Part shown: positions 1 to 64,000 of the stretch, piece by piece
Position numbering within the stretch: position 1 is the stretch's first letter
Layout: every line of letters starts with the position of its first letter
Origin: Escherichia phage GEP101
Sequence record: PQ036202
Strand: one strand, 5' to 3'
Length of the DNA: 64,000 nt
The notes under the pieces: model-generated
Seen by the model: the letters and a program-made list of their open reading frames with translations, nothing else
Told to the model about the DNA's origin: nothing
Databases searched by the model: none
Made by a program: the position numbers and the translations under genes

Positions 1-21
1 AGCTTTTAAGGGGGAGAATAA

Positions 22-393
22 ATGAAGTGGCTAGAGGAAGCTTTTAAAAATAATATTGGTGCAATTGTAGTTGGTATTTTTAGTGTTATTGGGATGTATA
101 CCACCATGCAAGTTTCGGAAGGTAAACAAGAAGTGTCTATCACAACAAAGTTACAGCAGTTGGATAATTATTCCAAAAGTAATTATTCAGCTATTCGTGA
201 TTTACAGTCTGATATGAGGCTGCTTCAGCTAGGGATGGAGAACCAGAAAGTCCAGTTAGAGAATGTTAAGGGTGAGAACGCAAAACTTACTAAGACTCTT
301 GATAAATTCTCTGATAGTGTGAACAATCTGGCTCAATCAGTATCAGCCCTCCAAGCTATTACTGAAAAGAACACAAAGAATACTGAAAAGTAA
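22..393 (+). CDS. membrane-anchored coiled-coil protein (hypothetical)
   Basis: N-terminal hydrophobic helix (IGAIVVGIFSVIGMY) then heptad-like Q/L/N-rich segment; hairpin terminator directly downstream. Confidence 0.5.
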   Translation: MKWLEEAFKNNIGAIVVGIFSVIGMYTTMQVSEGKQEVSITTKLQQLDNYSKSNYSAIRDLQSDMRLLQLGMENQKVQLENVKGENAKLTKTLDKFSDSVNNLAQSVSALQAITEKNTKNTEK

Positions 394-400
394 AGTTTAA

Positions 401-427
401 GGCTCCTTTTTACGGGAGCCTTTTTTG
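401..427 (+). terminator. rho-independent terminator between convergent genes
   Basis: GGCTCC...GGAGCC stem followed by T6. Confidence 0.6.
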
Positions 428-429
428 TT

Positions 430-1329
430 TTATTTACCTACTGATAAAGGTGCTTCAATCTTTCCTGCATGTTGGTAATTATTAATACCACCAATAAAAT
501 CACTTGCAGTGAGATGTTTTAAGTCACTTAAAGTATTAAGTGGGATACCAATCTCAAAAGTTGGTGCATGGAACTCTTCATTGTTCATCAGTTCATAAAC
601 CTGTTTCATATGGTTCTGATAAATCTGAGTATCTCCAAAGACACCTATCAAGTACCGTGGAGTGTATCCAGTCATCTTACAAAGAACTTCCAGAATAAAA
701 CCATAAGATGCAATATTAAACGGAAGTCCTAAAAAGGTGTCTACAGAACGTTGATACCATTGTAAGTCAACTTCACCCTCGTTAGTGATATAAATCTGAA
801 ACAGAACATGACAAGGTGCTAAAGCCATTGAGTTTGCTGCAATATCTGCTGCATTCCAAGCATTAACAAGCATGTAACGGTCTGTGATATCACCCTTCAT
901 CTTTGTTACTAAGGTCTCTAACTGGTCTACAACACAACCGTTATGGCCTTCAAAGTTTCTCCACTGGACCCCATAGATTCTTCCACCTGCATCCTCTAAC
1001 CAATCTTGCTCAGAAGAATAATTAGAGCTTAACCAGCGTTTAAAATCATCTGACCAGATAGTCCAACGTTCTCCGTCATTTTCACCCCAAGTGCGATAAC
1101 GGAGTTCGCCAAGCTTATTCTCACCATTCAGGAACCATAAAGCTTCCCCAATAACTTGCCGTGTAAACACCTGTTTAGATGTTAATAGCGGGAAACCAGT
1201 TCGCATATCAAAACGAAACTGAGGTGGAGCAAATGCAGAGATAACATCTCCAGTTCGTGTAGTACGCAGTTCACCAACGGATAAAACATGGTTCAGGATA
1301 TTTTTGTAACTTGTATCTGCTTGTGACAT
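430..1329 (-). CDS. thyA: thymidylate synthase
   Basis: Active-site LAPCH motif, DTQIYQNH, RxxGxxDxxGxQW-like segments; 299 aa. Confidence 0.9.
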   Translation of the reverse strand: MSQADTSYKNILNHVLSVGELRTTRTGDVISAFAPPQFRFDMRTGFPLLTSKQVFTRQVIGEALWFLNGENKLGELRYRTWGENDGERWTIWSDDFKRWLSSNYSSEQDWLEDAGGRIYGVQWRNFEGHNGCVVDQLETLVTKMKGDITDRYMLVNAWNAADIAANSMALAPCHVLFQIYITNEGEVDLQWYQRSVDTFLGLPFNIASYGFILEVLCKMTGYTPRYLIGVFGDTQIYQNHMKQVYELMNNEEFHAPTFEIGIPLNTLSDLKHLTASDFIGGINNYQHAGKIEAPLSVGK

Positions 1330-1330
1330 A

Positions 1331-1876
1331 TCAAAAGTGTCCTTTTAATTGTGGAACATAAATTTCAAAAGTTGCTTTACCATCCTCTGATGGTTTTGAC
1401 TGTACCTTTGTAAATACATGGTTATCATACAGCTTCTCAAAGAAGTTTTCAAAAGGTAAATGCACAGTGGCCTCTTCAGTAACTTTATGGAAAACTGTAT
1501 GGAACACTACATCAGCATACGGTAAAGCATTGACAAGGACACCTGCACCACCAATTACAAAGACATCTTCATCAATAGAGCTATCAAGATATTTCAAAAA
1601 TGCTCCAAATGACTCTTTACTGGCTTTTGCATACATTACATCATCTTTGCCAAAGTCTATGCCTAAGTATGGTACAGAATTTGTTAAGATTAGGTTTGCA
1701 CGTTCTGGTAAAGGTTTACTACCCAGAGTCTTAAAAGTCTCATTCCCCATCACTACTAAGTTGTTTTTAGTGAGTCTCTTAAACTCTTGCATATCCTGTT
1801 TATGTCGAGGCCACGGCATACCAGTTGGAGTACCAAACTCCCCATTTTCACCACTTGCAAAGATTAATTTAATCAT
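1331..1876 (-). CDS. frd: dihydrofolate reductase
   Basis: GMPWP near N-terminus, VVMGNETFKTLG, PLPERANLILT; 181 aa; immediately upstream of thyA. Confidence 0.85.
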   Translation of the reverse strand: MIKLIFASGENGEFGTPTGMPWPRHKQDMQEFKRLTKNNLVVMGNETFKTLGSKPLPERANLILTNSVPYLGIDFGKDDVMYAKASKESFGAFLKYLDSSIDEDVFVIGGAGVLVNALPYADVVFHTVFHKVTEEATVHLPFENFFEKLYDNHVFTKVQSKPSEDGKATFEIYVPQLKGHF

Positions 1877-2133
1877 TTTGTAAATCCTTTCTTAATGAAC
1901 CAGTTGATAACATTCTTCACAGCTTTATTGCTATGGTAGATTAAGTGTGGTGTAGGTTGGTATGAACCATAAGCCCAGAAAGCAATGATTTCACTACACC
2001 CTGTACACCTTGTACTCTCTTCAGCAATATGACCGTTGACTATTTCACTCACCTCACCCTGTAAGTCTGTACATCCACAATGTGGACAACGGATAGGTGC
2101 TCCATCAGACTCATAGCAGTGTTCAATTTTCAT
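1873..2133 (-). CDS. small Cys-rich zinc-ribbon-like protein
   Basis: CPHCGC ... CTGC motifs; 86 aa. Confidence 0.45.
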   Translation of the reverse strand: MKIEHCYESDGAPIRCPHCGCTDLQGEVSEIVNGHIAEESTRCTGCSEIIAFWAYGSYQPTPHLIYHSNKAVKNVINWFIKKGFTK

Positions 2134-2649
2134 CTATTTAACCTCAAAAACTGGCTCAAGAACCAATATAAAGTCCACACAGTCATCTTCTTCATCCAGA
2201 ATACCATCAAAGTTCTTAGGAACGAAGTCGAAGAGGCTCATAACAAAGCAGTCAGAAGTAACCCTAATAGTGCCTCCCATATTCTCTACAGTCAACACTG
2301 TACGGCTTTCTTTTACCTCTCTCAAGAGATTACTCACAAAGTCATCTAGGAAGTACTTCATTAGTGACTTAAAGCCTTTAGGGTAGTCTGTACCAGAGTA
2401 TGTTTCAATCTGAGGTACAAGCTTAACATTTATGATAGTCTTTGCTAAGAATGTGCTAGAGAACATGCTATCAGGTAGCTTGCAAACAATCTTTCCAGTG
2501 CCTTCATGCTCAATCTCAACAAAACCAGCTTCGTCGCCACATGTAACTATTTTAAAAGATGCTTCATTCTCACACTGTGAAGCCATAAACTTTTTAAGCA
2601 TCACTTTAAGGAAATCTGCATGAGCATCTTGTAAGTAGATATCAATCAT
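2134..2649 (-). CDS. hypothetical protein
   Basis: 171-aa ORF tightly packed in minus-strand operon. Confidence 0.5.
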   Translation of the reverse strand: MIDIYLQDAHADFLKVMLKKFMASQCENEASFKIVTCGDEAGFVEIEHEGTGKIVCKLPDSMFSSTFLAKTIINVKLVPQIETYSGTDYPKGFKSLMKYFLDDFVSNLLREVKESRTVLTVENMGGTIRVTSDCFVMSLFDFVPKNFDGILDEEDDCVDFILVLEPVFEVK

Positions 2650-2662
2650 AGTTAATCACCTA

Positions 2663-3022
2663 TTATGGGAACAGACACTTGATGTCATCATTTTTGAAAA
2701 CGAAACTTGTGTAGTTGTGACCATCAACATCCAGCCAAACAGCCTGAACATCTACACCATCAAGATTCTGGTAAAGCTCTTTGATGAAGTGGTCTTTTAC
2801 AACCTGACTGCTAGTTGTTTCCAGCTTAATGTTAGAGATTGCTGAACCTACAGCCATATAACCCATGACACGTTTCTTCTCAGTATGCTTAATCTTACCA
2901 TCTTTGTAAGCCATAATGAGATTGGAAAGAATCTTCACACCATAATACTTTTCAAGGTGAGTAGGTACACCATAAAAACCTAATGCAAAGTTTTCAGAGT
3001 GGATAATGTTTTCACGTTTCAT
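2663..3022 (-). CDS. hypothetical protein
   Basis: 119-aa ORF, operon context. Confidence 0.5.
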   Translation of the reverse strand: MKRENIIHSENFALGFYGVPTHLEKYYGVKILSNLIMAYKDGKIKHTEKKRVMGYMAVGSAISNIKLETTSSQVVKDHFIKELYQNLDGVDVQAVWLDVDGHNYTSFVFKNDDIKCLFP

Positions 3023-3023
3023 A

Positions 3024-3353
3024 TTAATCTGCCAGCCTTAAATTAAAATTAACACCAAATTTTTCGCATACCTCCAACATATACTCAAGGGATACATTAC
3101 CAGTGAGGTGGATTATGTTGGATACACGAGCCTGAGAGATACCGCAAATTTTAGCAACTTGCTCTTGAGAAAGACCTCTGGATTTAATCTCTCTCTTAAA
3201 ACGATGTGCAACGAAATCTCTCATTTCGTCTACATCCATTGGACAAATATAACTCTCCATTTCAGCCTCTCTGTCAGCCTCCCAATCATCTTGTGGAGCA
3301 TAGGGGTCAAAAACCTCATTCATCTTTCTTCTTCCGTTTTCGTGAAGTGTCAA
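3024..3353 (-). CDS. HTH (XRE-like) DNA-binding protein
   Basis: C-terminal helix-turn-helix LSQEQVAKICGISQARVSNI. Confidence 0.55.
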   Translation of the reverse strand: MTLHENGRRKMNEVFDPYAPQDDWEADREAEMESYICPMDVDEMRDFVAHRFKREIKSRGLSQEQVAKICGISQARVSNIIHLTGNVSLEYMLEVCEKFGVNFNLRLAD

Positions 3354-3528
3354 TCAATGAATCTATGTTTGTAGCCCTAACCTTTTCACGTTCATCATTA
3401 AGATAATCATCAAGAGCCTTCTCAATCTGTGAATCATCTTGACAGATGACTGTAAAGACTGTAAAGCCGTCTGTATCATCAATTATCTTACCATAACCGC
3501 TTCTGGGATGTAACTTTTTAAGAGCCAT
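3316..3528 (-). CDS. hypothetical small protein
   Basis: 70-aa ORF overlapping neighbour start. Confidence 0.35.
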   Translation of the reverse strand: MALKKLHPRSGYGKIIDDTDGFTVFTVICQDDSQIEKALDDYLNDEREKVRATNIDSLIDTSRKRKKKDE

Positions 3529-3529
3529 A

Positions 3530-3913
3530 TCAAATACCTGTGCAGCTTCTGTTTTCTAAGAAATACTCAACACCATACATAGCTTTTTGCATCAAATCTT
3601 CTTTAAACTGGATACGATGATTGAGCATAGCCTGTACATCAATATCCTCATGGTGCTTCTCTTTAATGTTTGCAGATTGCAGGAAATACTCTGCAAGAAC
3701 ACGATACTGATAGTCAGTTACTTTATCAGTCATCTCTGTTAAAGACTCTTCAGAGATTGGTTTAAGTAACTCACCATTAGCCAGAGCAACACCTTTAACA
3801 ATCTGACAAGTATCTTCTGGAACACCTGATAAGTCCACATTCGGGAGTTCTGTTGCATTGACTGGTAAATTCATTGCCATAACCATTGCAGCAGCTAATA
3901 AAATCTTTTTCAT
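3530..3913 (-). CDS. secreted/periplasmic protein (hypothetical)
   Basis: Signal-peptide-like N-terminus MKKILLAAAMVMAMNLPVNA. Confidence 0.5.
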   Translation of the reverse strand: MKKILLAAAMVMAMNLPVNATELPNVDLSGVPEDTCQIVKGVALANGELLKPISEESLTEMTDKVTDYQYRVLAEYFLQSANIKEKHHEDIDVQAMLNHRIQFKEDLMQKAMYGVEYFLENRSCTGI

Positions 3914-4215
3914 AATGACCCCAAAGTTATATTAAATTTTGTATTACATTGAGTATAAAAATAAGCTATAACACCTGACTTGTCAACAGACTTTATAGCT
4001 TATTTGGCAGATTTTTTATAAGGCTACTGCCATCCTTCCATACATTACCTTACCTTACCTTACCAGACCACACCATGCAAAACCAGACTTCACATCACCC
4101 GACTGTGCAATACTTCACTTAAAAACCCTCTTAAAAGACTCTTAAGTGATGCTGGTGAGTACCCGTTGGTTTATGCTGCTCAGTATACTCACCAAATTTT
4201 CTATGTCAACAACTT

Positions 4216-5316
4216 TTATTCATAATCTCGTATAACTAACCCAACAGGGAACTGTAAAGAACCTTTACGAGTCATCTTCTGGAACTGAACCGTCAAAGGT
4301 TTCCCGATAAACTCTTCAGGATGTTCAGCAAGATACTGTTTCTTCTCATGAGTAGTCTTCCATGAGACATCTACAAAGACGTTAGGAAGAGTCTCTACAA
4401 CGAACTTGCCATGACCACGTTTATCGGTCTTTACACCAGTCACTTTAAACTCTTCAGTGTGCATCTTCTTGTGCTTAATCAAGAAGTATGAACGGTGACA
4501 ACACTCATAGAAGGAGTCTTCAGAGATTGAACGGTACATTGCACCTTCAAACTGAGCTTCAACCCACTTATCATGGGCTTCATCAAACTCTTCCCAAGAA
4601 TTTACACGACGAGACTTAACAGGAACAACTTTACAGCCATCTCTGAAGTCATTCAATGGTGAAGTCTCAATAATGTCTCTACGCTCAGGCCACGTCTTAG
4701 TACTGTCACAAATATCGTACCAGTAGAACTGGAGTAGATGTCGGTCTGGATTGTCAGCATTCTTAATCATAGACACAATATCTTCTAAGTCCCAACCATG
4801 AGCATAAATCTCACCATCAAAGTCTTCGACTTGTGGATGCAATTTAAGCAACAAAAGCAAATCTGGGATTAGTTCTGCTGGGACGTTGTAAATAGTATTC
4901 TCACGAGAATAAGCCGTGAAGCTAACTAAATCAGCATCTCTTGAAATTCTACAACGAACACCATCAAGTTTCGGTTGAGCATCAGCAGGGAACTTCAAAT
5001 ACTTTGCATGACTAACCTTTGCAGCATCATGAGCAAGCTGCACACCTACCTTCTCAGTATTCTGTGCAGACTCTTTTGTGTAAGCATAACCTTTGCGTTC
5101 AACTTGCTTTTTATACTTAGCAGCAACTTCAAAGAGAGCTTGCTGTTCAGCGTTACGCTCATTCTTTTTACCGATGTTTTTAGGTTCTGCTGTATACTCT
5201 TCAAACATCATCTTGCCATTTTCTTTACCGTAGGTTGTAATAACTTTGTCACCTACAGCAACGCATGACCAGACGTTAAAAGAGCCGTCTTTATTTTGTT
5301 TGTACAGTATTGTCAT
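4216..5316 (-). CDS. ATP-dependent DNA ligase
   Basis: Adenylation motif I KLDGVR (PKLDGVRC); 366 aa. Confidence 0.8.
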   Translation of the reverse strand: MTILYKQNKDGSFNVWSCVAVGDKVITTYGKENGKMMFEEYTAEPKNIGKKNERNAEQQALFEVAAKYKKQVERKGYAYTKESAQNTEKVGVQLAHDAAKVSHAKYLKFPADAQPKLDGVRCRISRDADLVSFTAYSRENTIYNVPAELIPDLLLLLKLHPQVEDFDGEIYAHGWDLEDIVSMIKNADNPDRHLLQFYWYDICDSTKTWPERRDIIETSPLNDFRDGCKVVPVKSRRVNSWEEFDEAHDKWVEAQFEGAMYRSISEDSFYECCHRSYFLIKHKKMHTEEFKVTGVKTDKRGHGKFVVETLPNVFVDVSWKTTHEKKQYLAEHPEEFIGKPLTVQFQKMTRKGSLQFPVGLVIRDYE

Positions 5317-5519
5317 TTTCTCTTACCACCAATTTCTACGTCAATAACTTGAACATCACCAGCAACATCGAACTTATGGATGATGCTTTCCACAGTGTAA
5401 GTCCAACCATCAATGCGAACCAACTCACCTTCCCGTGGGACTATTGGATTACGTTGAGCTACGGTTGTAGTGGAGTGAACAACATCATAACAGTAGATAT
5501 AGTTTACTAGGACTTCCAT
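5313..5519 (-). CDS. hypothetical protein
   Basis: Track ORF 5313..5618 trimmed to internal Met (ATG at 5517-5519, GAGG upstream) to avoid overlap with next gene; start uncertain. Confidence 0.35.
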   Translation of the reverse strand: MEVLVNYIYCYDVVHSTTTVAQRNPIVPREGELVRIDGWTYTVESIIHKFDVAGDVQVIDVEIGGKRK

Positions 5520-5529
5520 CTTGAAAACC

Positions 5530-5766
5530 TCACTCAATAACAGTAGTGTGTGATTGACCATTTTTGCCATAGCTATAAGATGTTGTTGTTTGAGAGTTTG
5601 GACATCTGACAACAACAATATCTCTGCTTATGGCATCACCATGTAACTTATAGACTTTGCAATCTTGCATCTCTGGTGGGAGGCTATAAGAAGCATTTTT
5701 ATCTTCATAAGAAGGGTTGCACCCAGCTAGAAAAATAACACCAAGTGCAATTACTGCTTTCCACAT
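5530..5766 (-). CDS. putative lipoprotein
   Basis: Start moved to Met9 (ATG 5764-5766 with AGGAGAGG RBS); signal peptide ending in lipobox LAGC. Confidence 0.5.
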   Translation of the reverse strand: MWKAVIALGVIFLAGCNPSYEDKNASYSLPPEMQDCKVYKLHGDAISRDIVVVRCPNSQTTTSYSYGKNGQSHTTVIE

Positions 5767-5952
5767 AATACCTCTCCTATTACTGTTCACGATGTTCTAC
5801 TTCTCTGTACGTTCGTCGATAGTATATAATAAGCTGTGCTAACTCGTTGCTTTTAACATCTGAACGTAGCAGTTGCCAATCAAAACCTTTACCAACTCTT
5901 CCATATAAGCTAAATAATTTTACTTTGCGTTTCATTTTGGTACTCCCAATAC

Positions 5953-6180
5953 TCAGAGGCCAATGCTAATACGTTCACCCTTGAGGACTCCTGTACGGTC
6001 TCTTGCAATCTTACCGTCAACAATAAGGATATGCGCAGACTTTAAAGATTCACTATTAAAACCTTTTACGAACTTACTAGGCATCACCACAATAAGCATC
6101 TCTTGAATCAACTCTGGAGTATAGCAATTGTCGTGAAGTTGCTGAATAACGTCTGCAAGTGTCATTTTTGATGTCTCCAA
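5953..6180 (-). CDS. hypothetical protein
   Basis: 75-aa ORF. Confidence 0.4.
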   Translation of the reverse strand: METSKMTLADVIQQLHDNCYTPELIQEMLIVVMPSKFVKGFNSESLKSAHILIVDGKIARDRTGVLKGERISIGL

Positions 6181-6371
6181 TACTCAATATCAATAAGTTC
6201 TTGTGCAATGCTTTTCAGATTACCTTTCAAGAAAACCTTCTCAGAACCTGAAAGAGATGAATTGTCAATTAACCTGTTCATTCTCTCAAACAACTTCTGC
6301 TTACGATTCTTGATAGTTTCCTTTGAAGCCCCTTTCATCATTGCTGCATGGGTTCTTCCACGGTGGCTCAT
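6162..6371 (-). CDS. hypothetical protein
   Basis: 69-aa basic ORF. Confidence 0.4.
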   Translation of the reverse strand: MSHRGRTHAAMMKGASKETIKNRKQKLFERMNRLIDNSSLSGSEKVFLKGNLKSIAQELIDIEYWRHQK

Positions 6372-6422
6372 AAGACCTCCTATATAAGATATTGTATAAG
6401 GTACTCTTCCCTGAGCACCTTG

Positions 6423-6956
6423 TCAAGATAGTTTTGCAAACTCTCCGTGGAGTTTAATAGCAGCTTCACAGTAAGCTTTATGGGCTTCTTCTGGTGTGTC
6501 ATGATAACCTAAAAACATCTTCTTACCTTTATAACTTATCTGTGCGACCCACTTACCAGACTTCTTCTTAAGACTTACACCCTTGTACCCAGATTTATTG
6601 GTGACTGGTTTACCTTTATTCCAAGCACTTTGAAAGTCATCTGCTTCCCTTAAGTTTACAATCCTGTTGTCAAGTGAGTCTCCGTTGATATGGTCAATGA
6701 TACCTTTTGGCATCTTGCCATACACGTAAAGCCATGCGAGTCTGTGTGCTTTATGTGCTTTCTTGTCAAAATAGATACTAACCTGTTTATGACCACTTGA
6801 ATCAGTCTGGATATTACCTGCCACCTTTCCTGCATAATTACTGTTAAAAACACTAACAGCTCTTGATTTACCTTCTCTACGAAGCCAAGTAAAGACCCCT
6901 GTTTCGGGGTCATAGTGCAGCAGCTCCTTTAAACGTTTTTGTAAAATTAAATCCAT
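6423..6956 (-). CDS. HNH homing endonuclease with AP2-like DNA-binding domain
   Basis: HNH motif IDHINGDSLDNRIVNLR; AP2-like segment GYKGVS...KWVAQISYKGKKMFLGYHDTPEEAHKAY; starts 3 nt after DNA polymerase stop. Confidence 0.75.
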   Translation of the reverse strand: MDLILQKRLKELLHYDPETGVFTWLRREGKSRAVSVFNSNYAGKVAGNIQTDSSGHKQVSIYFDKKAHKAHRLAWLYVYGKMPKGIIDHINGDSLDNRIVNLREADDFQSAWNKGKPVTNKSGYKGVSLKKKSGKWVAQISYKGKKMFLGYHDTPEEAHKAYCEAAIKLHGEFAKLS

Positions 6957-6959
6957 TAA

Positions 6960-7519
6960 TCAATGTACCTCATACCAGCTCTTACCAACCTTTGCTGTAC
7001 CAGTTACAAGTGTTTCTTTCCTCAAACCTAAGTTTTTTGAAGCTTGTCCATACATCCAGTCAGCAATTGCTTTCATATCATGTGTCATACCCTCTGGACA
7101 TTCCCAACTATTTTCATCGTGATATGCCAGAAGTAACCTTGCTCCGATAGCTGGTTTTCGAGCATTCAGTTTTGTCAGGCCATCTTCACAGGCTTTTCTT
7201 GCTGCTAGGTTGATGGCCTCATTCTGAATCTGTGCTTCCGAACTCATCAGGAGGTAGTTCAGTAGTTTATGTGGAGATTTGCACCATATCCATGCTCCAG
7301 CGACCCTGATATAACCACCTTTAGCAATTGAAGAGTTCTTCCCAAAAACCTCTTCCAGAGCCTTTTTAGACACCTTAAAATCAGCTTCTAAGCTATCAAG
7401 TAACTTCTTAATCTTTGGCAAACGCATATAGTAAGTTTGTTTAGTCAATGCACCTTCTTCCGTAGATGATGCCTTGATAGTTTTTGCAAACTTCTCATCG
7501 CCAGCCCCGAACAATACAT
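6960..7519 (-). CDS. DNA polymerase I (family A), exon 2
   Basis: Encodes ...VLFGAGDEK (end of motif B) and motif C YHDE; first in-frame codon after proposed 3' splice site at 7519. Confidence 0.75.
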
Positions 7520-7790
7520 CTGGTCAATACACTCGCAAGGTGTACCAGTTCTCTTATGAACTTCTCCGCATTTCTACGGAGTGTCGGACTATATCACGTA
7601 GCAGTGATGCTACCGTTGCACTTGGGGATGGCCATTAGCTTACCACCCTACTCTACTCAGTTCATACATTAAGTATGCTTTTCGATAGTCTCTGAACGTT
7701 CCTCTTAAGAGGCTTCGCTGCTGATTACCATATCTTTCCAGACTTAGGCTTCCAGCAATTCACAACGTTTTACATGCGCCACTGACGCAT
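7520..7790 (-). mobile_element. group I intron (ORF-less, 271 nt) in DNA polymerase gene
   Basis: Interrupts motif B between ...KNGIY and VLFGAGDEK; exon ends in U, intron ends in G; P1 pairing U|AUGCG with CGCAUG; consensus-like P/Q/R/S elements AAUUGCUGGAAG, AAUCAGCAGC, GUUCAGAGACUA, GAUAUAGUCC. Confidence 0.75.
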
Positions 7791-9960
7791 AAATGCCATT
7801 TTTGGCTTTCTTACGACCTTTTGTAATCTCGTGAAGAAGCTCCTCATCCTGCGTCTCCCTACAACGAACAATATCATCTTCCTTGTTTAGACCAAAGTAA
7901 ATACTATTCAGTGTATGTGCATCAGTACCTGTGTAGACTTCGTAGAGGTCATTCTCAGCATCATAACGAAGATACTTATCAGTTTCTGGATTGAGGTACT
8001 TATCGAGATGCTTGCAATAGTATCTTCCATCCTCTTGCTTGGTAAATTCTACTGACTCTTTACCTTCAGTTACCGCTTTGGTGAAGTCTTTATCACCCAT
8101 AAAGTTACACAGTAAAACAAGCTGTGCAGAGTTCTGGTCAACTGAAACGATATTAGTCCCTTCCTCGCAAATCCACACCTCCCTCATAGGTGCTCCATAG
8201 ACAGCAGCACCAGACGGTACGTTTACAATACCATATTGTGTCATACGTCCAGTTGAAGTACCAAATACCATTGCACCGGCACTAAGGCGACCATCAGGGC
8301 GAATCTGGTTCAACCAACCTTTTTCATCATCCTTTGAGTTCTCAATAGTTCTACGTCGGTGCATCAAAGTGTAGTATTTCGCAATCTTCTGTCCAAGCTC
8401 ACCTTCAATCGTATCATAAGATGATTCAGTAAGTTTTGGTGAAGTACGGATTAAGCAAGGCTCAAGCAAATCTGTGTACTTCTTCACAGACCAGTTATGC
8501 TCAATGTACTGGACACCTTCATGTTCAACATAACTCAAACCACACCGTTCCACCATCTCATCCCACTTAGGATGCTTTGTAATCATCTTTTTGTTGTCTT
8601 TGAAACGACAAACTTTGACAGGACGACCGTCAGAGTCTTTCTTGTAGTTCCAGTCATCTGGAATCCAACCAACTGATTTCAAGTAGTCTTTAACAACTGC
8701 TACCTGAGTCATACGAGAAACTTCGAACTCAATTGGTGTATATGGTGCATCAATCAAACCTGTGTAGCGACTTGACTCAAGCTCAAAGTGGTTAACGACA
8801 TGGCTGTTATAGTACTTCACAGTTTTAACTGTTTTTACTGGCTTCCAGTCTTTGCACTTCTTACCAATCTTTGCATTCAACTCATTGCAAATTGCACGAG
8901 CATCCTTCATTGCTACAAAACCTTCCTTGTACTCTTCACCAGTTACAGAGTTGGTTGGTGTATAGCAATTCCGCTTTTCAATGTTAAAAATCTTTGTAGT
9001 TGGCTTACCAAATGGCTTGATTTCATATGTCTGCATCTCACCGTTACGTACCTGTTGACGATACTTTGTCTTAGGGTACTTGGTAATTCTTTTCAGTCCA
9101 TCTGCATGACCAAATGCTTCAACATACTCATTCCAAGCTTTTGCAAACTCTTCTCCAGTGACTTTACCTTTGGTCTTAATAGTTGGAGGAAGATGTGGTT
9201 CAACTTCTGAAGCAAGCTCATTAGTCAACTTGTCAAGTTCCTTTACATGAAACTCCATAAGCTCTTTATCAGCTTTCCAACCATTGATAGCCTGTTGACT
9301 CATCCAGAAAGATGTTTCTTTAGCTCGCATGTAAGTCTCATAAGTGTCTATACCACACTTCTTAAGCTTGAGATACTCGTTATCAAGTGCCCGTTTAGTT
9401 TTGGCGTTGATACGGATATCTTCCACAACACGAGTGAAGATTTCTGCATTCCACACACCCCAATGTTCAATCTCTGGTTTACGGACACCAACACGAGCAC
9501 CCCATGCTGCCAAGCCATGAGCACCTTTATAGCCCTTTGGAGTTGGTCTATCCATCCACTGAACACGAGACTGGATAAGAGAATCCTGAAAGAAATTACT
9601 CCACGGCTTACACTTTGGATTATCAAAGTTCCACAAATCAGGTGCAATGTGGTTGAAAACCCACCAGTCATAACCGAGACCGTTATGGATGCAAAGACGT
9701 TTTGCCTTTAACGCAAACTCAACACCTTCACGCAAACCACCCTTAATGTACTTGGTGTACTTGTGACCGAGGATAGGCTCATCTGTAAAGACCCATACAG
9801 GTGGCTCTTCATCGTCAGATTTATAGTCTGCGAAAGCCATGACGTGTACTTTAGTGAACTCAAGGAGTAAACCATCAGTTTCTGTATCACCAACTAAGTG
9901 TAAGTTTTTAAAATCTACGTTTTCCATTTCTACTCCCTCTAAATCATTAACCACATACAT
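7791..9960 (-). CDS. DNA polymerase I (family A) with 3'-5' exonuclease domain, exon 1
   Basis: Exo I motif DTETDG near N-terminus; motif B start RKKAKNGIY at exon end; track ORF 7744..9960 is read-through into intron. Confidence 0.8.
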
Positions 9961-9985
9961 TACTGCAAAAAATTATAAAAAGCAA

Positions 9986-10012
9986 GTTGACAATGTACTT
10001 GACAAGGTGTTA
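9986..10012 (+). promoter_or_regulatory. tandem TTGACA element (GTTGACAA-N6-CTTGACAAGGTG), putative early promoter
   Basis: Two TTGACA hexamers 12 bp apart in the divergent intergenic region; same architecture at 46825 and 57046. Confidence 0.4.
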
Positions 10013-10182
10013 ATCTTTGCGAAGTGGGTTTTTACTTAAAAGGTTACTTAACAGTTTAACTATACAGATACTTTAAAACTCTTAAAAGATTATTTAATAG
10101 CTTTTAAAAGTTTTAAAGTATAACGTATAGAATACGTTAAGATAAAAGATTAAAACTTAATAGTTACTTAAAAGAGGCTTAC

Positions 10183-10605
10183 ATGCAGAAAATGTTTGTT
10201 CACCCAGACATAGCTGACTTTGTTAGAGCTTTGCAGAAGTTGGAAGAACTTGACATTGCTGCTCAACGGGAATATGCTCACCATCACAGGAGAATGGTTG
10301 ATATACAACATGAAATAGAGTTGTCTGAAAACTATGAAGATGACTTAAAATGCTCTGTATTTGAGCATATGAAAGATGTTGCTACAGCGAGACGTAAAGC
10401 TAAAGACACAGTTGCTTTACTAGATTCTCTTAAAAAGAGGTTGCAAAGTGGTACAGACCTGTGTAATCTAGCGTCACTGATTAACGATGTTGAAACTTCT
10501 TGGGATAGACATTACTATCCACGTTCTGAAAAGACACTTGACTTTTCTTCATCAGAAAACTTAAAATGCTCTAGAAAGAAACTTAACCAACTGAGAGAGA
10601 AATAA
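10183..10605 (+). CDS. hypothetical protein
   Basis: 140-aa ORF, first gene of plus-strand block. Confidence 0.5.
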   Translation: MQKMFVHPDIADFVRALQKLEELDIAAQREYAHHHRRMVDIQHEIELSENYEDDLKCSVFEHMKDVATARRKAKDTVALLDSLKKRLQSGTDLCNLASLINDVETSWDRHYYPRSEKTLDFSSSENLKCSRKKLNQLREK

Positions 10606-10606
10606 T

Positions 10607-11407
10607 ATGAATACTACTGTAGACCAGATGCTTAAAGAAAAAGGTATTGACGAAGCATTCTTAATCAATGCCGTAGAAAGCATGGCTATGATTCTTCGTG
10701 GAAACAACTACACAGAACAGTTTATGCCTGCAAGCTATAACTTGCCTAAAGACAAGTCTGATAACGGTGCTTTTGCAGAACAGGTTAATATGATGCTGTG
10801 TGACAAAACACTTGCTTTAGCATCTATCGTTGTAGGTGTTGATGCTCTCGCAGAGTTCATTTTTTATGAGATGCAGAAAAATGACTATATTGCCATGACC
10901 TCTGAAGAAAAAGACTTGCTACTGCTCTTAGGTTATGATGAGCTAGTTGACCTGTTAATTTCGTCAACAAGTGCTGTTATGGCTGCTCTTGAGAAGCGAA
11001 TGGAAGAGAAGCTGTCACGATATGAAAAACTTGATTGGGGTGTAGAAGAGTTAAACCCACGAATCAAAGAGATTATCCAGCAAACCAAAGATTCTTTGGA
11101 AGAAGCTGTTAAAGATGATTCCGTAGCTGATGTAGAACCACTACAGGTGAAGGTCGCTCTAATGATTCCAGCTATTTCTACAATGATGAATATCGTTGCA
11201 CTAATCCAACTTTCACAGATGATGGGTGTGAGTATGGAGTTCATTGAGGAGATGACTGGTGGTGTCAGTATGCAAGCAATCAATGATGTTTTGGTGAACA
11301 TTGGTGCTTCAATCATTGAAGAGAAACTACGCATTAACTTCGGTGATGATTTTGTGAAGCAACTCTCAGCTATGGCTGAAAAAGAGTCTGCTGAGCAACT
11401 GCACTAA
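10607..11407 (+). CDS. hypothetical protein
   Basis: 266-aa ORF; terminator downstream. Confidence 0.5.
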   Translation: MNTTVDQMLKEKGIDEAFLINAVESMAMILRGNNYTEQFMPASYNLPKDKSDNGAFAEQVNMMLCDKTLALASIVVGVDALAEFIFYEMQKNDYIAMTSEEKDLLLLLGYDELVDLLISSTSAVMAALEKRMEEKLSRYEKLDWGVEELNPRIKEIIQQTKDSLEEAVKDDSVADVEPLQVKVALMIPAISTMMNIVALIQLSQMMGVSMEFIEEMTGGVSMQAINDVLVNIGASIIEEKLRINFGDDFVKQLSAMAEKESAEQLH

Positions 11408-11425
11408 GTCTTTATAAACCCTACA

Positions 11426-11450
11426 AGCCTCCTTAGTTGGGGGCTTTTTA
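11426..11450 (+). terminator. rho-independent terminator
   Basis: AGCCTCC/GGGGGCT hairpin followed by TTTTT. Confidence 0.5.
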
Positions 11451-11468
11451 GTAATTAAGGGAGATAAA

Positions 11469-12212
11469 ATGAGTAATATTATTGCATTTACTGGAAAGGC
11501 GCGTTCTGGAAAAGATACCTCATGTTCTATTGTGAAGAATATCCTAGAAGATGAGTATGGCTACAATGTTGCAGTAATGGCCTATGCAGACAATCTTAAG
11601 CTATCTGCATCAAAGATATTTGACCTGACTTGGAATGACCTGTACGGTGAAACTAAAGAGACTCCACAGGTCTTTGATTTATCATACTCTGAACTTATGA
11701 CTAAAGTTACGGAAGCTATGGAGTTCACCTTCAGAGATGAACGTTACCATATGGACTTTAAGCTTATGTCAGAGTTAACCGGACGATTAATCATGGAACT
11801 TAAGAAGGTCGCTAAACCGACTCTATTGACACGTCTGGGATTTAGCAAAAAGTATAAATTCTCATCAAGACAAATTCAACAGATTTGGGGCACTGAAGTA
11901 ATCCGTAAAGTTATGGGTGACAAGTTCTGGTCTAAAGACCTTGAAAAAAGAATGGTAAACTTCTTTGACGTTTGCTCACTCAGGAATCAAGAAGGTGTTG
12001 TTTTAATCAGTGACTTAAGGTTTGACTCTGAAGCTGAGTGGCTGAGTAGATTTGCACACCAAACTATTGAAGTAAAAAGAGACAATGTGGACAAGGTTTC
12101 ATCACATGTTTCAGAAAATGGAATTTCTACCAAATATGCGCGTGACATTATCCATAATAATGGTACTCTTGAAGACCTTGAAAGCAAGCTAAGAGCTATC
12201 CTGAAAATTTAA
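11469..12212 (+). CDS. deoxynucleoside monophosphate kinase
   Basis: N-terminal P-loop FTGKARSGKDT as in T4 gp1-type dNMP kinases; 247 aa. Confidence 0.65.
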   Translation: MSNIIAFTGKARSGKDTSCSIVKNILEDEYGYNVAVMAYADNLKLSASKIFDLTWNDLYGETKETPQVFDLSYSELMTKVTEAMEFTFRDERYHMDFKLMSELTGRLIMELKKVAKPTLLTRLGFSKKYKFSSRQIQQIWGTEVIRKVMGDKFWSKDLEKRMVNFFDVCSLRNQEGVVLISDLRFDSEAEWLSRFAHQTIEVKRDNVDKVSSHVSENGISTKYARDIIHNNGTLEDLESKLRAILKI

Positions 12213-12220
12213 AAGAGAGA

Positions 12221-12421
12221 ATGAAGATGAGAGTAAAAGATAATTTTAAAGTTATTGACCATCGTTTAGTGGAACTCTCATCTCTTTCCAATGAGGTAAT
12301 GATTGAACGTCTTAAGAGAGTTGAATCACGAAGGAAAGAGATTGCAGATGAAATTCATGAACTGGACAAGATTGAAAATGGATTGAAGGCAGAACTACAA
12401 CGAAGAGGTGCTAATGTCTAA
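12221..12421 (+). CDS. hypothetical small protein
   Basis: 66-aa ORF. Confidence 0.4.
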   Translation: MKMRVKDNFKVIDHRLVELSSLSNEVMIERLKRVESRRKEIADEIHELDKIENGLKAELQRRGANV

Positions 12422-14399
12422 AGGTCGTAAATTGAAAGAGGCTGGTCAGTTTATTGGTCATTGTGCATGTCCACGTTGTGGCTCATCAGATGCTGGTTCA
12501 ATCTACCACCATGACGATGATTCTTATTCGATGACTTGCTTTAGCTGTAACAAAGGTTTCCCAGAGTGGGATTTTGATAAAGGACAAATCGTGAGCACTT
12601 ATTCTACTGGTTCAGATAATAAAAACCGTACTTTCCGTGGAATGGATTTAGATGATGTAAAAGAAAACCTAGAAGCAATGGACTTGAAAGACAGGAAGAT
12701 TCCTGCAAAAGTTCTTGAACGCTTAGGTATCAAGGTTGACATTGACAGTGACGGCGAAATTGACGCACATTTCTATCCAACTTACAAACGTAATGAAGAT
12801 GGCAAGCTAGAACATGTTGGCTACCGTGTTCGTCACCGTTACCCAGAAGACCATCCAAAAGAACACCTGCGTGGTAAGCTAAAAGACTTTTCAGGTGGTG
12901 TTGGAGACATTAAAGGTGAACTGGCAATGTTCGGTTCATGGATTGCTCCAGAAGGTGGGAACCGACTGTTCATCTGGGAAGGTGAGATGGAATGTGCGAC
13001 AGCTATCTACATGACTTCTTTGGCGATTAAAGATAAGTCTCGTCGTAAGAATTACTGTCACGTATCTGTTCCATCAGGTGCAAACATTAAGTCTATCAAA
13101 GACAACTATCAGTACATCACATCATTTGATGAGATTTACTTGTGCTTTGATAACGATGAAGCAGGTGCTAAAGCTACCAAAGAGGCTGCTGGTATCCTAC
13201 CTATTGAGAAGGTTCGTTTGTTCCAGTATCCAGAGGGTGTAAAAGACCTTAATGAATGGTGGACAAAGTTCTACAAAGAGAAAGACACAGTTCTGGAAGG
13301 ATTTAAACAGCGTATCTACAACGCACCTCGTTACTGCCCTGCTGGTATCAAGAACTTTGCAGATGGTTTTGAGGCAATGAAGAATCGTGGTCAGATTCCA
13401 TTGATTCCTTTCCCAGAATCTTTCGGGGATTTGAACAGGTTGACTTATGGTGGTTATGGTTTAGGTGAGATTACAACTCTGGCAGCACCATCTTCAGTAG
13501 GTAAATCAGCATACACCCGTGAAATGATTTACACTGCTTGGAAGGAAACCGATTACAATATTGGTGTAATTCCAGTTGAAGATACCTATGAAGAGTTGAT
13601 GGAGATGCTCTGTGCAATTCATCTAAGCAAGCAGATTTCTGAGATTCCTTATGATGAACGTGATTGGGATGAATTGAAGGAAGCACACGCAGAACTATCT
13701 AAAGGTCGTCGTATCCATATCGTTGACCATCAAGGGGCAATTGACCAAGATAACCTACTGGAATTTGTTGACTATCTTGTTAACAGCTTAGATTGCAAGA
13801 TTATCATTCTTGACCCTATCACGTTAGCTCTGTCACGTTCAGATACGGATGAAGAGGAAGTTTTGTCTGAGCTATTGCGTCGTTGCAAACGCTACCAGTA
13901 TGCACAGGTAAACGTATGTCACGTTCGTAAGAGTGCAGGTGGTCAGAAAGCTAACTCTGAAGGTGGAGATATCTCTGAAGAGGATATTAAGGGTTCTGGT
14001 GCATACTTCCAGATTTCCATGAACAACATTCTGTTAATGCGTAACAAGGTTGACCCAGACCCAGTTAAGAAAAACTTGACAAAAATCAAGTTAACTAAGT
14101 GTCGTCGTCATGGTAAGTCAACAGGTATTGCTGGTCATACTTGGTACAATCCAGATACAGGACGTCTCATCAAAGCTTCTGGATGTGGTGTTGATATTGA
14201 TGGTGCAGCAGAAAATATTCGTCAACAGTTTGGTATTGGTGAAGCTGAAGACCATTATGATGACTCTTTGCCTCATTATGAGGATGAAGTGTTTGACCGT
14301 GAGACTGGTGAAGTCTATACTGAAGAACAGCGTCAAAGCTCAACGATTCCACCTGTATTAAGTGAGGATGCAGATGACTGCCCGTTTGAAACTGAGTGA
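12408..14399 (+). CDS. DNA primase-helicase (T7 gp4-like)
   Basis: N-terminal Cys4 zinc ribbon (CxxC...CxxC), TOPRIM acidic motif DNDEAG, Walker A APSSVGKSAYT, Walker B IIILDP; 663 aa. Confidence 0.85.
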   Translation: MLMSKGRKLKEAGQFIGHCACPRCGSSDAGSIYHHDDDSYSMTCFSCNKGFPEWDFDKGQIVSTYSTGSDNKNRTFRGMDLDDVKENLEAMDLKDRKIPAKVLERLGIKVDIDSDGEIDAHFYPTYKRNEDGKLEHVGYRVRHRYPEDHPKEHLRGKLKDFSGGVGDIKGELAMFGSWIAPEGGNRLFIWEGEMECATAIYMTSLAIKDKSRRKNYCHVSVPSGANIKSIKDNYQYITSFDEIYLCFDNDEAGAKATKEAAGILPIEKVRLFQYPEGVKDLNEWWTKFYKEKDTVLEGFKQRIYNAPRYCPAGIKNFADGFEAMKNRGQIPLIPFPESFGDLNRLTYGGYGLGEITTLAAPSSVGKSAYTREMIYTAWKETDYNIGVIPVEDTYEELMEMLCAIHLSKQISEIPYDERDWDELKEAHAELSKGRRIHIVDHQGAIDQDNLLEFVDYLVNSLDCKIIILDPITLALSRSDTDEEEVLSELLRRCKRYQYAQVNVCHVRKSAGGQKANSEGGDISEEDIKGSGAYFQISMNNILLMRNKVDPDPVKKNLTKIKLTKCRRHGKSTGIAGHTWYNPDTGRLIKASGCGVDIDGAAENIRQQFGIGEAEDHYDDSLPHYEDEVFDRETGEVYTEEQRQSSTIPPVLSEDADDCPFETE

Positions 14400-14651
14400 T
14401 AGTTATAAAAGAGAGGGGTTCATACCCTTCTTTGAAGAAAAAAGTTTAAATGAATTTCAGGAAGAGTGTTTGACAAAGATTGATAGGTTCTATAGAATGC
14501 TCCTCATGAAATGCAATGGGGAGGTTGAGATAAAAGAAGATTTCTACCAAAGCACGATTACAGTCATCGTTGCACTGCCTCAGCATAATATCAGTTGGCT
14601 GTTTATAATTAAAGAAAATGTGTTTGAATATCAAGTATATCGGAGAATATC

Positions 14652-14801
14652 ATGAAACACTCTAAAGCATTTGAAAAAGTTTTTGGGGATTCCTTAAAAG
14701 CCACTGCTGGTAAACCAGCAAAATACTATGAAGAGAAGCGTGTAAGAACTGGAAAAACTGCACGTAAAGCAGCTTCTAAAGATAAGCACAACTTCCAGTA
14801 A
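14652..14801 (+). CDS. small basic protein (hypothetical, 49 aa)
   Basis: ATG at 14652 with GGAGA RBS; below ORF-track size cutoff. Confidence 0.3.
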   Translation: MKHSKAFEKVFGDSLKATAGKPAKYYEEKRVRTGKTARKAASKDKHNFQ

Positions 14802-14873
14802 TTAATGTTTGACAATAGAGTATCAACAAATTAGAATTGGTACTCTTCATAAATTGAGATAGAGGTTTAAATA

Positions 14874-15731
14874 ATGTCTAAAGTTGTTAAAATGAAAGCT
14901 CCGGTAGAGAAGTACAATGGTACTGAACGTCAAACTCTGCGTTACCTGCTGAAAGATGTTTGGTTTTATTACCTGAACACTTCACCACGTCCGGCAAAAG
15001 GTAAATCCATTGATAAGAAATTCCCAGGAAAAGATTGTAACTACAGTGTTTCAATTCTGGCAGAAGATGGTAACAAGCTGTTTAAAGAGTTTACTAAGTC
15101 TAAGAAAAACCCAGAAGGTTGGGATAAAGTTACTACTGAAGCAGTTGATGCAGATGACTTCGAAGAGAAGTTTGGTTGCAAACCACCATTCGAAGCAGAT
15201 ACTTACCATATCTTGAAAGTAAGTCGTGCAGCAGCTTATAAAGACGGTGCTGTATGGACAGCTAAACAGTCATTCCCTGTAATGCTGATTGAAGAAGTAA
15301 ACGGTAAGCGTGTAGCTGTTAAACAGCCGATGAAGAAAATCAAAGCTCAAGCATCTGACAAACACGAAGATGACAAGAACTATGATGTAATTCATCCAGA
15401 CATTGCAGTCGGTAACGGTTCTTTTGGTAGTGTGATTCTTTCTACTCACTTCTACACTTTTGAGAACAATGTTCTGACAAAACCTATTCAGGAACAGTTT
15501 ATCATTGACACTCTTGTACCTTACAATGGTGGTAACGGTGCTAACGGCGAACCTGAACTGGATGAAGATGAACTGGCTATGCTTGGTCTTGATGGTGTTG
15601 AAGATAACGGTGAAATCACTGAAGAAGACGCAAAAGACCACAAACCTTCTAATGATTCTGATGATGGTGACGATGAAGATTTGCCAGACCCAGATGACGA
15701 AGAAGATGAAGACTTCGATACAGAAGACTAA
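14874..15731 (+). CDS. putative single-stranded DNA-binding protein
   Basis: Long acidic C-terminal tail (DDGDDEDLPDPDDEEDEDFDTED), typical of phage SSBs; no other motif recognised. Confidence 0.45.
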   Translation: MSKVVKMKAPVEKYNGTERQTLRYLLKDVWFYYLNTSPRPAKGKSIDKKFPGKDCNYSVSILAEDGNKLFKEFTKSKKNPEGWDKVTTEAVDADDFEEKFGCKPPFEADTYHILKVSRAAAYKDGAVWTAKQSFPVMLIEEVNGKRVAVKQPMKKIKAQASDKHEDDKNYDVIHPDIAVGNGSFGSVILSTHFYTFENNVLTKPIQEQFIIDTLVPYNGGNGANGEPELDEDELAMLGLDGVEDNGEITEEDAKDHKPSNDSDDGDDEDLPDPDDEEDEDFDTED

Positions 15732-15749
15732 TCTCTGAAAGTTACTTTA

Positions 15750-15777
15750 AAGCCCTGTACTCAGTATGGGGCTTTTT
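15750..15777 (+). terminator. rho-independent terminator
   Basis: GC hairpin followed by TTTTT after SSB-like gene. Confidence 0.5.
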
Positions 15778-15793
15778 CATATGGAGAGTCACA

Positions 15794-16834
15794 ATGGAGA
15801 AGTATACGCTAACAAAACTTCCCGATTCAGTTACACATGTCTTTATTGACTCTGACAGTATTGCCTATAAAGGTGCTTGTGTAGTTGAGAAAGCAAAATA
15901 TAAATACGTCAATAAACTCACAGCAGAAGAATCTGAACCATTTGATAATGCAAAAGATGCCGCAAGATGGTTAGCAGACCAGAGAATCCTTGTAGAAGAG
16001 CTTGGCCTAGCATTTGATGAAGATGAATGGGAAAGACAGACTTGGAAAGAAGCTAAGAGTGAAAAAGAAGCTATCATGGCTACTCAGCAAGTTCTTCAGG
16101 AATGGCTTAAGGTTGTTGGTAAAGAAAGAACTTGGGTAGGTTACTTAACAGAGAAGGGTGTACATAAACATAAAGACGTTAAAGGTCTTGAGCACCAATA
16201 TCAAGGTAACCGTAAAGATGCTGTCACACCAACACACTTAGTTGCTTGTCGTGAATATCTTCTGTCAAGACCAGAGTTTAAATTGATTCTTGATGGATTT
16301 GAAGCTGACTCTATCGTTATCGCTAAAGCTGAAAAGATGGGTAAAAAGGCTGCCTTAATGAGTATTGATAAAGACCTTCGCCAAGCTGAAGGTACTTACT
16401 GCATTGATATGACCTATGAAAAATCACCTTTAATTTTCATTGCTGATAACAACGTTGGTGAAATTTGGGATTGTCCAATAAAATCGACACCAAAAGCTAA
16501 GAAGACAGTTGGAGTAGGTTTTAAATTTCTTTGCTATCAAGCTGTGGCTGGTGATAATGCGGATAACTACTTCGGTTTAAAAGGTGTTGGTAAAGCTGCT
16601 GTGATGAAGGCTCTTGAAGGGAAAACAACTTACAAAGAGTGTCTTGATGCAATTTACGAGCTATATGCTAAGAAAGACTCCTACACTTATGTATCATGGG
16701 ATGGTCAGACAATCACCAGAACACCCCTAGAGTTAATGCAGCAACACTTTTTCTTAGCTTATCAGGAAAGAAATAAGAAAGACGATTTCTCTTTTAAGAA
16801 ATATAATTGGGAGCCGTGTATGAATGAAGATTAA
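15794..16834 (+). CDS. 5'-3' exonuclease / flap endonuclease (RNase H-like)
   Basis: Acidic motifs FIDSDSIAY and SIDKDLRQ, helix-3-turn-helix-like GLKGVGKAA. Confidence 0.55.
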   Translation: MEKYTLTKLPDSVTHVFIDSDSIAYKGACVVEKAKYKYVNKLTAEESEPFDNAKDAARWLADQRILVEELGLAFDEDEWERQTWKEAKSEKEAIMATQQVLQEWLKVVGKERTWVGYLTEKGVHKHKDVKGLEHQYQGNRKDAVTPTHLVACREYLLSRPEFKLILDGFEADSIVIAKAEKMGKKAALMSIDKDLRQAEGTYCIDMTYEKSPLIFIADNNVGEIWDCPIKSTPKAKKTVGVGFKFLCYQAVAGDNADNYFGLKGVGKAAVMKALEGKTTYKECLDAIYELYAKKDSYTYVSWDGQTITRTPLELMQQHFFLAYQERNKKDDFSFKKYNWEPCMNED

Positions 16835-17321
16835 AGGGTTTGGTAATTGTCCCACCTATGGTCATTGGGTATCTTTATGTGGGGAAGTTGACCCCACTAA
16901 ACATTTTGGTTTTGTCTATTTAGTACACTGTAAGAAAACCGGACAATATTACATAGGAAAGAAACAGTTTAACAGTGTTACCAAAAGAAAAGTTGCTGGT
17001 AAGACTCGGAAGAAGGTAGTCACTAAGGAAAGTGATTGGATGACTTATGAGACTTCTTCTGAGTATGTTAAAAAAGATATTGAGAGCTTTGGAAAAGAAT
17101 TTTTTGACTTTTACATTATCCAAACCTACTACACGAAAGGTGGTCTAGTTTATGGTGAAGCAAACCTCCAACATAAATTCGATGTAATGACAAAAAGGAT
17201 TGACTCTAAGCTCAGACTCTTCTACAATGCCAACATTGCAGCAATTAAGTTTATCACTAAAGAAACTTATGAAGATGCTGAAAAAAGAATCCATAAGGTA
17301 ATGAAAGCAAACTGTGCTTGA
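16824..17321 (+). CDS. GIY-YIG domain protein (putative homing-endonuclease-like)
   Basis: FGFVYLVHCKKTGQYYIGKK resembles GIY...YIG module. Confidence 0.4.
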   Translation: MKIKGFGNCPTYGHWVSLCGEVDPTKHFGFVYLVHCKKTGQYYIGKKQFNSVTKRKVAGKTRKKVVTKESDWMTYETSSEYVKKDIESFGKEFFDFYIIQTYYTKGGLVYGEANLQHKFDVMTKRIDSKLRLFYNANIAAIKFITKETYEDAEKRIHKVMKANCA

Positions 17322-17327
17322 TAACTA

Positions 17328-17591
17328 TTGAGAGAGAATAAAATGTTTAACAAAAGTAAAGCTGTGAGTCATGTAGCAAAGGTTGACAGCAAGATTGAAG
17401 AACTTGAGCGCATTCTTGCAAATGCCAGAGAGTCAATAATTAAAGAAGTTGAAGCTGTTGAATCTCAAATGCAGCACCTAATGCTCAAACGTCAAGAGTT
17501 ACGTGAGCATCTGGAATATATTGAAACACGAGAGCTAAAGGTTAACAGATATTTTAAGGAGTCCAAATGTTTAACTCAAGAGAATCAGTAA
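17328..17591 (+). CDS. hypothetical protein
   Basis: 87-aa ORF. Confidence 0.4.
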   Translation: MRENKMFNKSKAVSHVAKVDSKIEELERILANARESIIKEVEAVESQMQHLMLKRQELREHLEYIETRELKVNRYFKESKCLTQENQ

Positions 17592-18322
17592 AAAACTGGA
17601 ACCTTCGTTGTGGAAACACTCAAAAGCAACCTTACAGTGATGAGTATTGGGAATCTTTGAAATCCCAGTCTCTGTGTATGCTTGAAGAAGCAAAAGAGCT
17701 TGTAAAAGCAATTGAAGAGAAAGACCCCATTGAGACACTGGATGCTCAAGCAGATTTGCAATATGTTCTTGATGGTTTGATTTACCTGTCACAACATGAC
17801 CATAATGGTGCTATGAAAGCTGTTTGTCATAATAATGACCTGAAGTATACAGACGACTATGAAGAAGCTTTAAAACGTCTTGCAGATGTTGAGAAGCGTA
17901 CTGGTCAAGAGTGTGTTATCAGAATGTCAGTAGTTGATGGTAAAGAGTGGTATGCAATTGTTCGTGCAGCCGATGGGAAGATTATGAAGCAATCAAATCT
18001 CCCTAAAGTACAGCTTGGTGAATACATTGTAGAGCTTGAAAGCCAAGAACTTTTTGTGGTAGTATCTGAGACATGCGTTATCTGCAAAGGTATTGTAAGT
18101 AGCTTAAAGGATTTGGGTGTAGATGGTTTTGTAGAAGTTAGTCCAATTACCTCTAAAGCAGATAAAGATTTCTGTAAAGAGAATGGACTATGGATTGCAG
18201 ATATTGTCTACTACGATGGTGAGCAGTTCCATGTAACCTCATACCCGAAACTGAATTATGATGCTAATAACCTGAAGTGCTGGTTAAAAGGGGTTGGTTA
18301 TAATGGATTCACAGAACATTAA
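17567..18322 (+). CDS. hypothetical protein
   Basis: 251-aa ORF. Confidence 0.45.
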   Translation: MFNSRESVKNWNLRCGNTQKQPYSDEYWESLKSQSLCMLEEAKELVKAIEEKDPIETLDAQADLQYVLDGLIYLSQHDHNGAMKAVCHNNDLKYTDDYEEALKRLADVEKRTGQECVIRMSVVDGKEWYAIVRAADGKIMKQSNLPKVQLGEYIVELESQELFVVVSETCVICKGIVSSLKDLGVDGFVEVSPITSKADKDFCKENGLWIADIVYYDGEQFHVTSYPKLNYDANNLKCWLKGVGYNGFTEH

Positions 18323-18626
18323 TAAAGAAGGTGTGGCTCAGAAGAGCCACTTCTCAAACTACAATATCTCTATGACGGTGTTTATGTATGACCCGTTACT
18401 TGAGAAGTATGGTGAGACTCCAGATACACTTCTGGATAATGAACAAGTTTTAAAAGCAGTCCTGTACAAATATGGGATTGATATTGAGAAAGAGTATTCC
18501 TTTGAAATCTGCCTACACAGAAATACTTTTGGGAAAGTTGTGATGGCTCCACTCTTCATGGGTGTAGAAAGAACTGACTATGGTTGGCTATATCTAAAAA
18601 GAAACTTGGAGAAATACCGTGTCTAA
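18294..18626 (+). CDS. hypothetical protein
   Basis: 110-aa ORF. Confidence 0.4.
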   Translation: MVIMDSQNINKEGVAQKSHFSNYNISMTVFMYDPLLEKYGETPDTLLDNEQVLKAVLYKYGIDIEKEYSFEICLHRNTFGKVVMAPLFMGVERTDYGWLYLKRNLEKYRV

Positions 18627-18957
18627 AGCAAAAAAGCTATCTTATGATGACATTATCTCAGGTGCTAAATTAGGTGTTGATAGTATCGGACAAGATGTTA
18701 AGCACGGAGACACAGTTATGTACTGCGATGACCGAAGAGGGAGAAGTGCAATCTTGTTTGGAAGAATTGTTTGCAAGATGCGAGGTAATTACGTTGTTGC
18801 AGACATGGATGTGAATGCCACACAAAAACTTGAAACAATTTTGGATGATAATACATCATCATGGTTCTCCCTAAATTGTATGCACACTTCTTCAGTCACA
18901 AAAGTAAGTGATAAGTTTTACGATATGTGGCAGAATGAGCAAATTTTCAAGATTTAA
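18619..18957 (+). CDS. hypothetical protein
   Basis: 112-aa ORF followed by terminator. Confidence 0.4.
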   Translation: MSKAKKLSYDDIISGAKLGVDSIGQDVKHGDTVMYCDDRRGRSAILFGRIVCKMRGNYVVADMDVNATQKLETILDDNTSSWFSLNCMHTSSVTKVSDKFYDMWQNEQIFKI

Positions 18958-18962
18958 ACTAG

Positions 18963-18987
18963 GGAGCCTCTTCGGAGGCTCTTTTCA
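18963..18987 (+). terminator. rho-independent terminator (UUCG-loop type)
   Basis: GGAGCCTC-TTCG-GAGGCTC then TTTT. Confidence 0.65.
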
Positions 18988-19003
18988 TCTGTAGGATTTA
19001 AAA

Positions 19004-21238
19004 ATGATTAAGACAATTAAAAAATCAAACGGTACAGTAGTAAGCTTTGACCCAGAAAGACTGAATAAGTGGGCATCATGGGCAGACAAGCGTGGAATTA
19101 TCTGGTCAGAAGTCACTATGGAAGCTATGAAACGTGTCTATGAGGGTTGCACTACAAAAGAGATGCACCAAGCCATGATTGATGTTTGTGTTGATAAACA
19201 AACTCAAGAGTACTCAGACATGGCTGGACGACTACTTCTGGGTATTATCTACAAAGAAGCCTTTGGAGGCTTTACTAAGGTTCCTACGCTGGTCACCTTC
19301 GTTAAAAATATGGAGAGAGCAGGGCTTTGGGAGAAGATGGACTATTCTCAGGAAGAGCTTGAATACCTGCAAGGTTATATCGTGCACTCAAAAGATATCT
19401 CTTACGGTTATGCAGTCCTGAAACAGTTCAGAGACAAGTATGGTATCCGTGATATTAAAACGGGAAGACTTTTTGAGTCACCACAGTTTATGTTTATGGG
19501 TATGGCTATGAAAGCCTTTGAGAAGCAACCAAAGCACCGTAGGCTGCAAGATGTGATTAAGCTGTACACTTACCTATCTGACCTGAAGATTAACGCTCCT
19601 ACGCCTTATCTGAATGGTTTAAGAGCTACTAAATCAGGTTATGCGTCATGCTGTTTGATTAAGGCAAATGATACCGCTGAATCTCTAGGTATTGCTGCAA
19701 AGGTTGCCTATGACATGACCACAAAGCAAGCTGGTATTGGGATGCTGATGGAGACTCGCACTATTGGTGATGGTATCCGTCAAAACACTATTGAGCACAT
19801 GGGTAAACTACCTTATTACAAGCTTGTACGTTCATCTGTAGAGGCAAACAAACAGAAGAGTCGTGGTGGTTCAGCTAATAACTTCTACACTGCTCTAGAC
19901 CCGCAGATTGAAGATTTACTGCGTTTGAAGCACCCGACAACGGTTCCTTCGAAACGTATTAATGAGATGGACTACTCATTCGGCACAAATGATTATTTCT
20001 GGCAGTGTGTTCAATATGATACAGACTGGTTGCTATTCTCTTACAAGGATGCACCAAAACTTTATGACATGTTCTACACAGCATCTGCTGATGAGTTTGC
20101 TATGGCAGTTGGTCACGCAGTCCATTCAGGTGTTAAGCACAGACGGGTGAAGGCTCGTGAAATTGCTAAACTGTTTATCCAGCAGCGTTATGCAACAGGT
20201 CGTGTGTATCCATTCTTCACGAATAATGCAAACACACATACACCATTTAAAGAACCTTTGAAGATGTCAAATCTTTGTATGGAAATTGTGTTGCCAGTGT
20301 ACGGCTTTGAGAAAGAGACAGACCTTTACAGAGATGATGCTGTGAAAGAGGATGGTGAGGTAGCTCTTTGCTTCCTAGCTAGTTTGGTTGCAGGGAGAAT
20401 TTCAGAAGATGAATACGCTGACGTTGCTTATTATGCTCTTGCAATGGTTGACTCCGTTATCGACCTTATGGATTATCCGTATCCGTCGATGTGCAACCAT
20501 GTTCAGAAGCGTCGTTCTGTTGGGATTGGCCTTACAAATGTGGCTCATTACCTTGCGAAAAACTACGTGAACTACTCTTCAAGAGCAGGTAAGACAAAGC
20601 TTCATGAGCTTGCTGAAATGCACTCTTACTACTTACACGAAGCTTCTTTAAGACTTGCTAAAGAACGTGGTGTGCCTGAGTATATGCAGTTCACTAAGTA
20701 TCCTGAAGGTTGGGTTCCTCCGAAAACAGCTAACAGGAAGATTGATGAGAAGCATGATGCAAAACTTCGTTATGATTGGGATGACTTAGCACAACGTATT
20801 AAAGAAAATGGTGGAATCCGTAACTCTGTATTAGAAGCTTACATGCCTAATGAGAGTTCTTCACTGGCAACTAATACGACAAATGGCTTGTATCCAATTC
20901 GTGACTTTATTTTAACTAAAAAGTCTGCAACTGGTAACGTACTGTTTATTGTTCCAGATTACGAAGAGTTGAAGTATGTCTATGAAATTGCTTGGGATAT
21001 TGACACCTTTGACCTGATTGATTGTTATGCAATTGTTCAAAAGTTCACTGGTCAAGCTATCTCTTCAGATTTCTATGTTGACTATGCAAAGTCTAAGAAG
21101 GTATCATTGGCTCAAGCTTTGAAGTACATGATTTATGCCAACTCAGTAGGTATGAAAACCATGTACTACCTTAACAGTCGCATTGGTGTAGGTAAATCTG
21201 CACTGCAAGATGCTTATTGCGAGGGTTGTGGTGTTTAG
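19004..21238 (+). CDS. nrdA: ribonucleotide reductase class Ia large subunit
   Basis: N-terminal ATP-cone-like segment, SNLCMEI active-site region; 744 aa. Confidence 0.9.
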   Translation: MIKTIKKSNGTVVSFDPERLNKWASWADKRGIIWSEVTMEAMKRVYEGCTTKEMHQAMIDVCVDKQTQEYSDMAGRLLLGIIYKEAFGGFTKVPTLVTFVKNMERAGLWEKMDYSQEELEYLQGYIVHSKDISYGYAVLKQFRDKYGIRDIKTGRLFESPQFMFMGMAMKAFEKQPKHRRLQDVIKLYTYLSDLKINAPTPYLNGLRATKSGYASCCLIKANDTAESLGIAAKVAYDMTTKQAGIGMLMETRTIGDGIRQNTIEHMGKLPYYKLVRSSVEANKQKSRGGSANNFYTALDPQIEDLLRLKHPTTVPSKRINEMDYSFGTNDYFWQCVQYDTDWLLFSYKDAPKLYDMFYTASADEFAMAVGHAVHSGVKHRRVKAREIAKLFIQQRYATGRVYPFFTNNANTHTPFKEPLKMSNLCMEIVLPVYGFEKETDLYRDDAVKEDGEVALCFLASLVAGRISEDEYADVAYYALAMVDSVIDLMDYPYPSMCNHVQKRRSVGIGLTNVAHYLAKNYVNYSSRAGKTKLHELAEMHSYYLHEASLRLAKERGVPEYMQFTKYPEGWVPPKTANRKIDEKHDAKLRYDWDDLAQRIKENGGIRNSVLEAYMPNESSSLATNTTNGLYPIRDFILTKKSATGNVLFIVPDYEELKYVYEIAWDIDTFDLIDCYAIVQKFTGQAISSDFYVDYAKSKKVSLAQALKYMIYANSVGMKTMYYLNSRIGVGKSALQDAYCEGCGV

Positions 21239-21293
21239 TTTTAATAACTATGAGGGTCGTAAAAGACCCTCTAAAATTAACTTTGGAGAGACC

Positions 21294-21551
21294 ATGAGAG
21301 ATTTAATAGAAAAACATGAACGACCTATATACTTGCTCCACAAGCCTCGAAAAACGATGTACTATGTGAGTAGCACAGATATGATGATAAAACAAAAGGA
21401 TGACTCATGGGTTGCTGGTATCTCTTACATCTCTACAGCAGATGGTAAAATCTACGCAAGACCTTATGAGATGTTCAACAAAGAAAATTGGGAAGTTTTA
21501 GACAGAAAACAAGCCTCAGAAATGATAAAGAAAGGAGAAATCACGCTATGA
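21294..21551 (+). CDS. hypothetical protein
   Basis: Track ORF trimmed to Met with GGAGAG RBS (ATG 21294); stop overlaps nrdB start (ATGA). Confidence 0.35.
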   Translation: MRDLIEKHERPIYLLHKPRKTMYYVSSTDMMIKQKDDSWVAGISYISTADGKIYARPYEMFNKENWEVLDRKQASEMIKKGEITL

Positions 21552-22621
21552 TTAACCAGCACCCAATCTTTTTAGGTGGTGAGAGAAAAACTTTTGACTC
21601 ACTTAATAAACACTACCCAAAAATCTTTGAACTTTATAAACAACAAAAAGCACAAGACTGGTCAGAAGATGAGTTCCCTTTTGAACAATCACGTCTTGAT
21701 TTTGAGAGTGTTCCAGCATCTATGTCAGGTGTAATGCTTGAGATTCTTAAGTGGCAATGGGAAGCAGATACCCAAGTTGCTAAGAGCTTGGCATTTGCCT
21801 TTGCACCATTTATCTCTGATGACATCTATGCAACTGCAATTATGAAGCAGTCTGAGATTGAAAACCTACATGCTCTTACTTACTCGGAGATTGTCAGACA
21901 ATGTATTAAAAACCCTGAAACAATCTTAGATGAGATTAACCAGAATGTTGCTGTACAAGACCGATTAAAAACTGTGAATCGTGTTCTTGAAGAATTACTG
22001 GATGAAGGGATAAACTATCGACTGAGTTATGTGCGTGACTCGCTTCTGGACAAAGACCCTTTACACTTCCATAAAGTGATTCTGAAAGGTCTATTTGCAG
22101 TGACTGCACTTGAAGGTATTTCTTTTATGGCATCCTTTGCATGTACTTTTGCACTTGATGCTCAAGATAAATTTCAAGGTATTGCTCAAGCTGTACAGAA
22201 AATTATGCTTGACGAAATCCTTCACACTAAAATTGATATTGAAGTTTTAAAAGAAACTTTAAGAGATGATGAGTGGCAAAAAGCTTTCCAACAAATTCTT
22301 CCAGAGATTAAAGTAATCTTAGATGAAGTAGTTGAAAGTGAAGAAAAATGGTCGTATTATATCTTCTCCGAAGGACGTGCTGTAGTTGGTTTAAATACAA
22401 AACTTCTTCATGAGTGGGTTTACTATAATGCTGCCCCACTGTATGATATGTTTAGCATTCCCAGAGATTTTGTAGCTCCTAAAGAACCACCTTTGAAGTA
22501 TATGATTAAGAAGATGGAAATTGATAAAGAGCAGAATGCTAATCAGGAGCAACAGAACGGTGCGTATTTATTAAATACTGTTGTAGACGATTTGAATAGT
22601 GGATTTTTAGAGGTTCCTTAA
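21548..22621 (+). CDS. nrdB: ribonucleotide reductase class Ia small subunit
   Basis: Position after nrdA, size, ferritin-like helical composition; start set at MINQHP (ATG 21548). Confidence 0.8.
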   Translation: MINQHPIFLGGERKTFDSLNKHYPKIFELYKQQKAQDWSEDEFPFEQSRLDFESVPASMSGVMLEILKWQWEADTQVAKSLAFAFAPFISDDIYATAIMKQSEIENLHALTYSEIVRQCIKNPETILDEINQNVAVQDRLKTVNRVLEELLDEGINYRLSYVRDSLLDKDPLHFHKVILKGLFAVTALEGISFMASFACTFALDAQDKFQGIAQAVQKIMLDEILHTKIDIEVLKETLRDDEWQKAFQQILPEIKVILDEVVESEEKWSYYIFSEGRAVVGLNTKLLHEWVYYNAAPLYDMFSIPRDFVAPKEPPLKYMIKKMEIDKEQNANQEQQNGAYLLNTVVDDLNSGFLEVP

Positions 22622-22863
22622 TGACTTATGTAATTTACTCCAAAACTGGATGCCCTCAGTGTGAGACTGCAAAGAATTTTGCAAAAGCTCGTGGTATTGA
22701 CCATGTTGTGAGAATGTTAGGGCAGGACTATGAGCTATCGGAACTAATGGACATTGCACAGATGCCAGTTCGTCAGATGCCATTCATCATGAAAACTGAT
22801 GGACAAAACCTAAAACCTGTTGGGACGCTACAGAATTTTATGGCAGAGGTGAATAATGCTTAA
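22621..22863 (+). CDS. glutaredoxin-like protein (NrdH-like)
   Basis: CPQC redox motif near N-terminus; 80 aa; adjacent to nrdB. Confidence 0.65.
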   Translation: MTYVIYSKTGCPQCETAKNFAKARGIDHVVRMLGQDYELSELMDIAQMPVRQMPFIMKTDGQNLKPVGTLQNFMAEVNNA

Positions 22864-23062
22864 ACGCCTTTGGGAAGGCTTGGTTATTGATGCACCAGCT
22901 ATTGTGATTGGTATGCTTGTTGTTAACCTATTTACTGATTTTGAACAAGGTTCATTGTTTGGAGCCATGTTACTATGGGTTATCTTTGAAATATTAGAAA
23001 TACAGTTAGGCATCACTGAAAAACTAAGAGAACTCTTTTCGAAGTTTTCTAAAAAGATTTAA
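22856..23062 (+). CDS. small membrane protein (hypothetical)
   Basis: Two hydrophobic helices; 68 aa. Confidence 0.35.
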   Translation: MLKRLWEGLVIDAPAIVIGMLVVNLFTDFEQGSLFGAMLLWVIFEILEIQLGITEKLRELFSKFSKKI

Positions 23063-23068
23063 AATGAA

Positions 23069-23093
23069 AGGGTCTCTTCGGAGACCTTTTTAT
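23069..23093 (+). terminator. rho-independent terminator (UUCG-loop type)
   Basis: AGGTCTC-TTCG-GAGACCT then TTTTT. Confidence 0.65.
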
Positions 23094-23110
23094 CATGTAA
23101 AGGGGCAATA

Positions 23111-25255
23111 ATGAACAAAGTACAAATTATTAAAAAGAATGGCTCACTTGAAGAACCGGATATCAAAAAAGTTTTAGCAGCAGTAACTAAGTCAGCTAAC
23201 AGGGTTGGATATAAAGAACTTCCACCAGATGTTACCCAAGCTCTTGAGTCAGCATTTATGAGGATTCTGGTAAAGTCCACTAAGCAGAATAACTTACTTA
23301 TCTCAGTAAATGATATTCACAGCATTGTTGAGGGTGCTTTGGCAGAAGTCAATCACGAGATTTATGAATCTTATTCAACATACAGAAATTACCGTAAAGA
23401 AGTCGCTCAAAATTGGGATGAGCTTTACCAAAAGACCAGAGACACACTCTTCTTAGGTGACCGTGAAAATGCTAACTTTGACAGTAGTTTAATTTCTACA
23501 AAAGGTTCAATCATTCGTGGTTACTTGACTAAAGAAATCTTTAAACAGTACCATTTAACACCAGAGGAACTTGAAGCCATTGAAAAAGGGTTTATCTATA
23601 TCCACGATTTAAGAGACCTGATTTTTGGTGGTATCAACTGTTGCCTGTTTGACATTGGTAAAGTACTGAAAGGTGGCTTTGAAATGTCTGGCATTGAATA
23701 CTGTGAACCGAAGTCTGTACTGTCAGCCTTACAAGTTATCGGTGATGTAGTTCTTTCAGCAACTGCACAGCAATTTGGTGGATTTACTTTAGCAGAGATT
23801 GATAAGGTGCTTGTACCGTATGCTAAGAAGTCTCTACGCTATCATGCTGAGAAAGCAGCATCTTACGGTATTCCTAAAGAACATTACCATAACTATGTCA
23901 TGGAGCAGCTACAGATTGAATTAACTCAAGGCTTCCAGTCACTAGAGATGAAACTAAATACTGTACCTTGTAGCCGTGGTGATTTTGCATTCACAACTTT
24001 AACATTTGGTTTACTTGACTCAGACATGTCTAATGAAGACAACCGGCTACAATACATGATTGCAAACACCATTCTTGATGTTCGCATGAATGGACAAGGT
24101 AAGAGTAAGAAGCCTGTTGTATTCCCTAAACTGGTTTATATTCATGACCAGAAGAGACACGATGAGAATATCTGTCAAGGCCAACTGTACAGTAAAGCTA
24201 TTGAGTGTTGCTCTAAAGCAATGTATCCAGATTTCTTAAGCGTATCTGGTCATGGTGCTGTAGCAGAGGCTTTTGAGCGTTCTGGCAAGGTAATTTCACC
24301 GATGGGTTGCAGAGCTTTCTTATCCCCATATCTTAACGAGAATGGAGAAGAGTTCTACGTTGGTCGTGCTAATATTGGTGCTGTATCTTTGAACTTGCCA
24401 ATGATTTACCAGTATTCTAAAGAGAGTGGTTTAGATTTCTGGAAAGAGCTTGATAAGTACCTAGAGATGATTCGCAGCTTCCACAAGAAACGCTACGAAA
24501 TGATTGCTAATATGCCAGCAAGTTCTAACCCTCTTGCATTCACACAAGGTGGTCTGTACAAAGGGACTAAGAAACCTACTGACAAGGTTGGCTGGGATAT
24601 TGTGAAGTCTTTCACAGCTTCTTTTGGGGTTACTGCGCTTGATGAGTTATCTGTTCTTGCTGAGGGTAAACGACTTCATGAAGTTGGAAGCTGTAGTTTT
24701 GCATACGATGTTCTAGCATACATTAACATGAAAACTGAAGAGTTTAAGGATGAAGATGGCTTCTTGTATGCAGTCTATGGCACTCCAGCAGAATCACTTT
24801 GTGGGACTCAGCTAAAACAGTTCAGAGAAATGTTTGGTGTTATCAAAGGCGTTTCTGACAAGGAATACTTTACAAACAGTTTCCATATGAATGTTGCAGC
24901 AGACATCTCACCATTTGAGAAGCAGGACTTAGAAGAGCCATTCTTCCATATCTGTAGAGGTGGCAGAATCCAGTATGTAAGGGTAGCTAACCCAGAAAAC
25001 TTAACAGCACTTAAAAGTTGTATTACAAGAGGCATGTTGAAAGGCTTTTATCAGGGACTTAACTTTGACTTAGCAATCTGTGAACATTGTGGTAACAGAC
25101 CAAAGGCTGATGTTGAAGAATGTGAAGTTTGCCATTCACATGATATCTCTGTGATTAACAGGGTGTGCGGGTACTTGGGGTGGACTAAGATTAAAGGCGA
25201 ATCCCGAATGAATGATGCAAAAATTGCTGAGATTCGTGACAGGATTTCTATGTAA
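23111..25255 (+). CDS. nrdD: anaerobic ribonucleoside-triphosphate reductase
   Basis: C-terminal glycyl-radical motif RVCGY, Cys cluster CEHCG...CEVCH; 714 aa. Confidence 0.9.
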   Translation: MNKVQIIKKNGSLEEPDIKKVLAAVTKSANRVGYKELPPDVTQALESAFMRILVKSTKQNNLLISVNDIHSIVEGALAEVNHEIYESYSTYRNYRKEVAQNWDELYQKTRDTLFLGDRENANFDSSLISTKGSIIRGYLTKEIFKQYHLTPEELEAIEKGFIYIHDLRDLIFGGINCCLFDIGKVLKGGFEMSGIEYCEPKSVLSALQVIGDVVLSATAQQFGGFTLAEIDKVLVPYAKKSLRYHAEKAASYGIPKEHYHNYVMEQLQIELTQGFQSLEMKLNTVPCSRGDFAFTTLTFGLLDSDMSNEDNRLQYMIANTILDVRMNGQGKSKKPVVFPKLVYIHDQKRHDENICQGQLYSKAIECCSKAMYPDFLSVSGHGAVAEAFERSGKVISPMGCRAFLSPYLNENGEEFYVGRANIGAVSLNLPMIYQYSKESGLDFWKELDKYLEMIRSFHKKRYEMIANMPASSNPLAFTQGGLYKGTKKPTDKVGWDIVKSFTASFGVTALDELSVLAEGKRLHEVGSCSFAYDVLAYINMKTEEFKDEDGFLYAVYGTPAESLCGTQLKQFREMFGVIKGVSDKEYFTNSFHMNVAADISPFEKQDLEEPFFHICRGGRIQYVRVANPENLTALKSCITRGMLKGFYQGLNFDLAICEHCGNRPKADVEECEVCHSHDISVINRVCGYLGWTKIKGESRMNDAKIAEIRDRISM

Positions 25256-25408
25256 AACTTGACAAGGTGGTGTGAGTCTTGATAGGCTTACATCACCTTT
25301 TTTATTGGATGTTAGACATGGCAGAGAATATTATTGGGTTGTTCATAGGTTCTGTTTTACTAGGGTTCTTTTAGGACTTTCTTATTGTGAATTGAGAGAT
25401 AAGTTAAA

Positions 25409-25609
25409 ATGTTTAAAATATCAAAAACGTTGATATACATACTCCACATTCTAATCTTCTTCTTTGGGGTTAGTGTTATGGTATGGGGTTTTTCAGACCC
25501 ACAATGGAGTTTATCATATCATGGGCAAATGGATTTATGGTCATGCTTCAAACCATTTTTAGGGTTAGCTATAGCATTCAGTGCATTACCAACTAAGGTG
25601 AAATTATGA
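25409..25609 (+). CDS. small membrane protein (hypothetical)
   Basis: 66 aa, hydrophobic. Confidence 0.35.
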   Translation: MFKISKTLIYILHILIFFFGVSVMVWGFSDPQWSLSYHGQMDLWSCFKPFLGLAIAFSALPTKVKL

Positions 25610-26001
25610 TTAAGTTGAACAAAAAACAGCTAGAGTGGATTAAAGATTACGCCTCAGAGTGTGGCTCTTGCGAAAAGAATCACGTAAGATATTCAACATT
25701 CCATATAACCTTCACATTGTACATCAGTAACAGTGTTCTAAGTGATTCCGTAGAAGACGGTGTAGTATTGCCTAATGAGTTACTTGATAAACTAGCTGTA
25801 GTCACTGGAACTTGGTCTGAAGAAGATGGTCACGAACTCTCTGATGATGTTGTCTTCTGCACTCTTGAAAACATTATGAATCCAGAGTACATTATGCTAA
25901 TGACGTGTGCACAAGACTGTGTACCATTACAAAACTTCATTAAAGAACACTGTGAAGAATTTATTACTAAACAGGTTCCTTGTCAGGTAGTGTTTGAATA
26001 A
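25606..26001 (+). CDS. hypothetical protein
   Basis: 131-aa ORF. Confidence 0.4.
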   Translation: MIKLNKKQLEWIKDYASECGSCEKNHVRYSTFHITFTLYISNSVLSDSVEDGVVLPNELLDKLAVVTGTWSEEDGHELSDDVVFCTLENIMNPEYIMLMTCAQDCVPLQNFIKEHCEEFITKQVPCQVVFE

Positions 26002-26036
26002 GTAAAACAATTAAATAATATTGGTGAGGTAACTAG

Positions 26037-26522
26037 ATGAATTACATGGAGATTCGACCATTTGACACAGCTAATGGTGAAGGGGTTCGGGTAAGCCTCT
26101 TCGTAGCTGGCTGTAAACATCACTGTGAAGGCTGCTTTAACAGGGAGTCTTGGAAGTTTAATGCTGGTAAAGAGTTTACTTATGCAAACCTCTACGGCAT
26201 CATTAAATTAATGGATGATGAGGCCATCAGTGGGTTGTCAATACTCGGTGGAGAACCTCTTGATGACAGAAACATTCAAGAAGTCACCAACATATGTAAA
26301 CGTATTAAAACTGTTTACCCAGAAAAGTCTATCTGGCTCTGGACAGGTTTTCAGTTACACGAAAAAATTCATCTAGATGTGATGAAATATGTTGACGTGG
26401 TGATTGATGGTAAGTATGATTCTTCTAAACCAACAGTTAAACCATATCGTGGTTCTGATAACCAAAACCTCTGGAGAAAAGAGTATGGATGGCAAGGCGA
26501 TTGTCAATGGCGAGCAGAGTAA
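26037..26522 (+). CDS. nrdG: anaerobic RNR activating enzyme (radical SAM)
   Basis: CxxxCxxC cluster CKHHCEGC near N-terminus; 161 aa. Confidence 0.85.
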   Translation: MNYMEIRPFDTANGEGVRVSLFVAGCKHHCEGCFNRESWKFNAGKEFTYANLYGIIKLMDDEAISGLSILGGEPLDDRNIQEVTNICKRIKTVYPEKSIWLWTGFQLHEKIHLDVMKYVDVVIDGKYDSSKPTVKPYRGSDNQNLWRKEYGWQGDCQWRAE

Positions 26523-26559
26523 ATCTCGTCGTAAAATTGGTTACGGGAAAGGTGAGATA

Positions 26560-26862
26560 ATGGTTATCTCTTTTAACAGTGCTTTATTAGGTACTTATAA
26601 GGTTAAGACTGAACTCCTTGATGAGTGGAAAAAGTATACAAACTCACTCTTCGGTAATGTTGGAATGGAAGCCTTAGCAGAGATTGAGAAGGCTGGAACA
26701 TTCGAAGTTGTTGGTAAAGGCCACTTTACAATGTTCTACAAAACAAATTTAAACGTTGGTGACAGTATTGTTGGTGTCACTGAAGAAGAACTTAAAACAT
26801 TTTGTGAAAAGATTGAGAGAGATGCGAAATGGGAATCTGGAACAGTTTTAAATCAAAAATAA
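26560..26862 (+). CDS. hypothetical protein
   Basis: Track ORF trimmed to Met with AAAGGTGAG RBS (ATG 26560). Confidence 0.4.
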   Translation: MVISFNSALLGTYKVKTELLDEWKKYTNSLFGNVGMEALAEIEKAGTFEVVGKGHFTMFYKTNLNVGDSIVGVTEEELKTFCEKIERDAKWESGTVLNQK

Positions 26863-27086
26863 AAGCAGCACTGGCATCACTAGGTATGCTCACTGGTGTT
26901 GACGTTACTCATCTCATGCAGAACTTCAAGATGGATGAGAAGCTGGCTAATGAGATTATGAAAAGTATCTATGTAGGCCGTGGTAAAGGTGGTAAGAAAC
27001 AAGCCCACCGTCCGTCTGGTGCAGCAGCTATTAAACGAGCAGCTAAGAAAGCTCGTAACCGTAAACGTAACAAGAAGGCTAAATAA
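26829..27086 (+). CDS. small protein with highly basic C-terminus
   Basis: C-terminal KRAAKKARNRKRNKKAK. Confidence 0.35.
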   Translation: MGIWNSFKSKIKAALASLGMLTGVDVTHLMQNFKMDEKLANEIMKSIYVGRGKGGKKQAHRPSGAAAIKRAAKKARNRKRNKKAK

Positions 27087-27088
27087 TC

Positions 27089-27409
27089 ATGAGCAAAGTT
27101 TATAACACTCGTAAATTACAGATTTTCGTACTGTGCCAGTTTATGGCTAGAGAGTATAACTGCTACTATTGTGGTACAGGGTTCATTAGTGATAATGACG
27201 GCTCATATCTACCATTCAAAGAGGCTGTAAAACTCTTCAATGAAGAGAAAAGCTCTAAGAAAGATATTGAAAAGGTTAAGCTAACCTACAGCAAGAAAGA
27301 TAAGAAGATTATCTGCCTAGATAACTTTGTAAAAGTTACTGGAGAAGCAAAAGAGTTTATGGATGAGAGTGAGATTTCATTCACAAGCATCTTGAAAGTA
27401 GCTCAGTAA
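27089..27409 (+). CDS. hypothetical protein
   Basis: 106-aa ORF; terminator downstream. Confidence 0.4.
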   Translation: MSKVYNTRKLQIFVLCQFMAREYNCYYCGTGFISDNDGSYLPFKEAVKLFNEEKSSKKDIEKVKLTYSKKDKKIICLDNFVKVTGEAKEFMDESEISFTSILKVAQ

Positions 27410-27420
27410 ACAGATACTAT

Positions 27421-27450
27421 AAGGGGACTGTAAAGGTTCCCTTTTTATTT
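27421..27450 (+). terminator. rho-independent terminator
   Basis: GGGGA...TCCC hairpin then TTTTTATTTT. Confidence 0.55.
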
Positions 27451-27598
27451 TGGAGATAATATGTATCTGTCAAATCTGAAACGTTCTGCTGCAATGTCTG
27501 TCCTAAGACTGAGCTTTGAAGAACGTCAAGAGTTCATTGATTCCCACCAATACGACCCTTCTAACTCGAATTACTGATTAGAAAGATTCAAAATGATA

Positions 27599-27628
27599 TT
27601 GACGGACTCGTCAAAGATTGGCTATAGT
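27599..27628 (+). promoter_or_regulatory. sigma70-like promoter upstream of methyltransferase
   Basis: TTGACG - 18 bp - TATAGT. Confidence 0.45.
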
Positions 27629-27661
27629 TAGCTCATTGGAACGAAACACAACGGAGTAAAA

Positions 27662-28383
27662 ATGATGGATATTAAAACAGAGAATGCGTGGTTAATGTTT
27701 GGTGACTGTCTGGAGCGCATGAAAGAAATACCGGACGGTAGCGTGGATATGATTTTGTGTGATTTGCCGTATGGTACGACGCGGAATAAATGGGATTTAG
27801 TAATACCTTTCGATAAACTTTGGGCAGAGTATAAGCGGGTGTGTAGCGGCGCCGTGGTTCTCACTGCCGCGCAGCCCTTCACCTCCGCCCTTATAATGAG
27901 TAACCAAAAGGATTTCAAGTATACGTGGGTGTGGGATAAGGCTACAGCACCGGTTTTCTTAATGCTAAAAAGCAGCCCCTTCGCCAGACAGAAGATATTG
28001 TCGTTTTCGGTAAGGTTAAGACTTACAATCCAATAATGGAAGTTAGGGGAAAGCCACGCAAGAAAGGAGGGCATAATAAGCCAGGAGGCTCTGATAACTA
28101 CGGCCGGTTCGGTGACGCAGTTTCTGTCAATAACGAATATTACCCTACCAATCTGTTGCGCATATCCAACGCGGTGCGCAAGGGTAGGCTGCACCCTACA
28201 CAGAAGCCAGTGGCCTTGATGGAATACCTTATCAAGACGTACACCAACGAAGGGGATGTGGTTCTTGATAACTGCATGGGCAGCGGTACAACTGGTGTGG
28301 CATGTCGCAACACAAACCGTAAATTCATCGGTATTGAAATGGACCCGACTTATTACGGCATTGCGTGTGGGAGAATTTTATGA
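27662..28383 (+). pseudogene. DNA methyltransferase (N6A/N4C beta-class), interrupted by a frameshift
   Basis: N-terminal ORF carries DLPYG (DPPY-type), C-terminal ORF carries HPTQKP and CMGSGTTG (SAM motif); frames differ by 1 nt near 27940-27955; locally GC-rich. Confidence 0.65.
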
Positions 28384-28556
28384 CACCAACACTCCTCGAA
28401 TGGCAACGTAAGCACGGTATCACGGCTGAGGCTCTGGCTGACCTTGTGACAAAACCAGTACCAGATGGCATAGGTAAATGTTCAGTGATTTATCACGTTG
28501 TAGACCCTGCAAAATGCAAATCTGCAATGGCAGTAACAAACGTAACTTTTGATTGA
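28365..28556 (+). CDS. hypothetical small protein
   Basis: 63-aa ORF. Confidence 0.3.
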   Translation: MWENFMTPTLLEWQRKHGITAEALADLVTKPVPDGIGKCSVIYHVVDPAKCKSAMAVTNVTFD

Positions 28557-28570
28557 GAGAGAGAGAAACT

Positions 28571-29452
28571 ATGAAAACATCTATCCGTGTTACAGTTCAT
28601 TCACCAACTAAAGGGACTCATGAAGAAGAGTTTAACATCATCCAATTCCCTTCTGGTGAGATTGGTGGACACTTTTCACCAGAGTTTGTTGATTTTACTA
28701 CCTATGCAGCATCATCTATCAACAATGTGATTATGATTGTAAAAGGCTATGATAAAGATATATTGTTTGCTGTGGCACTTGCTAAAGAGGCAGTGGACAA
28801 CTTAGTACCTCATAAGTTTGCTATGAAGACTGTTATCTTTTACTATTTACCAAATGCACGTTATGACCGTCACATGTTTAAAGGTGATGCAGCAGCTTTG
28901 AAAGTGTTTGCACAACAGGTTAATGCAATGGGTTTTGATGCAGTCTGTGCAGTTGACCCTCACAGTTATGTGCCAGATAACCTGTTTAACTGCTTCCAGA
29001 GCATTCCTCAAAAGGAAATTGCAGTCCACTATGCAAATGACCCACTGGTTGATTACTTAGTAGCCCCAGATGCAGGTGCTTCTAAGAAGATTGCAGAAAC
29101 TGCTAAAGAAGTGGATAAACCATACATCACAATGTCTAAAGTACGTAACCTTAAGACTGGTGAAATTACTGGTATGCGAATCCTTGATGATGTTGATTTG
29201 ACCGATAAAACTGTTATGATTCTCGATGATATCTGTGATGGTGGTCGAACCTTCATAGAAGCAGCTAAACATCTTCGTGAAGCAGGTGCAAAACGTGTGG
29301 AACTCTATGTAACTCATGGTATCTTCTCTAAAGGTGTTGAAAACTTACTTGACAATGGTATTGACCATATCTACACTACAAACTCTTTAGGGGAAGCTAA
29401 AGACCGTGGCTTAACACATTATGCCCAAGTTACTGTAGCAAACCTTGATTAA
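28571..29452 (+). CDS. prs: ribose-phosphate pyrophosphokinase family protein (Prs-like; possible ADP-ribose pyrophosphokinase)
   Basis: PRPP-binding motif ILDDICDGGRT, VDPHS; start set at ATG 28571 with GAGAGAG RBS. Confidence 0.8.
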   Translation: MKTSIRVTVHSPTKGTHEEEFNIIQFPSGEIGGHFSPEFVDFTTYAASSINNVIMIVKGYDKDILFAVALAKEAVDNLVPHKFAMKTVIFYYLPNARYDRHMFKGDAAALKVFAQQVNAMGFDAVCAVDPHSYVPDNLFNCFQSIPQKEIAVHYANDPLVDYLVAPDAGASKKIAETAKEVDKPYITMSKVRNLKTGEITGMRILDDVDLTDKTVMILDDICDGGRTFIEAAKHLREAGAKRVELYVTHGIFSKGVENLLDNGIDHIYTTNSLGEAKDRGLTHYAQVTVANLD

Positions 29453-29497
29453 AACTTTATAGGGGCTTTTAAGCCCCATTTTGAGAGAGATTAAAAG

Positions 29498-31279
29498 ATG
29501 ACTAAATCACTTTATGCAGTGCCAGCAGGTTTAAACGCAGATGCTTACAAGGCATCACATATATATCAGTATCCAGATGCCACACAGTACCTTATGCTGA
29601 ACCTGACACCACGTAGTGATAAATGGTTTAACAGTCCTTTAGCCATTGACGGTGTAGTTGCTTTTGGTATTCAACGTTTTGTTAAAGATTATTTAATAGA
29701 CCACTGGAATGCCACCTTCTTTGAACGTGACAAAAAAGAAGCAATTGACGAAATCTTAGAAGTCATGAACGGTGTTCTGGGTAAAGATGCTATTGGTCGA
29801 GAACACTGGGAAGCACTACATGACTTAGGTTATCTACCAGTTGAAGTGTACGCTGTAGAAGAAGGCACAGTTGTACCTATGCGTGTACCAATGATTGTCT
29901 TCCAGAACACTGTTTCAGGTTTCCATTGGGTAGCTGGGTATCTGGAAGATGCTTTCTCTGCTGAGATTTGGAAGGCTTGTACCATTGCAACTATTGCATT
30001 GCACTACAAACGTATCTGTAAGAAGTGGTCTGACCTTACTTGTGACAATGACTTGCATTTGCCTTATCAGTGCCATGACTTTGCTATGCGTGGTATGTCT
30101 GGCTTTACTGATGACGCATTTAACGCTGTAGGCCACTTAACCAGCTTTAAAGGAACTGATAGCTTCCCTGCTGTATATACAGCTAAACGAATCTATGGAC
30201 AGTCCTACCCAATCTCTGATATTGGCAGCTCTGTACCAGCCACTGAACACTCTGTAATGTGTGCAAACATTGCTTGGGAAGGTGGTAATGAGTTGATTGA
30301 AGAAGAAAGACGCTTTAAAGGTGAGTTACAAACCTTCCGTCGTTTCTTAACAGAAACTTACCCAACTGGTATTGCAAGTGTTGTTTCAGACACTTATAAT
30401 TTCTGGAGAACTGTATCAGAAATCTTACCAGCACTTCGTAAAGAGATTATGGAACGTGATGGTAAACTGGTAATTCGTCCTGACTCTGGAGACCCTGTAC
30501 ATATTGTCACAGGTTATAAAGCAATCCACTTAGAGTGTGCTAAAAAGGCTTATTACGAACACCTAAGCAAGCTGGAAGCCAGCGACACAAAGTTGAATGC
30601 TGTTCTGAACATGAATCTTGAAGACATTCACTATATTATGGCTGGGTGGTTACGTACAGAAGGCTATGAAATGGTGGTTGACAGAGAAGACTTTGAAGTA
30701 GCTGATACAGTGCTTCTGAAAGATGCCTACATCAATGGCTCTGCAAACGTTGTAACACGTCCTGTAGCAGAGATTGATGGGGCTATTAAGACCCTGTATA
30801 ACATCTTTGGAGGGACTATCAACTCTAAAGGCTTTAAGGTACTGGATGAGCACATTGGCCTTATCTATGGTGACTCTATCACGTTGGAACGTGCAAACGA
30901 AATCCTGAAGCGTTTGTATGAAATGGGTTTTGCAAGCTCTAACGTAGTGTTTGGTGTAGGTTCTTACACTTACCAGTACATGACTCGTGACACCTTTGCA
31001 TTTGCTGTCAAAGCAACTCTTGCAAGCATTGGTGGTAAAGAGATTATGCTTGCAAAAGACCCTAAAACAGATAGCGGTGTTAAGAAGTCTGCTTTTGGTG
31101 GTGTAGCACCTATGTGGGATGGTGATAAGCTGAAAGCTGTAGATGGCTATGGATTCCAGAGCTTTGCAGATGTGCTTGAACATCCAGCTTGTGCTTTACG
31201 TTTAATCTTTAGTGACTCTGAGCAGTTCGGTTACACAACTCTTGGTGATATTCGAAATAATATTGACAAGCAGCTTTAA
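29498..31279 (+). CDS. nadV: nicotinamide phosphoribosyltransferase family protein (NadV/NAMPT-like)
   Basis: NAMPT-like motifs DAYKASHIYQYP, HDFAMRG, SFKGTDS, VPATEHSVM, VVSDTYN, IRPDSGDP; 593 aa. Confidence 0.8.
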   Translation: MTKSLYAVPAGLNADAYKASHIYQYPDATQYLMLNLTPRSDKWFNSPLAIDGVVAFGIQRFVKDYLIDHWNATFFERDKKEAIDEILEVMNGVLGKDAIGREHWEALHDLGYLPVEVYAVEEGTVVPMRVPMIVFQNTVSGFHWVAGYLEDAFSAEIWKACTIATIALHYKRICKKWSDLTCDNDLHLPYQCHDFAMRGMSGFTDDAFNAVGHLTSFKGTDSFPAVYTAKRIYGQSYPISDIGSSVPATEHSVMCANIAWEGGNELIEEERRFKGELQTFRRFLTETYPTGIASVVSDTYNFWRTVSEILPALRKEIMERDGKLVIRPDSGDPVHIVTGYKAIHLECAKKAYYEHLSKLEASDTKLNAVLNMNLEDIHYIMAGWLRTEGYEMVVDREDFEVADTVLLKDAYINGSANVVTRPVAEIDGAIKTLYNIFGGTINSKGFKVLDEHIGLIYGDSITLERANEILKRLYEMGFASSNVVFGVGSYTYQYMTRDTFAFAVKATLASIGGKEIMLAKDPKTDSGVKKSAFGGVAPMWDGDKLKAVDGYGFQSFADVLEHPACALRLIFSDSEQFGYTTLGDIRNNIDKQL

Positions 31280-31294
31280 AAGTATATGATAAGA

Positions 31295-31316
31295 GGCTCC
31301 TACGGGAGCCTTTTTA
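31295..31316 (+). terminator. rho-independent terminator
   Basis: GGCTCC-TACG-GGAGCC then TTTTT. Confidence 0.65.
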
Positions 31317-31332
31317 ATTTCTGGAGAGGATT

Positions 31333-31668
31333 ATGAAAATCAAAGAGATGAATATCAATATTGTCTTAGAAGAACGTTGGGAGAACATCAAGAAGCCTGA
31401 AAATGGTCATAAGTTCCTCAACAAAATCTTAGTAGCAGCTAAAGAAGAACTGACTGGCAAGGTTGCAGCAGCAATCACAATAAAGGTGTGTGTAAAGGGT
31501 CTTCCAGACAATCACCAATTTGCACTTGACGAGTTTAAAGAAAGCTTCTACAATCCAAACAAACAGATGTTTGAAAGTAACTTTGCAGTATCTACAAGTA
31601 TCGTCCATGACAGAAGCTTTATCCTTTACAAGAATATGAGAGGTGAGTCATGCAAGCATATTGGATAG
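31333..31668 (+). CDS. hypothetical protein
   Basis: 111-aa ORF. Confidence 0.4.
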   Translation: MKIKEMNINIVLEERWENIKKPENGHKFLNKILVAAKEELTGKVAAAITIKVCVKGLPDNHQFALDEFKESFYNPNKQMFESNFAVSTSIVHDRSFILYKNMRGESCKHIG

Positions 31669-31826
31669 AAATTTTACTGTCACTTGGTAGTGTAGCAGTC
31701 TTTGTTTACCTTCTTTGCAAGTACTACGCAGAGCACAAAAAATGTGACTTCTGTAATGGAGAGGGCTATACAAGAGCAGGTTGCTGCCCTATGTGTGGTG
31801 GTTCTGGTAAAATGTTTAATAAGTAA
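31650..31826 (+). CDS. small membrane protein with CxxC...CxxC zinc-ribbon tail (58 aa)
   Basis: ATG 31650 with AGAGGTGAG RBS; TM helix then CDFCNGEGY...CCPMCGGSG; below track cutoff. Confidence 0.3.
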   Translation: MQAYWIEILLSLGSVAVFVYLLCKYYAEHKKCDFCNGEGYTRAGCCPMCGGSGKMFNK

Positions 31827-31854
31827 TTCAACAGTAAACTAAGAGGAAAGTATT

Positions 31855-34221
31855 ATGCGCATGGTAAACGACCACGCAGAAGTGATTAAGAGTTCAACTT
31901 CTTTAGAGACGTCGCAAGCACAGATTACAATGACACCTGAAATGTTCAGCCTTCTGAGTTCTGGTGTATATACATTTAAAGAGCGAGCAGTAATTCGAGA
32001 ACTGTCATGTAACGCAGTAGATGCTCAGAAAGAAGCTGGAAAAGAGAACATCCCGTTCCATGTGCATTTACCTACTCGTTTTGAACCTTACTTTGAAGTC
32101 CGTGATTTTGGAACTGGATTGACTCATGATAAAGTTATGAGTTTGTATCTAAACTACGGGGCTTCTACAAAGAATGACTCTAATGACTACATTGGTGCAA
32201 TGGGTATCGGTTCAAAATCTCCATTTGCAATTGCTCAGTCATTCACAGTATCTAGCTATGTTGATGGTATTGTTAATAAGTACTCTGTTTACCTTGAGAA
32301 TGGTATCCCTCAAGTAACTAAGCTGACCACCAACCCAACAAAAGAACCTAACGGTTTAGCTGTACGTGTAGCAGTTGCTGACCATCGTATCTCAAAGTTC
32401 TTTGAAGAAGCTGGTCACGTATACTCATACTTTGCTGTAAAACCAGAAAGTAATATCGAGTATGACGATGTATTAGCAGATATGAATGTCATTGCCCGTG
32501 AAGAAGGTATTTATGATGCCATGATTCATAAGCAAAGCTGGCGCTCTAGCAGTAACAGGACAGGGTTTAATGTGGTGATGGGTAACATTGCCTATCCAGT
32601 TAACATGGAAGCATTACTTGGTGATGATTTCTTCAAAATCTTGCCAGAATTTTTCCGTAGGAGTGTAGACCTTGTAAACATCTACATGCCTATTGGTTCA
32701 GTTGCTATAGCAGCTTCTCGTGAAGCTTTGCAGATGAATGATACGACAAAAAATGCTATCATTGAAGCTACTAAAAAGATAACTGAAGCAATCACAAAGG
32801 ATGTTATCAAGAAAGTTAATAACCAACCTACACTCATGGATGCTGCACAGGCTTATGCTGAGTTACGTTTAAACTCACGAGAGATGTTTAATGCTGTGTG
32901 TCCAAAGCTAGAGTGGGGAGGCGTGAAGCTTGATTCTTTGGAAGAAGAATTGCTAAACATTCGTCGTGGAATTATCTACGCAGAAGACGGCTCAGTCATT
33001 TACGAACGTGACGGTAAAGGCAATATTAAGGTTGATAGGAACGGGAACAATATCCCTAGAGTGGATTACCTTTATGACCCAGTTGCTTATGTCAAGTTCA
33101 ACTCTTTAGAGAGTAAGATTCGTGCAACATCACTTTCCTACACTCAAGAGGCAAGTATGTTCAATATCTTTGGCGCAATGCGTAAAAGCCAAATTGAACA
33201 GTTTTTGTTTGTCATAAATGACCGTCGCAATAAAAACGGTACTGAGAAGACTGTAGGACGCAATCAAATCTTGCGTGGTGCATGTCGAGACTATGCCAGT
33301 GAGTCGGATATGTTTCACAGATACAATGGTATTGTCTTTGTATTCTCTACTGAGGAAGAGCTAGATGATTTAATCAATCTGCACAAACTTGATAAAAGCT
33401 TGTTAAAGATTGTGAAGATGTCTGATAAGGAACATCATTATCAGCGTAAAGAAGCTGTAAGAGGTGTTGTAAAACTTTGGAAAGCTGTTCCAGCAGAAGG
33501 TGTAGCTTCATACACAGAGGTGTCAGAAGACTTAGACACGATTGAAGAGCCTCAGCTTTATATTAAGGCAGTTGGTGACACAGTTGATGGCGAATGTTTT
33601 TGCTCATCTCCAGAAGATGTAGCTAAGTCAGTTGCTAATGTTACAGGTAAGACAGTCTATGTTTTCCGAAAAGCAAATTGGAAAAAGATACCAGAAGACT
33701 GGATTGAAGTAGATGAGAAGCTCTTGAACGACAGCTTAACTGATGTTCACTGGATTAATCATAACAGGTATATGACACGTATCTATATCAATGGTGTCCT
33801 AGACCTTACAAGCAGTTGGATTATTGCCAGAAACTTTACTTTCAATAACAGGAAGATTTCTCGTGGTTATTGCTATTCACGAGACACAAACAAAACTATC
33901 TTCTTAGAAGGTAATGAAGATGCTGTTGAGGCAATGTTCGGTAAAATCCAATACGTTGCTGCACCATTTGCATACACTTACACTATTAGTGTGTTGCAAG
34001 ATTTGAAAAGGTGTCTTGACAACGATACAAAGCTGTACAAGAAAATCAAGAAGGCTGGTGACCGTATGGTTATTAAGGTGACAAACTATCTTTTAAAAAG
34101 AAAACAAGAAAACTTCTTGCTTTCTCATTTAGATTGGAATAAAGTGTCACCCATCGAAGTGAGTAAGTTCTTAGGCTTTGATGTGAAGTGTGTTCCAGAA
34201 GGGACTACAATTTACGATTAA
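31855..34221 (+). CDS. rIIA: rIIA-like protein (GHKL-ATPase-like N-terminus)
   Basis: 788 aa; N-terminal ELSCNAVDA and DFGTG resemble GHKL ATPase motifs; followed by rIIB-like gene. Confidence 0.5.
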   Translation: MRMVNDHAEVIKSSTSLETSQAQITMTPEMFSLLSSGVYTFKERAVIRELSCNAVDAQKEAGKENIPFHVHLPTRFEPYFEVRDFGTGLTHDKVMSLYLNYGASTKNDSNDYIGAMGIGSKSPFAIAQSFTVSSYVDGIVNKYSVYLENGIPQVTKLTTNPTKEPNGLAVRVAVADHRISKFFEEAGHVYSYFAVKPESNIEYDDVLADMNVIAREEGIYDAMIHKQSWRSSSNRTGFNVVMGNIAYPVNMEALLGDDFFKILPEFFRRSVDLVNIYMPIGSVAIAASREALQMNDTTKNAIIEATKKITEAITKDVIKKVNNQPTLMDAAQAYAELRLNSREMFNAVCPKLEWGGVKLDSLEEELLNIRRGIIYAEDGSVIYERDGKGNIKVDRNGNNIPRVDYLYDPVAYVKFNSLESKIRATSLSYTQEASMFNIFGAMRKSQIEQFLFVINDRRNKNGTEKTVGRNQILRGACRDYASESDMFHRYNGIVFVFSTEEELDDLINLHKLDKSLLKIVKMSDKEHHYQRKEAVRGVVKLWKAVPAEGVASYTEVSEDLDTIEEPQLYIKAVGDTVDGECFCSSPEDVAKSVANVTGKTVYVFRKANWKKIPEDWIEVDEKLLNDSLTDVHWINHNRYMTRIYINGVLDLTSSWIIARNFTFNNRKISRGYCYSRDTNKTIFLEGNEDAVEAMFGKIQYVAAPFAYTYTISVLQDLKRCLDNDTKLYKKIKKAGDRMVIKVTNYLLKRKQENFLLSHLDWNKVSPIEVSKFLGFDVKCVPEGTTIYD

Positions 34222-34302
34222 AGTGTTTGACAAGGGGCTTCAAAGCCCCTTAGAATAACCTCACAAAATGATTTATTAACTAACAAGAGAGAGAGTAATA
34301 AG

Positions 34303-35409
34303 ATGACTACTAAAACTAAAGCACAGATTGACGCAGAAATTTACAAACTGGTTAAAGAAGGTAAGCTGACTAAAACAGCTATTGCACAGAAGTTCAATAC
34401 TTCAACCCGTTCAGTTGGTCGTGCTGTAGAGCGTCATGAAGCAACCTTAAAAGGTAAGAAAAAGGTAGTTTCTAAACCAGCTACAAAGACTTTGAAACAA
34501 GTTGCCAAGACCTTTAAAAAGAAAGCTGACAAACCAGTTGAAAAGGTTGTTAAAGACACTGTACAGAAAGCTCCAGTAAATAAACTGCATGAAGCTATGC
34601 AGAAAGATGACAAGATTGAGTACATGATTACTGGTGACTCTGTAATTATGACTTATGGTTCAGAATCTGAAATTGTTGAGTCCACTCATCCGAACTATCA
34701 AGAGATTGTAGTTCATGTTGTGAAAGGTGAGTTCAAGAAAGCCTTTGAACTGATGAACATTCGTAAGTCTATCGAAAACTTCACTCAGGGTGCTATCACA
34801 ATCAAAGGTGATAAGCTATTCTACGGTGCTGTTGAGATGCGTTCTACTCTGGTTGACCGTATCCTTCACATGATGAAGACTGGTGATAAAGGTTTTGAAC
34901 GACTTGTAATGTTCTTCGAAAAACTGATGGAAAACCCATCTAAAGGCTCTGTAGAACAACTGTGGGGATTCATATCTCACCTTGATGTTGAAATTGATGA
35001 AGAAGGTTACATTATCGGTTGGAAAAAGGTACAAAGTAAAGCTGACGGTTCTCTGGTAGACAGCCACACCCATAAAGTACCTAATGACTTGGGTAACCTA
35101 GTTGAGATGCCTCGTTGGATGGTTGATAATGACCCTAACCGCACTTGCTCTCAGGGTTTACATGTTGGTGCATGGGGATATGTATCATGTTTTGGAGGTG
35201 ATACCATTCTGAAAGTTCGTGTCCATCCACGAGATGTTGTATCTGTTCCGACTGATTACAATGATATGAAGATGCGTGTATCAGCTTATGAGTCTTTTGC
35301 GATTGTTGACAGCAACCGTAAAGTTATCAAGGCTCACTCCGGCTCTGGTGGGTATCGTGTAGTGATTGGTTCTCACGGTGAGTTAATCTCCAAGACAGTA
35401 CGCGTTTAA
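34303..35409 (+). CDS. rIIB: rIIB-like protein (tentative)
   Basis: Position after rIIA-like gene; 368 aa; N-terminal HTH-like, Lys-rich linker. Confidence 0.35.
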   Translation: MTTKTKAQIDAEIYKLVKEGKLTKTAIAQKFNTSTRSVGRAVERHEATLKGKKKVVSKPATKTLKQVAKTFKKKADKPVEKVVKDTVQKAPVNKLHEAMQKDDKIEYMITGDSVIMTYGSESEIVESTHPNYQEIVVHVVKGEFKKAFELMNIRKSIENFTQGAITIKGDKLFYGAVEMRSTLVDRILHMMKTGDKGFERLVMFFEKLMENPSKGSVEQLWGFISHLDVEIDEEGYIIGWKKVQSKADGSLVDSHTHKVPNDLGNLVEMPRWMVDNDPNRTCSQGLHVGAWGYVSCFGGDTILKVRVHPRDVVSVPTDYNDMKMRVSAYESFAIVDSNRKVIKAHSGSGGYRVVIGSHGELISKTVRV

Positions 35410-35420
35410 TAGTTTACAAT

Positions 35421-35443
35421 AGGCTACTTCGGTAGCCTTTTTT
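35421..35443 (+). terminator. rho-independent terminator (UUCG-loop type)
   Basis: AGGCTAC-TTCG-GTAGCCT then TTTTTT. Confidence 0.65.
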
Positions 35444-35458
35444 GATATGGGAGGATGA

Positions 35459-36358
35459 ATGGCTAAAGCAGAACTTGATAAATACTACACACCAGATGAA
35501 GTAATAAGAGTGTGTGAATATAAGCTACAAAAGGTCTTTAAAGGCTCTATTTCGTGCATTATAGACCCCTGTGCAGGTGACGGAAGATGGAAAGATTCTT
35601 TTAAGAGGGTTTGTCAAGATGTTGTGCTATACGACATCGAACCAGACTCTGAGGATGTTAGTACAAGAGACTTCCTGAAAGATGACTTAGAGATTCCAGA
35701 TAAACCTTTTGCGATTGTTACCAACCCTCCATTTGGTAAGGCAAATAGTCTGTCTACAAAGTTCTTTAACAAGGCTGCTACAATGAATCCAGACTACATT
35801 TGCTTCTTAGTTCCTATTAACTTTGGGAAGAAGAATCTTAGCAGACTTAGCAGAGAGTACACCTGCATTGACGAAGTAGAACTACCTAACCTTCATTTTG
35901 AAAGGATTGATGGAGTTACCTACTCAGCAAAAGAGTCGTCACTACGCTGTAACTTCCAAATCTGGAAGAGACAAAAGCGGACAGATGAAACTTGTAAGAT
36001 TGTTCCTGTGATAGTTGATGGTGTAAGAGTCTATAAGCGTGAGAAATTCACACTATACAGGCCACCATGTCACAAGATTGATGGTAAAGAACAGCCAGTA
36101 GGTGTTTTAGGCAAACTGGATGGAAAAGATTTGTTCACGATTATTACACATGGTCGTAAGGCTGGTACTGTGAAGGTCTTTGAACCAGATAAAGATAAGG
36201 TGTCTGTGAAACAATTTATCGAGCCTCACATAGAAGGGCTTTACTCAGCAATCAAACAGGATTGGTTCGAAGATTTAAGAGATGGTTTTGCGCTGAGTTA
36301 TGCAGGTTCGATAAATTCACAGGAAATCATAGAAACCATAGAAAAACATTTGCATTAA
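35459..36358 (+). CDS. DNA N6-adenine methyltransferase (gamma-class-like)
   Basis: SAM motif IIDPCAGDG followed by catalytic VTNPPFG. Confidence 0.6.
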   Translation: MAKAELDKYYTPDEVIRVCEYKLQKVFKGSISCIIDPCAGDGRWKDSFKRVCQDVVLYDIEPDSEDVSTRDFLKDDLEIPDKPFAIVTNPPFGKANSLSTKFFNKAATMNPDYICFLVPINFGKKNLSRLSREYTCIDEVELPNLHFERIDGVTYSAKESSLRCNFQIWKRQKRTDETCKIVPVIVDGVRVYKREKFTLYRPPCHKIDGKEQPVGVLGKLDGKDLFTIITHGRKAGTVKVFEPDKDKVSVKQFIEPHIEGLYSAIKQDWFEDLRDGFALSYAGSINSQEIIETIEKHLH

Positions 36359-36413
36359 TAAAAGAATGTGTGTAGTATACCTGTAAACAAACCAAGTAGA
36401 TGAGAGAGTAATC

Positions 36414-37253
36414 ATGAAATTCAAAGAGTTCCAGAGCAAAACACCTTGTAAGATTGATTTCGTTTGTGGTGTAGCCTCATTCTTCATGGGGTACATGGAC
36501 TGGGCTAACTGTGCAAAACCTTACTCAGCAAACCGTAGCATCGAGCGACGTATTACAAAACCATATCTTAATGAAGACCTTCGTGAGGTGGATTTACGTT
36601 CCCGTGTTACGGGTGTACTGTTCAATGGAGAAGTTATCAACATTGATTCTCATGCTCGTGTAGAGAACTGGAAGAATGGTAAATTAGGTGCTCCCAAGAA
36701 CGGCCTTGTCTATGTGACCCTGTTTGCTGTTAATTCACAGGAAGAAGTAGATTTCCTCTACGACCAAGAAAACTCACTGGACTCACGAGCTACGAATGGT
36801 GACCAAATTACAACTGCAATACTACGCTCTGGTTATAAGCCACAGACAGCGTTCACCAAGAAATTTACTGGTGCTGGTGTGTGGGCCTTATTAGGTCTCC
36901 GTGGATGCCTTGATGAAGCATTTGTACTCTATCAAGAAGAGCTTAAACTTATTGATGCACTTGGCATTGATAAGGATGAGATGGATAAGTACAAAGAGAA
37001 GACTGTAAATGGTGTTAAGCAGAAGTGTGAACTGCGTAAAAAGTACTCTGCTCCAATTATGGCAGCAATGCTTAAGAGCTTCAAAGAAAACCCTGAAAAG
37101 GCTACAAAGTTCTGGTTGGACTACCGTGATGATGATGAGTCTGTAAGCAGCTTCTTAGATGCCATGAAGACCCAGTATGACCAGAATGGTGGTGTGTTTC
37201 AAGGTTATGTAATGTCACAAGCTGACGTTGCATTTAGAGCTTATAAGGACTGA
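36414..37253 (+). CDS. hypothetical protein
   Basis: 279-aa ORF. Confidence 0.45.
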   Translation: MKFKEFQSKTPCKIDFVCGVASFFMGYMDWANCAKPYSANRSIERRITKPYLNEDLREVDLRSRVTGVLFNGEVINIDSHARVENWKNGKLGAPKNGLVYVTLFAVNSQEEVDFLYDQENSLDSRATNGDQITTAILRSGYKPQTAFTKKFTGAGVWALLGLRGCLDEAFVLYQEELKLIDALGIDKDEMDKYKEKTVNGVKQKCELRKKYSAPIMAAMLKSFKENPEKATKFWLDYRDDDESVSSFLDAMKTQYDQNGGVFQGYVMSQADVAFRAYKD

Positions 37254-37488
37254 TATGCAAGTTAAAAAGATGATGGTAAGAGTTGCTCTCAAGTATCTGG
37301 GGGCAGCTACACAATACGAAGTAGCAGAGTACCTCTCTGCAAAGTTTGGTAAAAAATATCTCCCATCGGATTTTACACAGACTTTTATAGACTTAGAGAA
37401 GACGAAGACTATCACTAAGTTACCTGTTAAGCGTCGTAACTTTCGTAATGGGAAACCTACAGGTTTTGGGAACCTCTACGTAATGTAA
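37228..37488 (+). CDS. hypothetical protein
   Basis: 86-aa ORF, terminator downstream. Confidence 0.35.
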   Translation: MHLELIRTDMQVKKMMVRVALKYLGAATQYEVAEYLSAKFGKKYLPSDFTQTFIDLEKTKTITKLPVKRRNFRNGKPTGFGNLYVM

Positions 37489-37494
37489 CTAAAA

Positions 37495-37518
37495 GGCTGC
37501 TTCGGCGGCCTTTTTTAT
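37495..37518 (+). terminator. rho-independent terminator (UUCG-loop type)
   Basis: GGCTGC-TTCG-GCGGCC then TTTTTT. Confidence 0.65.
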
Positions 37519-37546
37519 TTGTATTTTGTGCAGAGTGCTGTATAAT
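37519..37546 (+). promoter_or_regulatory. sigma70-like promoter
   Basis: TTGTAT - 16 bp - TATAAT upstream of transglycosylase gene. Confidence 0.45.
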
Positions 37547-37577
37547 TGTTGTCACGATAAACTAAACAGGAGAACCA

Positions 37578-38126
37578 ATGAAGAAGTTGATTCTAGGTTT
37601 GTGCTTAATGTTTACAGCACACTTATCTTATGCAGTTGACTGCCCAGAGCTATCAATTAGCCAAAAAGTAAATATGTTAAAAGCTTACCAGTATGGTGAG
37701 AATAATATGGGTAAAGGGTGGGGCATCACTCTAGCTGCTATAGCCTTACAAGAGTCAGAGTTAGGTCTGAATATGGAGAATAAAAAGACCCATGACTATG
37801 GTATCTTCCAGAATCACTTGAAGACTGTTGTAAAGCGTAACAAAATCAGTCCTAATGTGGCTAAAAAGAAACTCTTAAAAGATTTTGACTATGCTGCAAA
37901 GGAAACACACAAAGAGCTTGAGTTTTGGACGAAGGTACATGGTCAACCAAAGTCAAAGAAGACTTTACAAAAAGTTTTAGCGTCATATAATGCTGGGTAT
38001 TCGTACAAAATCCCTAAAGCTAAGAAATATTCTCAGGATGTCTATAACAATATGAAAGTTATCGCTCAATGTGAATTTGCAACAAACATTTCTAAGGTAA
38101 ATCATGAAAAAATTAAGAAAGTTTGA
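37578..38126 (+). CDS. secreted lytic transglycosylase (SLT-domain)
   Basis: Signal peptide, catalytic-region pattern ALQESELG ... DYGIFQ ... YNAGY. Confidence 0.55.
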   Translation: MKKLILGLCLMFTAHLSYAVDCPELSISQKVNMLKAYQYGENNMGKGWGITLAAIALQESELGLNMENKKTHDYGIFQNHLKTVVKRNKISPNVAKKKLLKDFDYAAKETHKELEFWTKVHGQPKSKKTLQKVLASYNAGYSYKIPKAKKYSQDVYNNMKVIAQCEFATNISKVNHEKIKKV

Positions 38127-38799
38127 TGAAGTACTGTGTCATGCTTATGACTTGCATCCTCATGAGTTAGGTCTTGATTCCTGTGTATGGACGTCAGAAC
38201 AGTGCAGGGATTTTGAAGACACTGCAAGAGAAGTTGTATGTTCACTTGAAGAGTTCCACACATCAGAACCAATCGTGAACGTTGTGGACAAAGAGACTGG
38301 ACAAACTGTAGGAGTGAGACGTGACAGTCTAGTCATAGTCAATAAAGACCTTGTAGAAAAAGGTAACCTCATCTTAGCAGATATTGATGGCGTTCTTACA
38401 AATTTTAATCACGAAGATTACTCCACAGAGTTGACTGACGGGTCATTTTCACAGTACACTAATCTTCTTGACTCTGTAAGAGCAAAACCAACATACATTT
38501 TCAATATCATTGATGCAATTGCTAATCATGCTACTATCGGACTCTTGACAGCAAGAGGTGAAACTCAGAGAATACCTACTGAGATGTTCTTGAGGCACAA
38601 TATAGAGCATGATTACATGCTTTTTATGCGTGGTTTTGGAACTAACTCTCTAAGTGCAGAAAGTTTAAAAGTGAGGATGATTCAGTCTTGCATTCTGCCT
38701 TACTTTAATATAGTATGTTTTATAGAAGATACAGAGAAGAATGTTCAGAAGGTAAACAGAATCCTTCCACACATTAAAACCATGTTAGTTAAACATTGA
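38104..38799 (+). CDS. HAD-like hydrolase (putative nucleotidase/phosphatase)
   Basis: HAD motif I ADIDGVLT, downstream LLTARG and EDTEKN; true start may be an internal Met. Confidence 0.4.
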   Translation: MKKLRKFDEVLCHAYDLHPHELGLDSCVWTSEQCRDFEDTAREVVCSLEEFHTSEPIVNVVDKETGQTVGVRRDSLVIVNKDLVEKGNLILADIDGVLTNFNHEDYSTELTDGSFSQYTNLLDSVRAKPTYIFNIIDAIANHATIGLLTARGETQRIPTEMFLRHNIEHDYMLFMRGFGTNSLSAESLKVRMIQSCILPYFNIVCFIEDTEKNVQKVNRILPHIKTMLVKH

Positions 38800-38809
38800 G
38801 AGAAAACTT

Positions 38810-39274
38810 ATGAACAATATCATTACGGTAGCACTGGACGTTACGGAAAACAAATCTGAAGTAGTTCGTAACATTATCAAGAGCAACTTTGAGGGTAAAA
38901 TCTTCCGTGCTGTCAATGTAAAAGCAGACGGGAACATCCGGGAATATCGTGCTCTTCTGAATGTTAAGAAACATGTCAAAGGTGCTGGTTCAACGACTGC
39001 ACACAAAGAAAACCTGATGACTATCTATGATATGGGTATGGCTTCAGAGTTAGGTGCTGAAGGTATTGTTAAAGAAGGTGCTCCGTATCGCTCTTTCAAT
39101 CTGGAAACTGCTCTTATGCTTTCCTTTACAAGTGGTTCTAAAACAACTACTTATCTCTTTACTGATGCTGCAACGGTATCTGCTATTAAGGATAGCACTG
39201 TCAAAGCTGGGGTAGCTGCTGCTGCAAAAGCTTCTTCGATGGCTGCAAATGTCCTTGCTAAAGTCCTCAGTTAA
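38810..39274 (+). CDS. hypothetical protein
   Basis: 154-aa ORF, Ala-rich C-terminus. Confidence 0.45.
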   Translation: MNNIITVALDVTENKSEVVRNIIKSNFEGKIFRAVNVKADGNIREYRALLNVKKHVKGAGSTTAHKENLMTIYDMGMASELGAEGIVKEGAPYRSFNLETALMLSFTSGSKTTTYLFTDAATVSAIKDSTVKAGVAAAAKASSMAANVLAKVLS

Positions 39275-39285
39275 GGTTAAGATAC

Positions 39286-39308
39286 AGGCTCCTTCGGGAG
39301 CCTTTTTC
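39286..39308 (+). terminator. rho-independent terminator (UUCG-loop type)
   Basis: AGGCTCC-TTCG-GGAGCCT then TTTTT. Confidence 0.65.
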
Positions 39309-39326
39309 ATTTCAGGAGGTTGTTAA

Positions 39327-39674
39327 ATGACATTTAAAGAGTTCTGTCAAGCTACTTTCATAATTGTTTTCTTAGTTGGGGCAGGTGTCTGGGGAGGATA
39401 CTCCTACAGAGACTACCAAGTTGCTGAAGCTGAGCTAAACAATGAGAAACTGATAAGTGTCGCTAAAGATGCTTATCAGGAAGGTTTAGTCACACTCAGC
39501 ACCAATTACAAAAATGATTTGAAAGACGTGCTTGCTAAGAATAAGCATACAAAAGAGGTACTAACATATGAAAAAACTAAGCCAGAGTTTTATAATGTTT
39601 GTGTTACTGATAATTATGTCAGGGTGTTCAACGAACAGAGTGAACAGTACATTCAAAAACTCCCAAGTAAGTGA
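39327..39674 (+). CDS. i-spanin-like protein (N-terminal TM + periplasmic coiled coil)
   Basis: TM helix FIIVFLVGAGVWGG then charged helical region; lipoprotein ORF embedded in its 3' end. Confidence 0.4.
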   Translation: MTFKEFCQATFIIVFLVGAGVWGGYSYRDYQVAEAELNNEKLISVAKDAYQEGLVTLSTNYKNDLKDVLAKNKHTKEVLTYEKTKPEFYNVCVTDNYVRVFNEQSEQYIQKLPSK

Positions 39675-39837
39675 GAGTGACAAGTACACTCAAGAAGAAT
39701 CAAGATTCACTGTCAAAGGCAACACCGGTAGTGATGTGGCAGCAGCCCTTGAGTTTTATCGTGATGGTTTTTACCAGTGCACAATCAAAGCTAATAATCT
39801 TATTGACATGATTTTATTAGGGAACAAACAGCAATGA
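39568..39837 (+). CDS. o-spanin-like lipoprotein (embedded/overlapping)
   Basis: Signal peptide with lipobox-like IMSGC; begins inside previous gene in another frame with AGAGG RBS. Confidence 0.35.
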   Translation: MKKLSQSFIMFVLLIIMSGCSTNRVNSTFKNSQVSESDKYTQEESRFTVKGNTGSDVAAALEFYRDGFYQCTIKANNLIDMILLGNKQQ

Positions 39838-40103
39838 CAGAGAACGAAGACACTTTCTATGTAGAAGGGTACTTACTGCTACCACGACCAAAAGAAACTT
39901 ATATGCGGGTTGATTTTTCACCAACCATTATGGATAACGTGATGTGTCATATCTTTATGCAAGGTGTCACAGCACAACTTAAGCATGTTGGTAAAGAGTG
40001 CAAAATAAAGGTTGACACTCATCCAGAAATCAAAGAGAATCACTACACATGGTTCTTACCAGACTCTAAAGAAATCTTAGCAGTTCTTAAAACGAGGAAA
40101 TGA
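39834..40103 (+). CDS. hypothetical protein
   Basis: 89-aa ORF. Confidence 0.4.
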   Translation: MTENEDTFYVEGYLLLPRPKETYMRVDFSPTIMDNVMCHIFMQGVTAQLKHVGKECKIKVDTHPEIKENHYTWFLPDSKEILAVLKTRK

Positions 40104-40414
40104 TTATGCAATTCCAGCCAACAAATCGTGGATTTTCTTATGCAGAATTTAAAGATGCTAAAGGAGAGATTTGTACTTTACAAGAAAGTTCATCATATGA
40201 ACCATGTATCTGGTTAGGTGCTAAAGAGGTCTCTGTTCAGTACCTAGATGGTGGCTGGAAAACACTTGATATCCCAGCATTAGTAGGCAAAGATTTTGTA
40301 GGTAACCAAAGAATGAAACTCAACCAAGAACAGGTGAAAGAGTTGTTACCATACCTTCAGTACTTTGCTGAAAATGGTGAATTACCAACAGAGGAACTTA
40401 CAAATGCAGATTAA
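40100..40414 (+). CDS. hypothetical protein
   Basis: 104-aa ORF. Confidence 0.4.
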   Translation: MIMQFQPTNRGFSYAEFKDAKGEICTLQESSSYEPCIWLGAKEVSVQYLDGGWKTLDIPALVGKDFVGNQRMKLNQEQVKELLPYLQYFAENGELPTEELTNAD

Positions 40415-40727
40415 TGGAAGAGACTTTGTAGCCGTTTACTACGAGAAAGATAAAGAAGTTGGCGTAGCACAAGTATCTTATGGTAATGGTAAGTGGTTGT
40501 ATGGGACAATCGCAGTAGTCGGAACAAGAAGCGATACAAAAACTTTTAAAGATTGTGTTGACCTTCTTGAAGAATCCATCCACAATCATTGGTGTCTGAT
40601 ATGGATGACTGACAACGAAGTGATAGAACGCTTCAAAAAGATTGGTATCAACATTGATAGCATTGAGCATGTTGATTTGTATGAATTAACCGAAAAGGTA
40701 AACTATGAAAGCTCTAGAGGTAGTTAA
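40404..40727 (+). CDS. hypothetical protein
   Basis: Track ORF trimmed to ATG 40404. Confidence 0.4.
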   Translation: MQINGRDFVAVYYEKDKEVGVAQVSYGNGKWLYGTIAVVGTRSDTKTFKDCVDLLEESIHNHWCLIWMTDNEVIERFKKIGINIDSIEHVDLYELTEKVNYESSRGS

Positions 40728-40932
40728 CAAAGACACTGGAGAAGTCATATCTGCATGTGTTTTCATAAGCGATGGCACAGTGATACCGTTTTACAACCTT
40801 GATGGTTTTAGTTTTACAGGGATAACTCCAGAAGAATACTTTGAAGACCTCACCTTTGCCAGAATCTCTATAGACACATTCTATAAATGCTTCTATGATG
40901 AAGGTAAAGAGTTACGAGAAACTGAACTATAA
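40705..40932 (+). CDS. hypothetical protein
   Basis: 75-aa ORF. Confidence 0.35.
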   Translation: MKALEVVNKDTGEVISACVFISDGTVIPFYNLDGFSFTGITPEEYFEDLTFARISIDTFYKCFYDEGKELRETEL

Positions 40933-40943
40933 GGCGTATATTT

Positions 40944-41144
40944 ATGGCTGACTTCTGCAAAGATTGTGCTATCGAAATGTTCGGACGTGATACAGGGGAC
41001 TTAAAAGGTCTTATCACTGAAGATGACTTTAAAGCTGGCTATGCAATGCCAGTAATCTGTGAAGGTTGTGGATGTATCTGGGTAGACCACGAAGGACAAC
41101 GTGTAAAACCTTCAGAAGATAAAGAATCTTGGGAGAGATGCTAA
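40944..41144 (+). CDS. small Cys-rich protein
   Basis: CKDC...CEGCGC pattern; 66 aa. Confidence 0.4.
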   Translation: MADFCKDCAIEMFGRDTGDLKGLITEDDFKAGYAMPVICEGCGCIWVDHEGQRVKPSEDKESWERC

Positions 41145-41930
41145 ATGGGTATTGTAAAAATCATCAATGGGGATATCTTCTCCGCATTTGATAAAGGTAA
41201 GTTTGATATCATTGGTCACGGTTGCAACTGTATGAACTTAATGGGTGCAGGTATCGCTGACAAGATTTCTAAACTTTACCCAAAAGCATATGAGACTGAT
41301 ACAGAAGTTTATCTGTATGCAGGTGGTATAGGCCACAAACCCTGTGAAAATTTACTAGGTAATTTCTCTGTAGCACGTTTAGAACAAGGCCGTATAGCTA
41401 ACCTTTACACTCAGCTTAAGACTGGTAAAGATGCCCGATACAGTGCTTTAGAGTCATCTTTGAAACAGCTTAACAGATACTGTGAAGTCAATCAGTTGAA
41501 GAAAGTTGGGTTACCTATGATTGGCGCAGGTATCGGTGGGCTAGACCCTCAAGCCGTCACAGTTATCATTAATCAGGTGATGAAGAGCGTAGATGTTTAC
41601 CTGTATGTCTACGAGACAGAGATGTACAACGAGTTACACTCAGGTTGGAAGAACTACTGCGAACCGGAATACTTTGCAGGTGTAGTAACGTTCACAGACA
41701 ATACAGTTACCCTCTTCAGACGAAGAAAGGGTAAGGTACATCAAAGTAACCCTCCGGTTGAAAAGATGTCCCTAAGTAACGCTCTAGTTACCCACCTGTC
41801 GAAGAGCAATCACAGAATTGCCGTGACATTTGGCAGTGATGCAGATACGTATATCTATGCAAGAACTGATGAGGATGTTGAGGAAATTTTCTCTTCACAG
41901 GAAGTTACCTTCTTAGACGCAAAGAACTAA
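41145..41930 (+). CDS. macro-domain-like protein (putative ADP-ribose binding/processing)
   Basis: N-terminal INGDIF...DIIGHGCNCMNLMGAGIA resembles macro-domain core (GDIT...AIVNAAN...GGGV). Confidence 0.4.
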   Translation: MGIVKIINGDIFSAFDKGKFDIIGHGCNCMNLMGAGIADKISKLYPKAYETDTEVYLYAGGIGHKPCENLLGNFSVARLEQGRIANLYTQLKTGKDARYSALESSLKQLNRYCEVNQLKKVGLPMIGAGIGGLDPQAVTVIINQVMKSVDVYLYVYETEMYNELHSGWKNYCEPEYFAGVVTFTDNTVTLFRRRKGKVHQSNPPVEKMSLSNALVTHLSKSNHRIAVTFGSDADTYIYARTDEDVEEIFSSQEVTFLDAKN

Positions 41931-41989
41931 GAAACTCTGTAGGATATTCACAATAGACTAAGCCTTTCTTATCTGGTAAATTTTTCAGG

Positions 41990-42195
41990 TAAGGAGGGCT
42001 TTTTCATTTCAGGATTGTGCAGGTAGAGTTCTATAGAGAAATCTGTAGAGAGAATTTTGAACTCCAAAGAGAAAATTCATTTTCAAACTGTGCAGGTAAT
42101 CTCCAAAGAGCTTTTTCATTTTCAAAACGTGCAGAGAAAAATCAGGTCGGGCAAGAAAAATCATTTTAGAATTGTGCAGGTAGGTGGGTGCAGGT
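41990..42195. repeat. four ~40-bp direct repeats (TTTTCATTTTCAAA-CTGTGCAGGTA units)
   Basis: Repeated units beginning near 41990, 42060, 42102 and 42150, in a non-coding gap. Confidence 0.6.
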
Positions 42196-42359
42196 GGGGA
42201 TGTCGCCATTTCTCACAAGGCTACCACATCTGAAAAGAAAAGTCAACAGAAAAATTTGTAGCGGATTGAAAAATAATTCTTGATTGTAGTTCTGTTTTGT
42301 GGTAGTCGCGTGCGCCCGTTTCATTACAGTTTTTTGCCAAAATATTTTTAAAATTTTTC

Positions 42360-42452
42360 TTGACTATTCGAACGGGGTTATCTAGTATTTGCATCAACGG
42401 GGAGGAAATGACTTCCCCACTAAATAAAACCCTTAAACTAGGAGATTCTAAA
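42360..42452 (+). promoter_or_regulatory. promoter-hairpin-RBS cassette (type A, divergent copy)
   Basis: TTGACT-17-TAGTAT, GGGGAGG...CTTCCCC hairpin, conserved CCTTAAACTAGGAGATTCTAAAATG. Confidence 0.55.
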
Positions 42453-42644
42453 ATGGCATCAAGAAAAATCAAAGTTGGCGACGAGGTTAACGTAAAACAT
42501 GAATACTCTTACAAAATGTTAACTATTCGCTCTTACAAGGTTTATCAGGTGGAAGCTATCCACGAAGATGGAACATTTTCACTAAAAGGATATAGTGAAC
42601 GTTTCCCTGCTGAATTGTTCGAAAAATGGAGCACTAAAAAATGA
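42453..42644 (+). CDS. hypothetical small protein (cassette-array gene)
   Basis: Start reassigned to ATG 42453 behind conserved RBS. Confidence 0.55.
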   Translation: MASRKIKVGDEVNVKHEYSYKMLTIRSYKVYQVEAIHEDGTFSLKGYSERFPAELFEKWSTKK

Positions 42645-42847
42645 TTTACAGCCGTGAATTGATGGCCACAACTAACGTTAACACAAAGGTAAAACGTTTT
42701 TATATGCAAGTATGCGGCGCATGGCGTAGAATATCAGAATCTGACTATTGCAACTATGTAGAAACGGCTATTAATTCTAATTGCTATCTTACAAGAACTA
42801 CACGGAATTTTATAAAACATACAGCGGTTTACTATTACGATAAATAA
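42641..42847 (+). CDS. hypothetical small protein (cassette-array gene)
   Basis: ATGA start/stop overlap with previous gene. Confidence 0.45.
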   Translation: MIYSRELMATTNVNTKVKRFYMQVCGAWRRISESDYCNYVETAINSNCYLTRTTRNFIKHTAVYYYDK

Positions 42848-42935
42848 AAAGTACTTTACAAGGGGCTTAAAAGTTGATATCTTAAGCCCCAGAAAAAGAG
42901 CTTTACTAACAACCTTAAACTAGGAGATTCAAAAA
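42848..42935 (+). promoter_or_regulatory. type B intergenic element (palindrome + conserved RBS leader)
   Basis: AAAGTACTTTACA, 9-bp-stem palindrome GGGGCTTAA...TTAAGCCCC, AGAAAAAGAGCTTTA, CCTTAAACTAGGAGATTC; four copies. Confidence 0.5.
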
Positions 42936-43316
42936 ATGGCTTATCGTGCACCGAAATTCATCAACAAAGACAACTTTCGCAACGTACTGGAAAAGACACT
43001 TGATGAAAAATTTAACAGCAAATTGATTGTTGTTCACGCATTTAATTTCAAGTATGATATCAACGGGAATAAAATCAATCATTACACGGCAACAATGGTA
43101 GATGGTACACTATCAAGTGAAAAAGCCATACTGAATGCGCTTGCTGGACGTGGTAAAAACCTGATAAGATGTGATAAGAGACGTTATCAAGGCGGCGCAT
43201 ATGGTTATGATGATACTGTTTACCATCTTGAAAATATGGGCTATCAAGTAGAAAAAGCTGGAGTGTCGCAAATCATTGGTAGCGATGGTTATGTGACAAT
43301 CTTCAAAATTAAATAA
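42936..43316 (+). CDS. hypothetical protein (cassette-array gene)
   Basis: 126 aa behind type B element. Confidence 0.5.
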   Translation: MAYRAPKFINKDNFRNVLEKTLDEKFNSKLIVVHAFNFKYDINGNKINHYTATMVDGTLSSEKAILNALAGRGKNLIRCDKRRYQGGAYGYDDTVYHLENMGYQVEKAGVSQIIGSDGYVTIFKIK

Positions 43317-43405
43317 AAAGTACTTTACAGGGGGCTTATAAGGCTGTACAGTAAGCCCCAGATAAAGAGCTTTATCACTCAATCCTTAAACTAGGAGATT
43401 CAAAA
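43317..43405 (+). promoter_or_regulatory. type B intergenic element
   Basis: Copy 2 of palindrome + leader. Confidence 0.5.
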
Positions 43406-43918
43406 ATGAAAACTGTAGACGCTACCTTTGAAGTTGTAAAAGAAAAATTCACCATTATTTATGAGGCTGTTAATTGCTACGAAGCAAGCTATAATATGGA
43501 TAATTGGGAATTTACAAACAACCATAAAGGCGGGGTAACTATCAAAAATCCTAACTATCGACACAATGCATTTAAATATGCAATCCCTTTACATTACAGC
43601 CTAAAACAGCTTTCAAGTGACTATGCAAAACAAGGCCGTGAAAATCCATCGAAAGAGGCTTACATCAGCTTACAGAAAGAACTAGAAAGAGATTTAGAGG
43701 CTTCAGAATATTACCTATCTGCAAAAGTTGTAGACGCAAACGGGAAAACGGTTTTAGATAGTTTTTCTATTGGTTACGCTTTCGATTGGTGCTATAGCGA
43801 CGGCGTCGATTTAGCGGATAGACTAGAAGAGGAAGTGAGCAATTCAGGCGCAGAATCTGAAGTTATGGAACAATTAGAAGCCTTAAAAGATTCAGTGCTG
43901 AATATCTTTCAAAATTAA
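43406..43918 (+). CDS. hypothetical protein (cassette-array gene)
   Basis: 170 aa. Confidence 0.5.
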   Translation: MKTVDATFEVVKEKFTIIYEAVNCYEASYNMDNWEFTNNHKGGVTIKNPNYRHNAFKYAIPLHYSLKQLSSDYAKQGRENPSKEAYISLQKELERDLEASEYYLSAKVVDANGKTVLDSFSIGYAFDWCYSDGVDLADRLEEEVSNSGAESEVMEQLEALKDSVLNIFQN

Positions 43919-43934
43919 ATTAAGAGGAAACACC

Positions 43935-44267
43935 ATGTTAATGATGGGTATCACTGCAATCATCGCCATTATAGCACTTTACAAGGCTTATAGCGCATAT
44001 AATTTGGCAAGTAAGGCAATCACACAACAGGTTAGCGATAGCCTTGTAATGAGCTTTCTTGGGCGTTTAAGCGATGAGCAATTGAAACGGCTAGAAATGA
44101 GCTTCAGATTTCAATCAAAAACTTATCAAATCAGCGACATTTTCAAAGAGGATTTTCAGCTTGTCGATGATTATAACTCCCTGATAAATGCTTTAAATAT
44201 CAGTGACTTAAAAGATTATTACGCTGTAATTGTTCAAGAAATGAGCAAACGAAAACAAAACAGTTGA
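43935..44267 (+). CDS. hypothetical protein (cassette-array gene), N-terminal TM helix
   Basis: 110 aa, own AGAGGAAA RBS. Confidence 0.45.
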   Translation: MLMMGITAIIAIIALYKAYSAYNLASKAITQQVSDSLVMSFLGRLSDEQLKRLEMSFRFQSKTYQISDIFKEDFQLVDDYNSLINALNISDLKDYYAVIVQEMSKRKQNS

Positions 44268-44356
44268 CACTGATTTTTAGATATATTAAATTACACATCA
44301 ACGGGGAGGGAATGACCTCCCCCACTAAGTAAAACCTTAAACTAGGAGATTCAAAA
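44264..44356 (+). promoter_or_regulatory. promoter-hairpin-RBS cassette (type A)
   Basis: TTGACA-17-TAAATT, hairpin GGGGAGGGAATGACCTCCCCC, identical RBS/start context. Confidence 0.55.
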
Positions 44357-44629
44357 ATGTATACTACTAACAATGGCCGTACTCTAAATGTCACTCTACG
44401 CCACTATGTAGACGGCGTGATGAACTTTGAGGATTTACAAGCGGAACAACATATTTTGGATTGGCAACTTGCTGGATTCCAAAAAACTGCTACGGGATAT
44501 GGTAAAAAGATTCCAACTAGTTGGAAAGTATACTATAAAGGCCGTTTGCGCAGAATTTATCAGGATGTTTGCAGCAATAGCGCATCAACCTACATCATAG
44601 TAAAAGGTAAAAAATTACACTTAGTATAG
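44357..44629 (+). CDS. hypothetical small protein (cassette-array gene)
   Basis: 90 aa. Confidence 0.5.
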   Translation: MYTTNNGRTLNVTLRHYVDGVMNFEDLQAEQHILDWQLAGFQKTATGYGKKIPTSWKVYYKGRLRRIYQDVCSNSASTYIIVKGKKLHLV

Positions 44630-44717
44630 AGTACTTTATAAGGGGCTTATAGTTCGATAAAGTAAGCCCCAGAAAAAGAGCTTTATCGCATTAACCTTAA
44701 ACTAGGAGATTCAAAAA
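44630..44717 (+). promoter_or_regulatory. type B intergenic element
   Basis: Copy 3. Confidence 0.5.
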
Positions 44718-45122
44718 ATGGCTATCAATAAACGCGAGTTATCAATTTTAAAAGCACGTTTGACCGTTAACCGGATTAATGTTATCACGTCAGCAGCACC
44801 GGATGAAATACTACAAAACATTATTGGGAAGATTCAAAGTGTTATCTTAGACGTTGAAAGCGTAAAAAACTCACTGATTGACGTTGCAGCAGGTATCACG
44901 CTAGAAGGTGCACAATATGAAATGGTGGACATGTTAGGTAAATCTAAGGTAATGAATAGGGAGTTAGATTTGAAAATGTTTCGTTTTGCTGTTAAAGTAT
45001 GGCTATCCGTCGAGTATGGCGCGAATTTTGCAATCGCTGACTTTTTCGCAACATGGTTACAACGTAATTTGACAAATCATGATTTTCGTGATATCTGCGA
45101 TGCAATTTATGCAGAAATCTAA
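44718..45122 (+). CDS. hypothetical protein (cassette-array gene)
   Basis: 134 aa. Confidence 0.5.
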   Translation: MAINKRELSILKARLTVNRINVITSAAPDEILQNIIGKIQSVILDVESVKNSLIDVAAGITLEGAQYEMVDMLGKSKVMNRELDLKMFRFAVKVWLSVEYGANFAIADFFATWLQRNLTNHDFRDICDAIYAEI

Positions 45123-45132
45123 AAATTTTTTA

Positions 45133-45227
45133 TTGACACTGATTTTTAGATATATTAAATTACTAATCAACGGGGAGGGAATGACCTCCCCCACTAAGTA
45201 AAGTCCTTAAACTAGGAGATTCTAAAA
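45133..45227 (+). promoter_or_regulatory. promoter-hairpin-RBS cassette (type A)
   Basis: Near-identical to 44264-44356. Confidence 0.55.
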
Positions 45228-45425
45228 ATGGCTATTATTAACGGTTTAAACATTGAAACTACTCACATCAAAGATATCAAAGTCGGCGATATAGTCCTTT
45301 TTCACGGCGTAGAAAAAACCGTCACTGTAAAGGATATCAAAGAGGATTCTTTCATGGGCCGGACTCTTTTCGGTGATTCGTATTGCTTAGGCTATCTTGC
45401 AGTTTTAAAAGTTGTCAAAAATTAA
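45228..45425 (+). CDS. hypothetical small protein (cassette-array gene)
   Basis: 65 aa. Confidence 0.45.
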   Translation: MAIINGLNIETTHIKDIKVGDIVLFHGVEKTVTVKDIKEDSFMGRTLFGDSYCLGYLAVLKVVKN

Positions 45426-45518
45426 ATAAAAAGTACTTTACAGGGGGCTTAAAAGCTGATATCTTAAGCCCTAGATAAAGAGCTTTATCACTCAATCCTT
45501 AAACTAGGAGATTCTAAA
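45426..45518 (+). promoter_or_regulatory. type B intergenic element
   Basis: Copy 4. Confidence 0.5.
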
Positions 45519-46061
45519 ATGAAATGCTTTCACGGTACTACTCAAGAAAATTTTATCAACCTGATTAATAACGGTGATAAACCATCAGGCGCATGGAATT
45601 GTTCGGATATGGACGGGAATTTTTACGTTTATCCAGAAAATAAAATCTATGGCGACGATGAGGAAGAGATAATCTCTGAAGGTATCCAGCAAGCTCTGGG
45701 CAATGCCGCTATCACCGCAGCTTTCCAGATGAAAACTCAAAATATTGTTATCTTAGAACTTGATATTCCAGAAGATGAGTTAAATGATGATTATTCTTGC
45801 GATAATATGTCGAACATGGCAAGTTTTACGGAATATTTCGATTTAAACTGGATTAAAAAGGTTTATACCACTGAATTTAATGCTATGTTTTCGCCTTTTT
45901 GTCTTCCTTCACTGGATAACCCAAATTTAAATTATATTGATGAGTCTCTGGAACTTCTCGCTAAAAGCGTTCAACAGTTCGACAGTATTCAAGTTTTTTG
46001 GGACATCATGGACACACTGACGGGAAACATCGCAGAAAGAGATTTAAAGGGCTTTTTCTAA
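45519..46061 (+). CDS. hypothetical protein (cassette-array gene)
   Basis: 180 aa, acidic. Confidence 0.5.
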   Translation: MKCFHGTTQENFINLINNGDKPSGAWNCSDMDGNFYVYPENKIYGDDEEEIISEGIQQALGNAAITAAFQMKTQNIVILELDIPEDELNDDYSCDNMSNMASFTEYFDLNWIKKVYTTEFNAMFSPFCLPSLDNPNLNYIDESLELLAKSVQQFDSIQVFWDIMDTLTGNIAERDLKGFF

Positions 46062-46091
46062 AACCTATACAATCACCTTATAAACACTATT

Positions 46092-46113
46092 CAGCCCCTT
46101 GTAGGGGCTTTTA
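46092..46113 (+). terminator. rho-independent terminator
   Basis: AGCCCC-TTGT-AGGGGCT then TTTT. Confidence 0.55.
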
Positions 46114-46126
46114 AAGGGCTTAAAAC

Positions 46127-46360
46127 ATGCTTACAACCATTTATCTCATCCTTTCTATCTGTAACGGTCATTCATGTGATTTTAAAGGTCTCGAGGAGTT
46201 TACAGGGAGTAAAGAAAATGCTATTCAGGTTTGCCAGATAGCAAGACAAGACTACCCCGCCAGTGATGATATACAATGTTATTTTAAGACAGAAGACAGT
46301 GACGGCGTTTATTTTGACAGTGTTGACGGTCAATATGAAATTATCATAGAAAAAGACTAG
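46127..46360 (+). CDS. hypothetical small protein (cassette-array gene)
   Basis: 77 aa. Confidence 0.45.
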   Translation: MLTTIYLILSICNGHSCDFKGLEEFTGSKENAIQVCQIARQDYPASDDIQCYFKTEDSDGVYFDSVDGQYEIIIEKD

Positions 46361-46451
46361 ACAAGCCGGATAAAAGTCTGTAAATTACTAATTAACGGGG
46401 AGGGGATGACCTTCCCCACTAAGTAAAGCCCTTAAACTAGGAGATTCAAAA
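46358..46451 (+). promoter_or_regulatory. promoter-hairpin-RBS cassette (type A variant)
   Basis: TAGACA-17-TAAATT, hairpin GGGGAGGGGATGACCTTCCCC, conserved RBS. Confidence 0.5.
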
Positions 46452-46793
46452 ATGGCTTATGTAACCGTAATCACCGACAAGGTTGGCTCATCTTGGTCAA
46501 CTCAAGTAAGCGATAAGATGACACCTATGCAGTGCCTAAAATACTTTGAGCAATGGAATAAAGGCGAAGGTGTCAGCCCCTTTCAAGTGATGCGTATCGT
46601 TCACACTGACAAGGAAGGGAATAAAACGGCCTTAAATAGTGAGTACTACGCAACCAGATTCGAAACTAGAAGTAAAACAATGAAACTTTTACGTGAATCC
46701 GGTTATACCCATATCGCCGCATTAATCTGGGATGACTTGCTAAAAAACCAACGTATCAGCTATGTAAAACCTGAAAAAATATTTATCAGCTAA
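46452..46793 (+). CDS. hypothetical protein (cassette-array gene)
   Basis: 113 aa. Confidence 0.5.
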   Translation: MAYVTVITDKVGSSWSTQVSDKMTPMQCLKYFEQWNKGEGVSPFQVMRIVHTDKEGNKTALNSEYYATRFETRSKTMKLLRESGYTHIAALIWDDLLKNQRISYVKPEKIFIS

Positions 46794-46824
46794 TCAATAA
46801 CTTACAAAAAACTTTTAAAAAAGT

Positions 46825-46850
46825 GTTGACAATACCCCTTGACATTGGTA
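46825..46850 (+). promoter_or_regulatory. tandem TTGACA element (GTTGACAA-N5-CTTGACA)
   Basis: Same double-hexamer architecture as 9986 and 57046. Confidence 0.4.
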
Positions 46851-46923
46851 ATGTTGTTCGAGGGGGGTTTATCTAAAAGGGATTAACTTAAAAGATTCTT
46901 TATAGATAAACTTAAAAAATTGC

Positions 46924-47017
46924 TTGCAATCAGCTATCAAAACAAGTAAATTACTAATTAACGGGGAGGGGATGACCTTCCCCACTAAGTAAAGTCCTTA
47001 AACTAGGAGATTCAAAA
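46924..47017 (+). promoter_or_regulatory. promoter-hairpin-RBS cassette (type A variant)
   Basis: TTGCAA-17-TAAATT, hairpin, conserved RBS. Confidence 0.5.
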
Positions 47018-47548
47018 ATGAACAAGTTCAAAGCCATCAATTACATCCGCTCAAATAGTGTTATGTCAAAGCCTGTTAAAGACACCTATGAATTCCGTTG
47101 TAATGGTGTACACTTTGCAACCATCACCAAATCAGAAAACGGGGCTTATTACATTCATCGCCGTAATGTTGCAACCGTTGTAGTCTCTCATTTTATGCAA
47201 GCTGTCGCGGAACTCCTCCCGATGTTTTTAGGCCTTTACTTGGATGAGTGCAAAAACGTTCACAATCACGTTAAAAACCTTTTAAATAGTTATAAAATGG
47301 CTTATGAACGTTCTCTCAAGTCATTGAACAAGTTTTACAACGCACCTGAAAACACCATATCAATGGCCTATGCTGTAAATGGTGAAACAGTGAGTCTCTT
47401 TGAAGTGGAAAAAATCAAGCTGTACGATTTACTCCCTAGCGGTTACGCTAAAACCATCGGTGAAGGCTTAACGTTCAATATCAAGAACTTAGAAAAAACT
47501 TTAAAAGATATTGAAAAAGATATTGACGAGACAATCAAAAATCTATAA
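47018..47548 (+). CDS. hypothetical protein (cassette-array gene)
   Basis: 176 aa; last gene before non-coding repeat region. Confidence 0.5.
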   Translation: MNKFKAINYIRSNSVMSKPVKDTYEFRCNGVHFATITKSENGAYYIHRRNVATVVVSHFMQAVAELLPMFLGLYLDECKNVHNHVKNLLNSYKMAYERSLKSLNKFYNAPENTISMAYAVNGETVSLFEVEKIKLYDLLPSGYAKTIGEGLTFNIKNLEKTLKDIEKDIDETIKNL

Positions 47549-49272
47549 ATTGTCAATCAACGGGGCTAAAATAGCCCCAGATACCTTTTACAGCCCCTTT
47601 CCATATTGATTCGATAGAATCTATCTCATAGGGGCTTTTTTACGTCCTATCAAATCCCTTTCCCTTTCCCTTTCCAGAATCTATCCCACTAATTCGATAG
47701 AATCTATCTCATACCTTAAAAAGCAATAACTCTATAGCTTACTCTATAGCCTTTTATTAAATCAACTTAAATAAAAGCCAATACCCCCAGAAAGGGGATG
47801 GCCCATTTAAACGCTCTATAAAGCCCTATAACGGCCTTATTAACATAACTTAAGGGATTGCATTAACTCACCATTAAAAGCCCTTTATAAAGCTTTCTAG
47901 GGGCTTAAAAGAGCCTTAAAAGAATCTTATAAGGGTGTAAGCTTTATCATCTCGTTAGTTATCTTATTGGCATTGTTACAATTCCTAGTGAACTACTAAA
48001 AAGGGCTTGCTAGTGTCTTAAAAGTATGTTATAGGGGCTATAAAGTTGCTTAAAAGTAGCTTAAAAGTTACTTCAAAGTTACTTCAAAGTTACGTAAATG
48101 CTAGCCCCCTTAACAATTTCTTAACAAATCCTACAAAGTTATGCTTATTAGAGACTTGTTAGCAACTTGTTAGCCCCTTGTTAAATCTCTGTTAAAACCA
48201 TGTAAAGCCTTGTAAGAACCTTTGACATAGCCTTTAAAGCTCCTGAAAAGCCCTATAAAGAGCTTTCTACATAGTTGGGGTGCAATTACTAGGGAGAGAC
48301 TAAAAAGGGCTTATAAAGAGCTATAGAGAGCTTTTAAGAGGGCTATTTAAAGAATCACTAAGAGGGAAAGGGAACGATAAGAAAGAGATAGTGACCATGT
48401 TAATGGCTTGTTAAAAAGTTTAAACACTTGTTAGAAACTTGTTAATTATCTTAACAAAATAACTCTTAAAAATTAACTTCTTAACTCTTGTTAGTCATCT
48501 GTTAAGACTCTGTAAAGACCATGTAGCAACTGTTAAGGAACTGTTACATCCTTGTTAGTTCTGTTGAGAATCTGTTAAGACCTTTGAAGAGTTGTTAAGA
48601 AGATGTGAGAACTGTTAAGAGATTGTTAATGATATTTTAAAATTTTGCAAAGGGGGTGTTACAGGGATGTTAAGGGCTACCAAGCAGATATACATCTTTT
48701 ACAGATATTTTTGAGTTCCTTCAAAGACCCTAAAAAATGACTTGATAGTCCTATTTTATAAAAATTTTAAAATTCTGAATAATTACCTATACAGTCTTCT
48801 AAAAATACAGGCATAAACAGGCTTATAAGATACCTTGTTAATACCGTGTTAGACCTTGTGAGATAAGGTCTGCAAAGATATTCCTGTTAAGTTTGTTAAA
48901 ACAGTCTATATAGAGGCTTAGTAATACCTAGTGAACACCTATAGAGGGTAACATAGCTGACATAGAGATTAAGAGGTGTATAGGGGCTTCTAAGAGGTTA
49001 TAGAGAGATGGTTAAGGTGATTGTATAGGTTGTTAAGAAGGCTTGTTAGAAGAGTGTTTAGAAGGGCTATACAGAGGGGCTATTAAGACCACTAGATAGA
49101 TACTAAGATACTATATAGTACTATATAACTATATATAGAGAGTAAGCTTAAGAAGGTTGTTAAGAAGGGTAGATATTTTTATTCACATATGATGGTGACC
49201 CAGAGGTTGGGACAACCGATGAAATTTTATAAAAATTAAAAAGCCCCCAATTAAGGAGGCTCTTAAGATATT
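47549..49272. repeat. 1.7-kb ORF-free region with arrays of ~11-bp phased short motifs
   Basis: No ORF of 60 aa or more on any frame; TGTTAAG/TGTTAGC-type runs at ~11-bp spacing (48150-48200, 48400-48650), TATAAAGAG/TAAGAGG runs (48240-48360, 48910-49140), 11-bp x5 repeat at 48030-48100, 21-bp direct repeat at ~47608/47693, (CCCTTT)3. Confidence 0.7.
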
Positions 49273-49866
49273 TTAAATCAGTGTTTCCAGAACTGTCTTC
49301 AGTGATGACTTGGTTGTCTGATAAAAATGAGTAAATCCATTGTTGTTATCGAATACCTGCATCATGATGTCATCTCCCTTGATTGGGTACACTCGGATAT
49401 CATAGTGGAACCCATTAAAGACAGCAGAACCATTACAGAATAAACTAAAGTCATCCACTGAGATATACTCTTCATGTCCTGTGATTTTTATACAGATGCC
49501 TTTACTCGGTCTCTTAGGGTTAATATCTTCCATCACAGACATATTCTGTCCACCAAGAGATACCATAGTGACTACTTTACGGTTCTTCTGTTTAAAGTAC
49601 ATCTTAACTTTCTGTAAAGTGTCTTCATAGAACGGATACGACTTCTCTACAAAGATTCCTTCAAGTGGGTCTTTACCATTTTTAACTTCTCTGTAACCCC
49701 GTACTGCAAAAACAATCTGTTTTAATCTGTCAAGACTTTCTTCAGAGAGTGCTTCTTGAGCATCACTCCAATCAAGGACTAGGTAGTTACCTTCAACTTC
49801 TTTTAAGTTATCTTTTTCCATATCTATCACACCATTATCGTAAAACTTGGTAAGCTGGAACTGCAA
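49273..49866 (-). CDS. hypothetical protein
   Basis: 197-aa ORF, last gene of minus-strand block. Confidence 0.45.
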   Translation of the reverse strand: MQFQLTKFYDNGVIDMEKDNLKEVEGNYLVLDWSDAQEALSEESLDRLKQIVFAVRGYREVKNGKDPLEGIFVEKSYPFYEDTLQKVKMYFKQKNRKVVTMVSLGGQNMSVMEDINPKRPSKGICIKITGHEEYISVDDFSLFCNGSAVFNGFHYDIRVYPIKGDDIMMQVFDNNNGFTHFYQTTKSSLKTVLETLI

Positions 49867-50299
49867 ACTTGTTGCCGTTGTTCTTAATGAGGTCTTCTTC
49901 TGTTACTAAGAATGTAATCCCACATAAGTGTGTGTAGTGGCTATCATACTCAAATATTTTAAATAAGTATTTACCATCATGATAAACAGATTCTACTACA
50001 CCTTTTGCAACAATCTTCCCAGTCTTGAAGTCTTTAAGGTGGTATACATTACCAACTTTGGGGACTGTTTTCATCTCAGGTTCTTTTAGCTTCTCACTAG
50101 CTTCTACATCACCTAGTAAGCTAGAACTTTCAAAAGCTCTGAATCTCATATAAGCTTCTGAACATTCCCAGATAAAACAATGTACAAGAACCTTAGCAGC
50201 ATGTCTTGAGCAATTCAACTCATCACAGATTTCTTTGTACATTTCATCTTTAGTTGAATTGGTAAGCATTGCTTTTCGAACTGTTTCTTTAATTTTCAT
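49835..50299 (-). CDS. hypothetical protein
   Basis: 154 aa. Confidence 0.45.
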   Translation of the reverse strand: MKIKETVRKAMLTNSTKDEMYKEICDELNCSRHAAKVLVHCFIWECSEAYMRFRAFESSSLLGDVEASEKLKEPEMKTVPKVGNVYHLKDFKTGKIVAKGVVESVYHDGKYLFKIFEYDSHYTHLCGITFLVTEEDLIKNNGNKFAVPAYQVLR

Positions 50300-50717
50300 A
50301 AGCTCTCCGAATAATCCTATTAAGCATCTCTAAAGTCAGCTTTCCAGATTCTAAATGTGGCATAACAAGCTTTAAAGCTTTTTCAACATCATGCACAACA
50401 TCTATTATACCCTCTTCATAGGCTTCTACAAGGATATCTTTTACGTTTTGTGGGTTATCTTTTTGTGGTATTGCTAGACGCATATTAAACTCATTTGCTT
50501 GAGGGTGGTCACTACCACGCCAGTAACCATCTTTGTTAAAGCTGATGTAGTCACCGTGGTAAAAGTGTACACCATTAGCTTTAAACTTCTCCAGCACAAG
50601 GCATTGAATTGGGTATTCAGTATTCCACTCCCTGACTCCTATAACCTTCACTGTTGCGATGTACTCCTGTGTTTTTACATCTATGATGTCAAGTTCTTGA
50701 CCAGCTATGATTTGCAT
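50289..50717 (-). CDS. hypothetical protein
   Basis: 142 aa. Confidence 0.45.
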   Translation of the reverse strand: MQIIAGQELDIIDVKTQEYIATVKVIGVREWNTEYPIQCLVLEKFKANGVHFYHGDYISFNKDGYWRGSDHPQANEFNMRLAIPQKDNPQNVKDILVEAYEEGIIDVVHDVEKALKLVMPHLESGKLTLEMLNRIIRRAYEN

Positions 50718-50771
50718 ATTCGCTACCTTCTAAGTTTCTACAAAGGGGCTATCAAGTAACCCCTCAAGTTA

Positions 50772-50996
50772 CTACTCAGGCTTTTCAGTCTTCTTATCGG
50801 ATTTCTTACTAGTCTTCTTCTCAACTTTCTGCTCAGGTTCCTTCTCAGAAGTTTCCTTGATAATCATATCAAGAAGCTCTGACAGGTCACTCTTCAGCAG
50901 AGTAACAGGCTGCTCATTGTAGAAGTTTTTATCAAGATAGACTTTGAACTCTTCAATAGATGGAAATCCAAAAATTGGTACAGGTGTCTTAATCAT
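50772..50996 (-). CDS. hypothetical small protein
   Basis: 74 aa, Lys-rich C-terminus. Confidence 0.35.
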   Translation of the reverse strand: MIKTPVPIFGFPSIEEFKVYLDKNFYNEQPVTLLKSDLSELLDMIIKETSEKEPEQKVEKKTSKKSDKKTEKPE

Positions 50997-51072
50997 TACT
51001 TAGTTTCTCCATAAGCATCTTTCAAGATTGCCTTGTTAATCATTTCAGCGATTGCAAAACGAACACATACAG

Positions 51073-51606
51073 CTATAATTGTAGGTTGCATTCTTTACTT
51101 ACCTCTTCAAGTTTAACCTCAGAGTCCTTAAGTCGTTTCTTATGAACTCTGAATCTCATTAGTGAGATGATGATACCAACTAAAGGAACAGCATACAAGT
51201 ACCAAACATCATATACCTTTGCGGTAACCTGTGTAATGGTCAAATCTTGAGCTATGGAACTGATTGCTGATACTGCCAGCAATGTTGCTAAGAAAAATGC
51301 CAGTACCATTACCGTACTTAAACAACCTCTGGCATGGTGTTCATGCTTAATGCACTTATTCTTTTCGTCAACGACCCTGTTGTAGTCATTTGTAAAGTCT
51401 CTGTAGAAAGCTTTCAAGTATTCTTGAGTGTATCCTTCAAAGCAACCTGTACCGTACCAATAATCACCACCAAAATGAGCTATGATACCAGTATCTCCGT
51501 TTGGTTTTGTTACTCTTAGGGAGACATGATGACCAGTCTTCTGGTAATCTATCTTGTATCTTTCTTCGTAAATCATTTTCCAATCCCTCTCAATCGTTTG
51601 TTCCAC
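51073..51606 (-). CDS. membrane protein (hypothetical)
   Basis: Two hydrophobic helices (VMVLAFFLATLLAVSAISSIA ...). Confidence 0.45.
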   Translation of the reverse strand: MEQTIERDWKMIYEERYKIDYQKTGHHVSLRVTKPNGDTGIIAHFGGDYWYGTGCFEGYTQEYLKAFYRDFTNDYNRVVDEKNKCIKHEHHARGCLSTVMVLAFFLATLLAVSAISSIAQDLTITQVTAKVYDVWYLYAVPLVGIIISLMRFRVHKKRLKDSEVKLEEVSKECNLQL

Positions 51607-51791
51607 TCAAGGTCAACAAGTCTTTGTAGGACTTTACCTCTAGGTGTTATACCTTTTAAATCTGCGTCATAGCAATGGTAAAAATCACCTTCAGCGTGTC
51701 TGCCATAGCATCTTCTTATACTCTGACTTCTACGATATTGTTCTAATAGAGACAGCTTGTAGTAATCTTCAACTGTAGTTAGTTTTTTCAT
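51573..51791 (-). CDS. hypothetical small protein
   Basis: 72 aa. Confidence 0.35.
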   Translation of the reverse strand: MKKLTTVEDYYKLSLLEQYRRSQSIRRCYGRHAEGDFYHCYDADLKGITPRGKVLQRLVDLEWNKRLRGIGK

Positions 51792-52333
51792 TCTTTCACC
51801 ATAGCATTTCTGAACTGACGTTGAGTTTCTCTTGTAATTTCGTCTGGAGTAAACCCTGCTTTCAGCATATCTCTGAAAAGAACTTCTAAGTGATTCTTTT
51901 CAATAATGTAAATTGCATTCTGCACAGATGTTTTAAGTTCCTTCAGGTCACTGCTAATTTCTTCGCACTTGTTGACAATCTCTGTATCAACTTTCTTAAA
52001 GACTGGCATGGTATATCTACTACCACCATTAGCAGCATCCATGAAAAATTTAAAAGATTCCTCAGAGTCCTTTAAAGCAATCCCAATAAAGTTCTTGTAA
52101 GCACCTGTGAAAGCTAAAGACTCAATCTCAGCAGTTGAGTATACAGTTCCTGCACACAGTCTTGCGGAGGTACTAAATGTGTGGTTTGGTGTTATGTCAA
52201 AGTCTAAGTTCTTCAGTGGTCGAAAATAAACTGTGCCAGTATGCGAGACATGTGTTACAACAGCCTCCACACTCTTTGAAGGGTTCTGTTTAACATACAG
52301 AATAATTTTATCGTGTTCTTTCACTTTAGGCAT
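51788..52333 (-). CDS. hypothetical protein
   Basis: 181 aa. Confidence 0.45.
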   Translation of the reverse strand: MPKVKEHDKIILYVKQNPSKSVEAVVTHVSHTGTVYFRPLKNLDFDITPNHTFSTSARLCAGTVYSTAEIESLAFTGAYKNFIGIALKDSEESFKFFMDAANGGSRYTMPVFKKVDTEIVNKCEEISSDLKELKTSVQNAIYIIEKNHLEVLFRDMLKAGFTPDEITRETQRQFRNAMVKE

Positions 52334-52405
52334 ATCTATTCTCCAGAAACTAAAAAGGGAACTACCTCTCGATAGCTCCCATCATAGTTAATATTGTATA
52401 CTTGG

Positions 52406-52987
52406 TCAAGAGTATTTTTTAGGCAGTAATGCGCTACGCTTGTTACTCTCTTCACTCAATAGGGCGATAAATTCATCACCTTTCCCTTTCCACGGACTGA
52501 ATGTAGGGATGTGCTCTCTGATAGCCTCAATCACTGTTTTCAGGGCATTGTTCTTTAACCACCAATCAGACACTGCCGAAGCTACAATGTAGTAAGCTCC
52601 ATCATCTGTGAAGATTGGCTCAGAGATACATGGTGAAATCATAGTTGTAATGATAGAACCATTATTCATGTAGTATGTTCTTTTTTCAACCTTGTCAAGA
52701 AGTTTATGAAGGTCTGCAAAGAGACTTACCACCTCTTTATGGTCAATATCTTTTTCAAGATTTGCCCTGTATTTCAATAGTGCAGCATCAACCTCTTTAT
52801 CATTGAATTTGAAGTATTGGACTTCTTCATTCACACATACACTGATATTGTTGGTGTTTATCGTCAATTTGCACAGTTTGACTGGAGAGTTGATGTTGGT
52901 CTGGAAAAGTGCTACACAGCCTTCTACATTCCCGAAATGTTTGACTAGTGTAACTTCTGGTTGAATGTGCTCATGCTCTTCTGACAT
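52406..52987 (-). CDS. hypothetical protein
   Basis: 193 aa. Confidence 0.45.
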   Translation of the reverse strand: MSEEHEHIQPEVTLVKHFGNVEGCVALFQTNINSPVKLCKLTINTNNISVCVNEEVQYFKFNDKEVDAALLKYRANLEKDIDHKEVVSLFADLHKLLDKVEKRTYYMNNGSIITTMISPCISEPIFTDDGAYYIVASAVSDWWLKNNALKTVIEAIREHIPTFSPWKGKGDEFIALLSEESNKRSALLPKKYS

Positions 52988-53331
52988 TACAGTTTCCTCA
53001 TTAAATACTTTTTAAGTTGTGTGTTAGGTTTCTCAAAAACTTCTATAGAAGATATCTTGACAGATTCACCACGCATACCTGTGTGTTTGAATATGTAGTA
53101 CTCCAACATACCTATGTATTTTGCTGGTAAGTCATATTTGACGTACACCGTTATAGAATCTTCAAATTCAACAACCTTTGTACCATCTTTGTAGTTAAAC
53201 TCTTTAGGATGGTTGTAATTGTCGATGTCGTACATTAAAAAGAGTCTTTTACGCTGCATATCTAGCTTATTTGTCAAAGACTCTTTGATATCTGAGAAGT
53301 TTTTATAGACTATGACATGGAGCTTACTCAT
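52987..53331 (-). CDS. hypothetical protein
   Basis: 114 aa. Confidence 0.45.
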   Translation of the reverse strand: MSKLHVIVYKNFSDIKESLTNKLDMQRKRLFLMYDIDNYNHPKEFNYKDGTKVVEFEDSITVYVKYDLPAKYIGMLEYYIFKHTGMRGESVKISSIEVFEKPNTQLKKYLMRKL

Positions 53332-53617
53332 CGTTAAACTCTCTGACGAAGAAATAGTTGACTTTGTTATTACCTACCATAAGGTCAAAGCAGGTGTTCT
53401 CAAAAGGTTTGTTGTAAGCATCATATGAAGTGTACGTATCAGCTACTTGTTTAGTGTTGAGCTTTTTACTTGATGGGTTTAAGAGGCCACCATACAGTTT
53501 CTTGATAGCCTCTTCTACAACAGACCAGATGATTTCGTCAGTAATTTCTTCGTACAGGTCAAGTTCACGCTCTAGTGAGAAGTCACAAATAGGGAAAATA
53601 ACCTGTACTTTACTCAT
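53324..53617 (-). CDS. hypothetical protein
   Basis: 97 aa. Confidence 0.4.
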   Translation of the reverse strand: MSKVQVIFPICDFSLERELDLYEEITDEIIWSVVEEAIKKLYGGLLNPSSKKLNTKQVADTYTSYDAYNKPFENTCFDLMVGNNKVNYFFVREFNDE

Positions 53618-54033
53618 TAACGAATAACCTGTGTGACTTGAATTGCTTCAGTTACGGACAAATCACCTACTTTCTCTTCTTTGATAAAAGTGAAGGTGAG
53701 TTCAACAGGTTCTTCCTCTTCTTCTTCTTCTTCTTCTTCTTGCTCAACTGGAACACCATTAAGCTCATCAAAGATTGATTGGGTTGTCCAGTCTTCACCA
53801 CCATCTGGGTAGTGGATTGCGTAGAGAGGAAACTCCCTGTCAAACCAACCAAATACAGGGCAGCCATCTTCATCATCTCGCACTCGATGAAGGGTGCTTC
53901 CAGACCCTGTAAAACGAAGGAATAAATCTCCATTGCACTTGAATATTACTGCGTCGGCAAAACCAATGTCTTCTCGACCATCATGACCAAATGTGTCCAC
54001 CTTTACTTGGATATCTCTAACATCTTTATTCAT
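53617..54033 (-). CDS. hypothetical protein with poly-Glu tract
   Basis: EQEEEEEEEEEE encoded by (CTT)n run at 53712-53741. Confidence 0.45.
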   Translation of the reverse strand: MNKDVRDIQVKVDTFGHDGREDIGFADAVIFKCNGDLFLRFTGSGSTLHRVRDDEDGCPVFGWFDREFPLYAIHYPDGGEDWTTQSIFDELNGVPVEQEEEEEEEEEEPVELTFTFIKEEKVGDLSVTEAIQVTQVIR

Positions 54034-54424
54034 AAAAACCTCTCTCTGCTTGTTCGATTTTCGCTTTTAGAACTTCACACCGTTCAATGTGATATCTGGC
54101 TTCATGTTCATGTGTCGCCAAAGTTCTTTCAAGAATGGTTTTATAGTAACCTGCAAGTTGCTCTCTTGTCAATGGGTTCTCTGAAATAATATCGAGACCA
54201 CTTTCACCTAGAGTATTAAACTGTCCATGCTCATTTACATGGTAAGTTTCAAACTTGAATAAACCATTATTAGCAGACTCAATAGGTGATAGCTCAACCA
54301 ACTCAACAGTAAATCTTGTATGCACCCTATCTCCAACTGTAACAACGTTACTTCCAATGATGCGTACAAGCGAGCCATTACGAGTGTATTTGAAAGTCCC
54401 AAAGTCACTAGCCCAAAGCTTCAT
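54026..54424 (-). CDS. hypothetical protein
   Basis: 132 aa. Confidence 0.45.
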   Translation of the reverse strand: MKLWASDFGTFKYTRNGSLVRIIGSNVVTVGDRVHTRFTVELVELSPIESANNGLFKFETYHVNEHGQFNTLGESGLDIISENPLTREQLAGYYKTILERTLATHEHEARYHIERCEVLKAKIEQAERGFYE

Positions 54425-54440
54425 AGTTTTCTCCTTAGAA

Positions 54441-54466
54441 AATAAAAAGGCTCCCGAAGGAGCCTA
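54441..54466 (-). terminator. rho-independent terminator (UUCG-loop type, minus strand)
   Basis: On minus strand AGGCTCC-TTCG-GGAGCCT then TTTTTATTTT, downstream of lysozyme gene. Confidence 0.6.
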
Positions 54467-54474
54467 TGAAGATA

Positions 54475-54939
54475 TTACTTTGGGTATACACTGTCAAGAT
54501 AAATGTCAGCTTCCATTTTACGTCTGTTTTTCAGACCGTTTGAAGTGACCTTCTTACCTTTGACTGTAACCTTGTTCCACCACTGCATAGCTTCTGCACA
54601 GCCTACCTTATTACCAGCATTGTGGCGCTTGATAAATGTAGAATCCTGCATAGCTGTGATACCGATGTTGTATGTTTCACTTACAAGTGCATCGAACTCA
54701 TTCTGAGAAGTTGGAACCTTGATAGCTTTGTTCACTGCTGCAACAAACTTCTCAACATCTGCGAGAAGATAATGTTCAGCCTGTTCAGCCGTGATTTTCA
54801 TACCCATCTTAACAGGTTTTCCGTCAATACGGATTGTACCATACCCAATTGTTGGGATTCCGGCAGAGTCTTCGTAAGCCTCTAACTTCAGACCTTCAAA
54901 GAACTTAATAGCTTCTAAACCTTTTCTTGAGAGTTGCAT
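54475..54939 (-). CDS. lysozyme (T4/lambda-type endolysin)
   Basis: N-terminal catalytic pattern FEGLKLEAYEDSAGIPTIGYGT (E...D...T triad spacing). Confidence 0.8.
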   Translation of the reverse strand: MQLSRKGLEAIKFFEGLKLEAYEDSAGIPTIGYGTIRIDGKPVKMGMKITAEQAEHYLLADVEKFVAAVNKAIKVPTSQNEFDALVSETYNIGITAMQDSTFIKRHNAGNKVGCAEAMQWWNKVTVKGKKVTSNGLKNRRKMEADIYLDSVYPK

Positions 54940-55571
54940 TATACCTCCCCTGTTGGATTAACTGTAACTGTTGCTGCATTAGACGTTACAGAGCCACCTG
55001 CACCAGTAACTACACAGGTGTAGCTTCCTGCGTCAGTAGTAGTTGCACTTTCTTTGGTGTAAGTTGCAGCAGTTGCGTCTGGGATGTTTTCCTCACCCTT
55101 CTTCCACTGATAGCCTGTTGCATCAGTAGCAACAACACTTAGTGTCAAGGTGTCACCTTCAGTGATTTCTTGATTGGTTGGCTGCTGAGTGATTGCTGGT
55201 GGTTTGACAGCAGCCTTCAGCTTAGCATTCAACATTGAGAATGGTTTAACTCTTGCCAGCCATTCACAGTAAATTGTGTCAACATCTTTACCGTTGATGA
55301 TTGCATACTGTAAATCCATGAAGAAATCAGCAGTCCTCATCTGTGCACCAACACTGTAAAGGAGTTCATCACTAAAAGGGACTTTGTAGTCTGGTTTGTA
55401 GTCAAGCTTCTTAACTTCTGCGATATCAGCTTCAGGCCAATATGAGCTATAGGTGAGTGGTAAAATAGCTTCTTGATATGTTCTAAAATCATATCTCTTA
55501 CCAGCCTTTACATTTGCGATGAAGCCCTTCACAAATTCTTTGAAGTCTGGGTAAGTCTTTGCTTTAATCAT
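54939..55571 (-). CDS. protein with C-terminal Ig-like domain; N-terminus paralogous to upstream gene
   Basis: C-terminal ITEGDTLTLSV...YQW...DAGSYTCVVT...TVTV; N-terminal ~120 aa alignable with 55568-55939 product. Confidence 0.5.
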   Translation of the reverse strand: MIKAKTYPDFKEFVKGFIANVKAGKRYDFRTYQEAILPLTYSSYWPEADIAEVKKLDYKPDYKVPFSDELLYSVGAQMRTADFFMDLQYAIINGKDVDTIYCEWLARVKPFSMLNAKLKAAVKPPAITQQPTNQEITEGDTLTLSVVATDATGYQWKKGEENIPDATAATYTKESATTTDAGSYTCVVTGAGGSVTSNAATVTVNPTGEV

Positions 55572-55939
55572 TTCTTTTTAGCCTCTAAACGTGCGTTTAA
55601 TCTAAAATAGTCTTTATGCTGTGGAGACACATCACTAACAACAACACCTTCAACTTTATAGCCCTTACCAATTACATACTGGATATCCATAAGAAACGTA
55701 CCAAGCCCAACAATGTGGAACATTGGGTATAGCAACTTATCTGAATCTGGGAGTTTAATTTCTGGGTTATAGGTGGGTTGTTCGGCAGTTGGTGTAATGT
55801 CCTCTTCAGGCCATTTACTCATTCTCCATGTTAAAGGTGATGCAATAACATCGTTGAGATTATATCTTTCACCGTTCTCCACGGAATTGATATAGGATTG
55901 TAGGAAGCAATAAAAGTCTTTTGCACTCTTAGCCTTCAT
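55568..55939 (-). CDS. hypothetical protein (paralog of N-terminal domain of 54939-55571)
   Basis: Shared motifs KDFxxFxxxxIxxVxxGxRY, SxxWPExDI, LLY...FxMDxQYxI. Confidence 0.45.
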   Translation of the reverse strand: MKAKSAKDFYCFLQSYINSVENGERYNLNDVIASPLTWRMSKWPEEDITPTAEQPTYNPEIKLPDSDKLLYPMFHIVGLGTFLMDIQYVIGKGYKVEGVVVSDVSPQHKDYFRLNARLEAKKK

Positions 55940-55986
55940 TAAATATCCTTATAAATAGATAAAGGGGCATTAGCCCCTGTTTATAC

Positions 55987-56577
55987 TTAAGCTTTGGTCT
56001 TAAGTAGGTTCTTAAGTTTTTTGAGATTCATGCTCTCGTCAAACTTAAAACCAAATCCATTGACATAATCAATGAACTCAGATTTCTTACTAAGTGATAG
56101 CGCGTAACTCATATCAAAGTTATTACTTGTTTCTGCGTCTGGACTAGAGTTCACATCAAATGAAATTTCTGTAGGCTCTTGCTTGCTACTTCTCATATTA
56201 TCAATTAATAGGCATGTATAGTTCGCTGGATAGAAGTTTGCACTGCCATCAACATACCCATACTTATTGTTGTGAATAAGGTTTGAAAATACCTTAAGAA
56301 ATGTTTCTGAGTCGTGGCATACAAGTTTGAATTGACTGCACTCTCCAAGAGCAACTAAAGAGTAAGGGCTTTCACTATCAATGTCGTAGTTTGGATTTGA
56401 TGTTGTAACCGTCACACGCATCAAGTTATTAGCGATGGTCTTCTGTTTAAAAGAATTTGGGACATAGTGAAGACCTCTATCACACTGGTTAACTAACTCT
56501 TTAAGTAGGTCGTTTGCATATGGTGAATTAATTGATACAGAGCCATCACTATTATAATTAAAACTTACTGTTAACAT
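55987..56577 (-). CDS. hypothetical protein
   Basis: 196 aa. Confidence 0.45.
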   Translation of the reverse strand: MLTVSFNYNSDGSVSINSPYANDLLKELVNQCDRGLHYVPNSFKQKTIANNLMRVTVTTSNPNYDIDSESPYSLVALGECSQFKLVCHDSETFLKVFSNLIHNNKYGYVDGSANFYPANYTCLLIDNMRSSKQEPTEISFDVNSSPDAETSNNFDMSYALSLSKKSEFIDYVNGFGFKFDESMNLKKLKNLLKTKA

Positions 56578-56804
56578 TTTTCAGTTCTCCTGCGATTTAT
56601 GATTTTGCTGCAATAGAGAAACGAAGTAAACTCACTGGAAGAAACCATTAAGTGTTGTTCACTAGACTGAGCCATTGCCCTGAAATACATTCCAGTCAAA
56701 GCATCGTAGTGACTATTCTTTCCAATTGAGGTTATATAGCCATGACTCTTTGCAGTTTTATATAAATCTATAATATCTGCGATTTCTAATTGGGAACTAC
56801 ACAT
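56571..56804 (-). CDS. hypothetical small protein
   Basis: 77 aa. Confidence 0.35.
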   Translation of the reverse strand: MCSSQLEIADIIDLYKTAKSHGYITSIGKNSHYDALTGMYFRAMAQSSEQHLMVSSSEFTSFLYCSKIINRRRTEKC

Positions 56805-57045
56805 AGATAATCCTCTTGTCTTCTGTAATTTTGAAAGAACAGGTACAGACCAATTTCAGAGGATGAATAGTAGAGCAACTCTACCCTTTTTGATTCCTTA
56901 CAGTGATTGGTATTTTTACCTTTCTTCGGGTTGTTTGATTTTCTCATTAAGTCTCCTTTGTAGAACAAGGCAGACCTACAGCTTTAAATAAGATGGTACA
57001 GTAATCCATACAACAAGTCAAGAACTATTGCAAGTTAAAAAAGTT

Positions 57046-57072
57046 GTTGACAAAGGGCTTGACAAGGTGTAG
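57046..57072 (+). promoter_or_regulatory. tandem TTGACA element (GTTGACAA-N6-CTTGACAAGGTG)
   Basis: Divergent intergenic region; same architecture as 9986. Confidence 0.4.
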
Positions 57073-57196
57073 GCTTATAAATACTTAGAAGATAACTTAA
57101 AAGGTTCCTCTAAAAAGGCTATTTAAACAGATATCTTTCTGGATATCTATCTTTTATCTTAAAAGCCTTTTAAGAGGTCTTATAAGAGGCATACCA

Positions 57197-57568
57197 ATGA
57201 AAAACAGAACAAACAAAGGCCAGTTTAAAAAAGGCCAGTCTGGAAACCCATCTGGAAGACCAAAAGGCTCTCGTAACAAAAGTTCACTTGTAAAAGCTCA
57301 ACTGACCATTGATAATTCTGCTGAGTTTGCTGCAAAGTTGTTTGAAGCGATTGTTACAAGGGACGCTGCTAAGCTTGCAGAGTTCGGGTTAAACACAGAT
57401 GACGTAACCATCAAGAGCATGATTGAGGTCGGTAAAACTATCTTTACTCACTCAGCAGGTGAGATGAAAGCACTTGCAGCAGACACTAAGAAGACTTCTG
57501 ATAATGGTGGTCAGCCACAGACAGATAACAAACCAACGTTCTCTGCTGTAGCGACTCTCAAAAAATAA
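57197..57568 (+). CDS. hypothetical protein
   Basis: 123 aa; N-terminal Gly/Lys-rich GQSGNPSGRPKG. Confidence 0.45.
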   Translation: MKNRTNKGQFKKGQSGNPSGRPKGSRNKSSLVKAQLTIDNSAEFAAKLFEAIVTRDAAKLAEFGLNTDDVTIKSMIEVGKTIFTHSAGEMKALAADTKKTSDNGGQPQTDNKPTFSAVATLKK

Positions 57569-57648
57569 TTTTAAAAGGTGTTGACAGACTCTACAAAGTT
57601 GCTCTAAAGTCTGTCACATCAAACAACAAATGAGAGAGGAGAGTAAAT

Positions 57649-64000: not shown

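Follow-up and report, generated by a model that had tools for sequence, protein, structure and literature searches.

A gene of the Felix O1-like phage GEP101 is predicted to encode a two-domain macro-domain enzyme with a lysine-independent active site

Results

Gene organization

The window analyzed in this study is a stretch of 64,000 nucleotides from Escherichia phage GEP101 (sequence record PQ036202), which is a Felixounavirus (Felix O1-like phage). The gene of interest is an open reading frame (ORF) of 261 amino acid residues (aa) on the plus strand, which starts from ATG at position 41145 and terminates at TAA (41928–41930). The ORF list contains no overlapping competitor of at least 40 aa on either strand. 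The gene product (hereafter, the macro protein) shares 95% identity (249 of 261 residues) with bas63_0095 of phage Bas63 in BLASTP. In public records, the gene already carries labels such as phosphatase and macro-domain protein. In some records the label is O-acetyl-ADP-ribose deacetylase, which was transferred by homology. A search of the literature for Felixounavirus or Bas63 macro proteins found none. The features of the locus are summarized in Table 1.

Table 1. Features of the macro protein gene and its surroundings in the window
Feature	Position	Strand	Basis or remark
NARP1 NAD+ reconstitution operon, ~10 kb upstream	28571–31279	+	Pfam; identity to Bas63
Adps	28571–29452	+	80% identity to Bas63 gene 79
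Namat	29498–31279	+	96% identity to Bas63 gene 80
Upstream ORF of 66 aa, CxxC...CxxC (zinc-ribbon-like)	40944–41144	+	ORF list; PHROG 2210, unknown function
Complete gene; encodes a two-domain ortholog of bas63_0095 (annotated as "putative phosphatase")	41145–41930	+	ORF list, BLASTP, PHROG 335
Macro domain, residues 1–160	41145–41624	+	PF01661, PDB profile matches, Foldseek, T4 Tk.4 homology
H25-G-C-N28-C29 motif	41217–41231	+	Invariance, alignment, literature
G34-A35-G36, first glycine loop of ADP-ribose pocket	41244–41252	+	Conservation
N86-L-Y-T89-Q90	41400–41414	+	Invariance, HMM alignment to TARG1, alignment
P124-M-I-G-A-G-I-G-G132, second (diphosphate-binding) glycine loop	41514–41540	+	Conservation, HMM alignment to TARG1
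β-rich C-terminal domain, residues ~165–261	41637–41927	+	Separate from macro domain
Terminator-like hairpin and T-run, 30 nt past stop	41960–42011	+	Consensus scan

The stop codon of the 66-aa ORF adjoins the ATG of the macro gene, and the neighbors of the macro gene are small ORFs without Pfam matches. In the consensus scan, the terminator-like site preceding the one in Table 1 is located at 39286–39303, before the spanin genes. The macro gene is the predicted last gene of its transcription unit. The gene is followed by 430 nt of non-coding sequence, in which an Rfam scan gave no match. At another locus (L005), a different CxxC...CxxC ORF of 63 aa overlaps the start of a macro homolog with 35% identity. 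A polynucleotide kinase gene is located 2.3 kb upstream of the macro gene, and this arrangement is found in all relatives.

The upstream operon is orthologous to genes 79 and 80 of Bas63, which are the experimentally validated NARP1. Namat ends at position 31279 and the macro gene starts at 41145; the Bas63 equivalents are 0079/0080 and 0095, respectively. In all Ounavirinae examined, approximately 20 genes and terminator-like sites lie between NARP1 and the macro gene. Because these genes and sites intervene, the macro gene is not coupled to NAD+ reconstitution as part of an operon. However, NARP1 and a two-domain macro protein occur together in Felixounavirus, Mooglevirus, Suspvirus and Kolesnikvirus. 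The original prediction had linked the macro protein to an NAD+-related gene pair upstream. This link is plausible: the pair is NARP1, for which macro phosphatases are known accessories, but the macro gene belongs to a separate transcription unit approximately 10 kb away.

The N-terminal region is a macro domain

The N-terminus had been proposed, by eye, to resemble the ADP-ribose-binding core of macro domains. The motif on which this proposal was based (INGDIF...DIIGHGCNCMNLMGAGIA) corresponds to residues 7–38 of the protein. Profile searches and structure prediction bore out the proposal. Pfam Macro (PF01661) matched residues 25–141 with an E-value of 1.2e-7 and covered 116 of the 118 model positions; the score (32.1 bits) is above the curated gathering cut-off (22 bits). 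The protein also matched PHROG 335 (E = 2.5e-112). When the family profile was compared with the PDB, TARG1 (E = 8.7e-17), Mycobacterium tuberculosis DarG (E = 4.7e-16), Poa1p (E = 1.8e-15) and Streptomyces coelicolor SCO6735 (E = 3.6e-15) were matched. The AlphaFold2 model (pLDDT 87.6, pTM 0.87) possesses the three-layer α/β/α macro fold. Foldseek with this model matched TARG1 (4j5r) and Thermus aquaticus DarG (5m3e), both with an E-value of 5.5e-9, and Poa1p (E = 3.1e-7); the target TM-scores were 0.81, 0.73 and 0.74 for TARG1, DarG and Poa1p, respectively. The likeness to the macro domain is far beyond chance. The locus is predicted to encode a macro (ADP-ribose-binding) domain enzyme. The motif of the original prediction lies within the macro part, which is limited to the first ~160 residues; residues ~165–261, the replacement of Lys by Gln in the active site and the existing public labels of the gene were missed.

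Active-site residues

We analyzed conservation in a set of 32 homologs with identity down to 27%. No variation was observed at H25, G26, N28 and C29, and N86, T89 and Q90 were also invariant. There are two glycine-rich loops, G34-A-G36 and G127-A-G129-I-G-G132. In the first, G36 is invariant, and G34 and A35 are at least 90% conserved; in the second, P124, G127 and G129 are invariant. Residues 30–35 have a pLDDT below 50 in the AlphaFold2 model, and the first loop is probably mobile. Because H25, N28, T89, Q90, G127 and G129 do not change in the 32 homologs, we consider that the protein has a conserved catalytic site.

In alignments, N28 is placed in the column of N22 of DarG and N23 of phiKZ AdfM. 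In contrast, Q90 is aligned with the catalytic Lys (K80 in DarG, K84 in TARG1 and K78 in phiKZ AdfM). Furthermore, the HMM alignment places G131 at the position of D125 in TARG1. The K84/D125 dyad is thus replaced by Q90/G131, and we rejected a TARG1-type Lys/Asp mechanism. Gln is also found at the Q90 position in Tk.4 of phage T4 and Adpp of Vibrio phage Gary. In SCO6735 (PDB 5e3b), Gln85 takes the place of K84 of TARG1 and K80 of DarG, together with His24 and Asn27 (PMC9411070). SCO6735 removes thymidine-linked ADP-ribose from DNA, and a Q85A substitution inactivates it (PMC9411070). H25 and N28 of the macro protein correspond to His24 and Asn27 by transitive alignment via TARG1 and DarG. 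The predicted active site, which comprises H25, N28 and Q90 and would be lysine-independent, matches the SCO6735 type. Both proteins have an ALC1/TARG1-like macro domain with Gln in place of Lys and His and Asn nearby, and both are free-standing and unpaired with DarT. However, SCO6735 is a bacterial single-domain protein, its mobile loop is longer and its surface is electropositive.

The C-terminal domain

Relatives of the C-terminal domain were not found outside the Ounavirinae protein family, either by sequence or by fold. This domain is acidic, whereas the macro domain has almost no net charge (+0.6), and a conserved basic patch is absent. These properties give no particular indication of DNA binding. 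The C-terminal domain may bind a target or a partner.

Comparison with known macro-domain proteins

T4 Tk.4, which is AdfM (anti-DarT factor Macrodomain), shares 34% identity with residues 3–157 of the macro protein (E = 7e-24) and also belongs to PHROG 335 (E = 1.3e-65). The HGCNC, NLYTQ and IGAGIG motifs and the Gln for Lys replacement are common to the two proteins. In contrast, Tk.4 is a single domain of 155 aa, and the macro protein carries an additional C-terminal domain of approximately 100 aa. T4 is not known to encode NARP1. The evidence on Tk.4 is genetic and comes from T4 only: a tk.4 knockout sensitises the phage to DarTG2 (preprint, bioRxiv 10.1101/2025.11.20.689424).

Adpp (KNV71_gp137) of Vibrio phage Gary is a NARP1-associated ADPR-1′′P phosphatase (bioRxiv 10.64898/2026.01.28.702374). 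Like the macro protein, Adpp is a Poa1p-like member of PHROG 335 with Gln at the same position, encoded by a phage that possesses NARP1. However, it has HQCNC and NVYGQ motifs, consists of a single domain and is encoded inside the NARP1 operon, whereas the macro gene is approximately 10 kb away.

DarG (PDB 5m3e, 5m3i) and phiKZ gp104 AdfM share the macro fold and the Asn equivalent to N28, and were among the top structural matches; they differ in retaining the catalytic Lys. AdfM of phiKZ is a phage macrodomain that removes DarT2 marks from DNA, and is thus a biochemical precedent (PMC13309987). We rejected membership in the DarG family itself. The score with the NCBIfam model NF048014 (47.8 bits) falls far short of its cut-off (250), with only model positions 4–151 of 338 aligned, and the PADLOC DarG model gave 47.9 bits as compared with 132.9 bits for phiKZ AdfM. 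In addition, the catalytic Lys is replaced by the invariant Q90, the DarT-binding C-terminal domain of DarG is absent (no HMM coverage past the macro domain), and there is no adjacent darT gene.

Yeast Poa1p and human TARG1/OARD1 are cellular enzymes of the pathways for a tRNA-splicing by-product and for protein/DNA de-ADP-ribosylation. Both (PDB 6lfq/6lfr and 4j5r) are in the same macro subclass as the macro protein by profile and fold. Poa1p possesses an H-x-C-N-C motif like that of the macro protein, but has Ser at the Q90 position.

We also surveyed bacterial homologs. In total, 479 loci were found and 80 were fetched; the macro ORF could be called in 73 of the 80. The HGCNC-type homolog is free-standing in these 73 loci. 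No recurrent neighbor was detected in the 80 fetched loci, where the largest neighbor cluster had three members, and DarT was not seen among the neighbors examined. NADAR, ARH (ADP-ribosylglycohydrolase), NrtR-Nudix and Prs-like genes were sporadic neighbors.

Discussion

We propose, with a probability of roughly 0.85, that the macro protein belongs to the Tk.4/Poa1p-like phage group (PHROG 335) and is a catalytically active hydrolase, which cleaves at C1′′ by a lysine-independent mechanism. In this mechanism, the macro domain would bind an ADP-ribose derivative and remove the group on C1′′ of the distal ribose, so that free ADP-ribose is released. Catalysis would depend on H25, N28, Q90 and the two glycine loops, as in SCO6735. 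The original prediction had suggested reversal of ADP-ribosylation or processing of ADP-ribose derivatives as the function, and the roles of T4 Tk.4 (AdfM) and Gary Adpp support this suggestion.

As to the biological role, we tentatively favor counter-defence against DarT2-type toxins, although we put its chance at somewhat less than even. By analogy with Tk.4, the substrate would be DarT2-modified phage DNA: the macro protein would strip ADP-ribose from thymidines marked by DarT2 on single-stranded phage DNA, and replication and packaging could then proceed. This role is supported by the fact that Tk.4 is the top-scoring studied relative (81 bits, over the whole domain). The active-site motifs in common with Tk.4, the SCO6735-type residues, the phiKZ AdfM precedent and the separation of the gene from NARP1 are in line with it. 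On the other hand, the identity to Tk.4 is only 34%, the charge of the two domains gives no hint of DNA as a target, and DarT was not seen beside the bacterial homologs examined. Moreover, Gary Adpp, which is 35% identical to Tk.4, is an ADPR-1′′P phosphatase. The phage's own NARP1 would benefit from such a phosphatase. Similarity and the neighbor-joining tree did not separate AdfM from Adpp: the tree is star-like, and the Ounavirinae clade groups with neither Tk.4 nor Adpp. Neither net charge nor pI was informative. As candidate substrates, DarT2-modified DNA and ADPR-1′′P are not distinguished by sequence or phylogeny.

It is possible, but rather doubtful, that the macro protein is an Adpp-like ADPR-1′′-phosphate phosphatase acting in trans with NARP1 of the same phage. 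The RES-domain defences (aRES) convert NAD+ to nicotinamide and ADPR-1′′P, which NARP1 cannot use. The macro protein would remove the 1′′-phosphate, and Adps and Namat would rebuild NAD+ from the resulting ADPR. In the study of Adpp, the accessory found most often with NARP1 is a Poa1p-like macro protein, and Gary Adpp produces ADPR from ADPR-1P and is needed against aRES (bioRxiv 10.64898/2026.01.28.702374). Several of our results are consistent with this idea. GEP101 possesses an operon orthologous to the validated one of Bas63, the macro protein shares PHROG 335 with Adpp and matches Poa1p by both profile and Foldseek, and NARP1 co-occurs with the two-domain macro protein in the genera named above. 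Furthermore, the NARP1-adjacent macro protein of PAK_P1 scores 76 bits, as compared with 81 bits for Tk.4, and a NARP1-adjacent macro protein of Acinetobacter carries the corresponding motifs, HGCNC and NAYTQ. In addition, aRES is found in E. coli, Klebsiella and Enterobacter. On the other hand, the only assayed Adpp is 27% identical to the macro protein (53 bits), which is below Tk.4, and this Adpp and the Pseudomonas group possess HQ[CA]NC and N[LV]YGQ instead of HGCNC and NLYTQ. The position of the macro gene, downstream of NARP1 in another transcription unit with conserved separation, also argues against the idea, since the published criterion for association is a distance within two genes. 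Moreover, Escherichia and Salmonella phages are absent from the published table (bioRxiv 10.64898/2026.01.28.702374).

The Adpp-like and DarT2 proposals are compatible, because both reactions cleave the C1′′ substituent. One protein might accordingly cleave both ADP-ribosyl-thymidine and ADPR-1′′P and supply ADP-ribose to NARP1 for NAD+ synthesis, with a non-enzymatic C-terminal domain that would bind the toxin or tether the enzyme to replicating DNA. We regard such a dual-target factor as unlikely. The toxin-binding C-terminal domain of DarG is unrelated to that of the macro protein.

Similarly, it is improbable that the enzyme hydrolyzes another 1′′-linked ADP-ribose conjugate or signal, such as ADP-ribosylated RNA (CmdTAC-type), proteins, O-acetyl-ADP-ribose or Thoeris signals (for example, His-ADPR). 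The ADPR set free might feed NARP1. Macrodomains are promiscuous across such substrates, and a survey favors small ADPR derivatives as the main targets of phage macro proteins (PMC9503650). RyDEP, an accessory enzyme which converts immune signals to ADPR for NARP1, is a precedent (PMC13232231), and a macro domain reads His-ADPR in type II Thoeris. The NADAR, ADP-ribosylglycohydrolase and NrtR-Nudix genes beside some bacterial homologs and the O-acetyl-ADP-ribose deacetylase labels point in the same direction. However, these labels were transferred by homology, and the two studied members of the subfamily point instead to DarT2 and ADPR-1′′P.

Because the canonical catalytic Lys and the Asp of TARG1 are missing, we considered whether the macro protein binds ADP-ribose without catalysis, as a sponge, or inhibits a defence protein stoichiometrically through its C-terminal domain, with the macro domain as a ligand sensor. 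Catalytic mutants of SCO6735, DarG and TARG1 still inhibit DarT by interaction (PMC9411070), and the conserved orphan C-terminal domain could serve as a binding module. However, the catalytic His, Asn and Gln of SCO6735 are all invariant in the macro family and Gary Adpp is an active enzyme with the same Gln, so a non-catalytic role is very unlikely. Finally, housekeeping RNA repair, in which the macro protein would remove ADPR-1′′P formed by a Tpt1/KptA-type 2′-phosphotransferase together with the polynucleotide kinase encoded nearby, fits the Poa1p-like profile and fold and the conserved kinase gene, but it is highly improbable because the T4-type pathway of PNK/ligase repair is not known to yield ADPR-1′′P, and neither Tpt1/KptA nor a 2H phosphoesterase was seen among the neighbors examined.

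Experimental roles for PHROG 335-type phage macrodomains date from 2025–2026, when AdfM was connected with DarTG2 and Adpp with aRES. In the ordinary case, the gene would be one further AdfM or Adpp homolog. The Felix O1-like version is nevertheless a good test case, because it combines a T4-type active site with NARP1 in one phage, and the conserved extra domain without known relatives adds to this value. The ortholog lies in Bas63, which is amenable to genetic work and is where NARP1 was first found, and the gene occurs in hundreds of Salmonella and E. coli phages that are candidates for therapy.

The macro gene encodes a macro-domain protein

The window belongs to a Felix O1-like myovirus (Ounavirinae, Felixounavirus), with 95-96% nucleotide identity to Salmonella phages S19cd and Seyj1-1. 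A Shine-Dalgarno-like GGGAGAG lies 8-14 nt 5′ of the ATG of the macro gene, and no competing ORF of at least 40 aa overlaps the gene on either strand. Its product is 98.9% identical to the counterpart in Salmonella phage HMD-P8 and 95% identical (249/261) to bas63_0095 of BASEL phage Bas63 (JohannRWettstein). In public records the gene is named "phosphatase", "putative phosphatase", "O-acetyl-ADP-ribose deacetylase" or "macro domain protein". A literature search on the Felixounavirus or Bas63 macro protein found no paper.

The original prediction compared a motif, which corresponds to residues 7-38, with the ADP-ribose-binding core of macro domains. This resemblance was borne out by profile, sequence and structure matches. 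Pfam PF01661 matched with near-complete model coverage (E 1.2e-7; 32.1 bits, gathering cut-off 22) and PHROG 335 ("phosphatase") with an E-value of 2.5e-112. A PDB search with the single sequence returned TARG1/OARD1, DarG and coronavirus Mac1, and a 32-homologue profile matched TARG1 (8.7e-17), Mycobacterium tuberculosis DarG (4.7e-16), yeast Poa1p (1.8e-15) and SCO6735 (3.6e-15). The AlphaFold2 model (pLDDT 87.6, pTM 0.87) was matched by Foldseek to TARG1, DarG and Poa1p (E 5e-9 to 3e-7, target TM-scores 0.7-0.8). Therefore, a macro fold is predicted for this protein, and the likeness is statistically solid. The macro domain is real, but its annotation predates this analysis and the family has characterised members. 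The gene is conserved and looks expressed, and its product has the macro fold and belongs to the Tk.4/Poa1p-like phage group.

Features of the macro gene region
Feature	Coordinates	Strand	Remarks
Adps	28571-29452		80% identical to Bas63 gene 79
Namat	29498-31279		96% identical to Bas63 gene 80
CxxC...CxxC (zinc-ribbon-like) ORF, PHROG 2210	40944..41144		66 aa; stop codon directly abuts macro gene ATG
Macro gene ORF	41145..41930	+	intact, 261 codons, ATG to TAA
Macro domain	residues 1-160		
Four-copy repeat	41995-42179		unit ~28-34 nt, copies 39-67 nt apart
Cassette family 1	42381-47565		~75 nt; copies at 42381, 44286, 45155, 46380, 46946, ~47546
Cassette family 2	42836-45524		~107 nt; copies at 42836, 43305, 44616, 45418
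Short direct repeats	47730-49175		~1.4 kb, 11-nt spacing

The active site has glutamine in place of the catalytic lysine

Among the 32 homologues, down to 27% identity, H25, G26, N28, C29, G36, A38, P46, G72, N86, T89, Q90, P124, G127 and G129 are invariant. In an alignment with reference enzymes, N28 falls on DarG N22 and phiKZ AdfM N23. The column of the catalytic lysine (DarG K80, TARG1 K84, phiKZ AdfM K78) holds the invariant Q90, and that of TARG1 D125 holds G131. Glutamine also occupies the Q90 column in T4 Tk.4, Bacteroides BT1257 and all NARP1-associated phage macros. In Streptomyces SCO6735, the residue concerned is Gln85, described as "equivalent to Lys84 in TARG1 and Lys80 in DarG"; the Q85A mutant has no activity, Asn27 is also needed and His24 is located at the active site (PMC9411070). 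Despite this glutamine, SCO6735 efficiently removes thymidine-linked ADP-ribose from DNA (PMC9411070). By transitive alignment, we infer that H25, N28 and Q90 correspond to His24, Asn27 and Gln85. Thus, judged by its residues, the active site is of the Gln type described for SCO6735.

The C-terminal domain is found only behind this macro domain

When 1.84 billion representative proteins were searched exhaustively with a profile, the C-terminal domain, the second of the protein's two domains, occurred only fused behind this macro domain, apart from gene-call fragments. It is kept in distant homologues down to about 17-25% identity. P174 and G179 are its sole invariant residues and Y236 is nearly invariant; the RRRKGK patch that the window's protein has is not conserved.

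The macro gene co-occurs with NARP1 without adjacency

The macro gene is the last of a tightly packed unit between terminator-like hairpins (39286-39303 and 41960-42001). The other members of this unit are the CxxC ORF, both spanin genes and four small genes from PHROGs without known function. The CxxC ORF is possibly a small, conserved partner of the macro gene. In a distant relative (L005) with a 35% identical macro protein, the start codon of the macro gene is overlapped by a different CxxC...CxxC ORF of 63 aa (7810-8001); in another relative, L004, an unrelated 103-aa ORF takes this place.

The NAD+-related gene pair noticed 10 kb upstream in the original prediction proved to be Adps and Namat, the NARP1 operon. 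In Bas63 the corresponding genes were shown to counter SIR2-HerA and to restore NAD+, for which they use ADPR and nicotinamide (10.1101/2024.02.11.579819). In the window, just like in Bas63, the two genes are neighbours (gap 29453-29497); HMD-P8, Felix O1 and VpaE1 are among the phages with an inserted gene for an HNH homing endonuclease between them (comparison locus L001, 456-947). Bas63 and HMD-P8 keep the order NARP1, rIIA, rIIB, ..., SLT, PNK, ..., spanins, (0-5 small ORFs), macro. Erwinia phage phiEa21-4 keeps it too: its homologue, 42% identical across the part of the macro domain that was matched, comes straight after the spanins, with NARP1 about 9 kb 5′ of it on a circularly permuted map. 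Metagenomic relatives with 35-36% identical proteins keep the order from rIIA to macro; as their loci begin inside rIIA, the comparison covers this segment. Thus, the macro gene co-occurs with NARP1 but is not adjacent to it.

Repeats lie downstream of the macro gene

The four-copy repeat, TTTTCATTT(T)CA...(G/T)TGTGCAG, comes immediately 3′ of the macro gene's terminator-like hairpin, within a stretch of 430 nt that has no convincing ORF. The Bas63 annotation places two minus-strand ORFs of 51-52 aa there, and an Rfam scan of the stretch gave no match. Two families of intergenic cassettes recur in the small-gene array that follows. Family 1 has a GGGGAGG...CCTCCCC hairpin and then TAAACTAGGAGATTC-AAAAATG (Shine-Dalgarno plus start); family 2 contains TACTTTACA(A/G)GGGGCTTA and resembles a promoter. 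Apparently, every small gene has a reused regulatory cassette of its own. The dense short direct repeats farther on (GCTTAAAAG, CTTGTTAG and TGTTAAGA types, with several inverted repeats) may represent an origin-like array or one that binds proteins.

HGCNC-type relatives in bacterial loci

HGCNC-type relatives occur at 479 loci in the genome collection. We surveyed the neighbours in 73 of 80 fetched loci, those with a callable macro ORF. The proteins are mostly free-standing (about 151 aa), and among the neighbours examined there was neither a recurrent gene nor a DarT; only NADAR, ADP-ribosylglycohydrolase, NrtR-Nudix and Prs-like genes appeared sporadically. In a 9.8-kb MAG contig filed as bacterial (L024, DAORGW010000032.1; macro match 4001-4414), a 269-aa Prs/Adps-like phosphoribosyltransferase ORF with below-threshold Pfam scores (22.7 and 20.6 bits) follows the HGCNC-type macro gene with zero gap. 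This pair is probably a phage NARP1-AP-like module. In a Victivallales MAG (L017; macro match 4001-4492), the start of the HGCNC-type macro gene shares 4 nt with the gene upstream, which encodes a NADAR domain (Pfam E 1.8e-37); this operon pairs both known DNA de-ADP-ribosylase folds.

Possible functions

We consider it likely (probability roughly 0.85) that the protein is a hydrolase that frees ADP-ribose from a C1′′-linked substituent as a counter-defence. The substituent would be N3 of thymidine if the enzyme acts against DarT2 like AdfM, or phosphate if it acts like Adpp. Because both reactions cleave at C1′′, they are not mutually exclusive.

T4 tk.4 was the single match in a transposon screen for growth on DarTG2, its clean knockout sensitises T4, and it was renamed adfM; ADP-ribose removal from DNA by the T4 protein is a proposal (bioRxiv 10.1101/2025.11.20.689424). 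phiKZ gp104 strips DarT2 marks off an oligonucleotide in vitro (PMC13309987). gp104 is a true DarG-like, Lys-type macro and reaches 133 bits with the DarG model, compared with 48 bits for the window protein; the NCBIfam DarG model matches the latter with an E-value of 1.2e-12, but at 47.8 bits, far under the 250-bit cut-off. We tentatively rank the anti-DarT2 role first, because T4 provides the nearest studied homologue (81 bits, 34% identity over the macro domain) and the same motif set, because cleavage of ADPr-thymidine has been proven for a Gln-type enzyme, and because the macro gene and the NARP1 operon are consistently separate.

An Adpp-like role ranks second and is somewhat less probable. 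aRES, a defence with a RES domain, splits NAD+ into nicotinamide and ADPR-1′′P, and NARP1 cannot use the latter; a Poa1p-like macro lies within two genes of NARP1 in 15% of NARP1 phages, and Adpp of Vibrio phage Gary turns ADPR-1′′P into ADPR and is required against aRES (bioRxiv 10.64898/2026.01.28.702374). The phage's own NARP1 would profit from this reaction, and NARP1-adjacent macros are nearly as similar to the window protein as that of T4 (PAK_P1, 76 bits, 30% identity). Gary Adpp scores 53 bits (27% identity) against the window protein's macro domain, and T4 Tk.4 and Gary Adpp share 35% identity (77 bits). The window protein, T4 and an Acinetobacter NARP1-adjacent macro have HGCNC and N[LA]YTQ, whereas Gary and the Pseudomonas Adpp group have HQ[CA]NC and N[LV]YGQ; these motifs hint faintly at T4. 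The neighbour-joining tree is star-like; in it, the Ounavirinae proteins with two domains group as a separate clade, and neither of the characterised groups is its sister. Action on other ADPr conjugates or signals is improbable, and non-catalytic binding or RNA-repair housekeeping very unlikely.

PHROG 335 takes in the window protein and all studied phage relatives (T4 Tk.4, phiKZ gp104 and Gary Adpp). Three points are new here: a conserved orphan C-terminal domain is fused to the macro domain; the active site of this phage group is read as a Lys-to-Gln, SCO6735-type site; and AdfM and Adpp are recognised as one family, in which the window protein could be of either type.

Follow-up and report, generated by a model that had tools for sequence, protein, structure and literature searches.

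A single-locus array of ~40-bp direct repeats, conserved across Ounavirinae upstream of a small early-gene module, is consistent with a DNA-level protein-binding array

We found that the intergenic gap between a macro-domain gene and the first small gene of a Felix O1-like phage genome carries four strong and two degenerate copies of a ~41-bp unit, all in the same orientation. The array is the most strongly constrained non-coding element of the region. Because the order and spacing of the units are kept across the subfamily, we read the array as a protein-binding control element, and its conservation, its confinement to one locus and its freedom from RNA and coding signatures fit a DNA-level protein-binding array. 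The reading we prefer, with a probability of about 0.4, is that the units are cis-acting sites for one sequence-specific protein that would control P1 and P2, the two promoters with which the early-gene module begins.

The window, that is, the whole stretch of 64,000 nucleotides analysed (Escherichia phage GEP101, record PQ036202), is a circularised genome of a Felixounavirus (Ounavirinae; Felix O1-like myovirus), since the 241 phage records matched by positions 41000-44000 in a megablast search are nearly all Felix O1-like myoviruses of Salmonella, Escherichia, Shigella and Citrobacter. The array is a 190-bp non-coding stretch inside a 430-bp gap, with the macro-domain gene on one side and the first small gene on the other; with 430-520 bp, the gap is unusually long, and the Felix O1 genome is 90.6% coding (PMC3185647). 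The features of this region, in order of position, are as follows.

41145-41930, + strand: macro-domain gene (ORF list; Pfam Macro, E = 1.2e-7).
41960-42011, + strand: intrinsic terminator of the macro gene, a 17-pair stem followed by TTTCATTTCA (terminator scan).
41985-42025, + strand: unit R1, 'T-type', GCTTTTT-TCATTTC-AGGAT-TGTGCAGGTA; core 67% invariant across four genera.
42027-42057, + strand: decayed unit R1b, GAGAAATCTGTAGAGAG; in the alignment its counterpart is the second unit of Erwinia phage phiEa21-4, which is intact.
42058-42098, + strand: unit R2, 'A-type', CTCCAAAGAG-AAAAT-TCATTTT-CAAAC-TGTGCAGGTA; core 75% invariant.
42097-42137, + strand: unit R3, 'T-type', CTCCAAAGAG-CTTTT-TCATTTT-CAAAA-CGTGCAGAG; core 75% invariant.
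42142-42182, + strand: unit R4, 'A-type', GGGCAAG-AAAAA-TCATTTT-AGAAT-TGTGCAGGTA (motif match and direct-repeat search).
42184-42235, no strand: variable spacer with two alleles (alignment; low per-column conservation).
42218-42246, - strand: promoter-like site directed towards the repeats, AAATTTTTCTG-TTGACT-17-TGG-TAGCCT (from the sequence and the conservation profile).
42228-42263, + strand: degenerate unit R5, GAAAAGTCAACAGAAAAATTTGTAGCGG, the fourth copy of direct-repeat family D1 (62%).
42280-42308, + strand: candidate promoter P1, TTGATT-17-TG-G-TAGTCG (from the sequence and the alignment).
42319-42358, no strand: AT-rich tract (85% A+T) between P1 and P2 (composition scan; matches to the UP consensus).
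42360-42388, + strand: promoter P2, TTGACT-17-TAGTAT, of the first small early gene (promoter scan).

The preliminary description had placed the repeats between a macro-domain gene and a first cassette promoter, and both landmarks were confirmed: the upstream gene carries a Macro domain in Pfam, and P2 is a sigma-70-like promoter. The macro-domain gene lies directly upstream of the array in all relatives examined, the divergent phages L016 and L025 included, and annotations of relatives call it 'phosphatase', 'O-acetyl-ADP-ribose deacetylase' or Tk.4-like. Downstream of the array follows a series of small genes, each with a promoter of its own. All ten small downstream proteins fall into PHROG families of unknown function, among them the product of the first small early gene (42453-42644), and a Pfam scan of nine of the ten returned no match. 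This module spans ~5 kb at the right end of the genome and is transcribed towards that end.

The position of that end was taken from relatives. The GenBank record of Ro111lw carries the same 613 bp at its start and end, in agreement with the terminal repeat reported for this phage (PMC6454146). The terminal repeat of UAB_Phi87 was determined experimentally, by Bal31, as 608 bp (PMC4837284), that of Pr103Blw is predicted by PhageTerm to be 581 bp, and PhageTerm predictions in relatives range from 581 to 613 bp. By homology to the 613-bp repeat of Ro111lw, the direct terminal repeat of the window occupies 48104-48681. It follows from this placement that ~6.5 kb (~7% of the genome) lie between the array and the physical right end; the array is ~5.9 kb upstream of the terminal repeat, with the small-gene module only between the two. 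The same mapping rules out that the array is itself a physical genome end or packaging site, the terminal repeat being ~6 kb off.

Both a reading of the sequence and a direct-repeat search confirmed that ~40-bp direct repeats are present. The four units of the preliminary description lie where it had put them, but they are unevenly spaced (73, 39 and 45 bp) and are accompanied by two degenerate copies. Direct-repeat family D1 comprises 42062-42095, 42101-42134 (82%), 42146-42179 (71%) and a weak copy at 42228-42261 (62%), and family D2 contributes 42004-42026. In the four strong units the T of TCATTT stands at 42004, 42077, 42116 and 42161, always on the + strand, and the unit core can be written TCATTTY-N5-YGTGCA(GGTA). 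At zero mismatches, TCATTTY-N5-YGTGCA occurs four times in the window, all on the + strand and within a span of 175 bp; all other matches are scattered and need two mismatches. Likewise, the complete 87,026-bp genome of a relative (PP948675) contains exactly four occurrences, all inside the homologous array, against a chance expectation of ~0.02 per genome calculated from base composition. The window holds three exact copies of the string TGTGCAGGTA, those in R1, R2 and R4.

In a profile of 95 distinct unit instances, positions from about -19 to +21 relative to the T of TCATTT carry information, which gives a unit of ~41 bp. Two fully conserved blocks (2.0-bit positions) flank a weakly constrained gap of 5 nt, so that the core is asymmetric and bipartite, and an A4/T4 tract at -5 to -2 is dimorphic. 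The two flavours alternate along the array, R1 and R3 being T-type and R2 and R4 A-type, and the same alternation is seen in Erwinia phage phiEa21-4. The 73-bp gap between R1 and R2 contains the decayed unit R1b. R5 is strongly conserved, with at least 90% per column in 30 sequences, and ~17 bp separate it from the -35 hexamer of P1 downstream; its counterpart in phiEa21-4 is the variant unit TCATTTTCAGCCTTGTAAG. Adjacent units are 37-45 bp apart (~3.5-4.3 helical turns) and alternate units 73-84 bp (~7-8 turns). Tandem Repeats Finder reported no repeat in the array, because the copies are just 62-82% alike. The inverted-repeat pairs found in a scan of 41500-43000 are imperfect (70-92% complementary) and none of them pairs units with one another; the sole pair with both arms near the array is I3 (41982-42001 and 42217-42236, 70% complementary).

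Conservation in related genomes, which the preliminary description had proposed as a check, was found in four Ounavirinae genera, the opposite of the outcome it had named as unfavourable. A blastn search with the 430-bp gap matched 288 phage records; in 110 of these the gap is 95-99% identical, as compared with mostly 90-95% for the 3-kb surroundings. In 26 of 28 loci, conservation is higher in the array than in the adjacent macro gene (median difference, +2.7 points), and in Suspvirus the array is 86% identical as compared with 74% for the macro gene. The R2-R4 segment is among the few stretches that can be aligned at the DNA level between Felixounavirus and the Erwinia Kolesnikvirus. In an alignment of seven sequences from four genera, 67-75% of the core columns of R1-R3 are invariant, in comparison with 7-27% of those in the spacers.

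The order, orientation and spacing of the units are stereotyped in the four genera, with spacings of 73/39/45 bp in Felixounavirus and Suspvirus, 75-77/39-41/45 bp in Mooglevirus and 37/37/39 bp in Kolesnikvirus (phiEa21-4). In the very divergent 88-kb metagenomic phage L025 the units are spaced 36/110/38/38 and again follow a macro-domain gene. The spacer between R3 and R4 differs wholly in sequence between lineages (AGAGAAAAATCAGG, AGACCCCGCTCAGG or AGATGCAGTTGGAC), and the 45-bp spacing is kept. The relative positions of the sites are thus held more strictly than the intervening sequence, which speaks for a binding array. Pattern scans of viral, bacterial-genome and metagenome collections found no homologous array outside Ounavirinae; all contigs with such an array resemble Ounavirinae genomes in size and/or blastn similarity.

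The elements around the units share a common layout in all genera: terminator, units, spacer, variant unit, P1, AT-rich tract and P2. The 3' arm and T-run (GGAGGGCTTTTTCATTT) of the macro-gene terminator overlap R1. The variable spacer has in the window the allele GGTGGGTGCAGGTGGGG..., with a partial extra GTGCAGGT, and in Felix O1a, Suspvirus and Mooglevirus a polypyrimidine (C-rich) tract of ~50 nt. P1 and the minus-strand promoter are predictions from the DNA sequence. The former has the counterpart TTGACT...TGCTATGTG in Mooglevirus; the latter is missing from the list of a consensus promoter scan, and its -10 hexamer is poor in the C-rich allele. The AT-rich tract, 135 bp from R4, is one of 10 places in the window with such an A+T content (top 0.13% of 40-bp windows), and similar tracts precede other cassette promoters; it forms the UP-like element of P2 and might also serve as an unwinding element.

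According to the reading that we prefer, the four strong and two degenerate same-orientation sites would bind one sequence-specific protein, which most likely belongs to the numerous small phage proteins that are uncharacterised. The occupied sites would assemble a phased nucleoprotein complex directly upstream of P1 and P2, which would switch the ~5-kb module of small early genes by shutting off or boosting the two promoters, and which could also insulate the module from read-through of the macro-gene operon. That a protein binds, which protein it is and what regulation results we infer from the features described above. The proposal in the preliminary description that the repeats are iterons or sites for a regulator of the downstream array agrees with the conservation, the single locus and the lack of RNA or coding signals; no binder, however, could be recognised, and neither Pfam and PHROG searches of the flanking proteins nor the annotation of relatives revealed a regulator or initiator gene. 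Two observations speak against promoter control. The other cassette promoters of the module are without the motif, so that the array alone cannot control the whole module, and the strong sites lie 100-280 bp upstream of P1, which is a long way for a simple operator. Known repressor and activator arrays, moreover, are not usually spaced by 37-45 bp (~3.5-4.3 turns). In common with the lambda OL/OR, P1 C1 and phi29 p4 operators, the array is a cluster of specific sites just upstream of early promoters, and its units are asymmetric like the P1 C1 operators. Unlike these multi-site operators, it consists of 4-6 direct repeats at 37-45 bp that reach 280 bp upstream of the promoter, it has no recognised cognate regulator, and the phage is virulent.

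Felix O1-like phages are classic typing phages of Salmonella and are widely used in therapy and biocontrol. Neither where they start replication nor what logic governs their terminal small-gene module is known, and the same goes for the temporal control of transcription, for which Whichard et al. recognised no RNA-polymerase modifiers (PMC3185647); a site for a dedicated regulator would close a genuine gap here. The array offers a concrete handle on this, as a short probe for the binder and as a small deletion target, leading towards an early-gene switch or an origin. In the literature searched we found no earlier description of these repeats, and a search for iterons in papers on Felix O1 was without matches. 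The repeats of 24 bp or longer that the Felix O1 genome paper lists, some of them in the cassette region, do not include those of the array (PMC3185647). In the accessible part of the PhageMaP report on Bas63, no intergenic result is given for the homologous region. The array thus appears to be an iteron-like binding-site array, a familiar type, with unusually deep conservation.

Sequence alone is compatible with a regulator site as well as with origin iterons, and the two have to be weighed against each other. The units could serve a phage initiator as iterons, or act as an architectural landing pad, with transcription from P1 into the AT-rich tract opening the duplex for the T7-like primase-helicase and polymerase. 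The primary origin of T7 combines a promoter with AT-rich DNA, and lambda and plasmid origins combine iterons with AT-rich DNA. The array resembles the iterons of lambda ori, P1 oriR/incA, R6K and T4 oriE in having 4-6 asymmetric repeats of one orientation with a core of ~20 bp in a single cluster per genome, A/T tracts embedded in each unit, a promoter and an 85% A+T tract within 140 bp, and conserved sites with free spacers. It is also better conserved than the flanking gene, and its intergenic gap is strikingly long for so densely coding a genome (PMC3185647). On the other hand, no cognate Rep/O-like initiator gene is recognisable among the flanking proteins (Pfam, PHROG) or in the annotation of one full relative genome, and the T7-like replisome genes (polymerase A, primase/helicase, exonuclease and ligase), ~30 kb away, need no iteron-binding initiator. 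The units are spaced by 37-45 bp, as compared with the ~21-22 bp (about two helical turns) or the multiples of ~10.5 bp of classical iterons. The AT-rich tract is not unique in the window, as noted above, and no GC-skew inflection is seen at 42 kb, although the skew follows gene orientation here and is thus uninformative on the origin. We consider an origin unlikely, and control of the early promoters is slightly favoured over it, since R5 abuts P1, the T7-like replisome lies ~30 kb off and does without an initiator, and Whichard et al. describe the timing of Felix O1 transcription as unexplained. By analogy with T5, the array might instead be a DNA-entry or boundary signal resembling the T5 injection stop signal, at which a bound protein would pause or gate the entry of the remaining genome; it would then mark the inner edge of a segment, made up of the small genes of host-takeover-like type and the terminal repeat, that would enter or be expressed first. 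In T5 the first-step-transfer segment makes up 7.9% of the genome, and the untranslated repeat region that serves as its stop signal exceeds the adjacent ORFs in conservation (10.1101/866236). The array is likewise untranslated and better conserved than the neighbouring gene, and, given the placement of the terminal repeat at 48104-48681, it is separated from the right end by ~6.5 kb (~7%), a stretch in which the only genes are small ones of unknown function. In untranslated repeat region 3 of T5 as in the array, non-coding repeats lie ~7-8% in from a genome end and border, on the inner side, a group of small host-takeover-type genes that adjoins a direct terminal repeat. However, the T5 region, with 1.2 kb, nested inverted repeats, palindromes and eight DnaA boxes, is far more complex than the array, which has direct repeats only and no DnaA boxes in its units; the single one-mismatch DnaA-box match in 41950-42400, at 42209, is at chance level. 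To our knowledge, neither two-step injection nor right-end-first entry has a precedent in Felix O1-like phages or other Ounavirinae, and we regard such a gate as improbable. A broader view would make the array an Ounavirinae-specific genome-organising signal bound by a small phage protein, that is, either a Felix O1-like origin of ~40-bp phased units combined with a T7-like replisome or a T5-like gate that sets off the ~7% terminal host-takeover segment that would enter or be expressed first. This may be the case, but we hold it to be doubtful.

The remaining readings place the function in RNA or in a protein. If the array were transcribed, for example from the minus-strand promoter-like site (TTGACT-17-TGGTAGCCT) that faces it, the RNA might mimic ToxI or antiQ against ToxN/AbiQ or act as another small RNA. 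Phage-encoded pseudo-ToxI is a known means of evading abortive infection (PMC3475682). With 37-45 nt, the units are of a length seen in ToxI repeats, they contain A-rich AAAAU motifs, and one of four bacterial-genome matches to a two-unit motif was a genuine ToxN locus (Pfam ToxN, E = 4.7e-47), the antitoxin repeats of which carry the reverse complement of the motif. We ascribe this match to chance, because a pattern of two spaced copies selects tandem repeats of any origin. The same type of scan in metagenomes gave ~23 unrelated tandem repeats, coding repeats included, and in one case the repeat array was flanked by a fragment read as a eukaryotic beta-galactosidase-like coding sequence. No DNA similar to the array was found in 5,426 E. 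coli genomes or 72,556 plasmids. The array was compared with antitoxin arrays of Salmonella, E. coli, Klebsiella, Enterobacter, E. albertii, Clostridium, Lactococcus and Lactobacillus plasmids, most of which, comprising enterobacterial ToxI and antiQ-type repeats of lactic acid bacteria, share the signature GGTGA...ACC...AAGTG. This signature is missing from the units on both strands. Genuine arrays are near-exact with a fixed period, whereas the units are 62-82% alike and spaced by 73/39/45; and in place of the promoter-array-terminator layout of type III antitoxins, the terminator on the + strand precedes the array and no terminator follows it on the minus strand. Folding of the array was no better than that of shuffled sequences (z = +0.88 and +1.54 for the two strands), consensus folds of seven diverse sequences were weak with an unfavourable covariation term on both strands, and Rfam gave no match on either strand at E values up to 10. 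A known RNA family or structured RNA is ruled out by these results, as is a tRNA-like element, no tRNA being found at the array. The array thus resembles ToxI, antiQ and pseudo-ToxI as a set of short-period (~36-40 nt) repeats with A-rich motifs in a phage non-coding region, but it differs from ToxI and antiQ in its divergent and unequal copies and in lacking their signature, an Rfam match, a predicted structure and their layout. After the comparison with genuine enterobacterial and Firmicute arrays and the metagenome scan, we reject the type III antitoxin mimic, and an RNA function of the array is very improbable.

Several simpler identities were also examined for the units. None matches the consensus of IHF, DnaA, CRP, Fis, LexA, Fur or Lrp, so that a site for a known host factor among those tested is ruled out; the A-type units bear a weak, UP-element-like resemblance with three mismatches. 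A dispersed class of middle or late promoters is rejected because the motif is confined to one locus, and it shows no -35/-10 geometry.

Least credible of all is the reading of the array as a small minus-strand gene that encodes an internally repeated peptide, like the Moogle gp115 annotated in some Mooglevirus and Suspvirus records. Many genomes do have a minus-strand ORF of 66-117 aa over the array, which is annotated in several records, and two of the spacings, 39 and 45 bp, are divisible by three. However, R1, which is conserved like R2-R4, is out of frame with them because of the 73-bp spacing, and the units stand in differing frames in the Kolesnikvirus (37/37/39) and some Mooglevirus (41) arrays. 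Three Mooglevirus loci retain just 33 aa of the ORF, the N-terminus of which also varies from allele to allele, and the ORF overlaps promoter P1. The variable positions form a contiguous block of 5 nt, not every third base. The minus-strand ORF is therefore ruled out on grounds of frame and conservation, and the ORFs annotated across the array in several GenBank records are probably spurious, which may serve as a warning to annotators of these genomes.

The spacer that follows R4, the last of the repeat units R1-R4 (window 42184-42235), was found in two alleles. The window allele consists of a G-rich segment with an additional partial GTGCAGGT, and the allele of Felix O1a, Suspvirus and Mooglevirus is a C-rich polypyrimidine tract of ~50 nt on the + strand, possibly rut-like or prone to triplex formation. 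A promoter-like site on the minus strand lies across the end of this spacer, and GenBank records of Mooglevirus and Suspvirus carry minus-strand annotations over the array and P1, the candidate + strand promoter 3' of it:

42218-42246, minus strand: promoter-like site, AAATTTTTCTG-TTGACT-17-TGG-TAGCCT, directed leftwards into the repeat array
L007 783-1136, minus strand: annotated hypothetical protein over array and P1 (MK562505)
L009 898-1191, minus strand: annotated hypothetical protein over array and P1 (ON528731)
L010 879-1187, minus strand: annotated hypothetical protein over array and P1 (MH791413)

The -35/UP part of the promoter-like site is strictly conserved and near-identical to its counterpart in the cassette promoters; a good -10 hexamer is present in the window-type allele only. 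The predicted transcript would start 1-3 nt 5' of the ATG of a 66-aa minus-strand ORF (42209-42009). The hypothetical proteins annotated across the array and P1 in the Mooglevirus and Suspvirus records are probably spurious ORFs.

Further downstream, the small early genes of the window are separated by repeated modules, each composed of a terminator and a promoter:

42845-42935, 43305-43410, 44626-44720, 45156-45230, 45418-45525, 46380-46454 and 46913-47034: inter-cassette modules, terminator + promoter

These modules showed 74-84% conservation even in comparison with Mooglevirus and Kolesnikvirus, and are probably sites at which recombination shuffles the cassettes. Part of them was already recorded in Felix O1 by Whichard et al. 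(PMC3185647).

The segment 48104-48681 is the counterpart of the direct terminal repeat of Felixounavirus (581-613 bp), and the physical genome ends therefore lie inside the window. This non-coding segment opens with TTAACA repeats (GCCCCCTTAACAATTTCTTAACAA) and is dense in the octamers CTTGTTAG and CTGTTAAG, frequently at 11-bp spacing; half of the 16 window matches to CTTGTTAR fall inside it. These signals may serve packaging or replication. A TTAACA repeat run resembling the start of this terminal repeat was also observed in L025 (IMGVR_UViG_3300045988_063805, ~767-1000), a divergent 88-kb phage showing no similarity to the window by blastn in the array region, where it directly follows five A-type units of ~37 bp each, located 3' of a short macro-domain gene.

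Two other features were recorded in the window, the former with 85-87% identity, in reverse orientation, to the pre-array terminator of Erwinia Kolesnikvirus phages:

49229-49281: terminator-like sequence, AAAAAGCCCCCAATTAAGGAGGC
59230-63798, + strand: cluster of 23 tRNA genes

Two further repeat loci lie in MAGs. L042 6583-7190 (CAJGCP010000022, Acetatifactor) is a type III toxin-antitoxin locus, in which two 37-nt repeats and a terminator precede the ToxN gene; its antitoxin repeats share the motif TGCACR-N5-AAAATGA by chance with the phage units in reverse complement. L040 1290-1450 (Ignavibacteria, CAVVVP010000010) contains five intergenic 32-bp tandem repeats (GGGGTCAATCGGCTCATTTTCCATTYGTGCAA) immediately 5' of a Mu Gam-like gene, a setting that looks like a Mu-type prophage.

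Follow-up and report, generated by a model that had tools for sequence, protein, structure and literature searches.

Repeated cassettes of a predicted promoter and a hairpin in a variable small-gene array of a Felix O1-like phage

Here we describe a row of small genes in Escherichia phage GEP101, a Felixounavirus (Felix O1-type myovirus), which is probably a hyperplastic early-gene array, built of cassette units that carry a predicted promoter and a hairpin and that would also be recombination points. The row occupies 5 kb of the window, that is, the whole 64,000-nt stretch analysed (record PQ036202), is homologous to ORF14-23 of Felix O1, and is flanked by a macro-domain gene on one side and by the terminal-repeat region on the other. 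It comprises 12 small unannotated ORFs, nine of them with a cassette directly upstream (Table 1). Two ORFs without a cassette (starts 42641 and 43935) are translationally coupled to the upstream gene, and the third, at 46127, is preceded by a separate terminator-like hairpin, the sole non-cassette intergenic element of the array. The coding sequences had been called unrelated in an earlier note on this DNA, and this holds: the 12 proteins share no mutual similarity, and each belongs to a PHROG family of its own. The 12 ORFs would form nine self-contained expression units with terminators at both ends, each unit starting with one of two ~95-bp cassettes that share their 3′ module.

With regard to timing, the Felix O1 orthologues ORF16, 20, 21 and 22 peak at 5 min post infection, whereas by RT-PCR the array genes ORF17, 19 and 23 peak at 25 min, not 5 min (PMC3185647). 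The terminator at the left boundary is identical in sequence to t13 in the Felix O1 paper, and the right-boundary hairpin lies ~470 nt upstream of a segment homologous to an annotated terminal repeat (48109-48683).

Table 1. Features of the array and its borders in the window; predicted transcription starts lie ~7 nt past the -10 element
Feature	Position	Strand	Details
Macro-domain "phosphatase" gene	41145-41930		upstream unit
Intrinsic terminator	41960-42010	+	left array boundary; terminator scan; ends upstream unit
Type A cassette 1	42360-42452	+	TTGACT-17-TAGTAT; predicted start near 42395; hairpin 42399-42418; RBS 42431-42448
g01 and coupled g02	42453-42847	+	63 aa; 68 aa (42641-42847)
Type B cassette 1	42845-42935	+	62-nt hairpin 42845-42906; TTTACA (42855)-17-TATCTT; predicted start near 42890; RBS 42913-42930
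g03	42936-43316	+	126 aa
Type B cassette 2	43314-43405	+	hairpin 43314-43375; TTTACA (43324)-17-TACAGT; predicted start near 43359; RBS 43384-43401
g04 and g05	43406-44267	+	170 aa; 110 aa (43935-44267; own SD, no cassette)
Type A cassette 2	44264-44356	+	TTGACA-17-TAAATT; predicted start near 44299; hairpin 44303-44322; RBS 44335-44352
g06	44357-44629	+	90 aa
Type B cassette 3	44625-44717	+	hairpin 44625-44686; TTTATA (44635)-17-TAAAGT; predicted start near 44670; RBS 44695-44712
g07	44718-45122	+	134 aa; present in 38/38 arrays
Type A cassette 3	45133-45227	+	TTGACA-17-TAAATT; predicted start near 45168; hairpin 45172-45191; RBS 45205-45222
g08	45228-45425	+	65 aa
Type B cassette 4	45427-45518	+	hairpin 45427-45488; TTTACA (45437)-17-TATCTT; TG at -15/-14; predicted start near 45472; RBS 45497-45514
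g09	45519-46061	+	180 aa; pI 4.1; predicted ADP-ribosyltransferase-like fold
Hairpin AGCCCCT-TGT-AGGGGCT	46093-46112	+	then short T run; attenuator-like
g10	46127-46360	+	77 aa; pI 4.1
Type A cassette 4	46358-46451	+	TAGACA-17-TAAATT; predicted start near 46393; hairpin 46397-46417; RBS 46430-46447
g11	46452-46793	+	113 aa
Type A cassette 5	46924-47017	+	TTGCAA-17-TAAATT; predicted start near 46959; hairpin 46963-46983; RBS 46996-47013
g12	47018-47548	+	176 aa
Cassette remnant	47523-47580	+	TTGACG-17-TAAATT (type A promoter), joined at CAACGGGG to terminal hairpin GGGGCTAAAATAGCCCC
Terminator-like hairpin + T6	47592-47642	+	right array boundary

Two cassette types with one leader

The element common to all nine cassettes is CCTTAAACTAGGAGATTC, whose nine mismatch-free copies lie between 42431 and 47013, without exception on the + strand (0.04 copies expected by chance; a count of nine reached in 0/100 shuffles). 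The shared translation-initiation region described in the earlier note is therefore real, and the five gene starts that it listed behind a repeated leader (42453, 44357, 45228, 46452 and 47018) are found at those positions. These correspond to type A. Four further cassettes with the same RBS unit, here called type B, had been overlooked; they precede the genes at 42936, 43406, 44718 and 45519. In both types the 3′ module consists of a leader that is rich in AU and has stops in two reading frames, and of an identical GGAG SD 8 nt upstream of the ATG, covered by a weak mini-hairpin of 3-4 bp (-2 to -4.6 kcal/mol).

Each type A cassette (n=5) combines a sigma70-like promoter and, 10 nt past its -10, a G/C hairpin with the standard leader and its RBS. 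The hairpin block AACGGGGAGGGRATGACCTYCCCCACTAAGTAAA occurs in four exact copies (0 expected), and the fifth hairpin copy (42396-42428) is a diverged variant of it. The promoter previously given for all five, TTGACA-17-TAAATT, is exact at 44264 and 45133 and differs at 42360, 46358 and 46924; likewise, "almost identical" overstates the likeness of the ~90-bp units, which have 69-99% identity to the reference copy over 75 nt. Of 175 type A copies compared, 145 have a 17-bp spacer and 133 a distance of 10 nt between the -10 and the hairpin.

In type B, the promoter TTTACA-17-TAnnnT is located inside a ~60-nt, ~20-bp interrupted hairpin. Among 199 copies, drawn from 38 genomes, 198 have TTTACA as their -35, and the spacer is 17 bp. 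At the -10, T1 and A2 are each conserved in 192 copies and T6 in 193, with positions 3-5 free to vary; G is found at -14 in 176. Furthermore, T34, A35 and T39 are invariant among the 63 distinct sequences of type B, which come from three genera. Type A would act as a TTGACA-like host sigma70 promoter (17-bp spacer, TAAATT) with a 7-8-bp G/C hairpin 10 nt further on, and type B as an extended -10 sigma70 promoter (TTTACA, 17 bp, (T)GnTAnnnT) set within a 60-nt interrupted palindrome. The case for promoters comes from conservation and not from scanning, since the number of promoter-like sequences in the region is not above that of shuffles (26 found, 23.2 expected). Moreover, we found no transcription start or 3′-end data in the literature for any Felix O1-like phage, so that promoter activity stands here as a prediction.

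Both cassette types are found throughout the subfamily Ounavirinae and only within this array. A complete relative of 85.8 kb exemplifies this confinement, with 12/12 RBS units, four type A hairpins and six type B elements packed into a single 6 kb and on the same strand.

Gene turnover and exchange at the cassettes

The comparison of 38 related arrays, which the earlier note had proposed, gave the pattern that it anticipated, i.e., conserved cassettes and variable gene content; the contrary one, identical ORF content and order behind diverged leaders, was not seen in them. There are 35 distinct gene orders in the 38 arrays, content differing almost every time while the backbone order is mostly kept, and the nearest relative shifts from gene to gene. 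Between genera, identity is 0.80 for type B and 0.70 for the downstream genes, the former being higher in 669 of 717 comparisons.

Being direct repeats, the cassettes would also be recombination points. Exchange within a genome could lead to deletion, duplication and gene conversion, and exchange between co-infecting relatives to gene replacement and to the re-pairing of genes with cassettes. It is unlikely, in our view, that they are purely regulatory, maintained as good early promoters and leaders with no special role in mobility, and that gene turnover reflects illegitimate recombination plus selection for intact genes. The conserved backbone order is in line with such an account, as is one deletion in the window, that of y02 (43919-43934), which shows microhomology only (3-4 nt) and falls outside any cassette pair. 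In addition, the location of breakpoints is by itself no proof of a hotspot, because viable whole-gene indels need intergenic breaks and the intergenic DNA is nearly all cassette.

Several layers of evidence nevertheless argue against it. One and the same gene stands behind A or B depending on the genome: g03 behind B in 18 and A in 15, g11 behind A in 27, B in 5 and neither in 6, g09 behind B in 32 and A in 4, and y12 behind A in 7 and B in 3. The genes g08 and y12 exchange places between the orders g07-A-g08-B-y12-B-g09 (L019) and g07-A-y12-B-g08-B-g09 (L025), leaving the A-B-B slot order unchanged. The junction that forms type B cassette 2 is a chimera of the 5′ part of one cassette and the 3′ part of the next, with loss of y03. 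The copies also evolve in concert: type A identity is 0.839 between positions in one genome and 0.812 between genomes, a difference reached in 0/2000 permutations, and the corresponding type B signal is weak (85/2000). Finally, two RBS alleles differ by a paired U...A insertion in the mini-hairpin; the derived two-indel allele is at 9/9 sites in the window, and the other is at every site in Mordin.

A further deletion mark at a cassette is the 8-nt fusion at 47562, within the remnant listed in Table 1, at whose position relatives have y09 and/or y04. Altogether, re-pairing, swaps, chimeric junctions, concerted evolution and variation in content support the reading of the array as one of mobile cassettes at which homologous recombination would operate.

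Possible roles of the hairpins and the leader

The hairpin copies in the window fold with z-scores of -2.4 to -5.2. It is highly improbable that they serve as conventional Rho-independent terminators separating independent genes, although the stems are G/C-rich and intergenic, the GenBank record XTG1 has a "terminator" annotated under a type A match, and a stem-loop of the comparable cassettes of T4-type phages lowered lacZ read-through. Neither hairpin has a U tract behind it (CCCCACTAAGTAAA follows type A and CCCCAGATAAAGAG follows type B), so canonical termination is not expected at the cassettes. Indeed, the terminator scan detects 0/9 of them, and genuine terminators with T runs sit at both flanks of the array.

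In type A-like variants the hairpin always folds at one position, 9-11 nt past the -10, although its stem takes several unrelated sequences, and it is missing from the type B genes. This speaks for a structural 5′-end element over a sequence-specific operator, and the shared translational operator suggested in the earlier note is thus not favoured. In the mRNA, the hairpin would stand 2-4 nt from the predicted 5′ end, and it is most plausibly a protective or insulating structure. The hairpin of the ompA 5′ UTR is a 5′-terminal stabilising stem-loop, and such a geometry blocks 5′-end-dependent decay; the type A hairpin would have a similar placement relative to the 5′ end predicted from the -10 position.

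If an operator exists, the shared RBS unit would be a better candidate. The leader/RBS unit, with or without the hairpins, could be recognised by a phage or host factor, a translational repressor or endonuclease, that jointly switches all the early genes on or off; a similar idea exists for the start-associated sequences of cluster K mycobacteriophages and for T4 RegA and RegB. The identity at the nine genes spans 18-25 nt, beyond what an SD requires, the pairing of CCU(U) to the SD persists between genera through matched substitutions (CCUU/AAGG, CCUC/GAGG), and the authors of the Mordin genome announcement compared its 26-bp repeat with start-associated sequences. We nonetheless regard this as very unlikely: recent gene conversion suffices for the extended identity, the mini-hairpin is weak and no candidate factor was found. 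Such a site could moreover be an additional function rather than an alternative one.

As for type B, 63/63 variants fold at ~-22 kcal/mol into a ~20-bp helix interrupted by an internal loop (3x3) and a 1x1 mismatch. In their alignment 97% of cells are paired, compensatory changes occur at three pairs, and the covariation score is reached by 0/500 shuffles; Rfam gave no family match to this interrupted helix. The element always lies directly 3′ of a stop codon, and only in transcripts that enter from upstream could its palindrome form in full. The element folds about equally on both strands (-21.9 and -21.1 kcal/mol, p = 0.19), which does not distinguish an RNA role from one at the DNA level. 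Most plausibly, the type B palindrome is an attenuator, a processing site or a 3′-end-protecting hairpin that decouples neighbouring units.

The helix and its place after a stop codon would also suit an intercistronic RNA element that is no promoter at all (an RNase III-type processing site or 3′-stabilising hairpin), its -35/-10 likeness a by-product and a long early transcript beginning at the first cassette or at the type A promoters. The RNase III hairpins between the small early cistrons of T7 are of like size and build, interrupted ~20-bp helices with an internal loop, and cleavage there leaves a protective 3′ hairpin; they are not known to contain promoters, whereas type B holds a predicted one. 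We judge a non-promoter type B quite unlikely, since its loop keeps the sigma70-critical G-14, T-12 and A-11 (T-7 lies at the stem edge) while other loop positions vary, and the CA of TTTACA is kept in the internal loop with no need of pairing. Furthermore, promoter and RNA-element roles can coexist.

Relation to known systems

The lambdoid morons are also small accessory genes, each with its own promoter and flanking hairpin; they are single unrelated insertions, often prophage-expressed, whereas here homogenised regulatory repeats are found in a lytic phage. In bacterial promoter-coupled terminators (Fletcher et al., 2026, preprint, doi 10.64898/2026.08.19.745784), stem-loop DNA overlaps a promoter between tandem genes and one element serves both units. 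There, however, the stem-loop provides the -35, with a T tract ahead of the -10, while the hairpin described here runs from the -35 past the predicted start site without a T tract. The start-associated sequences (SAS/ESAS) of cluster K mycobacteriophages are short, conserved and SD-containing, lie just 5′ of many start codons in a single orientation and have an inverted repeat immediately upstream in about half (Pope et al., 2011, PMC3203893). Their sequences are unrelated to the cassettes, their genes are genome-wide and unlinked to sigma70 promoters, and their authors saw little support for an mRNA hairpin, whereas compensatory changes support pairing here.

The earlier note drew a parallel with T4-type phages and their promoter-early stem-loop (PeSL) cassettes (Arbiol et al., 2010, PMC2839356; Comeau et al., 2014, PMC4122927). 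These likewise have AT-rich DNA ahead of an early promoter of sigma70 type, contain a G/C stem-loop that, according to subclass, lies 3′ of the -10 or spans -35 to -10, and end in an SD and a start codon; they precede small ORFans of a hyperplastic region and flank genes that differ between close relatives. Unlike them, the present cassettes belong to Ounavirinae, with ~86-kb genomes, number 9-13 copies in one array rather than ~50 over several regions, and fall into only two sharp classes with one standardised leader/RBS in common, the type B stem-loop being a 60-nt three-segment helix around the whole promoter. For PeSL, mini-circles as well as activity as promoter and terminator have been demonstrated; the promoter activity of the present cassettes is predicted from sequence. 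The PeSL interpretation is supported because the variation pattern in the 38 arrays fits that model. Cassette-linked gene shuffling, described for T4-type phages, had not been analysed before in the Felix O1-like group.

The array and its two cassette classes

The array belongs to a Felixounavirus, i.e., a Felix O1-like myovirus of Escherichia and Salmonella, to which 236 phage records match (the best 86-92% identical), and it is the counterpart of Felix O1 ORF14-23. An earlier note on this DNA had described about a dozen unrelated small ORFs, and indeed twelve are found (g01-g12), whose proteins lack mutual similarity; each of the five gene starts that it named, those of type A in the table, has a hairpin block upstream. 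Of the near-identical units that it described, four have the hairpin block in exact form, the first copy having diverged, and the promoter pair that it gave, TTGACA-17-TAAATT, is exact at two cassettes, the other three reading TTGACT-17-TAGTAT, TAGACA-17-TAAATT and TTGCAA-17-TAAATT. Furthermore, a second repeat family of four copies (type B), ending in the same RBS unit as the type A copies, had been overlooked. Altogether, a cassette lies upstream of nine of the twelve ORFs.

Features of the array and its surroundings (window coordinates; for ORFs, the start)
Feature	Position	Description
Left boundary of array		So-called phosphatase gene, carrying a Macro domain, then that gene's terminator
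Repeats	42000-42215	35-45-nt repeat (end: ...CATTTTCAAAnTGTGCAGGTA), present four or five times; lies past the upstream terminator and ahead of the first promoter of the array
g01	42453	Type A cassette
g02	42641	Coupled to preceding gene
g03	42936	Type B cassette
g04	43406	Type B cassette
g05	43935	Coupled to preceding gene
g06	44357	Type A cassette
g07	44718	Type B cassette
g08	45228	Type A cassette
g09	45519	Type B cassette
g09/g10 spacer hairpin	46093-46112	AGCCCCT-TGT-AGGGGCT, then a short T run
g10	46127	Preceded by the separate spacer hairpin
g11	46452	Type A cassette
Structured spacer	46794-46923	130 nt, from g11 to the last type A cassette
g12	47018	Type A cassette
Right boundary of array	47592-47642	Terminator-like hairpin, ~470 nt before the segment homologous to the terminal repeat
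Short repeats	47650-48700	Dense, 11-bp period (CTTAAAAG..., TGTTAAGA...)
Terminal-repeat homologue	48109-48683	86% identity with the annotated direct terminal repeat of phage UAB_69

Type A consists of a sigma70-like promoter and a 7-8-bp G/C hairpin exactly 10 nt past the -10, followed by ACTAAGTAAA; in the window copies the whole leader folds at -14.6 to -20.3 kcal/mol (z -2.4 to -2.7). As in the promoter-early stem-loop (PeSL) cassettes of T4-type phages (PMC2839356, PMC4122927), an AT-rich tract precedes the -35: aaaatttttc-TTGACT (42350), aaaaatttttta-TTGACA (45121) and ttaaaaaattgc-TTGCAA (46912); at 46358, with the -35 reaching into the end of g10, the tract is less marked. Of 175 copies, 145 have a 17-bp spacer and 133 a distance of 10 nt from -10 to hairpin. 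Unrelated stem sequences occupy this same position (GGGGAGGG.., GGGGGGCG.., GGGCAATCAAGCCC, GGGAAACATCCC, GGGGCAAGATAAAGCCCC, and GGTTCAGCACTGAACC in a Hafnia phage), and the sense strand is modestly more stable than the antisense one (p = 5e-7).

The loop of the type A hairpin (44312-44332 and equivalent loops) holds an ATG preceded by GGAGG, because of which Felix O1 ORF19 and fBSPA4 homologues have been annotated 15 codons too long (3484 in array L001; 2496 and 3359 in L010). A functional 6-codon mini-ORF from this ATG (MTSPTK, then stop) was rejected, since the loop variants GATAAC and AGTAAC lack the ATG. Calling ORFs from it had also produced an artefactual family of g06 (90 aa) and g08 (65 aa), which have no BLASTP similarity and belong to different PHROGs.

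In type B, which starts at the upstream gene's stop codon, 62 nt form an interrupted palindrome (-18.6 to -21.7 kcal/mol, z -2.9 to -5.2 in the window copies). Three helices make up its stem: the outer one (6 bp) is separated by a 1x1 mismatch from the middle one (5 bp), and a 3x3 internal loop lies between the latter and the inner G/C helix (8-9 bp), which closes a 13-nt loop. An AT-rich tract (aaataaaaag) precedes the palindrome, and AGATAAAGAG follows it. TTTACA is split between the middle helix and the internal loop, and TAnnnT, 17 bp past it, occupies the loop and the first base of the 3' arm; the hairpin spans from the -35 to past the -10, a stem-loop position specific to the subclass, as in PeSLs.

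In 199 type B copies from 38 genomes, the -35 TTTACA is kept in 198, the -10 bases T1, A2 and T6 in 192, 192 and 193, and a G at -14 in 176, -10 positions 3-5 being nearly random. These conserved positions are those weightiest for sigma70. Several of these bases are unpaired in the hairpin, so that pairing cannot account for their conservation. The fold is conserved as well: in 63 distinct sequences, its 19 pairs in three segments are paired in 97% of cells, with compensatory changes at three pairs (7-57, 20-44 and 3-61). The covariation score is reached by none of 500 shuffles, slid registers are all far worse, and mean column identity is 87% across three genera. Type B would be a clear case in which DNA and RNA codes overlap, the critical bases of the predicted promoter lying in the loop and internal loop of a conserved 20-bp helix. 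G.U pairs as proof of a sense-strand type B RNA were rejected, the sense and antisense folds being alike (p = 0.19), and type B may act either as RNA or as DNA.

The 3' module is common to all nine cassettes: an AU-rich leader, then CCTTAAACTAGGAGATTC(A/T)AAA(A)ATG, with GGAG 8 nt before the ATG; as in PeSLs, the SD and start codon of the ORFan lie at the cassette's 3' end. CCTTAAACTAGGAGATTC has nine exact copies, all on the + strand and within 42431-47013 (0.04 expected; nine copies are not reached in any of 100 shuffles). Over the SD, a weak mini-hairpin is possible, (U)CC(U)-UAAACU-(A)GG(A); of the two RBS alleles in relatives, one has a paired U...A insertion, which lengthens this hairpin by a base pair. 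The allele with two extra bases stands at all nine window sites, the other at all sites of Citrobacter phage Mordin and most of those in arrays L002 and L003; Erwinia and Hafnia phages carry CCUU/AAGG or CCUC/GAGG at that position. Five of the nine cassette genes start ATG GCT (Met-Ala; g01, g03, g07, g08 and g11) and two ATG AAA, which reflects either selection for efficient initiation or cassette homology extending into the first codons.

Expression and cargo of the array

Host RNA polymerase would start about 7 nt past each predicted -10. From such a start, type A transcripts would begin 2-4 nt before the hairpin, a geometry known to shield mRNA from 5'-end-dependent decay. Type B transcripts would start inside the 3' side of the palindrome, so that the full 20-bp helix would form only in RNA arriving from upstream; this read-through helix might serve as an attenuator, as a cleavage site or as protection for the 3' end of the message from upstream. 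Like T7-type RNase III sites, type B elements are helices of two-turn size with an internal loop between cistrons. Intrinsic terminators at the cassettes were rejected, since no U tract follows the hairpins and a terminator scan matches none of the nine; an Rfam search of 41900-48800 returned no meaningful match.

In Felix O1, RT-PCR placed the maxima of the g04, g07, g11 and g12 orthologues at 5 min after infection and those of g06 and of y02 and y04, two array genes of relatives, at 25 min (PMC3185647). The 5-min maxima therefore indicate that both cassette types, through their predicted promoters, drive early genes. For Felix O1-like phages, searches of literature and data yielded no usable transcription-start or RNA-seq results.

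Several other elements accompany the cassettes. The g09/g10 spacer hairpin, the sole non-cassette intergenic element in the array, resembles an attenuator, and relatives keep its stem and vary its loop. The structured spacer before the last type A cassette folds on the + strand at -32 kcal/mol (z -4.6; none of 200 shuffles as stable) and weakly on the - strand (z -1.1). It contains TTGACA-17-TAATGT (46826-46854) within a CCCC...GGGG hairpin, and may act as a structured leader, as a small RNA or as a third type of cassette. The repeats before the first promoter could be regulator-binding sites; the dense short repeats probably mark a genome end or packaging region, because they overlap the UAB_69 terminal-repeat homologue, and the genes on either side are transcribed toward them.

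As for the cargo, none of the array ORFs has an above-threshold Pfam match, falls into a named PHROG or matches a PDB sequence, and no function came from these searches. Homologues of g09 are confined to Ounavirinae; in this family Y36/Y38 are invariant and H5-G6-T7 nearly so (at least 90% of sequences). Comparison of its predicted fold places PARPs, DarT and Arr among the later-ranked likenesses, Foldseek agreement being weak (E of 0.04 or higher), and an ADP-ribosyltransferase-like fold is suggested as a lead rather than an assignment.

Re-assortment of genes and cassettes among relatives

Type A matches occur in 251 phage records (Felixounavirus, Mooglevirus, Suspvirus) and type B matches in 274, among them Erwinia and Hafnia phages assigned to Kolesnikvirus; every record with a cassette belongs to the Ounavirinae. 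One relative, complete at 85.8 kb, has all its copies on one strand within a single 6-kb stretch. Between Felixounavirus and Mooglevirus-like arrays, identity is 0.80 for type B versus 0.70 for genes (the cassette being higher in 669 of 717 comparisons) and 0.75 for type A versus 0.69. The Kolesnikvirus array of Erwinia phage Pistou (L011, 2500-9075) holds further cassette classes and its own standard leader, CAACCCTTAWAAAGGAATC: in one class, TTGCAA-AGGGGTTA...TAACCCC, the hairpin covers the spacer and the -10, and in another, TTGACA...GAGGGG-TTAAAAT-CCCCTC, the hairpin loop is the -10.

The earlier note had proposed a comparative alignment in which gene content would vary between conserved cassettes. 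This is what 38 arrays (11 GenBank phages, 26 IMG/VR contigs and the window) display: 35 gene-order strings over a conserved backbone, with cassette-bounded indels. The position of breakpoints alone is not taken as proof of hotspots, because viable whole-gene indels must break in intergenic DNA. Moreover, the same gene may stand behind either cassette type.

Cassette type upstream of six array genes in the 38 arrays (y12 and y17, genes of relatives)
Gene	Behind A	Behind B	No cassette
g03	15	18	
g09	4	32	
g11	27	5	6
g08	24	2	
y12	7	3	
y17	2	4	

Individual arrays illustrate the exchange. L019 reads g07-A-g08-B-y12-B-g09 versus g07-A-y12-B-g08-B-g09 in L025, the slots being fixed and the genes swapped; in L023, g08 is lost and its former A cassette is now upstream of g09; L005 and L016 differ solely in g09. 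In both Mordin and L039, a g01 homologue stands in another place. Mordin (L012, 1140-1257) has two tandem B cassettes that enclose no ORF, and L039 a tandem duplication of the relatives' gene y03 with its B cassette; both look like products of unequal cassette exchange. In the window, the cassette at 43314-43405 has a 5' part, including a rare loop allele, equal to that of the cassette before y03 in L006, and a 3' part equal to that of the cassette after y03, a chimera such as would result if two B cassettes had crossed over. At 47562, a shared 8 nt, CAACGGGG, joins a type A promoter to the terminal hairpin, with removal of y09 and y04, and for the loss of y02 in the window microhomology only is found. 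The window is mosaic, its nearest relative differing from gene to gene.

Furthermore, type A copies at different positions of the same genome (identity 0.839) are as alike as orthologous copies of different genomes (0.836), and exceed copies at different positions of different genomes (0.812), a difference reached by none of 2000 permutations; for type B, 85 of 2000 permutations do so, a marginal effect of concerted evolution. Homologous recombination, both within a genome and between co-infecting relatives, would find its substrates in these direct repeats, which are 60-100 bp long.

Integrons offer another model, in which structure-specific recombination would take place at the type B palindromes, and perhaps also at the type A hairpins, when these fold in ssDNA during replication or recombination. 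If true, a lytic phage system would excise, capture and reorder single-gene cassettes as small circles, and the fixed A-B-B slots with swapped genes would be the outcome of site-specific exchange, not of general homologous recombination. The array recalls integrons in its ORFs of one orientation, each with an imperfect palindrome (attC, here the type B elements). Nevertheless, an integron is recognized by IntI and attI, and no integrase or recombinase is annotated anywhere in the complete relative; moreover, attC sites conserve structure while their sequence varies, whereas the type B sequences are themselves conserved. We hold this reading to be very improbable.

PeSL-like cassettes in a second phage lineage

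The earlier note's suggestion of PeSL-like mobile cassettes holds, both anatomy and behaviour matching the PeSL definition. As in PeSLs, predicted sigma70-like -35/-10 elements match the consensus at all nine cassettes, with critical bases kept in the 199 B and 175 A copies, and the copies are concentrated in one variable 6-kb region, where they flank genes that differ among close relatives. The likeness to the PeSLs of RB49/phi1 is one of kind, not of descent, since the window and the cassette-bearing records are Ounavirinae, not T4-type; besides lineage, the present cassettes differ in their number of copies, in sharing a single leader and in the length of the type B helix. For PeSLs, experiments have demonstrated promoter and terminator activity as well as excised mini-circles, whereas the present cassettes are known from their sequence.

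Other systems share single traits. The start-associated sequences (SAS/ESAS) of cluster K mycobacteriophages are likewise SD-containing motifs just before many start codons in one orientation, as are the exact + strand copies here, although hosts and SD contexts are unlike (PMC3203893); promoter-coupled terminators in bacteria embody a related idea in a different geometry (doi 10.64898/2026.08.19.745784). Previously, the 57-bp and 39-bp elements had been listed as no more than direct repeats in the genome paper on Felix O1, and the Mordin announcement noted a 26-bp leader repeat, likened to mycobacteriophage start-associated sequences of unknown role; in the literature searched, whose coverage is incomplete, no paper analyzing the Ounavirinae cassettes was found.

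The array thus presents two conserved cassette classes with a common leader, conserved sigma70-critical bases, structure-conserved hairpins and confinement to one array, and, among relatives, re-assortment of genes and cassettes, chimeric junctions and concerted evolution. These are PeSL-like cassettes in a second phage lineage, with some distinctive features and no unexpected mechanism. Promoter/stem-loop cassettes, as probable expression units and gene-shuffling joints, are not peculiar to T4-type phages. The two classes constitute a compact natural set of parts (promoter, 5' structure and RBS) for enterobacteria, and their boundaries are tolerated insertion points for engineering. The same principle organizes the variable early region of the Felix O1 group, widely used in Salmonella typing and biocontrol, and the cassettes pinpoint the sites of accessory early gene exchange in these phages; such genes are natural candidates for a role in host takeover or anti-defence.

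What the first reader, a model, noticed from the sequence alone, without database searches (positions are those of the whole stretch)
42848..45518. Four copies of a second conserved intergenic element with a 9-bp-stem palindrome
An 88-93 bp unit (AAAGTACTTTACA - GGGGCTTAA..TTAAGCCCC - AGAAAAAGAGCTTTATC - CCTTAAACTAGGAGATTC) precedes genes at 42936, 43406, 44718 and 45519, alternating with the promoter cassettes. The hairpin is not followed by a U-tract on either strand, so it is unlikely to be an intrinsic terminator. It may be an RNA processing or stability element, a protein-binding site, or a recombination hotspot. A degenerate copy lies at about 47890.
Basis: seen in the sequence. Interest (0 to 1): 0.45.

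Follow-up and report, generated by a model that had tools for sequence, protein, structure and literature searches.

The report
Promoter-plus-hairpin cassettes before phage early genes
The four repeats are self-contained gene-expression cassettes (a host-type promoter wrapped in a hairpin, then a ribosome-binding site) in front of small early genes of a Felix O1-like phage. This kind of cassette is already known from T4-like phages, so the finding is real but fairly ordinary.

Summary
The window holds exactly four copies of an 88-90 bp unit (42848-42935, 43317-43405, 44628-44717, 45430-45518), each just upstream of a small + strand gene in the early cluster of a Felixounavirus.

TTTACA, a 17-bp spacer and TAnnnT sit inside the hairpin. 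In 89 unique copies from four Ounavirinae genera, chosen only by their downstream block, all carry TTTA[CT]A. 88 of the 89 carry TAnnnT at 17-18 bp, with 14 different hexamers.

The hairpin is also under selection:
- there are compensatory GC<->UA changes;
- deviations are almost all G.U wobbles on the + strand;
- a 10-bp lower stem extends the 9-bp stem across a 4x4 internal loop.

Gene gains and losses between related phages break at these cassettes.

The stop codon in an AT tract, sigma70 boxes, polyG/polyC stem-loop overlapping the -10, Shine-Dalgarno and ATG, and flanking genes of unknown function all match the published PeSL ("promoter-early stem-loop") cassettes of phages RB49 and phi1. 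I found no paper describing them in Felix O1-like phages.

Verdict: a new member of a known kind, of modest interest. The hairpin's exact RNA role (attenuator, 3' protection or RNase III site) remains untested.

The parts
42848..42938 (+). Cassette B1, complete: lower stem to the ATG of gene 42936
   Evidence: 83.3 bits
43317..43408 (+). Cassette B2, complete, to the ATG of gene 43406
   Evidence: 76.6 bits
44628..44720 (+). Cassette B3, complete, to the ATG of gene 44718
   Evidence: 76.2 bits
45430..45521 (+). Cassette B4, complete, to the ATG of gene 45519
   Evidence: 79.9 bits
42855..42883 (+). B1 predicted sigma70 promoter: -35 TTTACA (42855-42860), 17-bp spacer, TG at -15/-14, -10 TATCTT (42878-42883). 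The predicted start is A 42891.
43324..43352 (+). B2 predicted promoter: TTTACA, 17 bp, TACAGT. The predicted start is A 43360.
44635..44663 (+). B3 predicted promoter: TTTATA, 17 bp, TAAAGT. The predicted start is A 44671.
   Evidence: It has 8 of 12 consensus matches, below the threshold of the scan.
45437..45465 (+). B4 predicted promoter: TTTACA, 17 bp, TG, TATCTT. The predicted start is A 45473.
42862..42890 (+). B1 upper hairpin: GGGGCTTAA, 11-nt loop, TTAAGCCCC. The -10 lies in the loop and 3' arm.
43331..43359 (+). B2 upper hairpin: GGGGCTTAT, 11 nt, GTAAGCCCC (the top pair is U.G)
44642..44670 (+). B3 upper hairpin: GGGGCTTAT, 11 nt, GTAAGCCCC
45444..45472 (+). B4 upper hairpin: GGGGCTTAA, 11 nt, TTAAGCCCT (the closing pair is G.U)
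42848..42857 (+). B1 lower-stem 5' half AAAGTACTTT. It directly follows the TAA stop of gene 42641-42847 and overlaps the -35.
42895..42904 (+). B1 lower-stem 3' half AAAGAGCTTT, part of the conserved block AGA(A/T)AAAGAGCTTTA at about +1 to +15
43317..43326 (+). B2 lower-stem 5' half
43364..43373 (+). B2 lower-stem 3' half
44628..44637 (+). B3 lower-stem 5' half AGAGTACTTT, overlapping the TAG stop of gene 44357-44629
44675..44684 (+). B3 lower-stem 3' half
45430..45439 (+). B4 lower-stem 5' half
45477..45486 (+). B4 lower-stem 3' half
42914..42935 (+). B1 shared translation module: CTTAAACT-AGGAG-ATTCAAAAA (Shine-Dalgarno at 42922-42926)
43385..43405 (+). B2 shared translation module
44696..44717 (+). 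B3 shared translation module
45498..45518 (+). B4 shared translation module
42360..42455 (+). Sister cassette A1: TTGACT, 17 bp, TAGTAT, then the leader hairpin GGGGAGG..CTTCCCC and the same translation module
44264..44359 (+). Sister cassette A2: TTGACA, 17 bp, TAAATT, then the hairpin at 44303-44323 and the translation module
45133..45230 (+). Sister cassette A3
46358..46454 (+). Sister cassette A4 (TAGACA, 17 bp, TAAATT)
46924..47020 (+). Sister cassette A5 (TTGCAA, 17 bp, TAAATT)

Best explanation
Each unit is a composite expression cassette of the PeSL (promoter-early stem-loop) type. It does three things.

(1) As DNA it is a host sigma70 early promoter. It has an A-rich upstream tract, a -35 TTTACA, a 17-bp spacer, often TG at -15/-14, and a -10 TAnnnT. 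Transcription should start at the A about 8 nt after the -10 (42891, 43360, 44671, 45473). The resulting leader is 45-47 nt long, begins AGA(U/A)AAAGAGCUUUA and ends in the shared AGGAG ribosome-binding module. Each small gene therefore has its own promoter.

(2) In transcripts that arrive from the cassette upstream, the same DNA is transcribed into a two-part hairpin. A 10-bp lower stem, a 4x4 internal loop, a 9-bp GGGG..CCCC upper stem and an 11-nt loop give about -19 to -22 kcal/mol. The hairpin begins right after the upstream stop codon. It most likely insulates neighbouring units by attenuating read-through, by protecting the upstream mRNA's 3' end, or by being cut.

(3) The nine cassettes share about 25 identical bases at their 3' ends, and the four B cassettes share about 90. 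They therefore act as sites of homologous recombination, through which genes of unknown function are gained, lost and re-headed.

What is shown: the conserved promoter geometry, base-pair conservation with compensatory changes, the wobble bias towards the + strand, and breakpoints at cassettes.

What is inferred: promoter activity, the start site, and what the hairpin does in RNA.
For: Promoter:
- 109 of 109 copies chosen only by the downstream block plus a ribosome-binding site have TTTA[CT]A.
- 88 of 89 unique copies have TAnnnT at a 17-bp (85) or 18-bp (3) spacing. There are 14 different hexamers, all keeping T1, A2 and T6. TG precedes the hexamer in 52 of the 88 copies that have one.
- When the stem is one pair shorter, the spacing from -35 to -10 stays 17 while the distance to the downstream block shrinks.
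- The generic promoter scan picks three of the four copies.
- Orthologous Felix O1 ORFs 13, 16, 20, 21 and 22 peak at 5 min after infection (PMC3185647).

Structure:
- 91.4% of cells are paired, against 33-60% for slid controls.
- There are compensatory GC<->UA changes in both the upper and the lower stem.
- One pair is split 30 CG to 30 UG.
- In the upper stem, non-Watson-Crick cells are 39 G.U, 1 A.C and 5 other.
- The predicted fold reproduces the two-part helix, with z-scores of -2.9 to -4.4.

Recombination:
- 82 of 171 homology breakpoints fall inside cassettes that cover 16% of the region. Most of the rest lie within about 15 nt of a cassette, or at 43920, where relatives carry an extra cassette plus gene.
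- There are explicit insertions in L163 and a deletion in L057, and a chimeric junction in phage Michonne.

Kinship with PeSL:
- The published definition matches feature by feature.
- phi1 cassettes read directly show AAAAAGTTGTTGACA-GGGG..CCCC-TATAAT-...-CTAGGAGAATCAAAATG.
- The flanked genes have no Pfam family.
Against: - No transcript data exist for these sites, so promoter use and start sites are predictions.
- The -10 hexamers are weak (3-4 of 6 matches to TATAAT).
- Copies are paralogues and orthologues of each other. The counts are therefore not independent events, and the shuffle controls overstate significance.
- The hairpin lacks the U-rich tail that would make it a classical terminator. 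The 'terminator' activity reported for a phi1 stem-loop may not transfer.
- The lower stem is made of two copies of a self-complementary motif (AAAGnnCTTT), so part of its apparent pairing is automatic. Its support rests mainly on one compensatory change (72 G-C and 8 T-A, against 5 discordant T-C or G-A pairs and 4 other combinations).
Confidence: 0.75

Rival explanations
1. A pure RNA element with no promoter. The two-part helix is an RNase III processing site or stability hairpin within one long early transcript, like the sites between the early genes of phage T7.
For: A roughly 19-bp helix is interrupted by a symmetric internal loop, with compensatory changes in both stems and wobbles only on the + strand. 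No intrinsic terminators lie between the cassettes, so read-through RNA should contain it.
Against: It does not explain the invariant TTTACA. It does not explain the fixed 17-bp distance to an invariant TA...T that sits in an otherwise variable loop, or the frequent TG. Unrelated stems in Erwinia phages and in phi1 also wrap a -10 box. There is no Rfam match.
Confidence: 0.1
2. A DNA operator. The inverted repeat over the promoter core binds a dimeric phage or host protein that switches these promoters off or on.
For: The palindrome covers the spacer, the -10 and the start site, which is a classic repressor position. The GGGCTTA motif recurs in the non-coding region at 47.9-48.3 kb.
Against: The arms are persistently asymmetric as DNA: T opposite G in half of the copies, and an A-C mismatch almost never. 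At least eight different arm sequences occur, several within one genome. Compensatory changes keep pairing rather than a fixed half-site.
Confidence: 0.05
3. Only a recombination linker or selfish repeat. The conserved block spreads by duplication and has no regulatory role.
For: Breakpoints cluster at the cassettes and the cassettes are interchangeable upstream of the same gene.
Against: Position-specific conservation follows promoter and base-pairing rules across four genera at 70-75% flanking identity. A mere homology patch would not preserve these.
Confidence: 0.05
4. An intrinsic (rho-independent) terminator for the upstream gene.
For: A G+C-rich stem lies directly after a stop codon. The stem-loop of a phi1 PeSL reduced downstream lacZ as strongly as rrnB T1 (PMC2839356).
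Against: The stem is followed by AGA(U/A)AAAGAG, with one U or none in the first eight bases. The scan finds no terminator-like site here on either strand.
Confidence: 0.03

Closest known systems
PeSL (promoter-early stem-loop) cassettes of T4-type phages RB49 and phi1, also PST/T4 and nt-1/KVP40 (Arbiol et al. 2010, PMC2839356; Comeau et al. 2014, PMC4122927)
   Same: - The upstream stop codon lies in an AT-rich tract.
- There is a sigma70-type -35 and -10.
- A stable stem-loop with a G-run and a C-run sits between or over the boxes.
- G-T pairs occur in the stems.
- A Shine-Dalgarno sequence and ATG sit at the 3' end.
- About 100 bp is conserved.
- The cassettes lie upstream of small genes of unknown function in a variable region.
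- Gene gain and loss occurs by recombination between cassettes.
- There is short sequence resemblance: AAAAAGTnnTTnACAGGGG and CTAGGAGAnTCAAnnATG.
   Different: - The phage lineage differs: Ounavirinae, not Straboviridae.
- The -35 is TTTACA rather than TTGACA, and the -10 is weaker.
- The stem-loop is longer (29 nt) and runs from just after the -35 to the start site.
- There is an additional 10-bp lower stem and an invariant AGATAAAGAGCTTTA block, neither seen in phi1.
- No U-rich sequence follows the stem.
- Promoter, terminator and mini-circle activities are untested here.
RNase III processing sites between the early genes of phage T7 (for example R1.1); from my own knowledge
   Same: An intercistronic hairpin of about two helical turns, split by an internal loop, in an early transcript made by the host polymerase.
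   Different: T7 sites contain no promoter. Cleavage is not shown here, and the sequence rules for RNase III were not evaluated.
Promoter-inside-hairpin arrangements of phage T4 (genes e, soc, 49, I-TevI); from my own knowledge
   Same: A promoter lies within a sequence that forms a hairpin only in longer transcripts from upstream. Transcripts from the two origins therefore differ in structure.
   Different: In T4 the hairpin hides the ribosome-binding site. Here that site lies about 20 nt beyond the structure and is not paired in the predicted folds.
PeSL-like cassettes in Seunavirus phage 4MG (seen here, L182)
   Same: Each small gene is preceded by TTGACA-type boxes with a G+C hairpin in the spacer or just after the -10. 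One such gene is a distant homologue of window gene 43406.
   Different: The stems and leader are different. As far as I found, these cassettes are not described in the literature.

Membership tests
PeSL cassette | Stop codon of the upstream gene lies in an AT-rich tract just upstream of the -35 | tested here: met
   Stops are at 42845-47, 43314-16, 44627-29 and 45423-25, which is 0-4 nt before the element (or overlapping it in B3), within AAATAAAAAG-type tracts.
PeSL cassette | sigma70-like -35 and -10 boxes at promoter spacing | tested here: met
   TTTA[CT]A is present in 109 of 109 copies. TAnnnT lies at 17-18 bp in 88 of 89 unique copies. This is sequence evidence only.
PeSL cassette | Stable stem-loop, often polyG..polyC, between or overlapping the boxes | tested here: met
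   GGGG..CCCC stem of 8-9 pairs, running from 1 nt after the -35 to the start site, with the -10 in the loop and 3' arm.
PeSL cassette | Shine-Dalgarno and start codon at the 3' end | tested here: met
   CTTAAACTAGGAGATTC occurs 9 times, each 5-6 nt before an ATG.
PeSL cassette | Concentrated in a variable region, upstream of small genes of unknown function | tested here: met
   Ten flanked proteins have no Pfam hit and fall only in PHROGs of unknown function. Gene content differs among close relatives.
PeSL cassette | Recombination between cassettes shuffles genes | tested here: met
   82 of 171 breakpoints fall inside cassettes, against 16% expected. There are explicit insertions, a deletion and a chimeric junction. 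Mini-circles could not be tested.
PeSL cassette | Promoter is strong and the stem-loop attenuates upstream transcription in vivo | not testable with these tools
   This needs reporter fusions or transcript mapping. No U-tract follows the stem.
PeSL cassette | Sequence relationship to RB49/phi1 PeSLs | tested here: inconclusive
   The best local scores for most cassettes exceed the shuffles: B2 scores 46 against a shuffle mean of 25 and maximum of 40; A3 scores 41 against a maximum of 32. B3 (33 against a maximum of 39) does not exceed them. The shared parts are the functional boxes, so convergence is not excluded. The authors themselves accept non-homologous analogues.
RNase III processing site (T7 type) | About 20 bp of double-stranded RNA, commonly split by an internal loop | tested here: met
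   10 + 9 pairs with a 4x4 loop, covariation in both stems, z-scores of -2.9 to -4.4.
RNase III processing site (T7 type) | Cleavage by RNase III | not testable with these tools
   This needs an rnc mutant comparison or an in vitro assay.
Intrinsic terminator | G+C-rich hairpin followed directly by a U-tract | tested here: not met
   The stem is followed by AGA(A/T)AAAGAG. There are no hits at the elements on either strand.
Operator of a dimeric DNA-binding protein | Two-fold symmetric half-sites of constant sequence | tested here: not met
   One pair is split 30 CG to 30 TG. There are at least eight arm variants. Deviations preserve RNA pairing, not DNA symmetry.
T4 middle promoter (MotA box) | TGCTTtA box about 12 bp upstream of the -10 (from my own knowledge) | tested here: not met
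   TGCTTTA is present in Mooglevirus and Kolesnikvirus copies but lies 19 bp from the -10. The window has TACTTTA.

The most novel reading that the evidence does not exclude
The element is dual-coded: a promoter embedded in an RNase III-type processing helix. Initiation at the promoter, and cleavage of read-through RNA in the 3' side of the internal loop, would then give nearly the same mRNA 5' end (AGAUAAAGAGC...). Each gene would be expressed as the same monocistronic message whichever promoter made it. In addition, these cassettes would belong to a common pool of mobile regulatory modules shared by unrelated virulent enterobacterial phages (Ounavirinae, Krischvirus, Seunavirus).
Probability: 0.2. 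Interest if true: 0.55.

Novelty: new member of a known kind. Interest (0 to 1): 0.3.

Why it matters
The Felix O1 genome paper states that it is unknown how transcription proceeds past terminators, or whether secondary promoters exist. It lists only five candidate promoters, none of them in this cluster.

Recognising nine PeSL-type cassettes here gives a concrete, testable transcription map for the early region of a phage group that is widely used for typing and biocontrol. It also explains why gene content in this region varies between close relatives.

The finding extends the PeSL concept beyond T4-like phages. This supports the idea that promoter-hairpin cassettes are a general device for plugging new genes into large virulent phage genomes. 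The cassettes are also ready-made strong early-expression modules for phage engineering.

Tried and rejected
- **Rfam** at a permissive threshold over 41.8-49.4 kb gave only three chance-level hits.
- **Intrinsic terminator** was rejected, because there is no T-run on either strand.
- **MotA-box middle promoter** was rejected. TGCTTTA occurs in some genera, but 19 bp rather than about 12 bp from the -10.
- **Operator palindrome** was rejected on DNA asymmetry and arm diversity.
- **Hairpin hiding the ribosome-binding site**: this does not appear in the predicted folds.
- **'Degenerate copy' near 47890** is not significant.
- **Scanning IMG/VR with the 14-mer GATAAAGAGCTTTA** returned mostly chance single hits. 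The 17-mer ribosome-binding module was more useful.
- **Literature**: the Felix O1, wV8, UAB_Phi87, AYO145A and Felixounavirus comparative papers, and the Bas63 essentiality paper, do not describe the element. No held paper contains both 'promoter early stem' and 'Felix O1'. The phiEa21-4 genome paper (Lehman 2009) is not held, so I could not check it.
- **tblastn of the window's small proteins against the phi1 variable region** found no shared genes.
- **+ versus - strand folding energy** differs only modestly (mean 1.1 kcal/mol; 53 copies favour + and 36 favour -). The strand assignment therefore rests mainly on the wobble bias.
Full report
**What the sequence is.** The region is 87-90% identical over its full length to many Felix O1-like phages of Escherichia and Salmonella. 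The intrinsic terminator at 41960-42001 has the sequence listed as t13 of Felix O1. The + strand cluster from 42.4 to 47.5 kb therefore corresponds to Felix O1 ORFs 14-23. RT-PCR in that paper shows ORFs 13, 16, 20, 21 and 22 peaking 5 min after infection. The cluster is thus an early-gene region of small genes. None of ten proteins tested has a Pfam family, and all fall in PHROGs of unknown function.

**Check of the observation.** The repeat finder returns one family of four copies. The palindrome GGGCTTA-N8-16-TAAGCCC occurs four times, against none in shuffles. The four units align at 83% mean column identity. A covariance model built from relatives finds exactly these four on the + strand (76-83 bits) and nothing else significant in 64 kb. 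Units are 88-90 bp up to the ATG. The supposed degenerate copy near 47890 shares only about 29 nt of the 5' part and is not significant. All four units end in a 17-nt module, CTTAAACTAGGAGATTC, that occurs nine times in the window.

**The element contains a promoter.** Reading the copies side by side shows TTTACA (TTTATA in copy 3), 17 bp, then TATCTT, TACAGT, TAAAGT or TATCTT. The -10 therefore lies in the loop and the 3' arm of the hairpin. The generic scan picks three of the four, two of them with TG before the -10.

To test this without circularity, I collected copies from the four genera of the Ounavirinae. These are Felixounavirus, Mooglevirus, Suspvirus and Kolesnikvirus. Copies were selected only by the downstream block GA[AT]AAAGAGCTTT plus a ribosome-binding site.
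- All 109 copies have TTTA[CT]A.
- Of 89 unique sequences, 85 have TAnnnT at 17 bp and 3 at 18 bp.
- There are 14 different hexamers, and the three internal positions vary freely.
- 52 of the 88 copies with a TAnnnT hexamer have TG at -15/-14.
- In the variant whose stem is one pair shorter, the distance from -35 to -10 stays 17 while the distance to the downstream block drops by one.

This is the signature of a sigma70 promoter. It is not explained by an RNA hairpin. The predicted start is the A about 8 nt after the -10, which is the first base of the conserved block AGA(T/A)AAAGAGCTTTA.

**The hairpin is also under selection, on the + strand.** I counted pairs on a 61-sequence alignment.
- 91.4% of cells are paired, against 33-60% when partners are slid.
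- Pair 20-46 switches GC to UA in the Erwinia phages.
- The top pair takes AU, UA, GC and UG.
- Pair 22-44 is CG in 30 sequences and UG in 30.
- In the upper stem, non-Watson-Crick cells are 39 G.U, 1 A.C and 5 other. An A.C on the + strand would be a G.U wobble on the - strand, so the bias points to a + strand single-stranded structure, meaning RNA.

A second, lower helix pairs AAAGTACTTT (which overlaps the -35) with AAAGAGCTTT downstream, across a 4x4 internal loop. It is the minimum-energy fold in all four copies (-18.6 to -21.7 kcal/mol, z-scores of -2.9 to -4.4). It shows one compensatory change: 72 G-C and 8 T-A, against 5 discordant T-C or G-A pairs and 4 other combinations. When elements are instead selected by their 5' half, 74 of 76 carry this downstream block.

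Two caveats apply. The copies are related to one another, so the counts are not independent events. The lower stem is also built from two copies of a self-complementary motif.

**The cassettes are recombination joints.** I aligned 41.9-47.7 kb with related contigs. Of 171 internal homology breakpoints, 82 fall inside cassettes that cover 16% of the span. Most of the rest lie within about 15 nt of a cassette, or at 43920. Three concrete cases follow.
- One relative (L163) has an extra cassette plus gene before B2, and another at 43920.
- Another relative (L057) lacks the window's genes at 42453-42847. There the A1 hairpin cassette is joined, through the shared module, to the gene that B1 precedes in the window.
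- Phage Michonne has a ribosome-binding module and ATG fused directly to CTTTACA.

**Comparison with what is known.** The description of PeSLs in phages RB49 and phi1 fits point for point:
- a stop codon in an AT-rich tract;
- sigma70 boxes;
- a polyG/polyC stem-loop placed between or over the boxes, in five positional subclasses;
- G-T pairs in the stems;
- a Shine-Dalgarno sequence and ATG;
- a preference for genes of unknown function in hyperplastic regions;
- shuffling by recombination between cassettes.

I read phi1 cassettes directly. A typical one is AAAAAGTTGTTGACA-GGGGATCGGGAGATCCCC-TATAAT-ACACACATACCGAAACGAA-CTAGGAGAATCAATCATG. Others have the stem over the -10 or after it. The element under study matches the 'overlapping the -10' subclass.

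Local alignment of most window cassettes to phi1 PeSLs exceeds shuffled controls, but the shared parts are the functional boxes. Similar cassettes precede small genes in phage 4MG, one of which is a distant homologue of window gene 43406.

I found no paper that describes such cassettes in Felix O1-like phages. The phiEa21-4 paper could not be read.

**Mechanism, and what remains open.**
- Shown by sequence: the promoter geometry, a conserved and covarying two-part helix on the + strand, and breakpoints at cassettes.
- Inferred: that host RNA polymerase starts at the predicted A, and that the helix insulates units in read-through RNA.

How the helix works is uncertain. The stem is not followed by a U-tract, so classical termination is unlikely, even though a phi1 stem-loop behaved as a strong terminator in a reporter. 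A roughly 19-bp helix with an internal loop resembles the T7 RNase III sites (my own knowledge). A cut in the 3' side of the loop would give almost the same 5' end as initiation would. That is the most novel reading still open.

Rivals rank below the PeSL reading, for the reasons given in their entries. They are an RNA-only element, an operator, a bare recombination linker and an intrinsic terminator.

**Verdict.** The element belongs to a known kind of regulatory cassette but in a phage group where it had not been reported, and it carries an extra lower stem. Interest is modest.

Noticed in passing
window 42360-42455, 44264-44359, 45133-45230, 46358-46454, 46924-47020: Five sister cassettes carry a consensus-like promoter (TTGACA-type, 17 bp, TAAATT). 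A leader hairpin GGGGAGGG-AATGA-CCTCCCCC then starts about 10 nt after the -10, so it sits at the very 5' end of the predicted mRNA. The same ribosome-binding module follows. This hairpin may act as a 5' stabiliser.
   Followed up: partly
window 47560-49270: About 1.7 kb without ORFs lies between the convergent + and - strand gene clusters. It is full of repeats with a 10-11 bp period (AAAGTTACTTA x5 at 48042-48098, ACTTGTTAGCA at 48154-48183, TCTGTTAAGAA at 48560-48629) and of GGGCTTAAAAG-like motifs. At least part of it (around 47.9 kb) is conserved in relatives. It could be a replication origin, a packaging site or a protein-binding array.
   Followed up: partly
window 42004-42183: Three tandem units of about 40-45 bp (..TCATTTTCAAACTGTGCAGGTA) lie between terminator t13 and the first cassette. 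They overlap a 66-aa - strand ORF (families D12 and D19).
   Followed up: no
L001 (Citrobacter phage Michonne) 7395-7521: A ribosome-binding module and ATG are fused directly to CTTTACA of the next cassette, beside two 258-bp genes. This looks like a tandem duplication made by recombination between cassettes.
   Followed up: partly
L002 upstream of 11432, 13928 and 14327; L182 upstream of 2192; L181 several: A leader motif CGAAAC(A/G)A recurs after the -10 in phiEa21-4, phi1 and 4MG. This includes a 14-nt identity, CGAAACAAACAACC, between phiEa21-4 and 4MG, which belong to different subfamilies.
   Followed up: partly
window 43919-43935 and 46062-46127: Genes 43935 and 46127 lack a cassette. 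At 43920 relatives carry an extra cassette plus gene, so the window appears to have lost one. Before gene 46127 there is a hairpin followed by four T, AGCCCCTTGTAGGGGCTTTT.
   Followed up: partly
hits H26 and H54: GenBank records named Campylobacter phage A132 and Staphylococcus phage SA1 carry this Felixounavirus element at 89-94% identity. They are probably mislabelled or contaminated assemblies.
   Followed up: no
window 43406-43918 and 45519-46061: These small early proteins have distant homologues (26-46% identity) outside the subfamily. They occur in Pseudomonas Pakpunavirus phages, in Vibrio phages of about 140 kb, and in Seunavirus-like phages of Escherichia, Klebsiella and Salmonella. 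This suggests that such genes move between phage groups.
   Followed up: partly
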